Origin: Vulcanimicrobiales bacterium | Lineage (GTDB): Bacteria; Vulcanimicrobiota; Vulcanimicrobiia; Vulcanimicrobiales; Vulcanimicrobiaceae | Direction: 5' to 3' | NCBI GenBank assembly: GCA_038231455.1 | Contig: JBBRLI010000003.1 | Location: 148,917 to 212,916, forward strand | Length of the DNA: 64,000 nucleotides | Notes under the pieces: model-generated | The model's input: the letters and a program-made list of their open reading frames with translations, nothing else | Told to the model about the DNA's origin: nothing | The model's database searches: none | In this document: piece after piece, positions 1 through 64,000 of the stretch | Position numbering within the stretch: the stretch's first letter is position 1 | Layout of the letters: the number at the start of each line of letters is the position of its first letter | Made by a program: the position numbers and the translations under genes

Positions 1-4
1 CACG

Positions 5-1380
5 ATGGTCGATCAGTTGAACGCCTTTGCATCCGAAGTGACGCGAGTTGCGCGCGAAGTCGGTTCGGACGGAAAACTCGGCGGTCAGGCCCAGGTGCAA
101 GGCGTCGCCGGCACGTGGAAAGATCTCACGGATAACGTGAACTTCATGGCCTCGAATCTCACCTCTCAGGTACGAAACGTCGCCGACGTTACGACCGCCG
201 TTGCGAAGGGCGATCTGAGTAAAAAGATTACCGTCGACGTTAAAGGCGAGATGCTCGAACTCAAGGGCACGATCAACACGATGGTCGATCAGCTCTCCGC
301 CTTCGCATCAGAAGTCACCCGCGTCGCGCGCGAAGTCGGCACGGAAGGCAAACTCGGCGGTCAGGCTCGCGTCGAAGGCGTCGCCGGTACGTGGAAAGAT
401 CTTACGGACTCGGTCAACTCGATGGCCGGTAACCTCACCGCTCAGGTGCGTAACATCGCAGAAGTCACGACCGCCGTTGCGAAGGGCGACTTGAGTAAGA
501 AGATCACCGTTGACGTTCGCGGCGAAATGCTCGAACTCAAAGGCACGGTCAACGTCATGGTCGACCAGCTGAACGCCTTCGCATCGGAGGTCACGCGCGT
601 CGCTCGTGAAGTGGGTTCCGAAGGTATCCTCGGCGGTCAAGCCCAGGTGCAAGGCGTCGGCGGCACGTGGAAAGATCTCACCGACAACGTTAACTCGATG
701 GCCTCGAACCTGACCAACCAAGTGCGAAACATCGCGAAGGTGACGACGGCCGTTGCCAACGGCGATCTTTCAAAGAAAATCACCGTTGACGTTCGCGGCG
801 AAATGCTCGAACTCAAAGACACGATCAACGTCATGGTCGATCAACTCAACGCCTTCGCATCGGAAGTCACGCGCGTCGCCCGAGAAGTCGGTTCCGAAGG
901 AAAGCTCGGCGGTCAGGCCGTCGTGCTCGGTGTCGGCGGCACGTGGAAAGATCTCACGGACTCCGTGAACTCGATGGCCGGTAATTTGACGAACCAAGTG
1001 CGCGGTATCGCGAAGGTCGTCACGGGTGTCGCCAACGGCGATCTCAAGCGCAAACTCACGCTCGATGCCAAAGGCGAAATCGCCGAACTTGCGGACACGA
1101 TCAACGGGATGATCGATACGCTCGCAACGTTCGCCGATCAGGTGACGAACGTCGCCAAGGACGTCGGCTTCGAAGGCAAACTCGGCGGTCAGGCCGAGGT
1201 CCCCGGTGCTGCCGGCCTGTGGCGCGACCTTACGGACTCGGTCAACCAGCTCGCCGCGCAGCTCACCTCGCAGATTCGCGCGATCGGTGAAGTTGCAACG
1301 GCCGTTACCAAGGGCGACCTTTCGCGAACGATCGAAGTCGGCGCGCAAGGCGAGGTCGCACAGCTCACCGAGAACGTCAA
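5..1380 (+). repeat. Intragenic tandem repeat with ~276-nt period (poly-HAMP units)
   Basis: atggtcga(t/c)ca... recurs at 5, 281, 557 and 833, with a more diverged unit at ~1109. Confidence 0.9.
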
Positions 1381-4183
1381 CGAAATGATCCGGAACTTGC
1401 GCGACACGACGCGTAAGAATCAGGAACAGGACTGGCTGAAGACCAACCTCGCGCGCTTCACCGGTATGCTCCAGGGTCAAAAAGATATCAAGACCGTTGC
1501 GAAGCTCATCATGTCGGAGCTCGCACCGCTCGTCTCGGCGCATACCGGCGTCTTCTATCTCAACGAGCCGGTCGATGAGACGCCGCTGCTCAAACTGCTA
1601 GCGGGTTACGCGTTCAACCGCCGCAAGAACATCACATCGCAGTTCGGTCTTGGCGAAGGGCTCGTCGGCCAGTGTGTTTTCGAAAAAGAACGCATCCTCG
1701 TCACCAACGCCCCCGCCGACTACATTGAAATCAGCTCGGGTCTAGGCTCGTCGTCACCGTTTAACATCATCGTGCTGCCGGTGCTTTTCGAGGGCGACGT
1801 CAAAGCCGTCATCGAGCTTGCCAGCTTTGAGAAATTCAGCGAAATCCACTTACTCTTCTTGGATCAGCTGACAGAATCGATCGGTATCGTTCTCAATACG
1901 ATCGCCGCCAACATGCGCACGGAAGAACTGCTCAAACAGTCGCAGTCGCTCACCTCGGAACTCCAGAGCCAGCAGCTCGAACTCCAGCAGACCAACGAAG
2001 AGCTGGAAGAAAAAGCCCGCCTGCTCTCGGAGCAAAACGAAGAGGTCGAACGACGCACGCGCGAGATCGACGAAGCCCGTCGCGCGCTCGAACAAAAGGC
2101 CGAGCAACTCGCTCTCACCTCGAAATACAAATCCCAGTTCCTCGCGAACATGTCGCACGAGTTACGCACACCGCTCAACTCGCTGCTACTGCTCTCAAAG
2201 CAACTCGCGGACAACAAAGAGAACAACCTCACGAGCAAACAAGTCGAGTTCGCCTCGACGATCCGCCGCTCGGGTACGGATCTGCTCACCCTCATCAACG
2301 ATATTCTCGACCTCTCGAAGATCGAATCGGGAACGACGTCGGTGGACTTCGCCGAACAGCGCATCCACGACATTGCCGATGACGTGGAACGCACGTTCCG
2401 CTCGCTCTCGCTCGAACGGGGTCTTGCCTTCGGGATCTCCGTCGATGACAACGTCCCGCCGGCGATCGAAACGGACTCCACGCGCCTCATGCAGATCATT
2501 AAAAATCTGCTCTCGAACGCGTTCAAGTTCACGCAAGAAGGCCACGTCGAGTTGCGTATTAGCCAAATCGACCGGACCGACACGATGGGGAACACGGGAC
2601 CGTTTGTTGCCTTCTCGGTCTCGGATACCGGCATCGGCATTCCGACGGACAAGCACAACGTGATCTTCGAGGCCTTCCAACAAGCCGACATGAGCACGGC
2701 CCGCAAATACGGCGGGACGGGCCTCGGCCTTGCGATTTCGCGTGAAATCGCCGGCTTGCTCGGCGGCGATATGACCGTTGAGAGCGAACCGGGCGTCGGC
2801 TCGACGTTTACGTTCTTCCATCCGCTTGGCGCACGCAAAGAACGTACGAACGACAACGCGATCATGCTCCCGCCGAAGCCCGCCAAGGCCGGCGGAGCTG
2901 ACGCGCCGTTCCGTGCACTCCCGCCGCGACCCGTGGTGGAACGTGCGGCGCAGATCGCGAACGCACGCGCCGGCGAAATCGAAGTCGACGACGATCGCAA
3001 TGCGATCAAGCCGACGGACCGCACCGTCCTCATCATTGAAGACGACGCCACGTTCGCGCGGATTCTGCTCGGACTCGCACGCGATCGCGGCTTCAAAGGC
3101 ATCACCGCACACACCGGGGCCGACGGTATCGCGCTTGCACGTGCCTACATGCCCGATGCCATCACGCTGGATATTCGTTTGCCCGATATCGACGGCTGGC
3201 AGCTGCTTGACGCCATCAAAAAAGACCCGACCACGCGCAACATCGCGGTACACGTGATCTCGGGCGAAGAACAGTGGCAGCGCGCGCTCGACTCGGGCGC
3301 GGTCGCGCACTTGAAGAAACCCGCAAGCGAAGATGCGCTGACGGAGGCCTTCGACAACCTGCTCGGTTTCGCGGATAACACGACGCGCAATCTGCTTGTC
3401 ATCGAAGACGACGTCACGCAACTCTCAGCGATGGCCAATCTCGTCTCATCGGGCGAAGTCACCGTCACGGCGGTGAGCACCGGCAGCGAGGCGCTCGCAG
3501 CGCTCGATCGCGGTCGTTTCGACTGCGTCGTCGTTGACCTTGGTTTGCCCGATATCGACGGCATCCAACTCATCGAGCAGATCAAAGCACATCCGGCGCA
3601 CGTGCGCGTCCCCGTCATCGTCTATACGGGCCGGGAACTCGACGAACAACAGGAGTCCGCCCTGCGGCGCCTGAGTCAATCGATCATCATCAAAGACGCG
3701 ATGTCACCCGAACGCCTGATCGATGAGACGAGTTACTTCCTCAACCAAGTCGAGGCGCGACTGCCGAAACGTCCACAAGCCCAGATCGGAACGGCAGCGA
3801 GCCTCGAGGGGAAGATGGTGATCATTGTCGACGATGACGTACGTAACATCTACGCACTCAAATCGGCACTCGAAGAATTCCGCATGAACGTTCTCACCGC
3901 GGAGAGCGGAATGGAGTGCATCGAAACGCTGCGCGGGCGCACGGACGTCGACGTCGTTTTGATGGACATCATGATGCCGGAGATGGACGGCTACGAGACG
4001 ATCCGTCGTATCCGAGCCGACAATCAGTGGGTTGCGCTCCCGATCATCGCCCTCACCGCAAAAGCGATGAAAGGCGACCGCGAGAGCTGCCTTGCTGCCG
4101 GTGCATCGGAGTACATCAGTAAACCGGTCGATGTGGATCAGCTCGTTTCGCTGATCCGTGTCTGGCTTGATGTGACCGTGTGA
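5..4183 (+). CDS. Hybrid sensor histidine kinase: poly-HAMP, GAF, HisKA/HATPase, three receiver domains (5' end outside window)
   Basis: 92-aa HAMP repeats ([20 protein letters not shown]...), H-box [15 protein letters not shown] box [11 protein letters not shown] boxes DTGIGI and GGTGLGL, three REC domains; frame open to the left edge. Confidence 0.95.
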
Positions 4184-5022
4184 TCGAGGCCCGCCCGACC
4201 GCACCCGCGATTGCCGAAATCGAGCTTCAATTGATGCTCGAAGCGGTGTACCGCGTGGCGGGTTACGACTTCCGCGAATACGCTCCTGGCACGCTCAAGC
4301 GGCGTGTTGCGGAGCGCGTGCGCGCTGAAGGCGTGAACACGTTCTCCGGACTCCAGGAGCGGCTGCTTCACGATCCGGAGGCGCTTGGCCGGTTTGTGTA
4401 CGCGATGAGCGTCACGACCCCGGATGGGCTCTTTCGTGACCCCAATTTCTTCCTTACGTTCCGCGGCGACGTCATCCCGATGTTACGCACGTTTCCGTTC
4501 TTGCGGATCTGGTGCGCGAATGCGGGTGCCGGCGATGACGCATACGCGCTTGCGATCATTTTGCGCGAGGAAGGCCTCGCACACCGTTCGCGCATTTACG
4601 CCACCGACGCAAGCGAGATGGCGATCGACCAAGCCAAGGCGGGTCGCTTCCCCGCCGACCTCATTGAAGAATACGAATCGCGCTATCGTGAAACGGGCGG
4701 GACCGGAGACTTCTCGCGCTACTATGCACGCGACGGCGTATGGGCGACGTTCGATCCGACTCTGCGTCAGACGATTCTTTTTGCCCAGCACAACCTCGCG
4801 ACGGACGCATCGTTTAATGAATTCCACGCGATCCTCGCGCGCAACGTGCTCGGTCATTTCTCGAAGTCGCTCTCGTATCGCGTCCACCAAATATTGCTTG
4901 AGAGCTTGGTGCGTCTGGGGTATCTGGGTCTTGGCGCAAACGAATCGCTGCGCTATACGCCACACCAGCGGTGCTACGAAGAAGTGACCGAAAACGGAAA
5001 GATTTACCGCCGCATCCGCTAA
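4180..5022 (+). CDS. cheR: CheR-family protein-glutamate methyltransferase (divergent motifs)
   Basis: [14 protein letters not shown]-terminus, [31 protein letters not shown] overlap with the kinase. Confidence 0.85.
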
Positions 5023-5031
5023 GACGTCATC

Positions 5032-5952
5032 GTGCGTTCTCGGTTGCCCCGGGTCTCCTCGAAATTGCTGACGACGATGTCGACTCCGCCGCCTTCTGCG
5101 GTGGTCTCGCCCGCCGCCAAACGCGCGAACGGCATCGCCTCGGAGCCGACGATCGGTTCCGCTGCAGCGCCTCCGAAAACGATGCGCGAGGTCCTTGGCA
5201 GAGCGTATATGCTGCGCGGATCGATCGCCTGGACGCATGCTGCGAGTGAAATGTTGGGGATCGCCGAGCGCAGCGAGCCAAGCGGCATCGACGTTCGCGA
5301 AGTCATCGAATTGACTGCCGTCGTTCCGAATGGCTCGGGGACGACGACGGTCGGTGCCTTCGCGCCGGTGTCCGACTTTGCATCGGTGCTCGCGAACGGC
5401 TCGATCGCTACGGAGTCGCTTGCGGCAATTCGCTTGCGGCTCGCGCTTAGCGGCGCACGTTTGCGGGTTGTGCGCGACGGCGTGCTCGCAACGATTGCGC
5501 TCGATGCATACAAATCTGACTCACCGTTGCTACCGGTGTCGCTTGAAATCCCGTCGCCTACGCGCGGGATGGGCATCGCCGAACGTCGCCGCGCGACGAC
5601 CGACGGCACGGCATCGTACGAGCTTTCGGTCATGACCTCGCTTCGAATCTCGCAGCTTCATCGTTTCGAGGACGTCCGAATCTTCGTCTCGCTCGATGGC
5701 ATCGTCCAGCGTGCCACCGAAGCGGAAGCCGTACTCGATTCACAGCGATTCGGGCTCGGCGCCCTCGTCGAGGCGGCGCGCGTAAGCGCACATGCAATCG
5801 AATCGATCGATGCGCGCACATCCGCCGCTGCGCGAGCGGTCGCGCCGCTGGTTCTTGCCGCGCTTCGAGAATCCGTTGCCATTGCAAAACCGAAAGAAGA
5901 AGAACCCCGACGACGAGCCTTGGGAAAGCCAAGAAAAAACAAGAAGTCGTAA
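5032..5952 (+). CDS. Hypothetical protein with basic C-terminal tail
   Basis: Long ORF filling the gap between cheR and the next gene; no family recognised; start uncertain (ATG 5077 possible). Confidence 0.6.
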   Translation: MRSRLPRVSSKLLTTMSTPPPSAVVSPAAKRANGIASEPTIGSAAAPPKTMREVLGRAYMLRGSIAWTHAASEMLGIAERSEPSGIDVREVIELTAVVPNGSGTTTVGAFAPVSDFASVLANGSIATESLAAIRLRLALSGARLRVVRDGVLATIALDAYKSDSPLLPVSLEIPSPTRGMGIAERRRATTDGTASYELSVMTSLRISQLHRFEDVRIFVSLDGIVQRATEAEAVLDSQRFGLGALVEAARVSAHAIESIDARTSAAARAVAPLVLAALRESVAIAKPKEEEPRRRALGKPRKNKKS

Positions 5953-5954
5953 CC

Positions 5955-7070
5955 ATGCGTTTCGCCGGTCTGCTCGCTCTTTTGTTCCTTCTCGCCTCTT
6001 ACGAAAGAGCCAATGCCGCGACGCTTCGAATCTTGACGCTACCCTCGAACGCAACGATCGATTTATACTCCGAGCAACGTGCCGTGAGCGTGAATGCACG
6101 AGGTGACGTGGTTGTAAATGTCGTGACGGATCGCGGGTCGAGAATCGTTGCTTGGGATCGAATCGGTAATCGTCGATTGCTCGATCCTCCAATCGAAAAC
6201 GTCCCTGGCGAACCTCGGGTTGACGTAAAGCGCGCCGAGACTGCTTGGGGCGTCATGGCAACCGATGGCCGGGTCTTCGGCGTGGAAACCTACCCGTTTG
6301 AGGGTGCATACATTGGGACCGTGGTCAGGCCATACATTTGGGATCGTGCAAAAAAGCAGATCTTTCAACGCGCACGCTGCGGGGGTGTCGGTGGTTTTCT
6401 GTTTCCCACGGCTAATTCGAGTGACGATCGGATCGCGATGTCGACGCGATCGGTCGATCCCGTGTCCTCGAGAACGTTTGACGATGCAACACCGCCCGCG
6501 GCATTTATTATTCAAGGCGAGCGGTGCGACGCTCTGGAGATCGGTTGGATCAATTCAATCGCTGGCGTTTATGCATCCGGCTATCGTACCTATGAAGGGT
6601 CGACGATCGTGTCGGTGCATCCGAACGCGAATCATGCCTTTACGTTTCGAGCAGTTCGCTGGAACGGCAAACGCGCATTGGAACTGGGGGCTGGGATTTC
6701 TTTTGGCGTGAATGCCCATGGTGATTGCGTGGGAGCAAGTCGTTTGCTTGAGATCGGCGCAGCTTTGCCCGTTCGAGCGATCGTTTGGCACGGATCTCGC
6801 GCGACTACGCTAGCGACGAAATCCCGTAATTCCGTCGCCTATGCGATTAACGAAACGGGCAGGACAATCGTCGGATCGGTGTGGGACGATCGCGCCCGAC
6901 ACGCCGTTCGATGGCGAAATGGGCGTGAGGAGCGGCTGGAATCGTTCCTGCACGCTCAGGATCCTCCGCAGCTCGAAGTTGCATACGGAATCACGCCCGA
7001 CGGCTGGATTTACGGAATTGGGCGAAGGCACGGCAGTACGGTTATCTTTTTTTTGAGCGTTTCGAGATAG
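5955..7070 (+). CDS. Secreted HAF-repeat-like extracellular protein
   Basis: Signal peptide; repeats AVSVNARGDVV, SFGVNAHGDCVG, AYAINETGRTIVG, HAVRWRNG, AYGITPDGWIYG. Confidence 0.7.
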   Translation: MRFAGLLALLFLLASYERANAATLRILTLPSNATIDLYSEQRAVSVNARGDVVVNVVTDRGSRIVAWDRIGNRRLLDPPIENVPGEPRVDVKRAETAWGVMATDGRVFGVETYPFEGAYIGTVVRPYIWDRAKKQIFQRARCGGVGGFLFPTANSSDDRIAMSTRSVDPVSSRTFDDATPPAAFIIQGERCDALEIGWINSIAGVYASGYRTYEGSTIVSVHPNANHAFTFRAVRWNGKRALELGAGISFGVNAHGDCVGASRLLEIGAALPVRAIVWHGSRATTLATKSRNSVAYAINETGRTIVGSVWDDRARHAVRWRNGREERLESFLHAQDPPQLEVAYGITPDGWIYGIGRRHGSTVIFFLSVSR

Positions 7071-7071
7071 C

Positions 7072-7641
7072 GTGAACGCCTATGACATCGCCGGTTTCAT
7101 CACCGGCGCCATCAACGTTTGGCTTGTCGTCCGCAACAATCCATGGAACTGGCCATGGGGCATCGTCAATGCCGCGATCTTCCTCACATCTTTTTGGCTC
7201 TCCGGGCTCTTTGCCGATTCGGCGCTCCAGGTCGTCTACATCGTTCTTGGCGCGTACGGATGGTGGGCTTGGCTGCGCGGGGGAAACGCCGCAACCGCGC
7301 TGCCAATTACGCGTGCTAGTGCGCGCGTGATCGAACTCTCGCTCGTCGTCGTCGCAGTGATGACCGCCGTCTTTGCTACCGTTCTCGCGCACGCGCTCGG
7401 ATCGACCGTCCCGTTCTTCGACGGAATTACGACCGCGCTCTCGCTTGTCGCGCAAGTGCTGCTCACTCGCCGCATGATCGAAAACTGGTATTTCTGGATC
7501 GTAGCCGACTGCATATATGTACCGCTCTATTTCACGAAAGGTCTGCCGCTCACCAGCGCGCTCTACGCGATTTTTCTCGTCATGTGCATCGTGGGCGTCG
7601 TTCAATGGCAGCGCGAACTGCGAGCGACTGCCCTTTCATGA
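7072..7641 (+). CDS. pnuC: Nicotinamide riboside transporter PnuC
   Basis: Hydrophobic; WNWPWGIVN, YGWWAW, ENWYFWIVAD motifs; adjacent to nadR. Confidence 0.92.
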   Translation: MNAYDIAGFITGAINVWLVVRNNPWNWPWGIVNAAIFLTSFWLSGLFADSALQVVYIVLGAYGWWAWLRGGNAATALPITRASARVIELSLVVVAVMTAVFATVLAHALGSTVPFFDGITTALSLVAQVLLTRRMIENWYFWIVADCIYVPLYFTKGLPLTSALYAIFLVMCIVGVVQWQRELRATALS

Positions 7642-8639
7642 GGCGCGGCCTCGTCTTCGGAAAATTCCATCCGCCGCATCGTGGCCACAAGTACCTCATC
7701 GATGAAGCGGCCGCCCGTTGCGATACGCTCACCGTCTTGCTCATGGCCTCCGAACGTGAATCAATTCCGTGCGACCTCCGGCTCGCATGGCTGCGCGAAA
7801 TGCATCCGCGTACGGACATCCGGCTCGTGCCCGATGAGATGCCGACTGCGTGGTCGCTCGAACGCGAAGATCTTTGGGAAGCATTTTCGACGCTCGTACG
7901 CAGCGCTCACCCGGAGCCGATCGATCGGCTCTTCACCTCCGAATGGTATGGAGAACGGACGGCGCAGGCTCTACACTGTGAGCATGTGGCGATCGATCCG
8001 ATGCGCCGGACGTTCTCGGTCAGCTCATCACTCGTGCGCGCGAATCCGACCACCTACCTCGATCTGCTGGCGCCCAGCGTTCGCGCCTGGATCGTTCCGC
8101 GCATCGTGATTGTTGGCGCTGAATCCACAGGAAAAACGACGCTCGCTCAAGCACTAACCGCGCATTTTTCCACCGTGTGGGTGTCAGAATTTGGCCGCGA
8201 GTACACGCGCTGGGTCGGCCAAACCCAGACGATCCCATACCGGTGGACGAACGAAGATTTCGTGGTCATTGCCGCCGAACAGCAAGCGCGCGAAGATACG
8301 GCTGCTCGGGCAGCGGCTCCCGTTTTGATCTGCGATACTGATGCATTCGCGACGGATCTTTGGCGGAGACGTTATCTTGACGTTCGCGACGGTGTTGTGC
8401 CGCACGATCTTCCCGGTCGCCGGTTCTATTTGCTCACGCGGAACGACGTGCCGTTCGTGCAGGATGGGAGCCGCGACGGAGAGCATCGTCGCACGGAGAT
8501 GACCGCCTGGTTTGCATCCGCGTTCGCGGTGTCAAACACAGACGTAAATATCGTCGAAGGCCCGTACGAAGGCCGACTGGCGCAAGCGATCACCGCCGTC
8601 GAGCGCGCCCGTAGCGCTGTCATTCCGCTCGAACGCTGA
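7638..8639 (+). CDS. nadR: NadR-like NMN adenylyltransferase / ribosylnicotinamide kinase (no HTH)
   Basis: GKFHPPHRGH (HIGH-type), SSSLVR, P-loop GAESTGKTT, EFGREY, CDTD, VPFVQDGSR; ATGA overlap with pnuC. Confidence 0.9.
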   Translation: MRRGLVFGKFHPPHRGHKYLIDEAAARCDTLTVLLMASERESIPCDLRLAWLREMHPRTDIRLVPDEMPTAWSLEREDLWEAFSTLVRSAHPEPIDRLFTSEWYGERTAQALHCEHVAIDPMRRTFSVSSSLVRANPTTYLDLLAPSVRAWIVPRIVIVGAESTGKTTLAQALTAHFSTVWVSEFGREYTRWVGQTQTIPYRWTNEDFVVIAAEQQAREDTAARAAAPVLICDTDAFATDLWRRRYLDVRDGVVPHDLPGRRFYLLTRNDVPFVQDGSRDGEHRRTEMTAWFASAFAVSNTDVNIVEGPYEGRLAQAITAVERARSAVIPLER

Positions 8640-8677
8640 GTCGCTTCGCGTCGTCGAGATCGCGTGCGAATTCGGTG

Positions 8678-8935
8678 TTAAATCTGCTCGACGCTCGTAA
8701 TCTCATCGCAAGCATCGCAGACCACGGTCTCGATCATGCCTTTGAGCGTCATCGTTGAGGCGGGACAGCCCCCGCATGCACCGAGCATCTGGACGTAGGC
8801 AACGCCGTTCTCGGCTTTGACGAACCAGACTTCACCGCCGTCCGATGCGATCATCGGGCGGACGCGGTCGAGCGCTTTTTCGATCCGTGCGCGTAAGTCG
8901 GCGTCTTCGATGGTAGCGGGTTGTTCTATCGCCAT
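8678..8935 (-). CDS. NifU/NfuA-like Fe-S carrier domain protein
   Basis: VRPMIASDGGEV...GACGGCPASTMTLK motif. Confidence 0.92.
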   Translation of the reverse strand: MAIEQPATIEDADLRARIEKALDRVRPMIASDGGEVWFVKAENGVAYVQMLGACGGCPASTMTLKGMIETVVCDACDEITSVEQI

Positions 8936-9010
8936 TGCAGTTTCTTCCGACCGGTCGCGGGTGGTGAAGGTTTCGCCGTACTGGCGCTTAGGCGAAGGCG
9001 CATCACACGC

Positions 9011-9910
9011 CTACGTGAGCGCCAAGCTGACGTAGGCGAGGAGGGCCGCAAGGACGGTACTGATATAGAGCGCGACGCCACGAAAGGCGATCGCCGCGTT
9101 CTCGCGCGGCGTCGTGTAGCGTCCCATCGCAAGCGCGCGCCAGAGCGCCCCGCCGCCGATTACAACGACCGCGACGACGATTGCCAGACGCGTCGGCGCG
9201 CCGAGTGCCACTGCGATTCCGGCGGCCACGGCGACGGCGACGATCGCGCCATAAATGAGGCGGACGCTGCCCGCCCGCCCGAGCCGCACGACAAGGTTGC
9301 GCTTCCCGGTCGCCGCATCGGCTTCAACGTCAGGAAACTCGACACAAAGCATCATCGCGATCATGGCGGCCGCGAGCGGCAGTGTGGAAGCGACGGCGAG
9401 TACGTCGATCTTCCCCATGAAGGTCGCGTAGCCCGCCAATGGCACCAGGACCGCCACCACGAGTGCCGTCGTTATCTCGCCGGCGCCGATTGCGAGTAAG
9501 CGGAGCGGCGGCGAAGAGTAAGACCAGGCAAAAATGGCGATCGCCACGCCGATGAACGCCATCGACCATTCCCCGATGAGCGCAAAGACGGCAGTGAGCG
9601 CAAGGCCTACCGCAAGGCATACGAGCGCGGCGACGAGCCCGACGATGGGCGGGAGCGAACCGTCGACGAGCGCTCCGCTGCCGCCCGAGAAGGCCGTTCG
9701 CGTCGTGCGCGCATCGCCGGCCCGGTCGAAGTAATCATTCGAATAATGAGTCATCAGGTGGAAGGCCGTTACGAGCGCCTGGCCGAGGGCATAGCGGGCC
9801 GGGGTTAACGCGGCGCCCTCATACGAAGCGATCGCCGCGCCAAGACCGAATCCGAGGAACCCGCCGACGAGAAACTTCAGACGAGAGAGCCGGAGAAAGG
9901 CGAGGATCAT
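9011..9910 (-). CDS. UbiA/MenA-family prenyltransferase
   Basis: NDYFD...SGGS, YSSPPLRL, EFPDVEADAATGKRNLVVRLG; multiple TM helices; start 9910 or 9931. Confidence 0.88.
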   Translation of the reverse strand: MILAFLRLSRLKFLVGGFLGFGLGAAIASYEGAALTPARYALGQALVTAFHLMTHYSNDYFDRAGDARTTRTAFSGGSGALVDGSLPPIVGLVAALVCLAVGLALTAVFALIGEWSMAFIGVAIAIFAWSYSSPPLRLLAIGAGEITTALVVAVLVPLAGYATFMGKIDVLAVASTLPLAAAMIAMMLCVEFPDVEADAATGKRNLVVRLGRAGSVRLIYGAIVAVAVAAGIAVALGAPTRLAIVVAVVVIGGGALWRALAMGRYTTPRENAAIAFRGVALYISTVLAALLAYVSLALT

Positions 9911-9990
9911 GGCCCGCCATGGTTGCGACAAGAGGAGGGTTCAACCCGTCTTGATAAGGCCGTTTCGCCATTCGAAAGGAGGACGCGAGT

Positions 9991-10818
9991 TTGAAAGAAC
10001 GGCGGCGAACGGCATTTGGTCGTCCCACCGTGCAGTCGGTAGACCGCACGCTCGATGTCTTAGAGGCGCTCTCGACGCGCCGCACCCCAACCGGTATTAG
10101 TGACCTCGCGCATCACGTCGGGCTGCACGTCAGTACCGTCCACCGATTGCTCGCGACGCTCGTCGACCGCGGCTACGTTCGGCAAGACCCGGATAGTTCG
10201 CGTTACCATTTAGGATCGCGGATATTCGCACTTGCGAGTGCTGCCGACATCCATCTGGACTTGCGTTTGGTTGCGCGTCCGTTTCTGGAACGCCTCATGC
10301 GCATCGCGGGTGAGACGGCGAACCTCGTCACCTACGGCGAGGGCGAGGTCGTCTATCTCGAGCAAGTCGAGAGCATGCATCTGGTGAAGATGTTCACGCA
10401 ACCCGGAATGCGAGCTCCGCTTTATTGCACGGCAAGCGGAAAATTATTCCTCGCATTTGGCGGCGATGCTCCGAAGGCGATGCTTAAAGAACCGTTGACG
10501 CGACACACCGCAAATACGATCACGTCGCTCCCCGCGCTCGACGCGCAGCTCAAGCAAATTCGTCGCGACGGCTACGCGATCGACAATGAAGAAATGGAAG
10601 AGGGTGTGCGGTGTCTTGCGGTTCCGATCTACGACCGACGCGGCGAACTCTGCGGTGCGCTCTCGATTTCCGGCCCGACGACGCGTATGACGCCAGCCCG
10701 CGTCACGACGATTGTCAATCAAGTGCGCGACGTCGCAAAGGAACTCTCGCGACAACTCGGATACGATGCGTCAGCGGTCGGTGTCGCGCCGGCTCTGAAC
10801 GGAGCACATGTCAACTAA
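9991..10818 (+). CDS. IclR-family transcriptional regulator
   Basis: VQSVDRTLDVLE, HVSTVHRLLATL HTH, PLYCTASGK, GYAIDNEE..EGVRCLAVPI; GGAGG RBS before the TTG start. Confidence 0.95.
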   Translation: MKERRRTAFGRPTVQSVDRTLDVLEALSTRRTPTGISDLAHHVGLHVSTVHRLLATLVDRGYVRQDPDSSRYHLGSRIFALASAADIHLDLRLVARPFLERLMRIAGETANLVTYGEGEVVYLEQVESMHLVKMFTQPGMRAPLYCTASGKLFLAFGGDAPKAMLKEPLTRHTANTITSLPALDAQLKQIRRDGYAIDNEEMEEGVRCLAVPIYDRRGELCGALSISGPTTRMTPARVTTIVNQVRDVAKELSRQLGYDASAVGVAPALNGAHVN

Positions 10819-11719
10819 GGTCGGATTGATCGGCGTCGGCGCCATGGGCGAACCCATGGCTGCCGCGCTACTGGCAAAAGGATTTGCCGTCACCGTTTGC
10901 GCGCATAAGAATCGCGCCCCACTCGACCGGCTCGTCGCCGTAGGCGCGCACGACGGCGGAACGCCCGCGGGTGTCGCTCGTGCAAGTGATGTCGTTATCA
11001 CGATGGTGCCTGATGCACCGCAAGTAGAAGAATCGATCTTCGGCGAGAACGGTGCGCTCGGCGGTGCGAAACCCGGCACGCTTTTCATCGACATGTCCAC
11101 GATTTCGCCCGTGTCGACGCGCGCGTTTGACGAACGACTGCGCGCGAGCGGCATGCGGTTTGTCGATGCCCCCGTAAGCGGCGGCCCGGCACGAGCGAAA
11201 ACGGGAACGCTTACGCTCATGGTTGGGGCGAGCGATGCGGATCTGTCTTTCGCCCGTCCGGTGCTCGAAGCAATGGGCACACCGAATCACGTCGGCCCCG
11301 TCGGTATGGGCGAGACCGTCAAACTCGTCAATCAGATTATGATTAGCTCGATCATGCTCGCCAACTGCGAGGGAATGGTCTTCGCGGCAAAAGCCGGTGC
11401 CGATGTCGAACTCGTGCGCGAAGTCATTCTCACGGCAACCGCATCGAACTATTTGCTCCAAAACTGGCTGCCGCAGTCGTGGTTCGCGGGCAAGCTCGAT
11501 GGCGGATTCGCGCTCGATCTCCTGCGCAAAGATGTTGCCGCCGCGCTCGATGCGGGTCGCACGATGGGCGTGCCGATGCCCGCGACGGCCCTCGCCTATC
11601 AGCTCTTTACCGCAAGCTCGGGCGAAGGCCACGGCCGCCACGACTATTCATCGGTTGCAACGTTCTACGAACGTGCGGCCGGTACGGCCATCGCCCAAAA
11701 CATCGCTAAGACCAAGTAG
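10808..11719 (+). CDS. NAD(P)-dependent beta-hydroxyacid dehydrogenase (3-hydroxyisobutyrate / tartronate semialdehyde reductase family)
   Basis: GLIGVGAMG, DMSTISP, DAPVSGG, KLVNQ. Confidence 0.92.
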   Translation: MSTKVGLIGVGAMGEPMAAALLAKGFAVTVCAHKNRAPLDRLVAVGAHDGGTPAGVARASDVVITMVPDAPQVEESIFGENGALGGAKPGTLFIDMSTISPVSTRAFDERLRASGMRFVDAPVSGGPARAKTGTLTLMVGASDADLSFARPVLEAMGTPNHVGPVGMGETVKLVNQIMISSIMLANCEGMVFAAKAGADVELVREVILTATASNYLLQNWLPQSWFAGKLDGGFALDLLRKDVAAALDAGRTMGVPMPATALAYQLFTASSGEGHGRHDYSSVATFYERAAGTAIAQNIAKTK

Positions 11720-13266
11720 TGCTCTTCGCCGCAATCGATGTCGGCACCAACTCAATCCATCTCATTGTCGTTGAGATCGATTCGAGCTTCGATACCTCGC
11801 GCGTGATGTACAAGGCGCGCGAGATGGTGCGTTTGGGTTCTAACGATGCCTTAGAAAAAGGCGAGCTTTCGGGGAAGGCGATGAATCGCGGCGTCGATGC
11901 AATCGCGCGTTTTGTCGATGCGGCGCGCTCGCGCGGGGCGGAGCGAATTCGTGCCGTTGCAACCTCGGCCGTGCGCGAAGCGAGCAACGCCGCAACCTTC
12001 GTCGAGATGGTCGCCGCTCAAACCGGAATCGCGCTCGAAGTCCTCGGCGAACGCGAAGAGGCGCGACTCATCCACCTCGGGGCGGCACGCGGTTATCCGA
12101 TTTACGACCGGTTAGCGTGCATCGTCGATATCGGCGGCGGGTCCACCGAATTTATCGTCGCCGATGGCGAACGACCGTATTTGCTCGAGAGCGTCAAACT
12201 CGGCAGTCTGCGCATCTACGATGCGTACATGCGCGGCGCGCGCGATTTGCAAAAAGCCGAGCGGAGCATGAACAAACACATCGCCTCGGTGCTCGATCCG
12301 CTCGCGCCGCAGCTGCGGAATTTTAGCATCGATTTTGGGATCGGCACGTCGGGCACGATCATGGGCCTTGCCTCGCTCGATGCGGCCGATCGGGATTTGC
12401 CGCTCTCACGCGTCCATGGCTATACGATCGAGCTACGGCGCTTGCGCGATCTGCAGAAACGCATGATCGCGATGACGGAAGACGAGCGGCGTAAGATGCC
12501 GGGCATGAACCCGCGTCGCGCCGACATCATCGTCGCCGGCAATGCGATCCTGATCGGTGCGCTCTCGGCGATCGGATTGAACGAAATCGTTGTCTGCGAG
12601 CGCGCGCTGCGCGATGGAATCATCGTCGATCTCGTGCAGACCGATCGCGTGATCGCAGAGAAACTTGGCGACGAACGCGTTCGACGATTCGAGGAGATCG
12701 ACAATCTCGCACTGCGTTTTGAGGCCTACGGCGTCCACCAGCGAGCCGTCGCGCGCATCGCCTTGCAACTTTTCGAACGCCTGGCCGATCTCCACGGGCT
12801 CGCGCCCGGCGATCGCGATCTTCTCTACGCAGCGGCGGTCGTTCATAGCTCCGGTGGGTTCATCGCTGGGTCGGGCCAACACAAACATACCGGTTATATC
12901 GTTCGTAACAGCCTCTTGCGTGGCTGGCGCGAAGACGAGCGCGAATTGATTGCAACGATCGCGCGCTACTATCGCAAAGCGATGCCCAAAGCAAGTCATC
13001 CCGAATTTGCGGCATTTTCGGTGCTCGATCAACGCCGAATTTCGATGCTCGCAAGCCTTCTGCGGATCGCCGACGGACTCGACTCGCGCCACCTCGGCCT
13101 CGTCAGCGGGGTTAATGTGATCCGAGAAAGTGGCAGAATCCGGGTTCTCGCGCAGGCCGACCAGGACGTCACAAGCGAACTGGACGCAGCGACCTACAAA
13201 GCCGACCTCTTCGCACGCACATTCGGCCTCGATATCGCATTCGAGGCGGACCGGGAGCAAGCGTGA
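11719..13266 (+). CDS. ppx: Exopolyphosphatase Ppx/GppA (long form with HD-like C-terminal domain)
   Basis: AAIDVGTNS, ATSAVREASN, EEARL, DIGGGSTE, RADII, LRDG. Confidence 0.93.
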   Translation: MLFAAIDVGTNSIHLIVVEIDSSFDTSRVMYKAREMVRLGSNDALEKGELSGKAMNRGVDAIARFVDAARSRGAERIRAVATSAVREASNAATFVEMVAAQTGIALEVLGEREEARLIHLGAARGYPIYDRLACIVDIGGGSTEFIVADGERPYLLESVKLGSLRIYDAYMRGARDLQKAERSMNKHIASVLDPLAPQLRNFSIDFGIGTSGTIMGLASLDAADRDLPLSRVHGYTIELRRLRDLQKRMIAMTEDERRKMPGMNPRRADIIVAGNAILIGALSAIGLNEIVVCERALRDGIIVDLVQTDRVIAEKLGDERVRRFEEIDNLALRFEAYGVHQRAVARIALQLFERLADLHGLAPGDRDLLYAAAVVHSSGGFIAGSGQHKHTGYIVRNSLLRGWREDERELIATIARYYRKAMPKASHPEFAAFSVLDQRRISMLASLLRIADGLDSRHLGLVSGVNVIRESGRIRVLAQADQDVTSELDAATYKADLFARTFGLDIAFEADREQA

Positions 13267-13964
13267 CCGCCGCAGCAACTCCGCGCAAAAAAATTCTCGT
13301 CGTCGATGATGAGTCGGCGATCTTGCAGACGCTGCGCTTCAATCTGGAGCGGAACGGCTACGCCGTGTGCACCGCCGGTGACGGCCGCAGCGCGATCGCC
13401 GTCGCTTCGACGGAAAAGCCGGATCTCGTGATCCTCGATATCATGCTGCCGGTTCTCGACGGCATCGAGGCCTGCAAAGAGATCCGCAAAACCTCCGGCG
13501 TTCCGATCATCATGCTCACGGCCAAAGACCAAGAATTCGATAAAGTGCTCGCGCTCGAACTGGGCGCTGACGACTACGTCACAAAGCCATTCGCGCTCGG
13601 CGAGTTTCTCGCGCGCGTCAAGGCCCGGTTACGCCGGATCGACACGGGCGATGTCGTCAAGAACGAAGCGATCACGATCGGCGAGATTACACTCGACCCT
13701 GCGCGTCAACGCCTGGTCGTGCGCGGCGCCGACGTAGCGCTTGCGCCCAAAGAATTTCGCCTGCTGCACGTGCTCATGGAAAACCGCGGACGCATCGTCA
13801 CGCGCCAGATGCTGCTCGAAAAAGTTTGGGGCTACGATTTCGAGGGCGAACACCAGACGATCAGCGTGCACATTCGCTGGCTGCGTGAGAAGATCGAAGT
13901 CGATCCCAACAACCCGCGCCACATTATCACCGTTCGCAGCCGCGGCTACATGTTCAAGGAGTGA
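13263..13964 (+). CDS. phoB: OmpR/PhoB-family response regulator
   Basis: REC domain plus winged helix (VWGYDF..TISVHIRWLREKIE); lies next to phoR and pst. Confidence 0.88.
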   Translation: MTAAATPRKKILVVDDESAILQTLRFNLERNGYAVCTAGDGRSAIAVASTEKPDLVILDIMLPVLDGIEACKEIRKTSGVPIIMLTAKDQEFDKVLALELGADDYVTKPFALGEFLARVKARLRRIDTGDVVKNEAITIGEITLDPARQRLVVRGADVALAPKEFRLLHVLMENRGRIVTRQMLLEKVWGYDFEGEHQTISVHIRWLREKIEVDPNNPRHIITVRSRGYMFKE

Positions 13965-15115
13965 TCTCCGTCCCCGAGGGGCTTATCGGTCTCATTGTTG
14001 GCGCCGTCGGAGCCTGGAGTTTTACGCGTTTCGTCGACGCGCGTTCGCGCGAAGCACAACGCGTCGAACGCGACGAGCCGCGGCCGGACGAACGTTTCGA
14101 CCGGCTAATCGAGACGTTGCCGCTCGGCGCACTCGTCATCGACGGGCGCGGGCATATCCGACAAACCAACGCTGCCGCCGAAGCGCTCTTTTCGATCGAC
14201 GCGCGCCGGGCCGCCGGACGCGCGCTGATCGAAGCCGTGCCGTCGATCGAACTGGAGCGTCACGTCGCGGGGGCGCTTGGGGGGCGCGGTTCCACGCGAA
14301 ACATCATGATCGCAAGCTCCGAACGCGAGCGCACGTTCCTCGTTTCGGCCTATCCGCTCGATGAGGACCACGTTCTCGTGCTCGCGCTCGATCAGACGCC
14401 GCTCGTCGCGCTCGAGAGCGTCCGGCGCGAGTTTATTTCGAACGTCTCGCACGAGTTGCGTACACCGCTCTCCGCGATCAAGCTTATGGTCGAAACCGTC
14501 ACGCTCTCGGATGGCGATCCCGAAGTGCAGGCGGTGTTTTTACCCAAGGTGTTGCACGAAGTCGATCGCATGGTGCAGCTGGTCGAAGATCTGCTTGAGC
14601 TTGCGCGCTCGGAATCCGGCCGCTTGCCGCTGCGCCTCGAGATCCTGGTCCTTGGCGAGGTCACGCGCTCGGTGCTCAACACGTTTTCACAACGCGCGGA
14701 CAGCTTGGGCGTCCATTTGTCGATCGCCCGAGACGACGTTGTTGCAATCGTGGCCGACCGCGATCGCATCACCCAAATTCTCGTCAACCTCATCGATAAT
14801 GCGGTACGGCATACACCGGCCTCCGGTACGGTTGCCCTGAGTATCGAACGGGAAGGCGAGGAAGCGATTTTGCGCGTGAGGGACACCGGGATCGGAATTC
14901 CGTACATCGACCTACCGCATATTTTCGAGCGTTTTTACGTTGTGGAACGCTCGCGCGCACTCGAGCGAAGTGGCACGGGGCTCGGCCTCTCAATTGCAAA
15001 GCAACTCGTCGAATTACACGGCGGGACGATCGGTGCGGAATCGGACCTGGGCGCGGGCTCCATGTTTATCTGCCGCTTCCCCGTTGCGGTCGTAGAGACA
15101 ACGGCCGACTCTTAA
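13961..15115 (+). CDS. phoR: PhoR-like sensor kinase (TM, PAS, HisKA, HATPase)
   Basis: [37 protein letters not shown]. Confidence 0.88.
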   Translation: MISVPEGLIGLIVGAVGAWSFTRFVDARSREAQRVERDEPRPDERFDRLIETLPLGALVIDGRGHIRQTNAAAEALFSIDARRAAGRALIEAVPSIELERHVAGALGGRGSTRNIMIASSERERTFLVSAYPLDEDHVLVLALDQTPLVALESVRREFISNVSHELRTPLSAIKLMVETVTLSDGDPEVQAVFLPKVLHEVDRMVQLVEDLLELARSESGRLPLRLEILVLGEVTRSVLNTFSQRADSLGVHLSIARDDVVAIVADRDRITQILVNLIDNAVRHTPASGTVALSIEREGEEAILRVRDTGIGIPYIDLPHIFERFYVVERSRALERSGTGLGLSIAKQLVELHGGTIGAESDLGAGSMFICRFPVAVVETTADS

Positions 15116-15150
15116 GAGCCCTTAATGCAACCTTAAATTAAGGTTAAACC
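15111..15150 (+). promoter_or_regulatory. Pho-box-like direct repeat array upstream of pstS
   Basis: (C/G)TTAA at 15111, 15121, 15132 and 15143 (10/11/11-nt period) in an AT-rich patch. Confidence 0.75.
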
Positions 15151-15231
15151 CGGCTTGCGACGATTGCCTGCGGCACGTCGTTCTTCCGAACGTCCTATCT
15201 TCGTTGCTCACTCAATGTTTTTGGAGGTCTC

Positions 15232-16047
15232 ATGACTAGGAATGCTGCGCTCGCGGCCCTCCTCGTAGGTCTTGCCCTGGTAGCGCCGCAGGTTGCGCTG
15301 GCCGACACTTCGATTACCCTCCAGGGTTCGACGGCGTTGCTCCCCTTGATTAAAGATGCCGCGAGCATCTACCAGCAAGCTCACCCCGATGTGAAGATCG
15401 CCGTTTCCGGCGGCGGCTCGGGTACGGGCATCAATCTGGTTGCCGCAAAAGCGATCGACGTCGGCAATTCCGACATTCTCGCCCCGGCCCATCCCGAACT
15501 CGTCGATCACAAGGTCTGCGTCATCGGCTTTGCCGTGATCGCGAACCCGAACGTTGGCGTGAAGAATCTTTCGAAGAAGCAGATTCAAGAAGTCTTCGGC
15601 GGCAAGGTCACCAACTGGAAAGAAGTCGGCGGGATCGATCAGAAGATCACCGTCGTCAACCGTCCCCGCAGCTCGGGCACCCGTGCCGTCTTCACGAAGA
15701 CGCTCATGGGCTCGGTCACAGCGACCGAAACCGGTCTGACGGAAGACGCAACCGGCACGGTCGTCGACGTCGTCGCGAAGACGCCGGGCGCCGTTTCCTA
15801 CGCGGCGCTCTCCGGCACGCGCGGCAAAGGCCTGCTCGAGCTTTCGATCGACGGCAATGCGCCGAGCGATGAAAACATCTACGACGGCAAGTACCCGGTG
15901 TGGTCGTACGAGCATATGTTCACGAACGGCCCGCCGAGCGCCGATGTCTCGCGCTTCATCGCGTTCGTCACCTCGAATTCGGCTCTCGTAAAAAAAGACG
16001 GCTATCTCCTGATTCGCGAGATGAAGGTCAAGGAAATCGACCGCTAA
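15232..16047 (+). CDS. pstS: Phosphate ABC transporter substrate-binding protein
   Basis: GSTALLP, GGGSGTG, RPRSSGTR, YPVWSYEH; signal peptide without lipobox Cys; GGAGG RBS. Confidence 0.95.
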   Translation: MTRNAALAALLVGLALVAPQVALADTSITLQGSTALLPLIKDAASIYQQAHPDVKIAVSGGGSGTGINLVAAKAIDVGNSDILAPAHPELVDHKVCVIGFAVIANPNVGVKNLSKKQIQEVFGGKVTNWKEVGGIDQKITVVNRPRSSGTRAVFTKTLMGSVTATETGLTEDATGTVVDVVAKTPGAVSYAALSGTRGKGLLELSIDGNAPSDENIYDGKYPVWSYEHMFTNGPPSADVSRFIAFVTSNSALVKKDGYLLIREMKVKEIDR

Positions 16048-16069
16048 AGGTCCGTCACTCGACAGGCGC

Positions 16070-16100
16070 ACGAAGGGCGGCTCTGGTAGTCGCCCTTTGT
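16070..16100 (+). terminator. Intergenic stem-loop after pstS (partial terminator or mRNA stabiliser)
   Basis: ACGAAGGGCGGCT-CTGGT-AGTCGCCCTTTGT, 13-bp stem including G-U pairs. Confidence 0.6.
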
Positions 16101-16141
16101 CGCATCCCACCGACCACACGTGAAGCGAGAAATTTTTCATA

Positions 16142-17020
16142 GTGATTGCAACGCAGGCGAAGCGCGCGCACGCTCAAGAGCGCATCGCGACGACGGTTTT
16201 GCGAATGGCCGCCGGATTCGTCATCTTGGCGATGGCGCTGCTGTTGATCTACCTTGCGACCGAAGGGCTCAAGCTTTTCGTCGTCGACCATTTTTCGGTT
16301 TTCGCGTTTCTTTTTTCCGGTGACTACCAACCGGACACGCATCCCGGCGCTGCAATCTACATCGTCGGGTCGCTCTCGGTAACGCTCTTTGCAATTTGCA
16401 TCGGCGGTCCGTTCGGGATCGCTGTCGGCATCTTCTTGAGCGAGCTCGCGCCGCTTCGCATGTCGCAAATCCTCAAGCCGGCAATCGACGTCATGGTCGG
16501 CATTCCATCGGTCGTGTACGGCTGGCTCGGATTGCAACTCCTCGTGCCGCTCATTCGCAATACGACCGGATCGCCCGGATTCGGGTTGCTCGCGGCGGGC
16601 ATTGTCCTCTCGATCATGATCTTGCCAACGGTCATCACGCTCTCGGAAGATGCGTTTCGGTCGCTCTCGCCGACACTCAAAGAAGGCTCACTCGCACTCG
16701 GGGCGACGCGCTGGCAGACGATCGTGCGCGTGTTGCTTCCCAGCGCATCGAGCGGCCTTACCGTCGCGCTGATTCTCGGAATCGCACGCGCCGTCGGCGA
16801 GACGCTCGCCGTCCAGCTCGTGATCGGTAATGCATCGCAGTTCCCGCACGGCTTGCTCAATCCGACATCGACGCTGCCAACGGAAATCGTGCAAGACCTC
16901 GGCGGCGCCGCACAAGGCTCGATGCTCGAACACGCGCTGTTCTCGATGGCATTTCTGCTGCTGCTCATCGCGATGTCGCTGATCCTCATCGTGCGCTTCG
17001 CGCTGCGAAAGCGCGCGTAA
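16142..17020 (+). CDS. pstC: Phosphate ABC permease PstC
   Basis: GIPSVVYG, EGSLALGATRWQT, RAVGETLAV. Confidence 0.95.
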   Translation: MIATQAKRAHAQERIATTVLRMAAGFVILAMALLLIYLATEGLKLFVVDHFSVFAFLFSGDYQPDTHPGAAIYIVGSLSVTLFAICIGGPFGIAVGIFLSELAPLRMSQILKPAIDVMVGIPSVVYGWLGLQLLVPLIRNTTGSPGFGLLAAGIVLSIMILPTVITLSEDAFRSLSPTLKEGSLALGATRWQTIVRVLLPSASSGLTVALILGIARAVGETLAVQLVIGNASQFPHGLLNPTSTLPTEIVQDLGGAAQGSMLEHALFSMAFLLLLIAMSLILIVRFALRKRA

Positions 17021-17023
17021 CGT

Positions 17024-17947
17024 ATGGATATTTCGGTGAATCCGCCCGTTTCGAATCCGACCTTACTCGGCTCCGCGGGCGTGCGCGCCCGGCGTTCGAC
17101 CGATCGTCTGGCAACCGTCGTTCTCTGGGGTATGGCGATCAGCATTATCGTCATGCTGGCCTGCTTCGTCCTCTACTTGCTCGTTTTGGGCGTGCAGTAC
17201 ATGACGCCCGACTTTATCTTCGGTTTACCGAAGGAAGGCGAAGCGGGCGGCGGGATCGGCCCCGAAATATTCAATTCGTTCTACATTCTCGTCTTAACGC
17301 TGGTCATGACCGTCCCGATCGCCGTCTCCGCCGGTGTTTACATTCAAGAGTACGCGCGCCCCGGTCGGTTTCGCGGTCTCGTGCAATTCAGTGCCGAAGC
17401 GCTCGCGACGGTCCCCTCGATCGTTATGGGGCTCTTCGGACTGCTCATCTTCGTCTATTTTTTCCATCTGCGTTTTTCCGCGATCGTCGGCGCGATGACG
17501 CTCACGATCCTGAATCTACCGGCGCTCATGCGCGTCACGCAAGAAGCTTTGCGTACCGTACCTGACTCGCTACGCGAAGCATCGATGTCCATTGGGGCGA
17601 CCAAGTGGCAGACGATTACGAAAGCCGTTCTGCCGAGTGCGATCGGCCCGATGACGACCGGTATCGTGCTCATCGCGGGCCGTATTTTCGGTGAGACGGC
17701 AGCGCTGATTTATACGGCGGGTCTTAGTGTGACCACGAACTCACCGTATGATTTCTCGCTTGGCCATCCCGCCGAAACTCTCGCCGTCCACCTTTGGTAT
17801 ACACGTTCGGAGAGTACGGTTCCCGACGTAGCACGTATCGGCAACGGTTCCGCGCTCGTGCTCCTCTTCATGGTCTTGCTCTTCAATATCGCCGCGCGGG
17901 TTCTCGGCCGGACGCTCACTAAACGCCTGACGGGAAAATCATCGTGA
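17024..17947 (+). CDS. pstA: Phosphate ABC permease PstA
   Basis: [40 protein letters not shown]. Confidence 0.95.
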
Positions 17948-18714
17948 TCGCAGCCGACCCCAAAACCAAACTGAAAGCCGCCGATGTCGATGTCTTCTAC
18001 GGCTCGTTTCAGGCGATCAAAAACGCAAATCTCGCGATGTCGGAGAAGACCGTCACGGCACTGATCGGCCCCTCAGGCTGCGGCAAGTCGACGTTCTTGC
18101 GAGCGCTCAACCGCATGCACGACCTCACGCCGGGCGCGCGAGTCGAGGGCATGATCACCCTCGACGGCATGAACATTTATGCGCCCGAAGCCGATCCGGT
18201 CGTGATCCGTCACCGTATTGGCATGGTCTTTCAGCGCCCCAATCCGTTTCCGAAAACGATCTTCGAAAATGTCGTGTACGGTCCGAAGATCCACGGCGAA
18301 TCGAATAAGAAGCGGCTCGATGAGATCGCCGAAAAATCGCTGCGTCAGGCAGCGCTCTGGGACGAAGTCAAAGACCGGCTGACGCGTTCGGCACTCGATC
18401 TCTCGGGCGGTCAGCAGCAGCGTTTGTGCATCGCGCGCGTGCTTGCCGTCGAACCCGAAGTGATCCTCATGGATGAGCCGGCATCCGCGCTCGACCCGAT
18501 CGCAACCTCAAAAATCGAAGACCTCATCGGCGAGCTCAAGCGCCAGTATACCGTCGTCATCGTTACCCACTCGATGCAACAAGCCGCGCGCATCTCCGAA
18601 TTTACCGCGTTCTTCCATCTAGGTGAGATCGTCGAATTCGGTACGACTTCCGATATCTTCACCCGCCCGAAAGAAAAGCGCACGGAAGACTACATCACGG
18701 GCCGCTTCGGCTAG
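17944..18714 (+). CDS. pstB: Phosphate ABC ATPase PstB
   Basis: [42 protein letters not shown]. Confidence 0.97.
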
Positions 18715-19775
18715 ACTGCGGATTCGCGCGCAAGCAACTGCCGTTTGCGCGCGACTCCCCAACGATAGCCGGCGAGCTCTCCGGTGCCGCGAATGACGCG
18801 GTGACACGGGATCGCAAGAGCGATTTCATTCGTCGCACATGCCCGCGCGACGGCGCGCGCAGAGTTTGGCGTACCGAGACTTGCGGCAATCTCGGAGTAG
18901 CTGCGTGTCGATCCGATGGGGATTGCTCGAAGCGCCGACCACACGCGCTGTTGGAATGCGGTGCCGGCGATATCCAGCGGTAGATCGAGCGTGCGGCGCG
19001 GATCGTCGATCGATGCGACGACCGTCTGTAGATGTTCGGTAAGCGCGTCGTTGTCGCGAATCCGTTCGGCGCGGGCGAAGCGATCGTGCAAGACCGATGT
19101 TACGGCGTCTTCGGTATCCCCGATCTCGATCGCGCATATACCAAGGTCCGTGGATGCGACGAGAAGCACGCCGATCGCTGTTGAAGCGGTCGCGTAGCGG
19201 ATGGTTTGGCCGACGCCGCGTTCACGCAGTTTGCGCGCAGACATTCCAAGTCGCTTGGATGCGCCGTCGTAGAAACGTGTTGACGATCCGTATCCTGCGT
19301 CGTGGATCGCTTCGGTGATCGACCGGCCGGTGCCGATCGTATCGCGCGCTAGCTGTTCGCGCAGTTGTTTTGCATACGCTTTGGGCGTGACGCCGACGAG
19401 GCGCGTGAAGACGCGATGAAAATGAAACGGGCTCATCGAGACGAGCGTTGCGAGATCGTTCAGCGAGGGCGGCGAAATAGCGTTCGTCATCGCATCAATC
19501 GCGACGCGGACCATCGCCACGTGTGACTCGTTCTTGCTCGTCGCATCGGGCGCGCACCGCTTGCACGCTCGAAAACCGGCGGCTTCTGCACGTTCCGCAT
19601 CCGGATAAAACGCAACGTTTTTGCGCAAGGGGGCACGCGCCGGGCAGACTGGCCGGCAATAAATGCGCGTTGTGCGGACCGCCATCACGAAGCTGCCGTC
19701 GGCGGTTTCGTCGCGCGCGCGGACCGCGTTCCAGCGGAGGTCATCAGTGGAGAGGTGGTTTGCTATGGTCATCAT
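18711..19775 (-). CDS. ada: Bifunctional Ada regulator / O6-methylguanine-DNA methyltransferase
   Basis: YCRPVC and FRACKRC Zn site, AraC HTH (SPFHFHRVF), IPCHRV active site. Confidence 0.96.
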
Positions 19776-19781
19776 GATGTC

Positions 19782-19831
19782 AGTCTACGCGGAAGCCCGC
19801 GTTGAGACGCTCCGGTTCTTGCGCTCGCATT
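19782..19831 (-). promoter_or_regulatory. Ada box (AAT-N6-GCAA) and -10 element of a probably leaderless ada promoter
   Basis: Minus strand AATGCGAGCGCAA at 19831-19819; TAGACT (19787-19782) lies 6 nt before the ATG, with no SD. Confidence 0.75.
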
Positions 19832-19908
19832 CGCTTATACAGAGGAAGGACGCATTCCGTGGCAAGTGTTCAGCCTTCTCCGGTCACACGAACAAAAGAA
19901 CGACACGA

Positions 19909-20574
19909 TTACATCGGGAGCTTGTCGCCGCGTTTACCGACGATGACGTACAGGGCCTCGTGGTTGTCCGGCACTTGCCCCACGACAACGACCTGTGCGT
20001 GCGCTGTAATGGATCCCTTATCTCCCGGGGAGACGAGTACAACCGGAACGTTTGCCGGGATGACGTATTTTCGCGCTCCGTCTTGGGATAGTAGGGTGAT
20101 CGTCCTCAGCGTCGCACCCGCGACGGCGTGTGTATTTGCGTGGAGCATCGTCGAGGGATCGGCGATCACCGTACCGTTACGAAGCGATGAAATGCCGTGT
20201 TGCGATAGCACCGCCCATCCGTAGTTGCCTTCTCCAGCGCCGCGCAAAGACTCCGCGAGAACGACCACTTCCAGCGCGCGATTCACCGCGCCGTCAGGCA
20301 CGCTTACGATGCTCAGACGTTTCCCCGGCGCGATATCCGCGACCGTCCCGAGTGCCGCGCCGGCATACTGCACGGACCTGCCCAAATGAAACGATCGAAA
20401 AGTCGATGTCCCCGTTCTCACATCTAAATGCCCCCCGAACGGATCGGACGTGCTGACCGTTCCTCGAATTTTTTCCATTCCGTGGTGGACGTTCGTCGGA
20501 GGGTTGGCTGCGGCGCACGTTGTCGAAAGCAGGGCGAAGCTGGCGGCGTACGCGACAAGAGTTGAGAGATGCAT
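19909..20574 (-). CDS. Secreted hypothetical protein (tandem OB-like beta repeats)
   Basis: Signal peptide; RALEVVVLAESLRGAGEGNYGW motif; ends GDKLPM. Confidence 0.7.
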   Translation of the reverse strand: MHLSTLVAYAASFALLSTTCAAANPPTNVHHGMEKIRGTVSTSDPFGGHLDVRTGTSTFRSFHLGRSVQYAGAALGTVADIAPGKRLSIVSVPDGAVNRALEVVVLAESLRGAGEGNYGWAVLSQHGISSLRNGTVIADPSTMLHANTHAVAGATLRTITLLSQDGARKYVIPANVPVVLVSPGDKGSITAHAQVVVVGQVPDNHEALYVIVGKRGDKLPM

Positions 20575-20815
20575 GCTCGCTTATAAAGCAACCGAGGAAA
20601 TTTGGTTGCCGCTACGCCGTTGCGAACACCTTGGCGGCGAGCTCGCGCTCGATTGCGGCATAAGAGAACTCACCCGTGATCCTATCGTCCGTCTCGCGGG
20701 GATTGATCACGCCCGTCTCGTACTCGGAATCGCCGCGCCCACCGTGCTGCGGAGACTCGCCCGTACGGCAGCTTGCGCCAAGAGTGCGCTAGGGCCGTAT
20801 TGAAGGCTTCAAGCT

Positions 20816-21880
20816 ATGATATCGACGCTCGCTGCAATTCCGGAACACATGATCGCTCTGCGCAAAGAGGCGCCCGGCCCGGGCTTCGTGCGCGGCGAGG
20901 TCGCTGTCCCCAAGCTTGGTCCCAGCGACGTGCTCATTCGGGTGAAAAAGGTCGGCATCTGCGGAACCGATCACCACATTTATTCATGGGATCATTGGGC
21001 GCAGCGTCGCGTGAAACCGCCGCTCACGATCGGCCACGAATTCATGGGCTATGTTGCGGCGATCGGCGATGCGGTCCGTTCCGTTGCGGTCGGCGAGCGT
21101 GTTTCGGCGGAAGGCCATATCGCGTGCGGGATTTGCCGGCTCTGTCGTACGGGTGAAGGCCACATCTGCGAACACGTCAAGATCATCGGCGTCGATACCG
21201 ATGGTGCGTTCGCGCAGTTCATCGTGATGCCCGAAGTCAACGTGTGGCGTCTCGATCCCTCGATTCCGGATAACGTTGCGGCGGTGTTCGATCCGCTCGG
21301 GAACGCCGTCCACACGGTCATGGCCGCTGGCGTAAGTACGAAATCGGTCGTGATCACGGGCGTCGGCTCGATTGGCCTCATGGCGATCCCCGTCGCGCGC
21401 GCGGCCGGCGCGGCCTCGGTGTTTGCCGTCGATATCAATCCCGCAAAATTGGAACTCGCTGGACGCGTCGGCGCGGATGCGACGTTCCTTGCGAACGATC
21501 CGAATTTGATCGATGAGATCTTGCGCCGCACGGGTGGCGACGGCGTGGACGTGTTGCTGGAAATGTCCGGCAGCGGATCGGCGATCGATTCAGGTCTTGC
21601 GATGGTACGCAACGGCGGGCGCGCAGCGCTCCTTGGGATCCCCTCGGATGACATCAGCATCAATCTTGCCGAACGCATCATTTTCAAAGGCCTCACCGTT
21701 CTTGGCATCAACGGCCGCAAAATGTTCGAGACGTGGTATCAGACCGAAGCACTGGTGAAGAGCGGACGTGTCGATCTTGGTCCGATCATCACGCACGTCG
21801 TGCCGTTCTCCGGCTACGACGATGCCTTCGCACTCATGGAGAGCGGCGCGGCGGCGAAGATCGTAATGGACGTCGGCTAG
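20816..21880 (+). CDS. tdh: L-threonine 3-dehydrogenase
   Basis: GICGTD.HIY.WD.WA, GHEF, SAEGHIACG.CRLC, DPLGNAVHT, GINGRKMFETWYQ; start may be ATG 20849. Confidence 0.95.
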   Translation: MISTLAAIPEHMIALRKEAPGPGFVRGEVAVPKLGPSDVLIRVKKVGICGTDHHIYSWDHWAQRRVKPPLTIGHEFMGYVAAIGDAVRSVAVGERVSAEGHIACGICRLCRTGEGHICEHVKIIGVDTDGAFAQFIVMPEVNVWRLDPSIPDNVAAVFDPLGNAVHTVMAAGVSTKSVVITGVGSIGLMAIPVARAAGAASVFAVDINPAKLELAGRVGADATFLANDPNLIDEILRRTGGDGVDVLLEMSGSGSAIDSGLAMVRNGGRAALLGIPSDDISINLAERIIFKGLTVLGINGRKMFETWYQTEALVKSGRVDLGPIITHVVPFSGYDDAFALMESGAAAKIVMDVG

Positions 21881-22425
21881 AGGTTTACTAAGCGCGAATC
21901 GTGGCGCACGAACTCTTTGGCATTGGGGACCAGGACGTGTTCGATCAGCACGGGGCGTTCGTTTGCCTTGAACGTGATGTCGTACATCTCGGCGATCACG
22001 CCGTGTAAAACGAAGGCACCCTGCCGATCGGTGCGCGTCGTGTAGGTGGCTCGTTCGCCGTGCGCGTTGACCGTGATGTTCGCGACGGCGCGTCCGAGCC
22101 GGTCGACCACGTAGCCGCCAATCGCCGTTGCCGGCTCGTCAGCGGGTGCTTGGCCGACGCCGGGGATGAGGGCGCGCATGATCTGTTGTTCGAGTCCGGC
22201 GAGAATGCCAAGGCCGCGGACGAAGAGCGAGAGGTAACCGCGCGCTGCGATCACGAGGTCGTAGACCCCTTCGGGCAGCTCCAGCCGGAAGATGCCGCTC
22301 TTATCGGCCTCAATGATCGACATTTTGCCCGTACGCCAGACGATCGTCACCTGCGCTTCCGCAAGCGGGACGCTCGAACGTCGGTCCAAAAGTTTGCATT
22401 CCAGTGCCCCGGTCGCTTGTACCAT
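21877..22425 (-). CDS. Protein with two carboxypeptidase-regulatory-like (prealbumin-fold) domains, no signal peptide
   Basis: ADKSGIFRLELPEGVYDLVIAARGY and IGGYVVDRLGRAVANITV...TDRQGAF. Confidence 0.75.
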   Translation of the reverse strand: MVQATGALECKLLDRRSSVPLAEAQVTIVWRTGKMSIIEADKSGIFRLELPEGVYDLVIAARGYLSLFVRGLGILAGLEQQIMRALIPGVGQAPADEPATAIGGYVVDRLGRAVANITVNAHGERATYTTRTDRQGAFVLHGVIAEMYDITFKANERPVLIEHVLVPNAKEFVRHDSRLVNL

Positions 22426-22505
22426 GCTTTGTCTCTATCGTCGAAACGATCTCCAATCTTGAATCGCCCGACCGTCGCTCGCCACTTGCCCGCTAGAAAG
22501 TCCTC

Positions 22506-23711
22506 ATGAATACCGCATTCCAAACCGCCCTCAACGCGGACCTCGACCGCCTCAAGGAAGCCGGCACGTATAAAACGCTGCGGCACTTGACCTCGCCGAT
22601 GGCGGCCTCGGTGCATATGGAAGAAGCCGGCGACGTAATCGTCCTCTCCAGCAACAATTATTTGGGGCTGGCCGACGATCCCGCGATTGTCGATGCCGGG
22701 ATTGCCGGCTTGAAAAAATACGGCGCCGGAACCGCCTCGGTGCGCTTCATCTGCGGCACCTTCGACGTGCACCGCGATCTTGAGGACCGGATCGCCGAAC
22801 TGCTCTCGACAGAAGCCGCGCTTTCGTACGTGTCGTGCTGGGCGGCAAACGAAGGGCTGATGCCGACGATCGCCGGCCCCGGCTCGACGATCATCAGCGA
22901 CGAACTCAATCACGCATCGATCATTGACGGTTGCCGCCTGGCTTCACACGCGAAGCGCCTGCGTTTCAAGCATAGCGACATGGCTGAGCTTGAAGAGAAA
23001 CTGAAGAACAAAGAAGGCGACGGCCCGGTCTTCATCATTACCGACGGCGTGTTTTCGATGGAGGGCTCGATCGCAAACCTGCCCGCCATCGTCGCGCTTG
23101 CAAAAAAGTACGACGCGGTCACGATCGTCGATGACTCGCACGGCACCGGGGTGATGGGTAAGACGGGTCGCGGGACGATCGAGCACTACGGCCTCGAAGG
23201 TCAGATCGACATCATCACGGGGACGCTTGGCAAGGCGCTCGGCGGCGCCGCGGGCGGGTTTGTTGCCGGCAGCCGCGCGCTGATCGACACGCTCATCCAG
23301 CGCTCGCGCACGCAGCTTTTCTCAAACGCGCTGCCGCCGACCGTCGCTGCAAGCTCGCTTGCGTCGATCGATGCGCTCGAACAGCGTCCGCAGCTCGTTG
23401 AGAAACTGCGCGCGAATACCGCGTACTTCCGCGCCGGTCTCAAGCGGCTCGGCTACAAGCCGCTCGATGGCCCAAGTGCCATCGTGCCGATCATCGTCGG
23501 CGAGACGTCGTTTGCCATTGCGATGAGCGACAAGTTGCTCAAAGAGGGCGTGTTTGTAACGGGCTTTGGCTTCCCGGTCGTGCCCGAAGGCACGGCGCGC
23601 ATCCGGACGCAGCTCAGCGCCGCGCTTGAAACCGAACACCTCGATCGCGCGCTTGCGGCGTTCGAGCGGGTCGGAAGCGAACTCGGACTGATCGAGAAGG
23701 CCACCGTATAG
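22506..23711 (+). CDS. kbl: Glycine C-acetyltransferase (2-amino-3-ketobutyrate CoA ligase)
   Basis: SNNYLGLA, ASVRFICGT, LNHASIIDG, TDGVFSM, DDSHG, GTLGKALGG; near tdh. Confidence 0.95.
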   Translation: MNTAFQTALNADLDRLKEAGTYKTLRHLTSPMAASVHMEEAGDVIVLSSNNYLGLADDPAIVDAGIAGLKKYGAGTASVRFICGTFDVHRDLEDRIAELLSTEAALSYVSCWAANEGLMPTIAGPGSTIISDELNHASIIDGCRLASHAKRLRFKHSDMAELEEKLKNKEGDGPVFIITDGVFSMEGSIANLPAIVALAKKYDAVTIVDDSHGTGVMGKTGRGTIEHYGLEGQIDIITGTLGKALGGAAGGFVAGSRALIDTLIQRSRTQLFSNALPPTVAASSLASIDALEQRPQLVEKLRANTAYFRAGLKRLGYKPLDGPSAIVPIIVGETSFAIAMSDKLLKEGVFVTGFGFPVVPEGTARIRTQLSAALETEHLDRALAAFERVGSELGLIEKATV

Positions 23712-24943
23712 CGCTTGCGATCGACGCGATCGTCCTTGCGGCGATCGCGTGCATGCTCGTTCGCCCGTGGAGGGTGAGCGAAGTCGTCCCGGTGGGAATC
23801 GCCGCCGTTCTGCTCGTCGCAATCGGTGCGGTTTCGCCGAGGGCCGCGTGGACGGCGATCGCCGGCGGTTACGACGTCTACTTGTTTCTTGCGGGCATGA
23901 TGCTGCTCGCAGAAATTGCGCGTCGGCGTGGCCTCTTCGAATTGCTGGCCGCGCGCGCCGTTCGCGCTGCATGTGGGTCGCGTACGCGTCTCTTCGCCAT
24001 CGTGTATGGCGTGGGCGTGCTCGTCACGGTTTTTTTCTCGAATGACGCAACCGCCGTGGTGCTCACGCCGGCGGTTGCGGCGGCCGTTGCACGTGCGCGC
24101 ATCGCGCCGCTCCCGCATCTCTTTGCCTGTGCGTTCGTAGCGAACGCCGCGAGCTTCGTTCTCCCGATTTCCAATCCGGCGAATTTGGTGATTTACGGCG
24201 ACACGTTGCCGACACTTCTCGCGTGGGTCATCCCGTTTGCGCTTCCCTCGCTTGCGGCGATCGCCGTTACGTATGCAGTGATCCGCATCGCCTCGCGCGC
24301 CGACTTGCGCGGCGAGATGGCGAGTGCCGGCGTCATTCCAACGCTCGACCCAGCCCAAACGCGGACCAGCACTGCGCTCCTCGCGGTAGCGCTCGCACTG
24401 GTCGTCGCCTCATTCGCCGGTTTACCGATCGGCCTCGTTACCTTCGTCTGCGGCTTGGCGGCACTCTCGGTAAGCGTCCTATCGGATGTGCGACTCGGAG
24501 CGCAGATCGTGCGGGGCATCGACCTACCGGTCTTGGGCCTCGTTGCTGGGCTCTTCGTTCTCGTCGACGCGCTCACGGCGAGCGGCGCGCTCCGCCTTGC
24601 TGATGCGTTCTTCGATTCGCTCGTGCATCTGCCAACCGTGCTGGCCAATCTCGCGGGGTCTGCAAGTGTCGGGTTGCTCGCGAACTTTGCGAACAATTTG
24701 CCGGTCGGCCTTGCGATGCGCACAGCCGCCAGCTCCCTCCACGGACACGAGACATTCGTGCGTGCGGGGGTCATCGGCGTCGACCTCGGTCCGAATCTCT
24801 CGATCACGGGTTCGCTTGCGACGATTCTGTGGATGAATGCCCTGCGGCGCGCAAGCGTGCCGATGAACGCGTGGCTGTTCTTGCGCCTTGGCGCGGTGGC
24901 CATGCCGCTGGCGCTGCTCGCAGCCAGCCTGGTTTTGCGCTAA
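23708..24943 (+). CDS. ArsB/NhaD-family (ion transporter superfamily) membrane transporter
   Basis: SNDATAVVLTP, ANAASFVLPISNPANLV, ANNLP, GPNLSITGSLATILW; first canonical ATG is 23753, but the first TM helix extends to ATA 23708. Confidence 0.88.
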   Translation: MALAIDAIVLAAIACMLVRPWRVSEVVPVGIAAVLLVAIGAVSPRAAWTAIAGGYDVYLFLAGMMLLAEIARRRGLFELLAARAVRAACGSRTRLFAIVYGVGVLVTVFFSNDATAVVLTPAVAAAVARARIAPLPHLFACAFVANAASFVLPISNPANLVIYGDTLPTLLAWVIPFALPSLAAIAVTYAVIRIASRADLRGEMASAGVIPTLDPAQTRTSTALLAVALALVVASFAGLPIGLVTFVCGLAALSVSVLSDVRLGAQIVRGIDLPVLGLVAGLFVLVDALTASGALRLADAFFDSLVHLPTVLANLAGSASVGLLANFANNLPVGLAMRTAASSLHGHETFVRAGVIGVDLGPNLSITGSLATILWMNALRRASVPMNAWLFLRLGAVAMPLALLAASLVLR

Positions 24944-25063
24944 CGAGCAGGCCTCGACCCATTTCCGGCCCGTTTTGTTCCCGCCCCTTGTCGAATGAAG
25001 CTCGAATCAGCTAAGACAATTGTCGGATGACCCGGACACTCGTAAAGCCGCATCATCCGAGGC

Positions 25064-25531
25064 ATGCGTGTGTATCGTTTGGCGATCTTTTTGGTGTCTG
25101 GGCTCTTTGCGTTGCCGCTGGCTGCCGGAGCTGCGAAGTCGTTCGGGGGCCCAAGCGGCTGGAATCACGATGTCGTCGCCCAGGGCGGTGGCGGCCGGAC
25201 ACAGGACGTCTGGAAGGCACCCGACGCGACTGAAGTGCTGTCCGTTATTGCCGACGCGGCAACTAGCTTCGACGATGCGATCGGCATGATCCGCAAGAAT
25301 GCGATCGACAGTAAATTGCGCTTCGGCCTGGATAAGGACCTAATGTGCGATGGTCGCAAGGCGCATCTCTTCGAAATGGCGATGGGCGATTCGAAGAAGA
25401 CACTCTTCAACGTGACGGTGGTCTCCGATGGCTCGGGTATGGAGCGCATCACCTACTCGCGCCCCGATGGGAACCGCTTTTCGAGCGACGTGAAAGACGC
25501 GCTGAGCAGCTACTGCGGCACCCCGCAGTAG
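25064..25531 (+). CDS. Secreted hypothetical protein
   Basis: Signal peptide, GPSGW, two Cys; start ATG 25064 or GTG 25070. Confidence 0.7.
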   Translation: MRVYRLAIFLVSGLFALPLAAGAAKSFGGPSGWNHDVVAQGGGGRTQDVWKAPDATEVLSVIADAATSFDDAIGMIRKNAIDSKLRFGLDKDLMCDGRKAHLFEMAMGDSKKTLFNVTVVSDGSGMERITYSRPDGNRFSSDVKDALSSYCGTPQ

Positions 25532-25597
25532 CCGAGCGAACAAAGAAGTCGCTCGCGCTCATGGAAGAGGCCATCAACCTCTTCCGGAGCTGACTCT

Positions 25598-27214
25598 TTG
25601 AAGAAGATCGTTATTGCAAGCGCTTGTGCGCTTGCGCTGTTTTGCTCGGTTGTTGCCGGCGCATCGGCGTCGACGTACGCGGTTGAAGAAAAATCCGTCG
25701 CGCAACTTCAGGCCGATTTGACCCGTGGTGCCGTGTCCTCGCAGACGCTCGTCCGCGCCTATCTCGCGCGCATTGCGGCGATGGATCGCACCGGCCCCGC
25801 GCTGCACAGTATCATCGCGCTCAATCCGCACGCACTTGCCGATGCGCGCGCGCTCGATGCCGAACGACATTCGGGCAATGTGCGCGGCCCGCTGCACGGC
25901 ATCCCCGTGCTGATTAAAGATAATATCGAATCGGACGACGGCACGGCGACGACCGCCGGTTCCGATGCGCTCGCGCTCAACGTGACGCACCGCGACGCAC
26001 CGCTCGTCAAGCGCCTCAAAGCCGCGGGCGCGATCATCCTAGGCAAAACGAATCTCTCGGAGTGGGCGAACATTCGCTCGACGCATTCGATCAGTGGCTG
26101 GTCATCGCGCGGTGGCCTGGTGAAAAATCCGTACGCGCTGGATCGCAATGCGTGCGGCTCCTCATCGGGTACCGGCGCGTCGATTGCGGCGAGCTTCGCT
26201 GCGGTCGGCGTCGGGACAGAAACCGATGGTTCGGTGACGTGTCCCGCGGCACTCAACGGACTCGTCGGTCTCAAACCCACGGTTGGCCTCGTCTCACGCT
26301 CGCGCGTCGTGCCGATCTCGCACACGCAAGACACGCCCGGACCGATGGGCCGCAGCGTCGCCGATGTCGCCGCGCTTTTGCAGGGGCTTGCGGGGAGCGA
26401 TCCGGCCGATGTTGCCACAAAAGACGCCGACGCGCACAAGGCAAATTATCTTGCGGCACTCAAGGGCGCATCGCTTCACGGCAAGCGTTTTGGACTGCTG
26501 ACGTTTGCCTCGCACACCGGCTATCCGCTAGAAGATGCGGTCTTCGCAAATGCCGTGGCTTTACTCAAAGCGCAAGGCGCAACAGTCGTCGTGCTCAAGG
26601 ACTACAAACCCGATCCGAAGATCGGTGACTACGAAGACACGGTGCTTGCAACCGAACTCAAAGCCGACCTCAACGCATATTTAGCGACGACGCCCAAAGC
26701 CGTGCAATCGCGCACGCTCGCAGATCTCATCGCGTTCAACAATACCCATCCGCGCGAACTGAGCCTCTTCGGACAAGAGTACTTCAACCGTGCGCAAAAA
26801 CTCGGCGGCCTCGATGATCCCAAGTACATCAAAGCGCACGATGAAGCAAAGCGCCTCGCCGGTGCCGAGGGTATCGACAAACTCATCATCGAGAACAATC
26901 TCGACGCGCTGATCGCACCGAGCTACGGGCCGGCGTATCGCACCGACATCGTCACCGGCGATCATAGCTCCGGTGATTCATCGTCGCTCCCGGCGGTCGC
27001 GGGCTACCCGCATCTCACGGTGCCGATGGGGTATACGCGGGGACTGCCCGTCGGCATCTCGTTCATCGGCCGCGCGTGGACGGACGATCGACTGCTGGCG
27101 ATCGGGGCCGCATTCGAACGGGTAAACCACGTTCGTCACGCACCCACCTATGCGAAGAGTGTGGAAACGACTCCCGCGATCGCACCGTATTTGGCACCGG
27201 CGCCTGAACGGTGA
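25598..27214 (+). CDS. Secreted amidase-signature family enzyme
   Basis: GPLHGIPVLIKDNI, GKTNLSEWAN, GSSSG, GTETDGSV; signal peptide. Confidence 0.95.
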   Translation: MKKIVIASACALALFCSVVAGASASTYAVEEKSVAQLQADLTRGAVSSQTLVRAYLARIAAMDRTGPALHSIIALNPHALADARALDAERHSGNVRGPLHGIPVLIKDNIESDDGTATTAGSDALALNVTHRDAPLVKRLKAAGAIILGKTNLSEWANIRSTHSISGWSSRGGLVKNPYALDRNACGSSSGTGASIAASFAAVGVGTETDGSVTCPAALNGLVGLKPTVGLVSRSRVVPISHTQDTPGPMGRSVADVAALLQGLAGSDPADVATKDADAHKANYLAALKGASLHGKRFGLLTFASHTGYPLEDAVFANAVALLKAQGATVVVLKDYKPDPKIGDYEDTVLATELKADLNAYLATTPKAVQSRTLADLIAFNNTHPRELSLFGQEYFNRAQKLGGLDDPKYIKAHDEAKRLAGAEGIDKLIIENNLDALIAPSYGPAYRTDIVTGDHSSGDSSSLPAVAGYPHLTVPMGYTRGLPVGISFIGRAWTDDRLLAIGAAFERVNHVRHAPTYAKSVETTPAIAPYLAPAPER

Positions 27215-27286
27215 GGAACTCGAGTCCTGGGATCAGAACGGGAGCGCACCGAGGCCAGGTCCTCTCGTTTCGGTGAAGGGTGCCCG

Positions 27287-27895
27287 ATGATCGGAGATGC
27301 TACCATGCCTTCTCGGTTTTTCAAGGTGTTCGCGGCGGTCGTTCTCGTCGGGCTCTTGCGAGCATCGGCCGATGCTCAACCGCACGCGTTCACGACGCTG
27401 TCGACGGGCGCAGGCAAGTGCCTCGACGTCATCAACGACGGGAAGAACGACAAGCTGCGGATGTTCACGTGCGGGAATTATTCCGGACAGTCGTGGAGCA
27501 TCGTGGAAACGCGCACGGCCGGTCACTATCGATTGACCAACGATTTCACCGGAACCCGCAAATGCGTGGATGTCGCAAATGACGGTCAGAACGATCGGCT
27601 CAAGATGGTTACGTGCGGGAACTTCAGCGGTCAATTCTGGTCGATCAACGCAACGAAGCGCGCCGGATTCTATCACTTGAAAAACGAGTTTACCGGATCG
27701 AGTAAATGCCTCGCGGTCACCGGTGGCACGCAGGTCGCTCTCCAAGACTGCGCCGACTTCGCGGGCCAGTACTGGAGCACGCAGCTCCCGCTGCAGTTTC
27801 TTCAATCGCATAACGAAAACGAAAAGAGCAGTCTCAAAGCAAATCCGCTCTTTGACCGAAACGGTCGCCGCGTGGTTCGAATTCCTCCGGGGTGA
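27287..27895 (+). CDS. Secreted ricin-type beta-trefoil lectin-domain protein
   Basis: Three ~47-aa repeats KCLDV...C....GQ.W. Confidence 0.85.
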   Translation: MIGDATMPSRFFKVFAAVVLVGLLRASADAQPHAFTTLSTGAGKCLDVINDGKNDKLRMFTCGNYSGQSWSIVETRTAGHYRLTNDFTGTRKCVDVANDGQNDRLKMVTCGNFSGQFWSINATKRAGFYHLKNEFTGSSKCLAVTGGTQVALQDCADFAGQYWSTQLPLQFLQSHNENEKSSLKANPLFDRNGRRVVRIPPG

Positions 27896-27959
27896 AGTCA
27901 CGTTCGGATCAAGGTTCCAATTGAGGACCCGCCGACCGGGGCCAAGAAGACCAACCGGG

Positions 27960-29120
27960 ATGGATTCTGGATTCCTCGATAGCGGACCGTGGGTTGAATC
28001 CAACCGGTTTGCCGAGTTGCTCTCCGAGCGCAATCTCAATGCGCGTGAGCGCTCGATTGCCGAGCGATACCACCGCGATGGATTCGTGGTCATCGAGGAT
28101 GTCGATGTTGTCGCCGACATCGATACGGGACAGATGTGGGAAGCGATCGCCGCGGAGTGCGCTTCCGGTCGCGTTCACGGGAACGTCGATCGCGCGACCG
28201 ATGCCTTTCGCGTGTGTCGTCCCGTCTATGAGATCGCCACGCATCCCGCCGTTACTAGCGTCCTACGCATGCTCTACGGGCGCGAGCCGCGTCCGTTTCA
28301 AACGCTGAATTTCATGCACGGCACCGAGCAAGAAACGCACAGCGATACAATCCACTTTTCCTCGAAGCCGGAGCGCTTCATGTGCGGCGTGTGGCTCGCG
28401 CTCGAAGATATCACGCTCGCGCAAGGCCCGCTGCACTACTACGAGGGGTCGCAAAAACTGCCCGAATTCGATTACGAAGATTTAGGCATTCCCGCGATCA
28501 CCGGAGTGCAGAACTGGGGCAATCCACAGACGCGCGAGCGCTACACGCAATACGAGAAGAAGATCTCCGAGCTTGCGCGCGAGAGTGGCTTCAAGCGCAG
28601 CGAGCTTGCAATAAAAAAAGGGTCGTTCCTCATTTGGGCGTCCAATTTGCTGCACGGCGGAAATCCGCGTGAGAATCCAATTCTCACCCGCAAGAGTCAA
28701 GTCACGCACTACTACTTCGACGACACGATCCGCTTCACGCCGATGTTCTCCGAGAAGTCCAAAAGCGTGTATGCGGCCCGCTTCATCGACGATATGACCA
28801 CCGGCGATCCACTTCCGGATCGAATCAACGATCGTCCCGTCGTGTGGCTGCCCAGTGGGATGCGAGAATCGTTCCGAGTCTTCGATACCGCTGAAGCAGC
28901 CCGGCTCGAAAGACAGTATCTCGGGCGATATCGCGACGTTCGTGATTCCGCTCTCGGAAAATCGGAGTTCGCCTTCTCGCATTTCTCGCGCGTTGGGGCT
29001 CGGGAAAACCGGGAGTTTTTGAACACGGAGCGATCGGTTGCAGAGTTCGCCGTGCGTGAGGGCGCCAGACAATTCCTCGCGTTAGCCCGGCGAGTGAAGC
29101 GAAAACTAACCCCGTCCTAA
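27960..29120 (+). CDS. Phytanoyl-CoA dioxygenase (PhyH)-family Fe(II)/2OG oxygenase
   Basis: FQTLNF..GTEQ.THSD, GVWLALEDI, GPLHYY.GS, LLHGG, TRKSQVTHY. Confidence 0.88.
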   Translation: MDSGFLDSGPWVESNRFAELLSERNLNARERSIAERYHRDGFVVIEDVDVVADIDTGQMWEAIAAECASGRVHGNVDRATDAFRVCRPVYEIATHPAVTSVLRMLYGREPRPFQTLNFMHGTEQETHSDTIHFSSKPERFMCGVWLALEDITLAQGPLHYYEGSQKLPEFDYEDLGIPAITGVQNWGNPQTRERYTQYEKKISELARESGFKRSELAIKKGSFLIWASNLLHGGNPRENPILTRKSQVTHYYFDDTIRFTPMFSEKSKSVYAARFIDDMTTGDPLPDRINDRPVVWLPSGMRESFRVFDTAEAARLERQYLGRYRDVRDSALGKSEFAFSHFSRVGARENREFLNTERSVAEFAVREGARQFLALARRVKRKLTPS

Positions 29121-29168
29121 CTGCCGTCGACGGTCGAAATGTCGTGCACTCCTACAACGAGGCTGACC

Positions 29169-29858
29169 CTACTTCATTTGTGGGAAGATGTGCGTAATTT
29201 TACCGAACGGAGAAGCGGGTTTTCCTTTCATCGGACCGCCCCAAATCTTGCCGACTCGTTGCACGCAACCGAATAGATGAGAGTCCAGCGAATTGTTTGC
29301 CGCGTCACCCATCACGAAATAACATCCATCCGGTAGTCGATCGGCGCTTTGGAAGAAACTCGCGGGAGGGACGTTCTGTCCGTCATTTCGGAGATCTGTC
29401 GAACCGTCGACGTAAATCGTTTTCGACGCGATAACAAGATCGTAATTCGGAGATCTCGAACCTTTTGGCAGCAAATAACGCTTGCCGTTCACGAATATCT
29501 GCGAGTGGCGAATTTCGAGTTTGTCCCCTGGCAGGGCGATGATCCGTTTTATCCATGGATTTTCCGATACGATCGGTGGGTCGAATACGATGATGTCTCC
29601 ACGCGCGGGAGACGTTCGATCGTATGCGGTCATATCGTCGAGCAGCGTCGCCCCTTTCGGTATCGTGGGCTCCATGGTTGGAGCGCTCATCGAAAAAGAG
29701 CGGTAACGGTGACCGGGGAGCATTTCTTTGCTCACAACTTGCCCACGTTGGTACCATTTCTGAATCGTTGTGAAAATGTCCGATGCGCTCGCAGTCCCTC
29801 GAGAGACGATCACGAGCAAAATGAACGCTGCCGATGAGGCCAAAATTCGCAGCGTCAT
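29169..29858 (-). CDS. Signal peptidase I (S26) homolog with altered catalytic box
   Basis: TMEPT box, RGDIIVF, IKRIIALPGD, YFVMGD..NNSLDSH.FG. Confidence 0.85.
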   Translation of the reverse strand: MTLRILASSAAFILLVIVSRGTASASDIFTTIQKWYQRGQVVSKEMLPGHRYRSFSMSAPTMEPTIPKGATLLDDMTAYDRTSPARGDIIVFDPPIVSENPWIKRIIALPGDKLEIRHSQIFVNGKRYLLPKGSRSPNYDLVIASKTIYVDGSTDLRNDGQNVPPASFFQSADRLPDGCYFVMGDAANNSLDSHLFGCVQRVGKIWGGPMKGKPASPFGKITHIFPQMK

Positions 29859-30040
29859 TCTCACCCGCAAACTTTTTCTCAAAAACGTAATCCATTGCAG
29901 TGCACATAATCGCCAGCCATGCCAGTGCCTTCGACGGGCGTCTGGCAGATTCTGCACCGTGCTCCGATTCCCGCGCGCGGCAGTTTGGTTTGCTGCGATA
30001 GCGAATCGATGACATATTCGATTGTATCTGGGGTGTCATT

Positions 30041-30407
30041 ATGTGGACCGTGCCAAGTCTTCGTCTGCTTGCTCTTGTTTTTGTTTCCGGGCTCTTTAGC
30101 GCATGCGGTGGTGGCAGTTCGGGATCGAGCGTCCTACTCGATTGCCGTGGTCGAGGCGCAAGCACTTGAGTTCGATCTTCTTGGGCGCTTGATTATCGGC
30201 CAGAACAACTCGATCATCATGACCTCGAACGGACAGACGAAGGTCACATTGCCCAACGTAACGCCGGTTTACATGAACGTCGGGAAAGACGGTTCGTTCG
30301 CCTACGCCGGGTACAACAATGCCTCGCAGGTTTTCCAAGTCGACGGCCGCGTCGTGACGATCAGCACGAGCCCCTATCAGTCCCTCGGCATCGCGATCTC
30401 ACCCTGA
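30041..30407 (+). pseudogene. Internally deleted / frameshifted lipoprotein (beta-propeller-like) remnant
   Basis: ATG 30041 gives lipobox LFSA-CGGGSSGSS, then a stop at 30167; a beta-rich C-terminus (...SLGIAISP) continues in another frame to 30407. Confidence 0.6.
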
Positions 30408-30453
30408 AGACGGTGACCGTCCTTCGATTGATTGAACTGCGAGGTGAATTGGG

Positions 30454-31146
30454 ATGGCGGACTATCTGGGCGAGTTAAATCGGATTGTAGAGTATTTTGC
30501 GGATCGGCCTGACGTCGTAGCGATCGCGGCAATTGGTGGTGGCACATCAGCGGAATTCTTAATGCTCTCGGAGCTGTACGAGAGTTACGTTACGAGCGAT
30601 GATTGGTGGCGAGGGCTCAAAATTACGCTAGAGACGAGCAGCAGGCGAGGCCGACTCGTCGAGCAGCGCTGCATAGTCGCTGACGTCGGAGTTACACTTC
30701 TTTTCGGAGATCCTAGTTGGTTATTCTCCGACTCTCCGTCTGCGGAAATTTTGCAAATACTGGGCTCACGAATCTATGAACTGCATGACCCTAGCGGGCT
30801 GATCAAGTCGCTTCAGGAGAAGTCCGGCGTAGAATACATTGGGTTCGCAGACGAAAGCGAAATTGCACAATACGGCGATATTTCAAGCGATTTTTTTCGG
30901 CTCGTTGGTTTGGGAACAGCGGGCTTTATATCGAATGACTCAACGCTGACTGACTGGTGTGATGCATCAGGCCTACCCTTGGATCACGCGAATGCGCGGA
31001 TAAGGGAGCTTTACGACGTCGATGTTGCCGATCTCAACGGAGGGCGGCTGACAGATATTTTTCAACGGATTGCGCAGGGCGAGCCGTACCAAGCGTGGCG
31101 CATCAAACGGGCGACAGACGAAAACGGTCCGCCGTTCGTTAATTAG
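30454..31146 (+). CDS. Hypothetical protein (possible nucleotidyltransferase-like N-terminal half fused to a small acidic domain)
   Basis: GAGGTG RBS, 230-aa ORF, atypical AT-richer codon usage. Confidence 0.6.
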   Translation: MADYLGELNRIVEYFADRPDVVAIAAIGGGTSAEFLMLSELYESYVTSDDWWRGLKITLETSSRRGRLVEQRCIVADVGVTLLFGDPSWLFSDSPSAEILQILGSRIYELHDPSGLIKSLQEKSGVEYIGFADESEIAQYGDISSDFFRLVGLGTAGFISNDSTLTDWCDASGLPLDHANARIRELYDVDVADLNGGRLTDIFQRIAQGEPYQAWRIKRATDENGPPFVN

Positions 31147-31189
31147 CGTGATACGTTGAATTGATAGCAGCATAAATAGCGATGTCGAT

Positions 31190-31400
31190 ACCGTCTCGCT
31201 GTGGGCAAACGCGCACCGCGTCGAATCCGCCGCGGTACAGGACACGGCCCGACGTTCTCGCGACCATGAATCGGGCGACGTTTCCAGATCGCTTGACTCC
31301 CGAGCTCATTCAACCCGTCCTCGATGTGGCGGCACACGACGGGGTCGTCAAGCCGGTTCGCGCCGTCACGCTGTTGTCGTCGTTCCGACCGCTCTACTCG
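31190..31400 (+). pseudogene. C-terminal remnant of an NMT1/SsuA-type ABC substrate-binding protein
   Basis: WANAHRVESAA in one frame, then PDVLATMNRATFPDRLTPELIQPVLDVAA in another; no N-terminus. Confidence 0.5.
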
Positions 31401-31550
31401 ACGTTATCCGAGTGGAGACGTCAGACCACTCGCTTTCCTCAGAGATTGGAGGTCGTTCCATACATAAACACGGTCGATAAAGACGCGCATTTACCCAACT
31501 GAAAGCGGGTCTCCAAAGTCGAACCTTCTCTCGTGCTACATCGAAGAGTT

Positions 31551-31787
31551 CTATTCTGAACTCTGAGTCGGCTCCCAAAGATACGGCCCGTCGCCTTCGG
31601 AAAATCGCTCCCTGATTTTCAAGATAACGTCACTCTCGGTCACGCCCATCTTACTAGCCGCATCACTCACCAAACGCTCGATCTCGTCGAGACCGTCGAT
31701 ATTAGCGGCGAGCGCTGGGATCATCCGCGTTCGTTGGAGATTCTGCGCACGCTCTTCGTTAGACGGGGTTCTGGACGGTATCCGCAT
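31551..31787 (-). CDS. Small hypothetical protein (78 aa)
   Basis: AGGAG RBS before ATG 31787 (MRIPSRTPS...). Confidence 0.5.
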   Translation of the reverse strand: MRIPSRTPSNEERAQNLQRTRMIPALAANIDGLDEIERLVSDAASKMGVTESDVILKIRERFSEGDGPYLWEPTQSSE

Positions 31788-31936
31788 TGTGTTAGGCTCC
31801 TGCTTCGGATAATCAGAAGTAAGGCGCCGAATGCTCGGCACATATTCCTCGCGGGCGATTCGACGAGAAACGTAACCGACCGCCAGCGATCGAAGAATAT
31901 TCTGATGGCAACTGAATGGCAACCGCGGCCGATTTG

Positions 31937-31965
31937 AAAAAGAAAAACCCTCGTAAAAACGAGGG
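31937..31965 (-). terminator. Intrinsic terminator of tRNA-fMet
   Basis: Minus strand CCCTCGT-TTTT-ACGAGGG followed by TTTTTCTTTTT. Confidence 0.85.
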
Positions 31966-31970
31966 CATCT

Positions 31971-32047
<77 letters not shown>

Positions 32048-32059
32048 TCGGCGCCACTT

Positions 32060-32089
32060 ACTATACGACGGCGCACTAGGCACTGTCAA
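32060..32089 (-). promoter_or_regulatory. Sigma70-type promoter of tRNA-fMet
   Basis: TTGACA-18 nt-TATAGT on the minus strand. Confidence 0.8.
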
Positions 32090-32097
32090 ACGATTTT

Positions 32098-33132
32098 GTG
32101 AATCAGTCCCAAATGACCGACACGGATCTGCTTGTACTGCCCAAGGTGCAGCTCCATTGCCACCTTGAGGGAACGCTCCGTGCGGAGTCCTTTCGTGACC
32201 TCGCCGCGCACCACGGCGTGGAGATCGGCAATCGCGCACTTGTCCCGGTCGAACGAGCCTACGACTTCGCGACCTTCCGCGAGTTCTTGCTCCTCTTCGC
32301 CGAGGTGTGCAAGGCGCTAGCCGAGCCCGCAGACTTTGCACGTTTGGCGGAGGACTACGTTTCCGTCGCCGTGGCCGAGGGGGTTTGCTACGCGGAAGTC
32401 TTCGTCTCACCATCGGTCTGGACGTATTTCCACAAGGACCTCGATGTCCGCGCGACCTTTGCTGCGCTGCGCCGAACCTTCGACCGTGCGAGGGCCGAAC
32501 ATGGAATCGAGGTGCGGATGATCTGCGACCTCACGCGGAATTTTGGCGCCGAGCGGGCGATGCAGACGGCCGAAATTGCGATTGCCATGCGGGACCTCGG
32601 CGTCATCGGTGTCGGGCTCGGCGGCGACGAGGCGAACTTCCCGCCCAATCTCTACGTCGATAGCTACGTGCGAGCACGCGCGGCGGGCCTCCATGGCGTC
32701 GTCCATGCCGGCGAGGCAGCGGGAGCGGCGAGCGTCCGCTCTGCGATCGAGGATCTTGGGGCCGAACGGATCGGCCACGGCGTGCGGGCGATCGAAGACC
32801 AGGCGGTCGTCGCGCTCCTCGCCGAGCGGAAGATCCCAATCGAAGTCTGCCCAACCTCGAACCACCTCACCGGCGCCGCCCCCTCGCACCTCGATCACCC
32901 GATGGGTGCGCTCGATGCCGCGGGCGTCATCGTCACGATCGATGCCGACGATCCGGCGCTCTTTGGCACCTCGCTGCTTGCCGAGTACCGCTTCGTCGAG
33001 CAGACTCTCGGTCGCTCGACGCTCTTGCGCTTCGCCCGTAATGCGATCGACGCGAGTTTCGCCGATCATGCGACCAAGGCGCGTCTTCATGCGGCCTTCG
33101 ACGGGGCGGCGGCGCGTATCGTCGAAGTCTGA
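32098..33132 (+). CDS. add: Adenosine/adenine deaminase
   Basis: LPKVQLHCHLEG, HAGE, RIGHG, EVCPTSN, DADDP. Confidence 0.93.
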   Translation: MNQSQMTDTDLLVLPKVQLHCHLEGTLRAESFRDLAAHHGVEIGNRALVPVERAYDFATFREFLLLFAEVCKALAEPADFARLAEDYVSVAVAEGVCYAEVFVSPSVWTYFHKDLDVRATFAALRRTFDRARAEHGIEVRMICDLTRNFGAERAMQTAEIAIAMRDLGVIGVGLGGDEANFPPNLYVDSYVRARAAGLHGVVHAGEAAGAASVRSAIEDLGAERIGHGVRAIEDQAVVALLAERKIPIEVCPTSNHLTGAAPSHLDHPMGALDAAGVIVTIDADDPALFGTSLLAEYRFVEQTLGRSTLLRFARNAIDASFADHATKARLHAAFDGAAARIVEV

Positions 33133-33135
33133 GAA

Positions 33136-33825
33136 ATGGCCGGTCACACCCATTTCGATGAATCGACGGAAGAGTATCTCGAAGCCGTCTACCGGCTCGA
33201 ACGCGAGGGGCCGGGCGTAACAACCTCGGCGCTCGCCTCGGAGCTCGGCGTTGCGCCCGCGTCCGTCTCCGGGATGCTCAAGAAACTCGCCACCGATGGC
33301 TACATCGATCATCGTGCGCGCGGCGAAGCGAAGCTCACGCGTAAAGGCCTGGAAGTCGCCGTACGCGTGCTTCGGCGTCATCGCTTGGCCGAATGTTTCC
33401 TGACCGAGATGCTCGGAATGTCGTGGGATGAAGTGCATGCCGAGGCGTGCCGTCTCGAACACGCGATCAGCGCGCGCGTCGAGGAACGTCTTATCGCCGT
33501 GCTCGGCGATCCGAAAACGTGCCCGCACGGACACCCGATTCCGCCGGCCGACCTCTCCGATCCGGTGCGTCTTGGCGTACCGCTCGCGCAAGTTGCCGTC
33601 GGCGCGCACGCGCATGTCAACGGCGTGACGGAAGAAGTACCGGAGATGCTGGTCTATCTTGGCAAAATCGGCATGCGTCCAGGCGCGGCGATCGTCATTA
33701 CCGACAAGGCGCCGCTGGGCGGCCCGGTCACCGTGGACATCGAGGGATCTCCGCATGCGATTTCGCTCGAACTCGCGCGCATGGTGACGGTCATCGAAGC
33801 GAGCCCGGCGCTGCATAGCGCGTAA
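33136..33825 (+). CDS. DtxR/MntR-family metal-dependent repressor with FeoA domain
   Basis: EEYLEAVY, RRHRLAECFL, EACRLEHAIS, CPHGHPIP. Confidence 0.93.
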   Translation: MAGHTHFDESTEEYLEAVYRLEREGPGVTTSALASELGVAPASVSGMLKKLATDGYIDHRARGEAKLTRKGLEVAVRVLRRHRLAECFLTEMLGMSWDEVHAEACRLEHAISARVEERLIAVLGDPKTCPHGHPIPPADLSDPVRLGVPLAQVAVGAHAHVNGVTEEVPEMLVYLGKIGMRPGAAIVITDKAPLGGPVTVDIEGSPHAISLELARMVTVIEASPALHSA

Positions 33826-34442
33826 TGCTGACTAAAGGCCTCATCGCGGTCAACGTCCTCATCTTCGCCTGGATGTATTTCACCGGCGCGTATACGAGCG
33901 ACCCCGCGCTCCTCAACTACGGCGCGCTCTACGGACCCGCAGTCGACCATGGCCAGTGGTGGCGCGCGTTCACCGCGGCCTTCGTGCACGGGAACATCTT
34001 GCATATCGCAACAAACATGGTTGCGCTTTATCAAGTCGGTTCATTCGTCGAAGTGATCTTCGGACGCACGCGCTTCGTCATCATTTATCTCTTGGCGATC
34101 CTTGGTTCGGCCTATGCCGTCTACCACTTCAGCTACGCGATTCCGACGATCGGTGCGAGCGGTGCGATATTCGGACTCTTCGGTGCGATGCTCGCCGCGG
34201 GCTTACGCATGGGCGAACGCGGCCGGTATCTCGTGCAACAGACCGTGCCGATCATCGTCATCAACTTGCTGCTCGGCTTTACCCTGCTCTCAGGGATCGT
34301 CTCGAACGCCGGTCACATCGGCGGTTTGATCAGCGGCGTGTTCGCCGGTTACGTGCTCTTTATGATCCCACGCCGTACAGAAGTCGCCTACGATCCAAAC
34401 GAGCCGATCGAGGGCGAGGTCGTGGACGCGCCGCACGCGTGA
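33825..34442 (+). CDS. Rhomboid-family intramembrane serine protease
   Basis: QWWR, HIATNM, GASGAIFG, GHIGG. Confidence 0.94.
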   Translation: MLTKGLIAVNVLIFAWMYFTGAYTSDPALLNYGALYGPAVDHGQWWRAFTAAFVHGNILHIATNMVALYQVGSFVEVIFGRTRFVIIYLLAILGSAYAVYHFSYAIPTIGASGAIFGLFGAMLAAGLRMGERGRYLVQQTVPIIVINLLLGFTLLSGIVSNAGHIGGLISGVFAGYVLFMIPRRTEVAYDPNEPIEGEVVDAPHA

Positions 34443-36364
34443 GCCTCGACTCAATCGAGCAAACCTTCGGACCAGACGGTCCGATCGCAACGTCGCTCCC
34501 GGGATTCGAAGCGCGCCCGGGGCAAGTGCAGATGGCGCAGCTGATCGAACGCGGATTTCTCGAATGCGCGCACACCGTCGTCGAGGCGGGTACGGGTGTG
34601 GGCAAGTCGCTTGCCTACCTCGTCCCGGCACTGCGCTCGGGGAAGAAAGTTGTTATCTCCACGGGCACGATCGCGCTGCAAGAACAGCTCGTGCGCAAAG
34701 ACATTCCGCTTGTGACCAAGGCGCTTGGGATCAAGGCGCGCGTCGTGCTGCTCAAAGGCCGCAATCACTACCTGTGTAAGGCCAAGTACGAGCGCATGAG
34801 CGCCGAACGACTCGTCGCGCCGAGCGCATCGATGGAGCGTCTGTGGGCGTGGGCCGATGTCACGACGACGGGCGATCGCAGCGAACTCGATTTCACGCCG
34901 CGCGGCGATGATTGGGAGCAACTCGACGCCGACGCCGATGACTGCGTCGGCGAATTCTGCGACAAGTTCGCCGATTGCCACTTCTTTGCGCGTCGCGATG
35001 CAGCAAAATTCGCCGATATCGTCGTGGTCAATCACGCGCTGTTTTTCCTCGATCTTGCCATGGGCGGGCAACTTTTGCCGGCCTACGATTACGTCGTTCT
35101 CGATGAAGCGCATCAGGCGGAGCGCTACGCCACCTCCGCGATGACCGCGTCGCTCTCGCCGGGATCGGTCGCGCGCATGATGCGCCGTCTCCATCGCACC
35201 TATCATCTCCCGGCATCCTACGACGCGCAGATCGACGAGATGATGCGGCGCCTCACCTCAGCGCTTGCGCGGGTACCAGGCGAACGGTATCCGGTGCGTG
35301 CGAACGACGCAATCACAAGCGTTCTGGGCGAGGTGCGCGAGGCGTTTTATACCCTCGAGAACTGGCTGCACGCGAATTGGCAAACGGCGCTCCGCCGCAA
35401 GACGGACAACGAAGCGGAAGCCGAACGCCGTAAAGATCTTGCGATGCGCGCGATCGTCGCCCACATCGCGACGGTCGATCGTATCGAGCACACCGCAATC
35501 GAAGAATCGGCCGTTCCCGCGGATCAAATCGAAGCGGTCGCCTGGGTCGAGCGCGGCGATGACGGCCGCTACGCGATCAACGCCGCGCCGTTCGACATCG
35601 CGCCATTTCTACGCGGTACGCTCTTCGGGCGCACGCAGAGCGTCGTGCTCACAAGCGCCACGATCGCCGAGGGAAACTCGTTTGCGTTCTTTCGCGAGAT
35701 GCTCGGCGTCGATGAGGCGCAAGAACTCATCGCACCCTCTCCTTTCGATTATCGCGTGCAGGCGCGCTTATATCTTGCGCCGCCCTCACTCAACCCGAAG
35801 ACGCCGTCGTTTGCCAAGGCCGCAGCTCCCATCATCGAGGAGTGCCTGGATCGCACACGCGGTCGCGCGTTCATCCTCTTTACCTCGTACGCGCGACTGC
35901 ACGAAGTCTACGCGCTCGTGCGCGCAGGGTTGCCGTATCCGGCGAAGGTGCAAGGCGACATGCCGCGAGCCGCGCTGCTCGACTGGTTCCGAACCACGAA
36001 GAACGCGGTGCTCTTTGCGACCGGTACGTTTTGGGAAGGCATCGACGTCGTCGGCGATCAGCTCTCGTGCGTGATCATCGACCGGCTGCCATTTCCCTCA
36101 CCCGCCGATCCCCTCGTCGCCGCGCGACTCGCTGCGCTTGAAGCGCGGGGCAAATCGAGCTTCGAGCACTATATGATCCCGAGCGCCATCGTTCGTTTGA
36201 AACAGGGCTTCGGTCGCTTGATCCGCTCCAAAGCGGACCGCGGTTTGATCGTGCTGCTCGACGGACGGGCGCTTGGTATGCGGTACGGTGCGACTATTGT
36301 CGATGCGCTTCCGCCGTTTAAACGCATCGACGATCTGCGTGAACTCGACGAGCTGTTCGGTTAA
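34439..36364 (+). CDS. DinG/YoaA-family Fe-S DNA helicase
   Basis: EAGTGVGKS, KGRNHYLC, DEAH, TSAT, FWEGIDV, QGFGRLIR; true start is GTG 34439 overlapping the rhomboid stop. Confidence 0.94.
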   Translation: MSLDSIEQTFGPDGPIATSLPGFEARPGQVQMAQLIERGFLECAHTVVEAGTGVGKSLAYLVPALRSGKKVVISTGTIALQEQLVRKDIPLVTKALGIKARVVLLKGRNHYLCKAKYERMSAERLVAPSASMERLWAWADVTTTGDRSELDFTPRGDDWEQLDADADDCVGEFCDKFADCHFFARRDAAKFADIVVVNHALFFLDLAMGGQLLPAYDYVVLDEAHQAERYATSAMTASLSPGSVARMMRRLHRTYHLPASYDAQIDEMMRRLTSALARVPGERYPVRANDAITSVLGEVREAFYTLENWLHANWQTALRRKTDNEAEAERRKDLAMRAIVAHIATVDRIEHTAIEESAVPADQIEAVAWVERGDDGRYAINAAPFDIAPFLRGTLFGRTQSVVLTSATIAEGNSFAFFREMLGVDEAQELIAPSPFDYRVQARLYLAPPSLNPKTPSFAKAAAPIIEECLDRTRGRAFILFTSYARLHEVYALVRAGLPYPAKVQGDMPRAALLDWFRTTKNAVLFATGTFWEGIDVVGDQLSCVIIDRLPFPSPADPLVAARLAALEARGKSSFEHYMIPSAIVRLKQGFGRLIRSKADRGLIVLLDGRALGMRYGATIVDALPPFKRIDDLRELDELFG

Positions 36365-36447
36365 GCAGATCACAACGAGATTAGAATACGGTGCAGTATG
36401 CGGATGCTCACACGTCTTTTTTCGCTTGGAGGCGCTTAATAGAGTGT

Positions 36448-36696
36448 ATGGATCGAATACGATTTACTCCGCTCGACGACGGCACGAAGGCGCCGGTGTG
36501 TTGGCATTGCAGCAAGACCCTCCTTACCACGCATAGCGAAGCGCGCTATATGTATCGCCACGATGGCGAACGCGCGATTTTCGAGGACTGGGTCGCCTGC
36601 GACTGTGGCGCGTTCCAAAACATCCGGCGCGTGCACTCGATCACGATCGAAACCTTAAGCGGCGATAATATGAAAGACGATCTCTCCGCGCGGTGA
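36448..36696 (+). CDS. Small putative zinc-ribbon protein
   Basis: CWHC ... CDCG; 82 aa. Confidence 0.6.
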   Translation: MDRIRFTPLDDGTKAPVCWHCSKTLLTTHSEARYMYRHDGERAIFEDWVACDCGAFQNIRRVHSITIETLSGDNMKDDLSAR

Positions 36697-36710
36697 CGAA
36701 GGGAGGCCGC

Positions 36711-37706
36711 ATGATACGTGCGGTTGCTCTCGTTTTTATCTTGGTGTTGGGGTCAACGACTCCAACACTTGCCTGGGGTGCGCTCGGACATCGGCTCGTG
36801 AGCGCAAGCGGCGAAGCCGCCCTGCCGCCCTCGATGCCGGACTTTCTGCGCTCTGCTGCAGCAATTGCAGAAGTGGGCGATCTTGGGCCTGAGGCCGATC
36901 GCCTCAAAAGCTCGGGCCGCACGTGGAATTCCGATGATGATCCGGGCCACTACGTCGACCTTGCCGAGGATGGAACCGTCGGCGGGCTGGCGCTGACGGC
37001 GCTGCCGCCCTCGCGTGAGGAGTTCGATACGGCTTTACGGGCCGCCGGAACGGATCAATACAAGATGGGTTTTCTGCCGTACGAATTAATCGACGGCTAC
37101 CAGCAGATCACGACCGACCTTGCCTATTGGCGCGTGTTTGCGTACGGTGCCGTTCACGCGGCAAGTCCCGAGGACCGCGCGTTCTTTGTTTTCGAGAAGA
37201 TGCTGCGTGAAACGCTTACGCTGCGTGACATCGGCTACTGGAGTCACTTCGTCGGCGATGCTAGCCAGCCGCTGCACGTCTCAATTCACTTCAACGGCTG
37301 GAAAGAAAAATATCCGAACCTTGCGCGCGACCCGCACGGCCGCTTCGAGACGGCGCTCGTCCGCGCAGGCGGTGCCACGCAGGCGCTTGTTAGCGCGCGC
37401 ATGGCGCCCTATACGCCGTGGTCCGGAACGTACGAAGCCCACCTCGCAGCGTATCTCACGACCTCACTTTCGTTCATGCCGCGCGTCTATGCACTCGATG
37501 CGGTCGGAGCTATCGACGCTCACACTCCCGATGCCGTCAATTTGATGCTCGATCGTCTTGCAGCGGGCGCAAGCATGCTGCGCGACTCGCTCGCGGACGC
37601 ATGGACCGAGAGCGGATCGAAAAAAATCGGCTACCCCGCTGTGCCGGTGAGCGACATTGAATCGGGCACAACGCCGATCACGAAAGCCATGTTCGCAGGC
37701 GATTGA
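36711..37706 (+). CDS. Secreted S1/P1-family nuclease
   Basis: Signal peptide followed by WGALGH, HYVD, HFVGDASQPLH; GGAGG RBS. Confidence 0.88.
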   Translation: MIRAVALVFILVLGSTTPTLAWGALGHRLVSASGEAALPPSMPDFLRSAAAIAEVGDLGPEADRLKSSGRTWNSDDDPGHYVDLAEDGTVGGLALTALPPSREEFDTALRAAGTDQYKMGFLPYELIDGYQQITTDLAYWRVFAYGAVHAASPEDRAFFVFEKMLRETLTLRDIGYWSHFVGDASQPLHVSIHFNGWKEKYPNLARDPHGRFETALVRAGGATQALVSARMAPYTPWSGTYEAHLAAYLTTSLSFMPRVYALDAVGAIDAHTPDAVNLMLDRLAAGASMLRDSLADAWTESGSKKIGYPAVPVSDIESGTTPITKAMFAGD

Positions 37707-37707
37707 T

Positions 37708-37733
37708 GCTTGGGGAGCAGCCGCTCCCCAAGT
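37708..37733. terminator. Strong stem-loop directly after the nuclease stop
   Basis: GCTTGGGGAGC-AGCC-GCTCCCCAAGT; no U-tract. Confidence 0.5.
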
Positions 37734-37789
37734 GTGCTCCCGCCGCGTTTGGGTATATCCGTCGAGATTATAACTACGACGGAGAATCT

Positions 37790-38656
37790 ATGAAGAAACA
37801 AATCCTCGCGGCAATGGGTGCCGCTGCCCTTCTCGGTGGCACGGCGATGGCGCAAACGATGCCGCAACCCATGGCCTCGGGAATGCCGATGACGGCTGAT
37901 GCGCCGATGAGTGACGCGCAGTTCGTTGCGATGCTCTCGCGCGGAAATGAATCCGAGATCGCGCTTGCACGAGCGATCCTGGTACGCACGAAAAACGATG
38001 CGGTGAAAACATTCGCGCAGCGCATGATCGACGATCATTCCTCGGCCGAAGTCGCACTGCGATCTGCTGCGCGCCCCGGGAATTTCATCGTACCGACGAT
38101 GGTCGGTCGAATGAACGCGCAAATGGGTCGCGACCTGCTTGCCGAGAACGAGCCGCAGCTCGATACAGACTACATGCAAATGCAGCTCGACAGTCATCGT
38201 CGCGTCCAAGCCGCGCTCAAATGGGAGATCGCGAACGGGACGGACGGCGGTCTTAAAGCCTTCGCAAACGCTCAGGCCCCAATCGTCGCAACGCACGTTC
38301 AGATGGCGCTCGCTTACGGTGCGACCGATGGGAAATCGACCCGCATCAACGTCGGCGGTCAAGTCCTCGGCGCTGGGGCCTCGGGCAACGGCGGCGTAGC
38401 TGGTGGCAACGGCGGTGGCGGTCCGTATCGTCCAGGGGGAACCACGAGTGGAAACGGTACGCCGGCCAATACGAATAATGGCACAGCCGGAAATGCGCCG
38501 AATTCGTCGACCAGCGGCTCGACTACCGGGACGAATAACGGAAGTGGCGGCGTACAAAATACGCCGGGCTCGAAGGCTACGACGCCTCCGACCAGCCAGC
38601 AAACGCCAGCACCGAATACCGCTCCGACACCATCGCCCGCACCGAGCCCAAAGTAA
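37790..38656 (+). CDS. Secreted DUF4142 (ferritin-like) protein with Gly/Asn/Thr/Pro-rich tail
   Basis: SDAQFV..., VKTFAQRMIDDHS, DTDYMQMQLDSH, LKAFA....PIVATH; GGAG RBS. Confidence 0.8.
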   Translation: MKKQILAAMGAAALLGGTAMAQTMPQPMASGMPMTADAPMSDAQFVAMLSRGNESEIALARAILVRTKNDAVKTFAQRMIDDHSSAEVALRSAARPGNFIVPTMVGRMNAQMGRDLLAENEPQLDTDYMQMQLDSHRRVQAALKWEIANGTDGGLKAFANAQAPIVATHVQMALAYGATDGKSTRINVGGQVLGAGASGNGGVAGGNGGGGPYRPGGTTSGNGTPANTNNGTAGNAPNSSTSGSTTGTNNGSGGVQNTPGSKATTPPTSQQTPAPNTAPTPSPAPSPK

Positions 38657-38668
38657 CTTTTCTCAGCT

Positions 38669-40636
38669 TTACTCTTCCTTGTGCGCATCGGCTTTCGCAC
38701 GTTCTTGTAAATCGAGCACGACCGTCGAATCCGCAAGCGTGGTCGTATCGCCGAGCGTTCGACCTTCGGCGATATCGCGAAGCAACCGTCGCATGATCTT
38801 TCCGGACCGCGTTTTCGGAAGCTCTTGCGTGAATGTGAGCGACTTCGGTAGCGTGAACTTTCCGAGCTTCGCAGCAACGTGATTGCGGAGTTCGGTATTG
38901 AGTTTGTCGCTGGGTTCGATCCCGGCCTTGAGCGAGACGAAGGCGCAGATCGCCTGACCCGTCATCTCGTCGTTCTTCCCAACGACCGCGGCTTCGGCGA
39001 CGGAGTGATGGTCGACGAGCGCCGATTCGACTTCCGCAGTTGAAATGCGATGCCCGCTGATGTTCATCACATCATCGATGCGGCCCATGAACCAGTAGTA
39101 GCCGTTCTCATCGCGGTGGCAGCCGTCGCCCGCAAGATACTGGTGCTTGAATTTTTCCCAATACGTTTTTGCGTAGCGTTCGTCATCGCCCCAAATGCCG
39201 CGCAGCATCGAGGGCCACGGGCGCGTCAGCACGATGTATCCGCCGCCGCCGAGCGGTTGCGATTCGCCGGCTTCGTTGACGATGTCGACGCCGATTCCCG
39301 GCAGCGGTTTTGTCGCGCTACCCGGCATCGTTGTCGTGATTCCCGGCAGCGGCGAGATCATAATCGAGCCGGTTTCCGTCTGCCACCACGTATCGACGAT
39401 CGGCGCTTTGCCGCCGCCGATGTGCTCGTGATACCACATCCACGCTTCGGGATTGATTGGCTCGCCGACCGAGCCTAAGAGACGCAGTGAGGTGAGGTCG
39501 TGCTTTTCAATGTATTCCGTGCCCCACTTCATGAACGTGCGAATCGCGGTCGGCGCCGTATAGAGAATCGTGACTTTATAGCGCTCGACGAGGTCCCAGA
39601 AACGGTCCTTGTCGGGGAAGTCGGGTGTGCCCTCATACAGCAGGCTCGTCGCACCGAGACACAGCGGACCGTAGAGCGCATACGAGTGTCCCGTCACCCA
39701 GCCAAGGTCGGCCGTGCACCAGAAAATATCGCTCTCTTCTTTGAGATCGAAGACGAGTTTGAGCGTCGAGGTAACCCCGGTGAGATAACCGCCCGTCGTG
39801 TGCTTGATGCCTTTGGGCTTCGCCGTCGTGCCGCTTGTATACAGCAGAAAAAGTAGATCCTCGGCATTCATCCGTTCGGGTTCGCACGTCGAGGGTTGGT
39901 CGCGCACAGTATCATCCCACCAGTGATCGCGCCCGTCGACCATCGACACGGGATCGCCGACGCGTTTGGCAACGATCACGGATTTGAGCGACGGCATGCC
40001 TTTTGCGACCGCTTCATCGCAGATCGCTTTGAGCGGGATCTTTTTGCCGCGGCGCCAGCCTTGATCGGCGGTAATGAGCGCGACGCAATCCGAATCGTTC
40101 ACGCGGTCGACGATCGAGTCGGCGGAGAAGCCGCCGAAAATGACCGAGTGTACCGCGCCGATCCGCGCGCACGCCAGCATCGCGATCGGGAGTTCGACGA
40201 TCATCGGCATGTAAATCGCGACGCGGTCGCCCTTCTTCACGCCGAGCTTGCGCAAGCCGTTTGCGAAGCGGCACACCTCATCGAGGAGCTGCCCGTAGGT
40301 GACGGTCCAGCGGTCGCCCGGCTCGCCCTCAAAATAGTATGCGACCTTGGCGGCGCCCCCGGCTTGAACGTGCCGGTCGAGCGCGTTCACCGACGCGTTG
40401 AGTTCGCCGTCGCCGAACCATTTGGCGAAGGGCTCGTTCCATTCGAGGACCTTCGTGTATGGCTTCATCCAGGTCAGCTTACGTGCCCAGCTATCCCAGT
40501 AAGCCTCCGGATCGCGTTCGGCTTCCTCGTAAATCCCGGGCTGCGCGTTGGCCTGCGCGGCGAATGCCGGTGTGGGCGGGAACTGGCGCGCTTCCGTAAA
40601 GAGGGCATCGATGGCATTGGACGATCCGGTAGTCAT
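38669..40636 (-). CDS. acs: Acetyl-CoA synthetase
   Basis: YTSGTTAKPKG, DTWWQTETG, GRIDDV, PKTRSGKIMRR; start ATG 40636. Confidence 0.97.
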   Translation of the reverse strand: MTTGSSNAIDALFTEARQFPPTPAFAAQANAQPGIYEEAERDPEAYWDSWARKLTWMKPYTKVLEWNEPFAKWFGDGELNASVNALDRHVQAGGAAKVAYYFEGEPGDRWTVTYGQLLDEVCRFANGLRKLGVKKGDRVAIYMPMIVELPIAMLACARIGAVHSVIFGGFSADSIVDRVNDSDCVALITADQGWRRGKKIPLKAICDEAVAKGMPSLKSVIVAKRVGDPVSMVDGRDHWWDDTVRDQPSTCEPERMNAEDLLFLLYTSGTTAKPKGIKHTTGGYLTGVTSTLKLVFDLKEESDIFWCTADLGWVTGHSYALYGPLCLGATSLLYEGTPDFPDKDRFWDLVERYKVTILYTAPTAIRTFMKWGTEYIEKHDLTSLRLLGSVGEPINPEAWMWYHEHIGGGKAPIVDTWWQTETGSIMISPLPGITTTMPGSATKPLPGIGVDIVNEAGESQPLGGGGYIVLTRPWPSMLRGIWGDDERYAKTYWEKFKHQYLAGDGCHRDENGYYWFMGRIDDVMNISGHRISTAEVESALVDHHSVAEAAVVGKNDEMTGQAICAFVSLKAGIEPSDKLNTELRNHVAAKLGKFTLPKSLTFTQELPKTRSGKIMRRLLRDIAEGRTLGDTTTLADSTVVLDLQERAKADAHKEE

Positions 40637-40697
40637 GCCGCGAAATTTATATCGCCCGTCACCATGACCTTTTAGCGCCGGGGCCGAAAACGAAAAC

Positions 40698-41177
40698 ATG
40701 GAAAACGAGGGCCATGTCCAGTGGTTTGACGGGCTCTACGGCGGCTTACTCGCCGGAGCGATCGTGGCGGTCTTTTATGGGATCGTAAGCGTCGCTATTC
40801 TGCACGACTTCACGCTCGCGGGATTTTTCGCCGACGTCGCCTCGAGCGTGATCGGCTCGCGCGCTACACCCGACAACGGCGTCGCCGTTGCGCTCGGCGT
40901 CGGAATGCACTTCCTCATCTCGGGGATTTTCGGGCTCTTCTACGGGATTCTCGCCCTCAAATTTCGCTCGATGTGGCACGCCCCGTATTCGATCATCTGG
41001 GGCTGCTCGTACGGCTTCCTCGTGTGGTTTGTCATTGCGAACGTGATGGTGCCGGCATTCGGCATCGTCAACATTCAGCCGCTCTGGGAAGCCCTTGTTG
41101 CCAACATCGTGTTCTTCGGCTTCATCCTTTCTGAATACATCACGGTCATCCGATCGCGCAACGCCGCCACCGCGTAA
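40698..41177 (+). CDS. Four-TM membrane protein of unknown function
   Basis: GGLLAG, GVGMHF..SGIFG..YG, G.SYG..VW motifs. Confidence 0.75.
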   Translation: MENEGHVQWFDGLYGGLLAGAIVAVFYGIVSVAILHDFTLAGFFADVASSVIGSRATPDNGVAVALGVGMHFLISGIFGLFYGILALKFRSMWHAPYSIIWGCSYGFLVWFVIANVMVPAFGIVNIQPLWEALVANIVFFGFILSEYITVIRSRNAATA

Positions 41178-41677
41178 TTCTCGCCGGCCTTCTGCTTGCC
41201 GTCGCGCTCGTAACGGGCGCCGACGCGCGCCGTCATACCGCGCCATCGACGGGCCTTGCGGGCGTGCAGTACGATCGTGCACCGCCGAATTTCACGTTCG
41301 ATCTTGGCAACGGGCCGACGTCGCTTGCGGCGCTTGCGGGCCGTCCGGTGCTGATCAATTTTTGGGCGAGCTATTGCGAACCGTGCACGCAAGAACTTCC
41401 GGCATTCGAGAAAATCCGGCGCACGTACGGCAATCGCGTTGCGGTCATCACGCTCTCGAATGAGGGTGACGGCGCGCGCGACTATCTTATCGCGCACCAC
41501 TTCACTCTTCCGCTCGTCGACGATCGCGATAATGTGGTCTGGAAAAAATACGGCGTGCTGCCGATCCCGACGACCATTCTCCTACGCCCGAACGGAACGG
41601 TGCGCTACGTAACGGTCGGTGAAACGAGTTACGATGAATTCGCCGCGCTACTCGGGGCTCCGAACGCTGATTCTTAA
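41177..41677 (+). CDS. TlpA/ResA-family thiol-disulfide oxidoreductase
   Basis: LINFWASYCEPCTQELP, YGVLPIPTT; signal-like segment lies upstream of GTG 41264, so the start is uncertain. Confidence 0.88.
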   Translation: MLAGLLLAVALVTGADARRHTAPSTGLAGVQYDRAPPNFTFDLGNGPTSLAALAGRPVLINFWASYCEPCTQELPAFEKIRRTYGNRVAVITLSNEGDGARDYLIAHHFTLPLVDDRDNVVWKKYGVLPIPTTILLRPNGTVRYVTVGETSYDEFAALLGAPNADS

Positions 41678-41691
41678 GCGGATTGCTCGCT

Positions 41692-41920
41692 CTATGCGTC
41701 GTCGGCATCGAGGATGTCAAGAATGCACGTGAGTTCGGGACGTCCGGCCATCACCGGATTGCGCTCGCGGATGAGCGCTTGGTCGGTCGGCGACGCTCGA
41801 CCACGAACGATTCAAGCTTCGCCCGGCAACTCGGCACGCAGTTTGTCGATGGTGCGCGGGAGCAAGAAGAACCTAAGGAGCGTTTCACGGGCTGGGCGCG
41901 GGCGGGCGTTCGCGGCGCCA
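41692..41920 (-). pseudogene. Decayed DUF5069-like gene
   Basis: Fragments in shifting frames: PRPARETLLRFFLLPRTIDKLRAELPG, KLESFVVE, SPTDQALIRERNPVMAGRPELTCILDILDADDA*. Confidence 0.6.
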
Positions 41921-41954
41921 TCCAAGGTCCTTCGCTCTGCGATTGGTCCACGCA

Positions 41955-41983
41955 TTGACCGCCGGGCATCGGGATGGTAGTCT
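41955..41983 (+). promoter_or_regulatory. Sigma70-type promoter of the hrcA operon
   Basis: TTGACC-17 nt-TAGTCT with TG extension. Confidence 0.75.
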
Positions 41984-41994
41984 TAAGAGTAATT

Positions 41995-42021
41995 CTGGCA
42001 GTCCGTTCTGCCGACTGCTAA
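41995..42021 (+). promoter_or_regulatory. CIRCE operator
   Basis: CTGGCAGTC-N9-GACTGCTAA versus consensus TTAGCACTC-N9-GAGTGCTAA, 7 nt before the hrcA ATG. Confidence 0.88.
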
Positions 42022-42028
42022 CATAACG

Positions 42029-43075
42029 ATGAACGATAAAATCGAGCTCGACAAGCGCAAGGCATTCATTCTGGCGACCGTGGTGTACGAATACATCGCC
42101 ACGGCCGAACCGGTTGGTTCCAACACGCTCACCCAGAAGTATAATCTGGGCGTCAGCTCGGCGACCATCCGTAACGAGATGGCCGAACTCGAGGCGCTCG
42201 GTTACTTGGTTCAGCCGCACACGTCGGCCGGCCGCGTCCCCTCGGATGCCGGTTATCGGACATATGTCGACCAGTTGATGGCCCCCGAGTCCCTTGCGAA
42301 TGACGAAACGCGGCGGATTCGGGACGAATTTCGGGAAGCCAGCCGCGAACTTGACGGCGTCATCGAGCAAACCTCGCGCCTCCTCTCGGGCCTCTCGCGT
42401 AACGTTGCCTTCGCGCTTGCCCCGGCGCGCGACACGCACATTTTCCGCCATATCCAGCTGATCTGGCTTGGCGAACGCAGCGGCCTTGCCGTGATCGTCA
42501 CCTCGATCGGCGTTGCCTCGCAGATGTCGTTCGAGTGGACCAGCAACGTCAGCGCGGATGACCTCACGCGCCTCTCAAACGCCCTCAATGTCGAACTCCA
42601 CGGCAAGGTGATGGGGGACATCGATCGCGCGACCCTTGCATCCGTCGTCGCCGCGCAGCGGTTAGGCGACGATGTACGCCTGGCGGTGGAATCGGCGTTC
42701 TACGGCGCGCGTCGAAGTGAAGAGACGGCGCTCGCCACTGCGGGCACGCAGAATTTGCTCGACCAACCCGAATTTCATGACTTGCGCAAGTTGCGCTCGA
42801 TCTTACGCATCATCGAGGAGCAGAAGACCCTGTACGATCTCATCGCCGACTCGATGAACGCTGAGGCCGCGACCATTAAAATCGGTCACGAACTCGGTTC
42901 CGACGAAATGGCCGAATGTAGTCTTGTCACCGTGCCGTATAAATTCGGCGACCGCGGCGTTGGCGTGCTCGCGATTCTCGGGCCGCGTCGCATGCCGTAT
43001 GGTCGGCTGATGGCCCTTGCCACCGGCACGGCCGACTCACTCGGCGCCTATTTGGATAACGTCGAGATCCGCTGA
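42029..43075 (+). CDS. hrcA: Heat-inducible repressor HrcA
   Basis: YIATAEPVGS, SSATIRNEM, QPHTSAGRVPSD.GYR.YVD, GPRRMPY. Confidence 0.97.
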   Translation: MNDKIELDKRKAFILATVVYEYIATAEPVGSNTLTQKYNLGVSSATIRNEMAELEALGYLVQPHTSAGRVPSDAGYRTYVDQLMAPESLANDETRRIRDEFREASRELDGVIEQTSRLLSGLSRNVAFALAPARDTHIFRHIQLIWLGERSGLAVIVTSIGVASQMSFEWTSNVSADDLTRLSNALNVELHGKVMGDIDRATLASVVAAQRLGDDVRLAVESAFYGARRSEETALATAGTQNLLDQPEFHDLRKLRSILRIIEEQKTLYDLIADSMNAEAATIKIGHELGSDEMAECSLVTVPYKFGDRGVGVLAILGPRRMPYGRLMALATGTADSLGAYLDNVEIR

Positions 43076-44217
43076 TGCCTGCCGACTATTACGAGACCCT
43101 CGGCGTCGCTCGCGACGCGAGCGAGGCTGATATCAAGCGCGCCTACCGCGGTCTTGCGCGCGTTCATCATCCCGATGTCGCCGCCGACAAAGTGACGGCC
43201 GAGAACAAGTTCAAAGAGATCAACGAAGCCTACGAAGTGCTCAGCGATCCGCAGAAGCGTTCGAACTACGATCGTTTCGGGCACGCGGCGACAAACGGCG
43301 GCGGCGGCGGATTCAGCGACTTTGGTGGATTCAGCCAAAGCGGCGAAGGCTTCGGCGATATCTTCGACATGTTCTTCGGGGCGGCTCGCGGTGGCGCGGG
43401 TGCGCAACAGCAGCGTCGCAACGGTCCCGCGCGCGGCAGCGATCTGCGGTACGATCTTGAGATCACGCTCGCCGAGGCGTTCAGCGGAACGCAGCATGAG
43501 ATTTCATTCAACCACCTCGCGTCGTGCGCGACGTGCAAAGGTAGCGGTGCCGAACCCGGTACACTCATCTCGGCGTGCGATCGCTGCGGTGGCACGGGGG
43601 CAATGCGTCAGGTGCGCCAGACGCCGCTCGGACAATTCGTCACGCAGACCGCATGTACGAAGTGCGGCGGCGACGGCCAAATGATTCCGACGCCGTGCCA
43701 TACGTGTAGTGGCCGCGGGCGCACGGAAACCGAAAAGACGATGACCGTCAAGATTCCCGCAGGCGTCGATGACGGCAGTCGCATTCGCATCACCGGCAGC
43801 GGTGAGGGCGGCATGCGCGGCGGCAAAGACGGCGATCTCTACATCTATTTGAGCGTGAAGCGCGACGCGCGCTTTCGTCGCGATGGGATGGATATTTACG
43901 TCGACGTGCCGATCGCATTCACGCAGGCCGCACTCGGCGGTGAAATCACGGTACCATCGCTTGAAGGCGAACTGCCCCTGAGCGTTTCTGCCGGCACGCA
44001 AACCGGCGCAACCTACCGGCTGCGCGGACGTGGCATGCCGAGCGTCCGGGGGACGCAGCGCGGCGACGAACTCATCACCGTGCACGTACTCGTGCCGCAG
44101 AAACTTTCGCGTCGAGAAAAAGAACTGCTCGAAGAACTCGCCTCGCTCGGCGGCAGCCGCGTCGAAGACGAAAAGTCGTTCTTCGCCCGCGTCAAAGACG
44201 CGTTCAAAGCCGACTAG
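43075..44217 (+). CDS. dnaJ: Chaperone DnaJ
   Basis: HPD J-domain, G/F region, four CxxCxGxG repeats. Confidence 0.97.
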   Translation: MPADYYETLGVARDASEADIKRAYRGLARVHHPDVAADKVTAENKFKEINEAYEVLSDPQKRSNYDRFGHAATNGGGGGFSDFGGFSQSGEGFGDIFDMFFGAARGGAGAQQQRRNGPARGSDLRYDLEITLAEAFSGTQHEISFNHLASCATCKGSGAEPGTLISACDRCGGTGAMRQVRQTPLGQFVTQTACTKCGGDGQMIPTPCHTCSGRGRTETEKTMTVKIPAGVDDGSRIRITGSGEGGMRGGKDGDLYIYLSVKRDARFRRDGMDIYVDVPIAFTQAALGGEITVPSLEGELPLSVSAGTQTGATYRLRGRGMPSVRGTQRGDELITVHVLVPQKLSRREKELLEELASLGGSRVEDEKSFFARVKDAFKAD

Positions 44218-44220
44218 CGG

Positions 44221-44955
44221 TTGCGCGACCGCTTCTTCGTTGAAGGCGTGCACGCCGTCGGAGACGTGCTGCAACTCGGCGATGACGACGCGCGCAAACT
44301 GACGGCGGTCCTGCGCAAGAATACGGGTGACCGCGTGCAGATCGTCGATTCGTCCGGCACGGCGTATGCTGCGACGTTGACCGTCGACAACCGGCGCGTT
44401 GATGTGAGACTCGATGCAATCTTCGACCGCGGCCCGGTCGAATCGAATCTCTCGGTTACGATCGCGCAAGGGATCCCCAAGGGATCCAAGATGGATCTTA
44501 TCGTTGAGAAGTGTACCGAACTCGGCGCCGCGGCGTTCGTCCCGGTGCGCAGTTTCCGCGTCGTCGGCGAACGCACGGGCGACCACAAAATCGAACGCTG
44601 GCAGCGCATTGCAAAATCCGCTGCGCAGCAATCGGGGCGCACGACCGTACCAACGGTTGCGCCGATTGCGACGTGGGATCAGCTGATCGCAACGTTCCCG
44701 CAGTACGATCACGTGTATCTCCCGTGGGAACTCGCCGATCCCGCGGAATTGCGCTCATGGCTTCCGGCAGATCTCGAATCAGCCAAACGCGTGATGTTCG
44801 TTGTCGGTCCCGAAGGCGGTTTTTCCTCAGATGAAGTCGAGCGCGCAAGCAAAGCCGGAGCGAAGCCGATTTCGCTCGGTCGCCGCATCTTGCGCACGGA
44901 AACGGCTGCGCTTGCGATTCTTGCAGTCGTTGCATACGCGCGCGGCGAGATGTAG
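44221..44955 (+). CDS. rsmE: 16S rRNA m3U1498 methyltransferase
   Basis: EKCTELG, GPEGGF, SLGRRILRTETA. Confidence 0.96.
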   Translation: MRDRFFVEGVHAVGDVLQLGDDDARKLTAVLRKNTGDRVQIVDSSGTAYAATLTVDNRRVDVRLDAIFDRGPVESNLSVTIAQGIPKGSKMDLIVEKCTELGAAAFVPVRSFRVVGERTGDHKIERWQRIAKSAAQQSGRTTVPTVAPIATWDQLIATFPQYDHVYLPWELADPAELRSWLPADLESAKRVMFVVGPEGGFSSDEVERASKAGAKPISLGRRILRTETAALAILAVVAYARGEM

Positions 44956-45037
44956 GAGCGAATCGCTTCATTCCGGACACCGGCGCGATTGACACGGCGG
45001 GCAAGGGAAGCGATGGTTCCGCAACGGACTCCCCGCC

Positions 45038-46882
45038 ATGATTCGCAATAACCGTTTTGCGCGCGCTTTTCAACGCTGCATTGCCGTCGCGTTCGCTACC
45101 GTGCTTGTGGCAACGGCGCCGCTGCCGATCCGCTCGGCTGCAACTGACCCGACCTGCGACGAGCCGGCGAACGCTGCCGCATGCGCGGGCATACGCGGTG
45201 ACCGCTCGGAGGGGTGGCTGCAGCAGACGCGCTCGCCCGTGGCCGCAACGCACGGCATGGTGACGACGAGCCAGCCGCTTGCGGCTCAAGCCGGATTGCA
45301 GATCCTGCGCGAGGGTGGGAACGCTGTTGATGCAGCCGTCGCAGCGGCAGCGGTCCTCAACGTAACGGAGCCAATGAACGTCGGTGTCGCGGGCGATCTT
45401 TTCGCCATCGTGTATACGGCGCGCGACCACGCGATCCACGTGCTCGATGCGAGCGGACGCGCGCCGACCGGCGCAACGGTCGCACATATGAACGCGCTCG
45501 GCTACGCCTACGATCCGAAAAACTGGGGCCCGGGATCGGGGATGCCGCGCGGCGGAATTCTCGACGTGACCGTGCCCGGTACCGTGTGGGGCTGGGATGA
45601 AGTGCTGCATCGGTACGGCACGATGACGTTCGCGCGGGTACTCGCGCCGGCGGTTGATTACGCGCAAAACGGCTTCCCCGTCTCGGAACGCATCGCACAT
45701 GACTGGCGCCTGCCGAACGCCTTGCCGCTGCGCAAATGTTGCTCGGAGTTGGACCCGGATTCGGTGAAGGCGTGGTATATCGACGGACAGCCACCGCGGA
45801 CGGGCCAAATCTATCGCAATCCGGATCTTGCCAAGACGTTCCGCATCTTGCAGAAGCGCGGGCGAGGCGGTTTTTATACGGGTGAAGTCGCGCGCGCGCT
45901 GGTGGCAAAATCGACCGCGCTTGGCGGCACGATGACGCTTGCGGATCTTGCCGGGTATCGCGGCCAATGGGTGACGCCCGTCCGCACCACCTATCATGGC
46001 GCGGAGATCATCGAGCTACCGCCGCCCTCGCAAGGATTCGCCGCGAACGAAGCGCTCAACATCCTCGAGGCGTGCGTCCCGATCGTTGCGCCCGGCCAGA
46101 CACTCGCTTCCCTCGGTCCGGCTAGCCCGCTTTACTGGCATTTCCTCGTCGAAGCGAAGAAACTCGCGTACGCCGACATGTACGCAACGGATGGCGATCC
46201 GGACGTCACGCCCGTACCGACAGCAAAACTACTCTCGAAAGACTATGCCGCATCGCTCTGCGCGAAGATCGATCCGGCAAAAGCATCGACGCCCCGCGCG
46301 CCGGGGACCGGCACGGGTACGGGCGACACGATCGTCCTCTCGACGGCGGACCGTGAGGGCAACATGGTCTCGTGGGTTAACAGTAACTTTGCCGGTTTCG
46401 GTTCCGGAATTACGGTGCCGGGATACGGTTTCATTCTCCACAATCGCGGTGGCCTCTTCACGCTCGACCCGAAAAGTCCAAACGCGATCGCCCCGCATAA
46501 GCGCCCATTCAATACGCTTGCGACCGCTTTGATCCTCAAAGGCGGCGCACCGTTCCTCGCATTAGGTTTGATGGGCGGCGACATGCAGGCCCAGGGCCAC
46601 GAACAAGTCCTGGTCGACATACTCGATCTCGGAGCGAACGTCCAGCAGGCGGGCGACATGGCGCGCTTCCGGCACTCGCAGATCCCAAACGCGCTCACCA
46701 TGGAGTCGCAACTCTACGCGATGATCGGCAAACAGCTTACCGCAATGGGACATAACGTTACGTCGGTGAACCGCGAACCGATGGGCGGCTATCAAGCAAT
46801 CATGGTGACGCGTGACGCGGGACAAACCGTCTATCGCGGCGGTTCAGACTTCGGTAAAGACGGCCAGGCTGTCGGATGGTGA
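45038..46882 (+). CDS. ggt: Gamma-glutamyltransferase family protein (secreted)
   Basis: GGNAVDAAVA, VPGTV.GW, PPPSQG, DT autoprocessing Thr, KRPFNT, MGGDMQAQG. Confidence 0.93.
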   Translation: MIRNNRFARAFQRCIAVAFATVLVATAPLPIRSAATDPTCDEPANAAACAGIRGDRSEGWLQQTRSPVAATHGMVTTSQPLAAQAGLQILREGGNAVDAAVAAAAVLNVTEPMNVGVAGDLFAIVYTARDHAIHVLDASGRAPTGATVAHMNALGYAYDPKNWGPGSGMPRGGILDVTVPGTVWGWDEVLHRYGTMTFARVLAPAVDYAQNGFPVSERIAHDWRLPNALPLRKCCSELDPDSVKAWYIDGQPPRTGQIYRNPDLAKTFRILQKRGRGGFYTGEVARALVAKSTALGGTMTLADLAGYRGQWVTPVRTTYHGAEIIELPPPSQGFAANEALNILEACVPIVAPGQTLASLGPASPLYWHFLVEAKKLAYADMYATDGDPDVTPVPTAKLLSKDYAASLCAKIDPAKASTPRAPGTGTGTGDTIVLSTADREGNMVSWVNSNFAGFGSGITVPGYGFILHNRGGLFTLDPKSPNAIAPHKRPFNTLATALILKGGAPFLALGLMGGDMQAQGHEQVLVDILDLGANVQQAGDMARFRHSQIPNALTMESQLYAMIGKQLTAMGHNVTSVNREPMGGYQAIMVTRDAGQTVYRGGSDFGKDGQAVGW

Positions 46883-47932
46883 TGAAATTTTCACGCTGCG
46901 CGAGATCGCACGGGCGATTGCCGGTCCCGTCAAGATGACGACGAATACGCGCAAGATTTGTAGCGATACGACCAGCGAGACGTTCGCGCCGCTGCCGATC
47001 GCTATAAGTGCAACCGCATCGAGCCCGCCCGGGCTTGTCGCCAAGTATGCGGTGAGTCCATCCACATGAGCGTAGCGCGTCAATCCCGCCGCAACGAGGC
47101 CGCAGAGTGCGATGAGGGCAACGACCGAGACGAGTAACGTCGGTAGCGCGCGAAGCGCGTAGCGCACCGTCTCGGGTGTATATCGCAGGCCGATGTAAAG
47201 GCCGAGCGCGGAGTACGCCGCCTCGATTGCAAGCGTCGGCACTTCGAGGTGCACGATCCCCGTCGCGTGGAGCGTCGCGCCGAGCACCAGCGGTCCCAAG
47301 AGCGCGCCCGAAGGCAGTCGGATCACGCGCGCGATCGCGTAGCCGATTGCTGCGACGAGAACCGTTTCACCAAGGCCGATCGCATCGAAATGCTCGATCG
47401 GAACATTGACCGACGCCGCGTGCGCGCCGGTGAAGAATGCGCGTGTTACAAGCGACGTGGACGCGACCACGAGCGCAACGCGCAGATATTGCATGAAGGC
47501 GACCAGTCGTGGGTCCGCGCCAAATTCTTCGCTCATTAAGACCATCGCCGATGCCGCGCCCGGCGCCGATCCCCAAGCAGCCGTCGCTTCCGGCAAGACA
47601 CGGAGTCGCGTGATAACGTAACCAACGAGGGCGCTTGCGAGGACGGTCTTGACGACAACGCCGATCATGATCGGCCAATCATGCGCGACGGCGATGAGAA
47701 TCGCGGGCTCAAATGTTCGCGCGACCATGCACCCGATCGCAATTTGCGCGGCCGTCGCAAACCAGCGCGGTGGCGTCAGCGACGGCTGGACGCTGACGCC
47801 ATACACGATGCCGACGAGCATCGGTCCGAGCAGCCATGCCCCGGGCACGCCGAGTCGGCTAAGGCCGAGGGCGACGGCAACGGCCGCGAGGACGAGAACC
47901 AGCCACGCGACGCGCCGATCGGAAATCCGCAA
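46844..47932 (-). CDS. AbrB-family (putative ammonia monooxygenase-like) membrane protein
   Basis: Duplicated halves with P.AWLLGPM / PSGALLGPL, APGAASAM / SPGGLDAV, QYLRV / QILRV; start uncertain. Confidence 0.88.
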   Translation of the reverse strand: MRISDRRVAWLVLVLAAVAVALGLSRLGVPGAWLLGPMLVGIVYGVSVQPSLTPPRWFATAAQIAIGCMVARTFEPAILIAVAHDWPIMIGVVVKTVLASALVGYVITRLRVLPEATAAWGSAPGAASAMVLMSEEFGADPRLVAFMQYLRVALVVASTSLVTRAFFTGAHAASVNVPIEHFDAIGLGETVLVAAIGYAIARVIRLPSGALLGPLVLGATLHATGIVHLEVPTLAIEAAYSALGLYIGLRYTPETVRYALRALPTLLVSVVALIALCGLVAAGLTRYAHVDGLTAYLATSPGGLDAVALIAIGSGANVSLVVSLQILRVFVVILTGPAIARAISRSVKISSPSDSLAVFTEV

Positions 47933-48003
47933 AACATGCTCGTCAATGCAGACGGTTGATCCGGAGTTTCGCCCGATCGCCGGCAGGAGGCCGCTGGCCA
48001 AAG

Positions 48004-48022
48004 TGATATCACGTTGATATCA
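48004..48022. promoter_or_regulatory. Double palindromic operator TGATATCA-N3-TGATATCA
   Basis: Two identical perfect 8-bp palindromes 11 bp apart, between divergent genes. Confidence 0.7.
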
Positions 48023-48037
48023 TGAGAACGAGCAAAG

Positions 48038-48286
48038 GTGTCGACGCCCAGGTCCAGCGATGAGCTGCGTGCGTTTGCCGCTCGACTCGAGCCCAAGCTC
48101 TATGAGGAGCTAAAAGTTCGGGCCGATCGGGAGCGCAAGAGCATGAACACGCTGCTCAATGAAGCGCTGGACGGACATTTTTATGAATTGCGCGGCGCAA
48201 AAGATTTGCTCGTGCGTATTTTGCGTGCGATTGCGGCCGACGAACCGGCAATTCGCCGAGCGCTCGATGAGTCGAGCGCCTCATGA
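48038..48286 (+). CDS. Arc/ribbon-helix-helix DNA-binding protein
   Basis: AFAARLEPKLYEELKVRADRERKSMNTLLNEAL matches the Arc-like pattern. Confidence 0.78.
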   Translation: MSTPRSSDELRAFAARLEPKLYEELKVRADRERKSMNTLLNEALDGHFYELRGAKDLLVRILRAIAADEPAIRRALDESSAS

Positions 48287-48612
48287 ATCCACGGGAAAGC
48301 ATTGCACGAGAGGCGTATTCGAACCGGTCCATGCCACGCACACTTGAGAATCTGACCCAAGGCACCGCCGTTCTCTGCGGAGAGACGCGCGTTGGAGCCG
48401 TCCTATCCGTCTACGCGGAGGGCGAGACGCGCTCGGCTGCGCTCATTATTGTCGAATGGGACGGCCGCCCCGGTCCCGTCTCGCTACCCGCAAACGAAGT
48501 CATGACGATCGACGAACGCGGCGTGGTGTTGATGAACGCCGATCCCGCGTACTATGCCTCGCTCGTCGAATTCGATGCATCGCGATTTCCAACGGTGCAC
48601 AAACTCACGTGA
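48283..48612 (+). CDS. Hypothetical protein, PRC-barrel-like
   Basis: GTAVLCGETRVGAV...VSLPANEVMTIDERGVVL; ATGA and GTGA overlaps on the two sides. Confidence 0.6.
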   Translation: MNPRESIAREAYSNRSMPRTLENLTQGTAVLCGETRVGAVLSVYAEGETRSAALIIVEWDGRPGPVSLPANEVMTIDERGVVLMNADPAYYASLVEFDASRFPTVHKLT

Positions 48613-49313
48613 AATTCTCGCTCGTCGTCCCCACCTATAACGAGGCCGGCGGTATCGAACGGCTGATCACCACGCTCGACGAGATCTTCAAAAAGAACAA
48701 TCTCGATGGCGAAATCATCGTCGTCGACGACAACTCTCCCGACGGTACCGGTGCGATCGTCGATCGGCTTGCGCTCACGCATCCGGTGCGCTGCCTGCAT
48801 CGGCCGGGAAAACTCGGCCTGTCCTCGGGCGTGATCGACGGCTGGGCGTTCGCACGCCCCGAGTCGGAGGCAGTCGGGGCGATGGATGCTGATTTCTCGC
48901 ACGATGCCAACATCGTTCCGCGTATGGTCAAGGCGCTCGAAGACGGTTACGGTCTTGCGATCGGCTCGCGCTACGTTCCCGGCGGCGGTATCGAAAACTG
49001 GCCGATGAAGCGCAAGATCACCTCGCTCGTTGCCATCGCTCTTGCAAAGCCGCTGACGCCGGTGCGCGATATTACCTCGGGATTCTTCCTGATCAAGCGC
49101 GACGCGCTGACCGGCGTGGAACTCGATCCGATCGGTTTCAAAATCGGTCTTGAAGTGATCGCGAAAGCGCACTACGGCCGCGTGATCGAGATTCCGTACG
49201 TGTTCACCGACCGGATCGTCGGCGAGTCCAAACTCAATCAAAAAGAGATCGTGAATTATCTGCGTCAGCTCGGGCGCATATACGCGCTCAAGTTCTCGGG
49301 GGGCAAACGCTAA
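48609..49313 (+). CDS. GT2 polyprenol-phosphate mannose synthase-like glycosyltransferase
   Basis: VVPTYNE, VVDDNSPDGT, MDADFSH, GSRYVPGG, DITSGF, GESK; start GTG 48609. Confidence 0.92.
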   Translation: MKFSLVVPTYNEAGGIERLITTLDEIFKKNNLDGEIIVVDDNSPDGTGAIVDRLALTHPVRCLHRPGKLGLSSGVIDGWAFARPESEAVGAMDADFSHDANIVPRMVKALEDGYGLAIGSRYVPGGGIENWPMKRKITSLVAIALAKPLTPVRDITSGFFLIKRDALTGVELDPIGFKIGLEVIAKAHYGRVIEIPYVFTDRIVGESKLNQKEIVNYLRQLGRIYALKFSGGKR

Positions 49314-50188
49314 TGTCGATGCCCGAATGGCTGCGGATTCGTAAGAACCGCGACGTGACGACGCAAGACGCGGCGCTCTGGACGAAGTGTCCCAAATGCA
49401 GCGAGATGCTCTACCGCAAGGATCTTGCGGCAAATCAGTTCGTCTGCTCGAAGTGTCACCACCACTTCCGCATGCACGCCTTCGACCGCATTAGCATGCT
49501 CGTCGATAACGACTTCAATGAAATCGGCGCCGATATTATGCCGCGCGATCCGCTCGGGTGGGTCGACAAAGCCGCGTATCCGGCGAAACTCGAAAAGGAT
49601 CGCGTGAAATCGCACCTTACCGAAGGCGTCGTCTGCGGCTTTGGGGCGATCGGCGGCTTTCCGGTGGCCTTGGGCGTGATGGACTTCAATTTTCGCGGCG
49701 GCACGATGGGCACCGTCGTGGGCGAACGGATAGCACTCCTATTCGAGCTCGCACGCGAACGGCATGTGCCATGTATCATCTTCACCGCATCCGGCGGTGC
49801 GCGGATGGAAGAAGGCATGCTTGCCCTCATGCAGATGGCGAAAACCACGCTTGCCGTGCGCCGCTTTATCGAAGCCGGCAATTTTTATATTTCGGTGCTC
49901 ACCGATCCGACGACGGGCGGGGTCTCCGCCTCGTTTGCCTTTCAAGCCGACATCATCGTCGCTGAGGCACGCGCAGCGATCGGCTTTGCCGGCCGCCGCG
50001 TGATCGAGCAAACCGTCCGCCAGAAGCTCCCCGACAATTTCCAGACTGCTGAGTTCTTACTCGAACGCGGTGCGATCGATCTTGTGGTCGAACGCAACGT
50101 CTTACGCGATCAACTGGTGCGGTTGCTCGACTATGGTTCGAACGCAAGTCTCGCAGCCAACGGCCGCGCGAACGGGGTGCATGCGTGA
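49313..50188 (+). CDS. accD: Acetyl-CoA carboxylase carboxyltransferase beta subunit
   Basis: LWTKCPKC...CSKC, GGTMG, SGGARM, PTTGGVSASFA, FQTAEFL. Confidence 0.97.
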   Translation: MSMPEWLRIRKNRDVTTQDAALWTKCPKCSEMLYRKDLAANQFVCSKCHHHFRMHAFDRISMLVDNDFNEIGADIMPRDPLGWVDKAAYPAKLEKDRVKSHLTEGVVCGFGAIGGFPVALGVMDFNFRGGTMGTVVGERIALLFELARERHVPCIIFTASGGARMEEGMLALMQMAKTTLAVRRFIEAGNFYISVLTDPTTGGVSASFAFQADIIVAEARAAIGFAGRRVIEQTVRQKLPDNFQTAEFLLERGAIDLVVERNVLRDQLVRLLDYGSNASLAANGRANGVHA

Positions 50189-51165
50189 ACGTCATCGTCG
50201 AACGCGAGAAGTCGCTTGCGGAGCTCGAAGAACGGATCGCGTCTTTGCGCGCGCACGCGCAAGATCAGCCGGTCGATTTTTCGAGCGAACTCGGTGCCTT
50301 CGAAGCCAAGTACCAGCAGATTCTCCAAGAGATCTTCGGATCTCTCACACCTTGGCAACGCGTCAATATGGCACGCCATCCCAAACGCCCGATCGCAAGC
50401 GACTATCTTGCGGCGCTCGATGCCTTCGACGAATTGCACGGCGATCGCCACTTCCGCGACGATCCCGCCATCATGTGCGGTTTTGCCAAGTTGCACGGCC
50501 GGCGCGTGATGATCATGGCTCAAGAAAAAGGCCGGGACGTCAAAGATAAAGTCAAACGCAACTTTGGCATGGTCACGCCGGAGGGGTACCGCAAGGTAAC
50601 TCGCCTGGTGAAACTTGCCGAGCATTTGAAATTGCCGATCGTGACGCTCATTGACACCTCGGGTGCTGATCCCGGCATTGCCTCAGAAGAACACGCGCAG
50701 TCAGAAGCGATCGCCATGGCGCTCTATGCATTCGCCCAGGCGCGTACGCCGGTTGTTGCCACGATCATCGGCGAAGGCGGCAGCGGCGGAGCGTTGGCGC
50801 TCGGAATCGCCGATCGCGTGATGATGCTGGAAAACTCCACGTACTCCGTCGCCTCGCCCGAAGGGTGCGCCGCGATTCTCTGGGGCGATGCGAGCAAAGC
50901 CGATGAAGCAGCGGAGCGCCTCAAACTCACGAGTTCCGACTTGCTCGGCTTTGGAATCGTCGATGAAATCATCCCGGAGCCGCTCGGTGGTGCGCACCGA
51001 GATGCTGCGGGCGTGATCGCTCGCGTGTTCGAGACGATCGATGGCGCAATCGGCAAACTGACCGCCTCCAGCGGCGAGGAACTCATCGCTTCTCGCTACG
51101 AAAAATACCGGACGATCGGCAGTTGGCAGCGCGATCGCTCCGCATCGGTTGCGCAAGCGCCGTGA
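50185..51165 (+). CDS. accA: Acetyl-CoA carboxylase carboxyltransferase alpha subunit
   Basis: ARHPKRP, ELHGDR, NFGM..PEGYRK, GEGGSGGALA, EPLGGAH. Confidence 0.97.
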   Translation: MNVIVEREKSLAELEERIASLRAHAQDQPVDFSSELGAFEAKYQQILQEIFGSLTPWQRVNMARHPKRPIASDYLAALDAFDELHGDRHFRDDPAIMCGFAKLHGRRVMIMAQEKGRDVKDKVKRNFGMVTPEGYRKVTRLVKLAEHLKLPIVTLIDTSGADPGIASEEHAQSEAIAMALYAFAQARTPVVATIIGEGGSGGALALGIADRVMMLENSTYSVASPEGCAAILWGDASKADEAAERLKLTSSDLLGFGIVDEIIPEPLGGAHRDAAGVIARVFETIDGAIGKLTASSGEELIASRYEKYRTIGSWQRDRSASVAQAP

Positions 51166-51467
51166 AACGCAGCGCCGGAGTCGTTCGACTAATCGGTCGG
51201 ATCGGTGCCCTTGGCATCGCCGGTGTTTTTCTTGCACTCGTCGCGCTGCAGTTCGTGCGGATCGCGGGCCAAAATATGGCGCTCGCGCACACGCTGCGCG
51301 ATGTCGAAGGTGACGTGAAGGCGCTCGACGCTAAGCGTCTGGCTCAACTGCGCACGATCGCGCGCCTTTCGGATCCTCGCGGTGCGGTTCCGGAGATTCA
51401 CGAACGTCTCCACTTGGTGGGCGACGGTGAGGCGATCATCTACTTGAAGCGCACACATGCCCCCTGA
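51162..51467 (+). CDS. Septum formation initiator FtsB/DivIC family protein
   Basis: One TM, coiled coil, LSDP...HERLHLVGDGEAII C-terminal motif. Confidence 0.75.
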   Translation: MKRSAGVVRLIGRIGALGIAGVFLALVALQFVRIAGQNMALAHTLRDVEGDVKALDAKRLAQLRTIARLSDPRGAVPEIHERLHLVGDGEAIIYLKRTHAP

Positions 51468-51858
51468 ACGCGTTCGCGGCCACGTCATCAACGTGCACGC
51501 GATGGGCGCGACGGTGCGTTTGGATGATGGGCGTCTCGCCGCGGTGCCCATCGGAGACGTGAACGCGAACCGGGCTGCCTATACGCGCGCCGAGGGCGAA
51601 CGCGAGCAAACGTTGCCGTTCGACCTGGTTGCCGATGGTCGCTATCCGGCCGTCGTCTTGGCGAAGACGCGCGTCGATGAGCCGATTGTGCCAAGTGCCG
51701 TCGTCCCACCGCTCGTCAACGAGAGTTTCGAAGATCAGATCACGGCCTATTTGAAGTCCACGGAAGCCTGGGCGCCGCCCGATGAACCGCAGCCGTTCGA
51801 ACGCCACCTCACGCGCAAGAAGCGCCGCGCGAAAGTCTTCAAGGTCGACCCTTCCTAA
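51457..51858 (+). CDS. Degenerate S1-domain protein (YabR-like)
   Basis: VRGHVINVHAMGATVRLDDG; SFEDQITAYLKS tail; follows divIC. Confidence 0.65.
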   Translation: MPPERVRGHVINVHAMGATVRLDDGRLAAVPIGDVNANRAAYTRAEGEREQTLPFDLVADGRYPAVVLAKTRVDEPIVPSAVVPPLVNESFEDQITAYLKSTEAWAPPDEPQPFERHLTRKKRRAKVFKVDPS

Positions 51859-51898
51859 AAAGGGGGCACTCAACACGGCTGGAGCGAAACGCTCGCTT

Positions 51899-52771
51899 GT
51901 GACTGATGTGCGCGTCGAGCCTGTAAAAGTTCCCGGCAGTTTCGTCCGTATTCAAGGGACGTATTCGTCACTGCGTACGGCCGAACAGCGAGTCGCCGAC
52001 TTCATTCTCAAGCATCCCGACGACTTGATTTATCTCACGGTCACCGAGCTTGCAGAACGAACGAATACCAGCGAGTCGACCGTGGTGCGGTTGTGCCAGA
52101 AGATCGGCTACAAAGGCTACCAAGAGTTCAAGATTATGCTCGCGCGCGACTTGGTCGAGCCGACGCACGAAATTTACGCGCAGATCGAGTCGGGCGATTC
52201 GCTCACGACGATCAAAAACAAAGTCTTCCAAGCAAACGCGCAGGCGTTGCGCGACACAATGGAAGTGCTCGCGGATAGCGAGCTTGAGGCTGCGGTTGCT
52301 GCGCTCGCGCACGCGCGCCGGGTCGAAATCTACGGCGTTGGCGGAAGCGCGCCGCTGGCGCTGGACGCCTATCACAAATTCCTCAAACTCGGGATCGGCG
52401 CCGTCGCGCTCTCCGACGGCGATATGATGGCGATGTCCTCATCGCTCTTGCAGAAGGGCGACGTGGCCCTTGGGATATCGCACACCGGCGCGAGTCGTGA
52501 TGTGACCGACGCCCTCTCGAAAGCGCAAGAAGCGGGTGCGAAGACGATCTGCATCACGCACCGCTCGACATCACCAATCACCAAGGTCGCGGACATCAAA
52601 CTCTACACGGCGGCAAAACAAACCGCGTTTCGCAGCGATGCCAGTTCGAGCCGCATCGCGCAGCTCACCATCATCGATACGCTCTACGTTGGAATTGCGC
52701 TGAGCGATTACGATCGCTCGCTGAAAATGATCGGGAAGACCCGCGAGGCGACTGCGAGCAAACGGTATTAG
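51899..52771 (+). CDS. RpiR/MurR-family transcriptional regulator
   Basis: SESTVVRLCQKIGYKGYQEFK HTH; SIS domain YGVGGS, ISHTG. Confidence 0.94.
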   Translation: MTDVRVEPVKVPGSFVRIQGTYSSLRTAEQRVADFILKHPDDLIYLTVTELAERTNTSESTVVRLCQKIGYKGYQEFKIMLARDLVEPTHEIYAQIESGDSLTTIKNKVFQANAQALRDTMEVLADSELEAAVAALAHARRVEIYGVGGSAPLALDAYHKFLKLGIGAVALSDGDMMAMSSSLLQKGDVALGISHTGASRDVTDALSKAQEAGAKTICITHRSTSPITKVADIKLYTAAKQTAFRSDASSSRIAQLTIIDTLYVGIALSDYDRSLKMIGKTREATASKRY

Positions 52772-53684
52772 CGCGCGTGCATTGATCTCGATCGGCACGA
52801 ACTCGACGCGGCTCTTAGTCGCCGAGATCGCACCCGGCGGGATCGCTCCGCTCGCGCACGATTCACGCGGCACGCGCCTGGGCGCAAACCTGCGCGAATC
52901 GGGGCCGCTCGACCCACAAGCACGCGACCGCACCCTCGAGGCGATCGATGCCTACGTCGTCGTCGCAAAACGGTACGACGCGCAGATCTCCGTCATTGCA
53001 ACGAGCGCGATGCGTCGCGCATCGGACGGGGCTGCCTTTGCGGCGGAGATCGCCGAACATACCGGCGCAGCACCGCTGGTGCTCGACGGGAATGAAGAAG
53101 CGACGTATTCATTTCTCGGTGCGACGGCAGCGTTTGCCGATGCGCGCGACCTGGTCGTGGGCGTGCTCGATGTCGGAGGCGGCAGTACCGAGTACGCAAG
53201 CGACGTCCCGTCGAGCGCGCGCGGTACGTTAGCAACGACGATGTCGCTCGAAATCGGTGCGGTGCGTTTGGCGGAAGCCGTCCCCGAACTTCTCGGCGGC
53301 GCAGCCCTCGATACTGGCGCACGAGCAGATGCAATCGCGCGCGCACGCGCGCACGCCGATGCCATTCTCGCGCCGCTTGCCGCCCAGTCCGCGCCCGAAC
53401 GATTGCTCGCCGTCGGCGGCACGGTCGTCACCGCGGGCCTCATGCTGCACGGTCACGGCGACGGCGCGACGCTCACGGGTTTCGAACGTCGGCAACTCAT
53501 CGACGATTTACTCGCGCGTACGCTTGCCGAGCGGATCGAAATGCCGGGGATCCGTCCGCAGCGCGCCGACATCTTACCCGCGGGCCTCATCATTGTCGAT
53601 GCCGCTGCCGCCGCGCTGCGCTGCGATGCCATGACGATCAGCCTGAGCGATTTGCTCGCCGGATATTTACGCGCGACGTCGTAG
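52767..53684 (+). CDS. Short Ppx/GppA-family phosphatase
   Basis: IGTNSTRLL, TRLG, ATSAMR, EEA, DVGGGSTE, RADILPAG; start ATT 52767 or TTG 52782. Confidence 0.88.
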   Translation: MSARALISIGTNSTRLLVAEIAPGGIAPLAHDSRGTRLGANLRESGPLDPQARDRTLEAIDAYVVVAKRYDAQISVIATSAMRRASDGAAFAAEIAEHTGAAPLVLDGNEEATYSFLGATAAFADARDLVVGVLDVGGGSTEYASDVPSSARGTLATTMSLEIGAVRLAEAVPELLGGAALDTGARADAIARARAHADAILAPLAAQSAPERLLAVGGTVVTAGLMLHGHGDGATLTGFERRQLIDDLLARTLAERIEMPGIRPQRADILPAGLIIVDAAAAALRCDAMTISLSDLLAGYLRATS

Positions 53685-53722
53685 AAACGGATTGCCCGTC
53701 CCTTGCGGACCGAGCCCATCGT

Positions 53723-54050
53723 GGGATGATGGTGGAACTGGTAGACACAGCAGACTTCATTTGGAGCCGATCGCCCGGAAACGACGATCGGGATGCGCTC
53801 AAAGTCGGTGAACTCTTCCGCGGCAGTGATGTCGCCTGACGACGCCGAGCCAAGCGCGCCGCGAAAGCGGCGCGAAGGTGTAGAGACTGGACGGGCGCGA
53901 CCTACCCGGCCCCGAGTGCGAACTCGGGCCGCACGGTCAAGGCACAGTCCGGACCATCAAACGCGCGTTTGCGCGGTGGCGAAAGCCATAGTGGTGCGAA
54001 AATTTGCCGCCCGCGAGGGCGTCCGAGTTCGATTCTCGGTCATCCCACCA
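53723..54050 (+). tRNA. tRNA-Leu(TAA), intron-containing (exons 53723-53757 and 53999-54050; 87 nt spliced)
   Basis: Acceptor stem GGGATGA/TCATCCC+ACCA, D-arm GGTGGAACTGGTAGACAC, anticodon arm GCAGA-CTT^AAAA-TTTGC, long variable arm GCCC-GCGA-GGGC, T-arm CCGAG-TTCGATT-CTCGG. Confidence 0.95.
53758..53998 (+). ncRNA. Group I self-splicing intron (IC3-like), 241 nt, no ORF
   Basis: 5' splice site after U with U-G pair in P1 (CUU^C/GGAG), terminal G, P3 GCGCTC/GGGCGC, P7 GAGACT/AGTCC, P/Q/R/S-like cores, GNRA loops. Confidence 0.93.
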
Positions 54051-54134
54051 TTTCTGTAACCGCTCCGTATAAGGACCCTCGGCTTCGGTATCGAACCAAG
54101 CGTGCGACTAGCGCCTTCATACAATGGTGGTTAT

Positions 54135-56096
54135 ATGGTATTAGCGTCTGCCGGACGGCTGTCCTTAGCCGTAGCGTTTTTCTGTGCGGTGGCAACATTT
54201 GCAAACGCCGAGGACTCGTATCAGCCAAGCGATCTCATCGTGGCTGTCGTGCCCAAAGCATCGCCGAGTCCGGGCCCATCGCCCTCCGCCGGCCCGACCA
54301 AAGCGCCCAAGCGCTTTACGATCCATGGCGACGGCTATCTCAACGCCATCAATCAGCAGATGAAGGGCGAGGGGCTCAAACCTCCCGAGGGCCCGGCCTT
54401 TGCCGCGGGCAGCGTGATCGCGCCGAACAGTCCGTATGACTTGTTTTCCGGTGCGCCGCTGGGTTCGGGATTCGGCTTCCATCAGGCTCTCAAGATTTCG
54501 GCAGTGTACTCCCTCTCCAAGAACGTGGATTTCACCGCGCTCGTCGGCTACGGTTCCGTGAGCGGCAATGCGAACACCGCGGGGTATTGGGGCAATCAAT
54601 TGATGCCCACGCTCAACGCGCATTTGGGGTATCGCTCGGCAGCACTGCCGGTCGGGTTCGACACACATAACGCGCAGAATACGACGCAAGCCTCGCGTAT
54701 CTCCGTGCTCGAGGGAACGCTCATCACGCACGACGGCAATTCGGGTCTGCGCGCCGGATACTTCGATCTGCGTCAGACGAACAAGTTCGTGTTCCAGAGC
54801 GCGCCGCAATCGAACTCTCCCGCCTCGCTTGCGCCGGTGCTGCCGGAATCGCTTGGCGACGGCGCACCGCTAATGGATGCGATGGCGCCGTTCTCGACGA
54901 CGCTTCCCTTACACGGGATCGACGGTTTCACCAAAATCAAAGACGCAACGCTCGAATTTAGCGATGCAGAATTACCGGCACTCCCCGGGACACACGCGCG
55001 CGTGCGCACCGGCTCGGTCTTCATCGATCGAGGCCCCGGCACGAAGTTCTCGCTGCAATACGCGCACGTGAACGAAGGCGGCGACACGATCGGTACGACG
55101 ACCCTCTTCGGCGGCAATCCCACCGTCGTCGGTTCGTTTCAAGGACTCTTGCCCTTCTCGACCCTCGGCGCGCAGCGCCAGACGATCGTTGGTGGTTCGG
55201 CGCAATTCCCGCTGCCCAATGCATTCGATGCGCTCCTCGAATACAGCGTCTCGAGCTACTCGGCCGATGGCGTCGCAACGCCGGCAACCTCAAACGTTCG
55301 CGGCACGTATGCCCACGGTCAGTTGCGGCGCGGCTTTGGACCCTTCGAGCTTGCGCTCGATGGGTATCGTTTCGATCCGCATTACGCAACGACGATTCTT
55401 CCGTACGGCACGCTCGAAAACGTGTGGAGCTCCGCCTACTCGTGGCCAGGCCCTTGGCTCAAAGGCAACTACCAACTCGTCGACAACACGGCCGTCGGCG
55501 TGAATCGCCAAGGTTTCCGTCTCAAGGGCATCTCGGCGTTTGGCAAATCTGAAGTGCGTGTGTCCTACGCGCAGTTCGATCAAATCAGTCCCCTGAATGC
55601 CGCAAACGGCTTATCGACGGGCTTCGTCGAGGGGTATTATCTGCCGCAGCTCACGTCTGCCGGCACGACGCTCGGCCATCAGAAGCAGTACGCGGCGTAC
55701 GTTGCTTTGCATCCATCGTGGGGTGATGTGACCTTCGACTTCACCGATGACACGCAGCATCGCGATGCGACGCGCGGCAATCCGCAGGAAGCCGTCTCGA
55801 TCGACTATCCCGCGTACGTGTTCACGGTCTCGCGTCAGCTCAACCCGCGCTTGCTCGGAGCACTCGGCTACGCGCGCTACGCGACGAACGGGTCCTTTAG
55901 CAACAGCGGCGCGAACAACGCCGAAACCGATCAGCGCGTGTACTTCATCGGCGGACAGTTCTCCAAAGACGGCAAGAACGCGTACCATCTGCAATACCGC
56001 TACTACGTAAACAACGGCTTGCCGAACATCCCCGGAGCCGACGGCCCGCAATTCCACGGCGGCCAGTTCATCCTGGAGCAACGCTTCCACCTATAA
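54135..56096 (+). CDS. Secreted protein, probable outer-membrane beta-barrel of unknown family
   Basis: Signal peptide, Pro/Ser linker (PKASPSPGPSPS), alternating aromatic strands, C-terminus FILEQRFHL. Confidence 0.7.
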   Translation: MVLASAGRLSLAVAFFCAVATFANAEDSYQPSDLIVAVVPKASPSPGPSPSAGPTKAPKRFTIHGDGYLNAINQQMKGEGLKPPEGPAFAAGSVIAPNSPYDLFSGAPLGSGFGFHQALKISAVYSLSKNVDFTALVGYGSVSGNANTAGYWGNQLMPTLNAHLGYRSAALPVGFDTHNAQNTTQASRISVLEGTLITHDGNSGLRAGYFDLRQTNKFVFQSAPQSNSPASLAPVLPESLGDGAPLMDAMAPFSTTLPLHGIDGFTKIKDATLEFSDAELPALPGTHARVRTGSVFIDRGPGTKFSLQYAHVNEGGDTIGTTTLFGGNPTVVGSFQGLLPFSTLGAQRQTIVGGSAQFPLPNAFDALLEYSVSSYSADGVATPATSNVRGTYAHGQLRRGFGPFELALDGYRFDPHYATTILPYGTLENVWSSAYSWPGPWLKGNYQLVDNTAVGVNRQGFRLKGISAFGKSEVRVSYAQFDQISPLNAANGLSTGFVEGYYLPQLTSAGTTLGHQKQYAAYVALHPSWGDVTFDFTDDTQHRDATRGNPQEAVSIDYPAYVFTVSRQLNPRLLGALGYARYATNGSFSNSGANNAETDQRVYFIGGQFSKDGKNAYHLQYRYYVNNGLPNIPGADGPQFHGGQFILEQRFHL

Positions 56097-56187
56097 GATT
56101 TTAGCCCAGCAATCGAACCCTTCGGGATCCTGAGATTGCCTGTACTAGGATGAACCATTCTGTGTTCCGAAGCAGAACGGGTTTGGC

Positions 56188-56224
56188 GCGAAGACCCGGC
56201 CAGCGGCCGGGTTTTCGCTTTCTC
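56188..56224 (+). terminator. Terminator-like hairpin in the etfB leader
   Basis: GCGAAGACCCGGCC-AGC-GGCCGGGTTTTCGC, then TTTCTC, just before the AAGGAG RBS. Confidence 0.7.
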
Positions 56225-56249
56225 GCTATCGTAAGGAGACCGGTTCGCG

Positions 56250-57038
56250 TTGAAGATCGTCGTTACGGTCAAGCTCGTCCCCGACACAAGCGCCGATAAG
56301 CGCATCGATCCCGCAACCAAGCGCCTCGTGCGCGGTGGCGTGGAGACGGTTCTCAACCCCTTCGATGAGTATGCCATCGAAGCGGCACTGCAGCTCAAAG
56401 AGAAGCTCGGCGAAGGGACGACCGTCACCATCTTTACGATGGCGCCCGAGACCGGCAAGGAAGTCGTTCGCAAGGCCCTCGCGATGGGTGCTGACGATGC
56501 GGTGATGCTCTCCGATGCCGGGCTTGCCGGCTCGGATATTTGGGGCACGTCATACGCGATGGCAGCCGCTTTGAAAAAGATCGGATTCGATCTGGTTATC
56601 ACCGGTACGCAGTCGACCGACGCGATCACGGGCGATGTGCCGGGCATGCTGGCAGAATATCTCGGCGTCCCGGGCCTGACGTATCTGCGGAAGCTTGAGG
56701 TCGACGGCGATAAAGTGCGCGGTCAACGCGAGACCGAGACCGGCTTCCAAACCGTCTCGGCAGCGACCCCCGCACTCGTCTCGGTGACGAAGTCCATCAA
56801 CGAACCGCGCTACCCGTCGCTTAAGGGCATCATGGGCGCGAAGAAAAAGACGATCGTGATGATGACGCTCGCGGAACTCGGGCTTACCAAAGCCGTTGGC
56901 TCGGACGGTGCCAAAACCGAACTGACCGACCTTGCGACGCCGCCGGTGCGTGGCAAAGGTCAGGTCGTTACCGCGGCCGATGGAACCGAAGGCGCGCGGA
57001 TCATCGTTGACTTTCTTAAAGAGAAGAAGCTGCTCTAA
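56250..57038 (+). CDS. etfB: Electron transfer flavoprotein beta subunit
   Basis: [42 protein letters not shown]. Confidence 0.96.
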
Positions 57039-58012
57039 TGCACGACGTTATCGCATTTATCGAACATACCGCGGGTCAACCGCGCCGCGTCTCCCTGGAA
57101 GCTGCGACCAAGGCGAAAGAACTCGCCTCGAAGCTCGGCGGGAAGGCCCATGCCGTGATCGTCGGTGGCGGCGCAAGCGCGGCGGCGGAGATCCTCAAAG
57201 GCTATCCGGTCGACCAGATTCACGTGCTCGATGACGCCGCACTCGACGGCTTTCTCATCGACCCAAGCGTCGATGCACTCGAATCGGTCGCGAAGGCTGC
57301 AGGCCCGGCGCTCGTGCTCGTGCCCAATACAATGACCGGTCGCGACGTCGGCAGCCGTCTTGCCGCACGCCTCGATGCTGGCATGAATGCCGATGCGACA
57401 GACATCGTCGTCAATGGCACGAATGTTGCGTGCGTTTCGCCGAAACTTGGCGGACTGACCATCACGACATGTGCGTTCAAGAACTCCGAATACGGCGTCG
57501 TCGCGATTCGTCCCAACGTGTTCACGGCGCAAGCGCAGGCGGGCGCCGGCGAGATCGTCGCGATCGCGCCGAGCGGCAAATCGTACGCGATCGTCGTTGA
57601 AGAAACGGTCAACGAAGCTGCCGCCGAACTTGGCGTTGAAGAAGCCTCGGTCGTCGTCTCGGGCGGCCGCGGACTCGGCGGTCCGGAACCGTTCAAAACG
57701 ATTCTCAAGGACCTTGCCGACGAACTCGGCGGAGCGGTCGGCGCGTCGCGCGCGGCGGTCGATGCGGGCTGGATCAGCCACGGCCATCAAGTCGGGCAGA
57801 CCGGTAAAACGATTTCGCCCAATCTCTATATCGCGGTTGGTATTTCCGGCGCGATCCAACACAAGGTCGGGATGCGCACGGCATCGACCATCGTCGCAAT
57901 CAATAAAGACGGCGGCGTTCCGATCGCTGATTTCGCGGATTTGCTCGTCGTCGGCGATGCATTTGCGATCGTCCCCGAGCTGACGCGTGCCGTCCGCTCT
58001 GCCAAAGCTTAG
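57038..58012 (+). CDS. etfA: Electron transfer flavoprotein alpha subunit
   Basis: [32 protein letters not shown]. Confidence 0.96.
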
Positions 58013-58027
58013 ATAGGAAACTCCCGC

Positions 58028-59587
58028 GTGATCCGTTCGCTCCGTCTCCTCTCACTCGTCGCGCTCGTCTCGACCGGCGTCGCGGCCTCGTTCGTCGCCT
58101 CCGCCAGTGCGGCTCCCAAAGCCACGCCGGCTCCCGCCTCGAGCGCGAGCCCCGCGCCCGCTCCGAGCGCTACGCTGGAGCCGCTCGACAAAACGATCTC
58201 GCGTCTCGAAGCGAAAATGAAAGCCGATCCGAACGACAAGGTATCGGCCCAGGATCTCGCGGGCGCTTACTATCAAGCCAATCGTCCCGATCTCACCTTA
58301 GGGATCACAAAAAAACTGCTTGCGGGCGGCACGAAGAACGCTCAGGTGTATTATTTCGACGGCGTCGCAAATGCGGCGGTCGGCGACACCAAGGCCGCCG
58401 TCGCTTCGCTCGAACAAGCGCGGAACTTCGAACCGACGAACGCGCAAGTGCTCGGCACGCTCACGACGATCTATCTGCGTCTCAACCAGCCGGCCGACGC
58501 CGAGCGCGTCGCGCAAAAAGCGATTGCGTTCAATAAAGATGACGAGAACGCGTATATCAACTACGGCTCGGTGCTCCTAGCCGAGCAGAAGTTCGACGAA
58601 GCACGCAAACAGTTCGAGACTGCTGCAACCCTGAATCCCAAAGACGCGCATCCCGTCGTGCTTGAGGCACGTTCGTATGCCGATCAGAACGCGATCGCCT
58701 TTGCTCAGCAGCAGTTCGATCGTGCGATTGCGATCGATCCGACCTCCGCCGAGGCGCTTTACGGCAAAGCCAAACTCTCTGCTGCCCAGCACAACGTGAA
58801 AGACGCCGTCACGTACTATGAATTGCTCCTCAAGACATCGACCGACGACAACGAACGCGCCTCGATCGTCGATGAAGAAGCCGGGCTCTACGCGACCGAG
58901 AAGATGAGCGCCGAAGCGGATGCCGCCTTTAAACGCGCGATTGCTTTGTATCCAAGCGTTCTCGGCACGCACATCGCATATGGCGATTACCTCGCTACGA
59001 CCAAAGACAATGCCGGTGCCGAGCGCGAGTGGACCGCCGGTCTTGGTCCGAACAAAGACAATCCGACCGCGCTGGTACGCGTCGGCCAACTCGCAATCTC
59101 GCGCAACAAATTCAATGAAGCCCTCGATGATTTCAAAAAGGCAACTGATCTTGCGCCGAGTGACCCGCAGGCGCAGTATACGCTCGGCCAGCTGTACATG
59201 ACGCAAAAGCAGTACGATAAGGCGCGCACGGCGTTCCGCACGTCGTTCGGCCTGCAGAAGACGCCGGAAGCCCTCGCCGGACTTGGCGCGGCTGACTATC
59301 AAGCGCACAACTACGTCGAGTGTGCCGAAGTCTTCGAAGCGCTGGATAAAGCGCCGAACTTCTCCAAACAAAACCCGCGGTTACTCGTTACGCTCGGCGA
59401 CTGCGAAGCGCGTGCGAACCGCAAGGCGCAGGCTAAGAGCGCGTACTCGCGTTTTCTTCCCTACACCAAACCCGGCTCGCAGGCCGAACGCGACATCAAG
59501 AAAATCATTGCCGATCTCGATGCAAAGAGCCCATCAAAGCCCGCAGCGAAGCCGGCACCTAAGGCGACCACGGCTCCGAAGAAATAG
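58028..59587 (+). CDS. Secreted TPR-repeat protein
   Basis: Signal peptide and ~10 TPR-like 34-aa helical repeats. Confidence 0.88.
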   Translation: MIRSLRLLSLVALVSTGVAASFVASASAAPKATPAPASSASPAPAPSATLEPLDKTISRLEAKMKADPNDKVSAQDLAGAYYQANRPDLTLGITKKLLAGGTKNAQVYYFDGVANAAVGDTKAAVASLEQARNFEPTNAQVLGTLTTIYLRLNQPADAERVAQKAIAFNKDDENAYINYGSVLLAEQKFDEARKQFETAATLNPKDAHPVVLEARSYADQNAIAFAQQQFDRAIAIDPTSAEALYGKAKLSAAQHNVKDAVTYYELLLKTSTDDNERASIVDEEAGLYATEKMSAEADAAFKRAIALYPSVLGTHIAYGDYLATTKDNAGAEREWTAGLGPNKDNPTALVRVGQLAISRNKFNEALDDFKKATDLAPSDPQAQYTLGQLYMTQKQYDKARTAFRTSFGLQKTPEALAGLGAADYQAHNYVECAEVFEALDKAPNFSKQNPRLLVTLGDCEARANRKAQAKSAYSRFLPYTKPGSQAERDIKKIIADLDAKSPSKPAAKPAPKATTAPKK

Positions 59588-59588
59588 C

Positions 59589-60593
59589 ATGATCGTCGCC
59601 TACGACGATGCATTGCTCGCGCACTTGGCGGACGTTTCGCACCCCGAACGTCCCGACCGGGTGCGCGTCGCCGCAGCAGCCCTCGCATCCGCCGGCATGC
59701 TCGCCGACCGGGTCACGCCGCGACCGGCAAGCATCGAGGAACTCGCGCGCGTCCACCCAGCTGCATACATCGAACTCGTGCGCCGCGAGTGTGCCGCGCT
59801 CGAATCGAATGAGGCGGCGAACCTCACGACCGGCGATACCACGATCGATGCGGGTTCGTATGACGCAGCGCGCCTCGCTAGCGGTGCGGCCTTGGTTGCA
59901 CTAGAAGCGACGCTCGCGCGGAACGCTGCATCGTTTGCACTCGTGCGCCCGCCCGGTCACCACGCCGAACCCGCGCGCGGAATGGGTTTCTGCGTCTTCA
60001 ACAATGCCGCAGTTGCGGCGCGCACGTTTCTCGCCGGTGGCGGCGAGCGCGTCTTGCTCATCGACTTTGACTACCATCACGGGAACGGGTCAGAGGCGCT
60101 CGTTGGCGAGGGCCTCTCCTACGCGTCCTCGCACGCTGCTCCCGCCTATCCCGGGACGGGCGATCCGCGCGCCAATCATTTCGATCCGCGCGGAACGTTG
60201 CTCGATCTGCCGATTGCTGCGAGCGGTATTTCGACCGAAGGCTTCGCTGCAATTTGGTCGCGCGCGCTCGAACGGCTCTGCGCCGCGATTCGACCGGAGT
60301 TGATCGTGGTCAGCGCGGGATACGATTACGCCGCGGGCGATCCCGTCGGCGATCTCGGCGTCGACGTCGCGGTCGCAAGTGAACTCGGCGCCGCGATTCG
60401 AGCCGCCGCCGATGAGTATTGCAACGGTCGCGCCGTTTTCGTGCTCGAAGGCGGCTACGATCCGCAGACGCTCGCACAGTCGGTCATCGCAACGATTCGC
60501 GGCTACGAAGCCGGCGGCGGAACGCTCGGCCATGCGGAGATCGACGCGATTCCGTTGCAGACGCGCGCGCTTCTCGACGCGGTACCCGCATGA
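59589..60593 (+). CDS. Histone deacetylase-family (Zn-dependent) amidohydrolase
   Basis: HPERPDR, RPPGHHA, GFC, DFDYHHGNG, SAGYD, LEGGY. Confidence 0.94.
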   Translation: MIVAYDDALLAHLADVSHPERPDRVRVAAAALASAGMLADRVTPRPASIEELARVHPAAYIELVRRECAALESNEAANLTTGDTTIDAGSYDAARLASGAALVALEATLARNAASFALVRPPGHHAEPARGMGFCVFNNAAVAARTFLAGGGERVLLIDFDYHHGNGSEALVGEGLSYASSHAAPAYPGTGDPRANHFDPRGTLLDLPIAASGISTEGFAAIWSRALERLCAAIRPELIVVSAGYDYAAGDPVGDLGVDVAVASELGAAIRAAADEYCNGRAVFVLEGGYDPQTLAQSVIATIRGYEAGGGTLGHAEIDAIPLQTRALLDAVPA

Positions 60594-61042
60594 ACCGCGG
60601 CGTTCAGTGGCTCGTTCTCATCATGCGCTTGATCCTCGGCGGCATCTTTCTTGCGGCAGGCGTGCTCAAAGTGACCAACGTAACCGCATTCGCCGCCCAA
60701 ATAGCTGGATTCCAGATTTTGCCGACGCCGCTCGTCGCGCCGCTCGCCGGGATTCTTCCGCTCGTCGAGATCGTCGTTGGCGTGCTCTTGCTTATCGGCT
60801 TTGCCACTCGCATCACCGCCTGGTTTGCCGCGGGTCAGGTCGCCATCTTTACGGTTGCAATCGCGTCGGCCGTCGTTCGCGGCCTTTCCGTGTCGTGCGG
60901 ATGCTTTGGCGCGAACGACCGTACAACCACATCTTGGGCAGAAGTCGCGCGCGATTCGCTCTTCATCATTCTCGCAATCGTCATCGCCATGCGGGCGCCG
61001 GGGATGATCTCCGTCGACCGCAGAATTGAGGAAACGCAATGA
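60590..61042 (+). CDS. MauE/DoxX-family membrane protein
   Basis: RLILGGIFLAAG..K, LPLVE, RGLSVSCGCFG. Confidence 0.88.
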   Translation: MNRGVQWLVLIMRLILGGIFLAAGVLKVTNVTAFAAQIAGFQILPTPLVAPLAGILPLVEIVVGVLLLIGFATRITAWFAAGQVAIFTVAIASAVVRGLSVSCGCFGANDRTTTSWAEVARDSLFIILAIVIAMRAPGMISVDRRIEETQ

Positions 61043-61629
61043 GTACCCGCAGCGAACGTAAACTTCCGACACGCGACCGCAAGCAGTTCTACATCTACGG
61101 GGCGATCGGACTGGTCGTGCTCATCGCGATCATCGGCGTTGCGCTTGCGTCGCACGTTCCGAAGGCCGCGACCGACATCTCGAAACCCGCCGTCTTAACC
61201 GTCGGCCAAGCGGCTCCCGAATTCGTCGTATCGACAACCAACGGACCGTTCGATCTGAACGCTTCGAAGGGGCCGACGTTTCTGGAAGTCTTCGCGACGT
61301 GGTGCCCGCATTGCCAGCGCGAAGTACCGGCCCTCAATGCGCTGAACGACAAGTACAAAGGCAAGATCAATTTTGTCGCGGTATCCGGTAGCGCGCGCGC
61401 GGGAGATGGGAGTTCGGCAGCATCGCAAGCCGATGTGATCAGCTTTGCGCAGCAGCTCCACGTAACATATCCGATCGCTTACGATCCGGATCTTTTGGTT
61501 GCGAAGAGCTACCTTGGGGGCGGTTTCCCGACGATCGTGATCATTGATAAGAACAAGAAGATCGCAAACAAGCTCGAAGGCGAAGTCGCGCAAGCCGACC
61601 TTGAGAAAGCGATCGCGGCCGTTCTCTAA
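61039..61629 (+). CDS. Membrane-anchored TlpA-family redoxin
   Basis: TM anchor, FATWCPHCQREVP, FPT. Confidence 0.9.
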   Translation: MSTRSERKLPTRDRKQFYIYGAIGLVVLIAIIGVALASHVPKAATDISKPAVLTVGQAAPEFVVSTTNGPFDLNASKGPTFLEVFATWCPHCQREVPALNALNDKYKGKINFVAVSGSARAGDGSSAASQADVISFAQQLHVTYPIAYDPDLLVAKSYLGGGFPTIVIIDKNKKIANKLEGEVAQADLEKAIAAVL

Positions 61630-61661
61630 TCTCTACCCCAGCGAACTCTAATACCGGATAA

Positions 61662-61687
61662 ACAACAAACACCGGCTGGGCGACGTA
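61662..61687 (+). promoter_or_regulatory. Possible ECF-sigma promoter of the Spy-like gene
   Basis: ACAAC-N17-CGTA arrangement. Confidence 0.35.
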
Positions 61688-61696
61688 GCATAGGAC

Positions 61697-62071
61697 ATGA
61701 GAATGAAGTTCGCTCCCCTCGCCCTCGCGGCACTCGTTGCGGGACTGCCGCTCGCCTCGCTCGCGCAATCCGCTCCGTCACCGGCACCGGCCGGCGCACC
61801 CGCAGCTCCAGCCGGGCATCATCACGGCGGCCACGGCCACATGATGAAGATGCTCTCGGAGCTCAACCTTACCGCCGACCAGAAATCCAAGATCGACGGT
61901 TACGTTGCTGCCTCGAAAACGGCCAACGCTAATACAACCGACAAACAAACGCGTCACGCCAACATGAAGGCATTGCGCGATCAGATCATGGGTGTTTTGA
62001 CTCCGGATCAGAAAACGCAACTCGAAACCAAGATGAAGGCCGCACCTCAGAACGGTCCGCCGAAACAGTAA
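61697..62071 (+). CDS. Spy/CpxP-family (LTXXQ) periplasmic protein
   Basis: Signal peptide, His/Gly patch, LNLTADQ and VLTPDQ motifs. Confidence 0.88.
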   Translation: MRMKFAPLALAALVAGLPLASLAQSAPSPAPAGAPAAPAGHHHGGHGHMMKMLSELNLTADQKSKIDGYVAASKTANANTTDKQTRHANMKALRDQIMGVLTPDQKTQLETKMKAAPQNGPPKQ

Positions 62072-62100
62072 ACGTCTACATCTTTCGATCTGCACTTATC

Positions 62101-62129
62101 AAGGGCGAGGCTTCGGCTTCGCCTTTTTT
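62101..62129 (+). terminator. Intrinsic terminator
   Basis: GGCGAGGC-TTCG-GCTTCGCC followed by TTTTTT. Confidence 0.88.
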
Positions 62130-63633
62130 ATTGTCGCGCCCGATTGCCCGCAGCGCTGGGAATGAGTTGGATGCGCCCGTGCGGATAGTCGAGCCCGACC
62201 GTAAACAGACGAAAGAAATCGGGTCCGATGAAGCCGTCGAGTTGGCCGGAAAAAACGGTTGATGAGACGACGCGGAATGCCTCGAATCCCGTAAAGTCGG
62301 TCGTGCCCAAGAGCAGATGTCGGATCGTGTATCGCTCGACTTCAAACGTGCCGCCGACACCTTGGAGCGTGAGTCTTGGCTCGTTGCGATCGCGGGCGGG
62401 AAACGCTTCGGGATGACGCGCGGCGAAGGCATCGTTAAAGAGCATCGACCCAATGCTGCCCGTATCGAAAACCATGCGATCCGATGTGGCGCCATTGACG
62501 ATGGTTGTGACGTACGGGATTTGTTGGTTGAGTCGAATCGAAATCGACTTCGCACCGATCGCTCCATCAGGTTCGGAGGATACGGTGGCGGTGATCGCTT
62601 TGCGTTCGTAGTCGAGCGTAAAGAGCGCGTCGACGAGGAAATCGAATCCGAGCAGGCCGACGGTCTTGACGTCCCCGACTTCGTTGCCAGCGACCGGTGC
62701 GATTCCGGCGATCGTATCGGCAAGTGTGAGGTCGCCGATGTGCATTTCCGGCAGGCGCACGGAGCCGCCGGTAAACGCGCCGCCGTTTGCGTTGTTTTGC
62801 TTGCGATTGAAGATTGGGATTCCGAGTTCGTCTGCCATGCCCGGATCGATGTAGATGCCGGGAGCACCGGTGTCGAGTAAAAAGTCATAACCGCGTCCGG
62901 CAATCGTCACGCGCACGAACCAGTGTCCGTCCGGTGCGATTTTCACCGGAAGCGCGAGAGTCGACACGCCGTTTGGAAATCGGAGATTGTTCCGACTTGT
63001 CGGAATTGTGAACGCCGCGTCCCCCGGATCGGTCTCACTGTCATCGACGAGTTCCGAGGTCGTCGTGGTCTGCGTGCTCTCATCGCGTACGACGGTGTGC
63101 GTCGCAAGGTGTCGCTTCCCGTATGCGCGATAGTCGCTGCAGTCGGTCGTCGTCATGCCGAGCGGATTCGTCGAAACGGTTCTCAGCGGTAAAAATGTTA
63201 CCGAGTCAATGAATTCTCTTACTCGCCGCCCGCTTTTGTAAAGGGTCGTAATGATGAACGTGTTGTCGTTCGAAGCGACCGTCGATGTGGACGCTTCTGG
63301 AGCAGCTGCAATGCGGTCGGGTTGTTCGAGTACCGTATGTCCGTTCTCGTTACGATGCCACCTTTGATCGTTTACGACGCCGTGCTCCGTCTGCATCTCT
63401 GCTGTCTGGTCAACGATGCGTTCGTCCGAGCCACGATGCACGACGTGTCGCACGCCCGTTGCCGCTGTGCTGGAGTAGTGAATCGTCTGCGAGTACGCTG
63501 CGGGTACGGGGCCGAGCGCCGCTGCCACCCGTTCGCGTAACGTCGCGACATCGGGGACGTCACTTGCGAGCACGGGCGACGATAGGGTCACAAGACCGAT
63601 CGCCAAAGAAAAAAGAAAACGACACACCATCAT
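62128..63633 (-). CDS. Secreted aspartyl protease with two retropepsin-like domains
   Basis: FLLDTGA...GLLGFDF and MVFDTGS...GFIGPDF; signal peptide. Confidence 0.85.
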   Translation of the reverse strand: MMVCRFLFSLAIGLVTLSSPVLASDVPDVATLRERVAAALGPVPAAYSQTIHYSSTAATGVRHVVHRGSDERIVDQTAEMQTEHGVVNDQRWHRNENGHTVLEQPDRIAAAPEASTSTVASNDNTFIITTLYKSGRRVREFIDSVTFLPLRTVSTNPLGMTTTDCSDYRAYGKRHLATHTVVRDESTQTTTTSELVDDSETDPGDAAFTIPTSRNNLRFPNGVSTLALPVKIAPDGHWFVRVTIAGRGYDFLLDTGAPGIYIDPGMADELGIPIFNRKQNNANGGAFTGGSVRLPEMHIGDLTLADTIAGIAPVAGNEVGDVKTVGLLGFDFLVDALFTLDYERKAITATVSSEPDGAIGAKSISIRLNQQIPYVTTIVNGATSDRMVFDTGSIGSMLFNDAFAARHPEAFPARDRNEPRLTLQGVGGTFEVERYTIRHLLLGTTDFTGFEAFRVVSSTVFSGQLDGFIGPDFFRLFTVGLDYPHGRIQLIPSAAGNRARQ

Positions 63634-63785
63634 TTGGTGTGCGCGTCCCAATTACTGAAAGCCTGCCCTGCGTTTGTTCGACTCGCCGGCACCGTACATC
63701 GACCTTCGAGGCACGGCTTTTTCGGTTACGAATGCGTTCAAAGGTGCAGGAGGCGACGTGCAACGATAGCTAAGCGAGTGACACG

Positions 63786-64000
63786 ATGCGGACGCCTAGT
63801 GAGATGGTTCGAAGATTCGACGAAAACGGAATTGGGGCGCAATATGTCCGCGTGTTAGGCGACGACCATTCGGCGCATTCGCACGAGGAATTCCAGATTT
63901 TCGTTACCTTGGCTGGAACGGGCCTTCGCGGCAATTGGCAAGGCTCATCCGGTATGCGTCGACGTTTCTCGTTTGAGCCGGGCGAAATTCATGTCGTCAA
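63786..64000 (+). CDS. Probable AraC-family regulator, N-terminal cupin domain (3' truncated)
   Basis: Frame open to the window edge: ...HSAHSHEEFQIFVTL...FEPGEIHVV. Confidence 0.55.
   Translation, partial: MRTPSEMVRRFDENGIGAQYVRVLGDDHSAHSHEEFQIFVTLAGTGLRGNWQGSSGMRRRFSFEPGEIHVV

Follow-up and report, generated by a model that had tools for sequence, protein, structure and literature searches.

Split tRNA-Leu(UAA) halves lie on the forward strand at 53723–54050 of the window, by which is meant the whole stretch of 64,000 nt that was analysed, and are called by ARAGORN as a single tRNA-Leu(taa) gene when introns are allowed. In this mode, the mature tRNA-Leu(UAA) is 87 nt long, belongs to class II and has its CCA encoded, and the intron of 241 nt sits between gene positions 35 and 36 (..GACTT, intron, AAAAT..), which bears out the earlier note on this DNA, made from the letters alone, in its reading of two halves separated by 241 nt that join into an 87-nt class II tRNA. 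The insertion point is that between U34 and A35, with the same junction in 24 of 24 homologues, so that the placement at the classical site of tRNA-Leu(UAA), also claimed in the earlier note, is confirmed by both ARAGORN and the comparison. The coordinates are collected in Table 1; the helices P1, P2, P3, P6a, P7, P8 and P9 and the joining segment J3/4 are all in the sequence where the earlier note had placed them.

Table 1. Features of the split tRNA-Leu(UAA) gene and its surroundings (alignments A1 and A2 and model R1 are described in the text; helix numbers are those of the pair count)
Feature	Position	Strand	Remarks
RpiR-type regulator gene, then Ppx/GppA phosphatase gene, upstream	latter ends at 53684	+	
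tRNA-Leu(UAA) exon 1	53723–53757	+	acceptor 5′ strand, D arm, anticodon-stem 5′ strand, C32 U33 U34
P1	53755–53766	+	exon CUU and first intron base (53755–53758) with GGAG (53763–53766)
Group I intron, IC3-type, 241 nt, without ORF	53758–53998	+	ARAGORN, A1, RNAalifold, pair count, R1
P2 hairpin, GAAA loop invariant	53767–53791	+	helices 5–6: 6/9 pairs compensatory
P3 5′ strand	53795–53800	+	pairs with 53893–53898; invariant in 24 homologues
J3/4 AAA	53801–53803	+	directly after P3 5′ strand
P4	53805–53810 with 53843–53848 (53805–53848)	+	encloses P5/P5a; helix 8
P5/P5a	about 53814–53839	+	helix 9: P5 6/7 pairs compensatory
P6	CC 53850–53851 with GG 53877–53878 (domain 53850–53878)	+	helix 10
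P6a hairpin, GAAA loop	53855–53874	+	helix 11: 5/5 pairs compensatory
P7 5′ strand GAGACU, bulged A	53883–53888	+	invariant in 24/24 (A1) and 38/38 (A2)
P3 3′ strand	53893–53898	+	pair counts in A1 and A2
P8	53899–53938	+	internal loop and distal hairpin, GCGA loop; helices 13–14: 5/8 pairs compensatory
J8/7 AAGGCAC and P7 3′ strand AGUCC (53946–53950)	53939–53950	+	invariant block in A1
P9 domain	53953–53998	+	P9 is 53953–53957 with 53991–53995; helices 15–16
P9a hairpin	53962–53975	+	
P9b hairpin, GAAA loop	53976–53989	+	
tRNA-Leu(UAA) exon 2	53999–54050	+	A35 A36, anticodon-stem 3′ strand, long variable arm, T arm, acceptor 3′ strand, encoded CCA
Terminator-like hairpin (54155–54172) and T run	54155–54181	+	consensus scan: 1 found, 0.7 expected from shuffles
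664-aa ORF without Pfam match	downstream		
ETF beta and alpha, TPR protein, deacetylase, redoxin	further downstream		

The setting is an ordinary chromosomal context. No homing-endonuclease ORF is found in the intron, which at 241 nt is too small to hold one, or beside it, where RpiR, Ppx/GppA, ETF, TPR and deacetylase genes lie. The six downstream ORFs and the two upstream genes that were scanned include no integrase, and the window contains no second copy of the tRNA 3′ end with up to 3 mismatches; a genomic island at the tRNA was considered and set aside, there being neither a repeat of the tRNA end nor an integrase. The hairpin that follows the tRNA by about 105 nt is a possible, if weak, candidate for the end of the transcript.

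When 61 genomes related to that of the window were searched with BLAST, the split gene was found in full length 24 times (counting the window), with 69–95% identity to the window's copy, and two more copies are cut or rearranged; in several genomes the exon matches abut, i.e., the gene is uninterrupted. The 24 homologues were aligned over 383 columns (alignment A1). Their introns span 206–254 nt, which places the intron of the window, taken in the earlier note for a possibly new compact ribozyme, among the longer members of its clade; it is no new compact form. The core blocks are invariant in A1, and the tips of P2, P5, P6a, P8 and P9a vary in both length and letters; the exon columns are conserved, and the tRNA stems covary (pair count, helices 1–3, 17 and 18). 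RNAalifold, applied to A1, recovered P1, P2, P4, P5, P6a, P8 and P9b, with 35 of 85 pairs compensatory; as this program draws no pseudoknot, the full structure was written out with the P3/P7 pseudoknot and the tRNA stems. In this proposed structure, 98.4% of 2024 pair cells hold a standard pair, against 34–40% when the partners are slid by 1–3 columns, and both partners change in 36 of the 85 pairs, against 7–18 in the slid controls; none of 500 shuffles reached the observed pairing values. The structure is far beyond chance, and every helix of a group I core is present, with the P3–P8 and P4–P6 domains joined through the P3/P7 pseudoknot, much as the earlier note had maintained in describing the core as complete. 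The energy of the single-sequence fold likewise lies below that of shuffled sequences, by 3.4 standard deviations (z-score −3.4).

The letters around the splice sites are among the most constant. The U.G wobble at the 5′ splice site (53757 with 53764; columns 35 and 49 of A1) and the C-G and U-A pairs of P1 are each present in 24 of 24 homologues, the fourth pair of P1 is variable, with five changes on both sides, and the last base of the intron, the omega G, is invariant in all 24. A candidate P10, between the U's of L1 and the A's of exon 2, has an invariant exon-2 side and a UU just 5′ of the guide sequence in 16 of the 24. P3, P7 and five of the six P4 pairs never vary in A1, so that support for their pairing has to come from the wider family and from sequence identity. 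For this, 38 introns from other phyla, none of them from the clade of the window, were aligned (alignment A2). All six P3 pairs change on both sides in A2, where 98.7% of the P3 cells pair; P7, presumed from group I biology to be the guanosine-binding helix, is the same throughout, and its backing is identity alone.

From A2, a covariance model of 148 positions and 26 pairs was built (model R1), the seeds of which are tRNA-Ile2, tRNA-Arg and tRNA-Leu introns from phyla other than Eremiobacterota, 18 of the 38 being of the Azoarcus type. R1 matches 53791–53951 from its first position to its last (1–148 of 148) with 95.4 bits and an E value of 1.1e-24; no mispair was flagged, the stretch from J8/7 into the P7 3′ strand included. 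The intron is thereby homologous to the classical bacterial tRNA introns of subgroup IC3. This is the sole match in the 64,000-nt window, the window's genome gave one other, at E 0.97, and no second intron was found there by R1. The other 37 “introns” that ARAGORN called in the genome were without R1 support and were taken as the usual false positives of the program.

The earlier note had proposed a search with covariance models, which R1 answered in favor of the intron; with Infernal and Rfam, which it had named, the group I model RF00028 had no match to the intron even at E ≤ 10. Neither the scan of the window at Rfam gathering scores nor that of 53500–54300 (801 nt) at E ≤ 10 gave a group I match, and RF00028, whose gathering score is 50 bits, had no match when run across the whole genome. 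Five weak Rfam matches at E ≤ 10 (Xoo1, Xoo8, snoRNAs and a Brucella sRNA hairpin) were put down to chance or to the P6a hairpin. In a control search, RF00028 did match two cyanobacterial-type introns (L244, 74.2 bits; L212, 73.3 bits), a tRNA-Ile intron of Rhodocyclaceae (L095, 54.8 bits) and, in part, the tRNA-Leu intron of Burkholderia lata (L088, 31.8 bits), with no match at E ≤ 10 on the window's locus (L001) or another Eremiobacterota copy (L005). Because the controls match, the miss is a property of the model for the Eremiobacterota clade, and it was read as a limit of the model and not of the intron. Williams (2020, bioRxiv 10.1101/2020.01.27.920355) counted no bacterial sequence among the 12 seeds of RF00028 and offers a bacterial tRNA-intron model.

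The gene is also passed over by default ARAGORN, for which the tRNA-Met at 31971–32047 is the only tRNA in the window and by which the split tRNA-Leu(UAA) gene was not found there; the suspicion of the earlier note that standard annotation misses it was thus well founded, for default ARAGORN and RF00028 alike. According to a passage of the tRNAscan-SE 2.0 paper (PMC8450103), introns of this kind lie outside what the program was designed for. Vulcanimicrobiota genomes will consequently get annotated as being without tRNA-Leu(UAA), a gap that touches completeness checks and inferences from codon usage, and surveys that are based on RF00028 will under-count the Eremiobacterota clade.

The earlier note had regarded an intron at this site as out of the ordinary for a bacterium other than a cyanobacterium. 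Two core motifs (from the P4 3′ strand through P6, and from J6/7 through P7), sought in one genome per species, gave at least 120 loci, in 106 of which ARAGORN parsed a split tRNA. At least 58 of these have the tRNA-Leu(UAA) junction (CTT, an intron ending in G, AAAA): at least 32 are labelled Pseudomonadota (Burkholderia, Paraburkholderia, Mycoavidus, Comamonadaceae and others), at least 20 Vulcanimicrobiota or Eremiobacteraeota, at least three Bdellovibrionota, at least two Acidobacteriota or Acidoferrum and at least one Bacillota, and the rest of the parsed loci listed are tRNA(CAU) (at least 30), tRNA-Arg(CCU) (at least four) and assorted others. Williams (2020) had already surveyed 80413 bacterial genomes, in which 5292 split tRNA genes came to light, with introns of this kind in many phyla, and distinguished four classical types, Leu.3Ug, Arg.5Ug, fMet.2Ug and Ile2.5Ug, all of them IC3; the subgroup label of the intron described here is taken from that work and not computed. 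With so many split tRNA-Leu(UAA) genes, at least 32 of them in Pseudomonadota, and with Leu.3Ug among the classical types, the idea that the intron is new or unusual outside Cyanobacteria is not supported. The literature search turned up no paper pairing “group I intron” with Eremiobacterota, Vulcanimicrobiota or WPS-2, though the phylum table of Williams (2020) may list the phylum, and an excerpt of the paper on Vulcanimicrobium alpinus gives 54 tRNA genes and does not contain the word intron. The element is of a known class, for its phylum the search found no description of it, and the understanding of how such introns work is unchanged by the finding.

Three groups of introns come closest. 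The cyanobacterial tRNA-Leu(UAA) intron lies in the same gene at the same insertion point (CUU, AAAA), has the U.G at the 5′ splice site, the terminal G and the same helix plan with a GAAA-capped P2, and in its cyanobacterial-type forms (n=11) scores 80–108 bits with R1, a range that includes the intron of the window; in contrast to the Eremiobacterota introns, those of the cyanobacterial type are matched by RF00028 (73–74 bits), and in the MAFFT tree described below the cyanobacterial/plastid type forms its own clade (100/100) apart from all others. The letters at the P4–P6 junction of the window's intron, unlike those of the cyanobacterial intron, are of the proteobacterial type, which is why the motif scan found proteobacterial introns and not those of cyanobacteria. 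Azoarcus itself carries an intron of the tRNA-Ile2(CAU) type. The Azoarcus-type introns of Betaproteobacteria (IC3, “Ile2.5Ug”), for which loci of Rhodocyclaceae, Comamonadaceae and Polynucleobacter were used, are letter-for-letter identical to the window's intron in the core blocks of the scan pattern, and R1, with 18 of its 38 seeds of this type, matches the latter from end to end, but they interrupt a different tRNA at a site after the anticodon, have the guide sequence GUG, are shorter (190–223 nt) and differ in the letters of P3, with compensation. The tRNA-Leu(UAA) introns of Burkholderia, Paraburkholderia, Comamonadaceae and Bdellovibrionales, finally, have the gene and the junction in common with the window's intron, but belong to other clades of the intron tree and differ in the letters of P3 and P2, those of Burkholderiaceae grouping nearer to tRNA-Ile and tRNA-Arg introns. 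A report of 2002 in J. Bacteriol. is said to have described a tRNA-Leu(UAA) intron in a gamma-proteobacterium.

The host is a member of the Vulcanimicrobiota (Eremiobacterota) and not of the Cyanobacteria, as the earlier note had supposed in calling it non-cyanobacterial: a locus (L018) from genome G013, which is placed in the family of the window's genome, shows 100% identity with a Vulcanimicrobiota locus (L120) over all of its 3290 nt, and the nearest named relatives of the intron come from Vulcanimicrobiaceae, Elarobacter, Tumulicola, Cybelea and bins of “Candidatus Eremiobacteraeota”. In a sample of 251 genomes of the phylum, 149 matched the query of exons and intron; 97 of the 251 matched into the intron, all of them, by a count of the rows listed, in two families (89 in f1, counting the window's genome, and 8 of 18 in f3), and 52 of the 149 matched in the exons only. 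R1 was applied to 151 genomes of the phylum and matched 46, namely 36 of 71 in family f1, plus the window's genome, 6 of 9 in f3 and the single genome in each of f7, f9 and f14, with 0 of 19 in f6 and 0 of 16 in f20; the matches outside f1 and f3, together with second matches in two f3 genomes, represent introns in tRNAs other than tRNA-Leu (an initiator-type tRNA(CAU), tRNA-Tyr and tRNA-Asn). Presence and absence occur even within one genus: of the 14 genomes of g25, nine match into the intron and five in the exons only, the exon matches abutting in one of the five.

The tRNA-Leu introns of Eremiobacterota form one clade (99 SH-aLRT in one tree, 99/94 in another), and the intron tree largely follows the host family: the family label changes twice on the tree of the 24 homologues, against a mean of 7.5 when shuffled, with none of 500 shuffles as low. 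One f1 intron, that of genome G007, groups among the rows of f3. The simplest reading would be that the intron is older than the families f1 and f3, was inherited with the host and was precisely lost many times, which would make it, within the phylum, a mostly vertically inherited passenger. Unpublished genomes are included in these counts (G009 as one row, L012, of A1 and the trees, G250 as one of the 97, and G020, G205, G262 and G059 among the exon-only or weak matches), and no claim depends solely on them. The clade amounts to a GC-rich lineage of IC3 ribozymes, of which the phylum sample contains about a hundred natural variants, and the intron-bearing and intronless alleles within single genera suit studies of intron loss and of the sequence tolerance of the ribozyme.

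Whether the host needs the intron to be removed can be asked of its genome, an assembly of 3.71 Mb in 106 contigs that is 93.7% complete. Default ARAGORN finds 46 tRNA genes in it, including those for Leu with the anticodons caa, cag, gag and tag, and none for Leu taa besides the split gene was found by ARAGORN. The codon TTA makes up 2.8% of the leucine codons in 276 long ORFs and is present in 231 of them. With TTA in use and a sole tRNA-Leu(UAA) gene to read it, removal of the intron would be required for decoding UUA, provided that the missing 6% of the genome contains no second gene.

The element is very probably a functional IC3 group I intron of the classical “Leu.3Ug” type in the sole tRNA-Leu(UAA) gene of a Vulcanimicrobiota bacterium. 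The precursor would fold such that the exon C-U-U pairs with the guide G-A-G to form P1 and the U.G wobble marks the cut site, and a free guanosine bound in P7 would then attack after U34. The terminal G (53998) would next take over the place of the guanosine, and the freed 3′-OH of U34 would attack after G53998, resulting in the joining of U34 to A35 and in the release of an 87-nt tRNA precursor and a linear intron. Because P10 is weak, it is probably the tRNA's own anticodon stem that holds the exons together.

Sequencing runs were searched for the locus as well, and one DNA run, perhaps from the source sample, contained the full query and many runs about a fifth of its words. Four RNA or RNA-labelled runs were compared, all as contigs. 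Two of these, X18 and X19, which stem from one sample, gave one contig each (360 and 286 nt), in which a relative's intron-bearing gene is covered in full, with 16 differing letters and 14 gaps; these contigs of the unspliced relative testify to the gene's presence in an RNA library rather than to its transcription. The joint of the two exons (53757 to 53999) occurs in one contig of run X15, the upstream sequence of which is unlike that of the window; it was rejected as spliced RNA, the unlike flanks pointing to an intronless allele of another organism. In run X20, exon 1 ends loosely in exon-2-like sequence, again with unlike flanks, and this was read as the intronless gene of some other organism. 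The contigs of the four RNA-labelled runs support splicing neither one way nor the other.

It could be argued from these contigs, which show only the unspliced relative and intronless alleles, and from the failure of the Rfam model to recognize the intron, that the gene is dead, its intron having lost the ability to splice and no tRNA being produced. This is highly improbable, as the gene is the only one found for tRNA-Leu(UAA) in a genome that uses TTA in 231 of 276 long ORFs, its exons are intact and covarying, and the compensatory changes in 36 pairs across genomes that are 69–95% identical amount to long-lasting selection on the fold. A genuine intron might also be unable to splice autonomously in the cell and, like most plastid trnL introns, depend on a protein of the host, for instance an RNA chaperone or a cofactor resembling a tRNA synthetase. 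To our knowledge, land-plant trnL introns do not self-splice in vitro, which was counted in favor of this alternative, as were the weak P10 and the free variation in length of the peripheral helices P5, P6a, P8 and P9a. It is nonetheless unlikely: P3, P4, P6, P7, J3/4, J6/7, J8/7, the U.G and the terminal G are kept without exception, and the GAAA loops in L2 and L9b in nearly all 24 sequences, a pattern that is that of the self-splicing bacterial IC3 introns rather than of the degenerate plastid ones, and introns of the plant-plastid type score 37–55 bits with R1 as against 95 bits here.

The intron also poses the question of its origin, and the phylum of its host is placed within the kingdom Bacillati in the NCBI taxonomy. 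Thirty cyanobacterial- or plastid-type tRNA-Leu introns were taken from metagenome contigs via an exon motif for comparison, so that the sampling is biased, the non-cyanobacterial loci having been picked through motifs that the window also has, and the cyanobacterial ones through their exon. In a MAFFT tree of 139 introns, the cyanobacterial/plastid clade received 100/100 and the backbone among the others was weak. Constraining the Eremiobacterota introns to group with the cyanobacterial/plastid ones gave a tree 5.9 lnL units better than the free search (p-AU 0.59), a single clade of all tRNA-Leu introns gave a p-AU of 0.50, and grouping Eremiobacterota with the tRNA-Ile introns was 33.5 lnL units worse (p-AU 0.15), the groups having been named after the first tree was seen. 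In a model-fitted core alignment of 137 columns, the Eremiobacterota clade was joined instead by three introns of Gemmatimonadales (99/99), and the union with the cyanobacterial introns was 41 lnL units worse (p-AU 0.092). With none of the three groupings rejected, the data lack the power to settle the deep origin, and the ancestral and lateral readings, between which the earlier note had left the choice, are both compatible with the AU tests. That the Eremiobacterota and cyanobacterial/plastid tRNA-Leu introns go back to one insertion before the split of two Terrabacterial (Bacillati) phyla is rather doubtful; if true, the “ancient chloroplast intron” would predate the Cyanobacteria and have survived by vertical inheritance in a second phylum. 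A recent lateral transfer into the lineage, e.g., from Pseudomonadota or Gemmatimonadota, of an intron that is not old in the phylum is a little less likely still. It would fit the patchy presence, as in g25, the placement of the G007 intron with family f3, the two contigs labelled Acidobacteriota that fall inside the Eremiobacterota clade and the nearest outside relatives, namely, in two of three trees, Gemmatimonadales introns that interrupt other tRNAs. Against it stand the single, well-supported clade of all Eremiobacterota tRNA-Leu introns, which spans two host families and largely follows them, and surroundings free of an endonuclease gene, an integrase or a repeat of the tRNA end; the window's intron, moreover, is 95% identical to that of a congener and 69–78% identical to the rest, as expected under descent with the host.

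The Rfam model of the group I intron, RF00028, matched two cyanobacterial-type introns (L212 and L244) and the intron of a Rhodocyclaceae tRNA-Ile gene (L095), all above the gathering score, and it also matched the tRNA-Leu intron of Burkholderia lata (L088), but below that score. Applied to two Eremiobacterota introns, that of the window (L001) and another copy from the phylum (L005), the same model gave no match at E<=10.

Contigs from two sequencing runs labelled RNA, X18 and X19, bear on the intron-bearing tRNA-Leu gene itself. These contigs, of 360 and 286 nt, come from metatranscriptome libraries of one ice-metagenome sample, and they cover the entire gene of a relative and little besides, with 16 other letters and 14 gaps relative to the corresponding part of the window (see the table). 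They could represent precursor RNA, although assembled contigs are unable to demonstrate this.

Directly 3′ of the tRNA lies an ORF of 664 aa, for which a Pfam search returned no match. The true start of this ORF is probably later than the one listed, because the listed start is located upstream of a terminator-like hairpin.

Coordinates of the features described here
Feature	Sequence	Position	Strand
664-aa ORF	window	54102-56096	+
Terminator-like hairpin	window	54155-54172	
Region covered by the X18 and X19 contigs	window	53723-54047	
Rearranged copy L026	G008:C69	1500-1830	minus

In the rearranged copy L026, the tRNA-Leu(UAA) gene is without interruption, and approximately 76 nt past this intact gene are found the last 160 nt of the intron (the 3′ part of P6 through P9), together with a second copy of exon 2. 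The arrangement resembles a trace left by recombination, or by an insertion in which an intron-bearing gene had its 5′ part replaced.

The tRNA-Leu introns of two contigs, L043 and L144, fall within the Eremiobacterota clade in the intron trees, and their source records are Candidatus Acidoferrum sp. and Candidatus Acidiferrales bacterium, i.e., bins labelled Acidobacteriota. This placement reflects a genuine transfer or, alternatively, Eremiobacterota DNA that was assigned to the wrong bin. The closest relatives outside the clade, in two of the three trees, are L066 and the introns L064 and L111, the latter two from one record, a single Gemmatimonadales genome whose two related introns interrupt separate tRNA genes, identified by ARAGORN as Lys(ctt) and Asn(gtt). 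In L125, from Gammaproteobacteria bacterium AqS3, the tRNA-Leu(UAA) intron as placed by ARAGORN is shifted by one base toward the 5′ side of the loop (..ACT / intron / TAAAAT..), and this intron forms a long branch in the trees.

Further tRNA genes of the phylum contain IC3-type introns as well (L159 in genome G049, L160 in G044, L161 in G066, L162 in G072 and L163 in G064), the split genes being those of an initiator-type tRNA(CAU), tRNA-Tyr(GUA) and tRNA-Asn(GUU). In G066, the intron of the initiator-type tRNA(CAU) is 206 nt long; in two genomes of the host family f3, both of which carry the tRNA-Leu intron too, it measures 306-312 nt.
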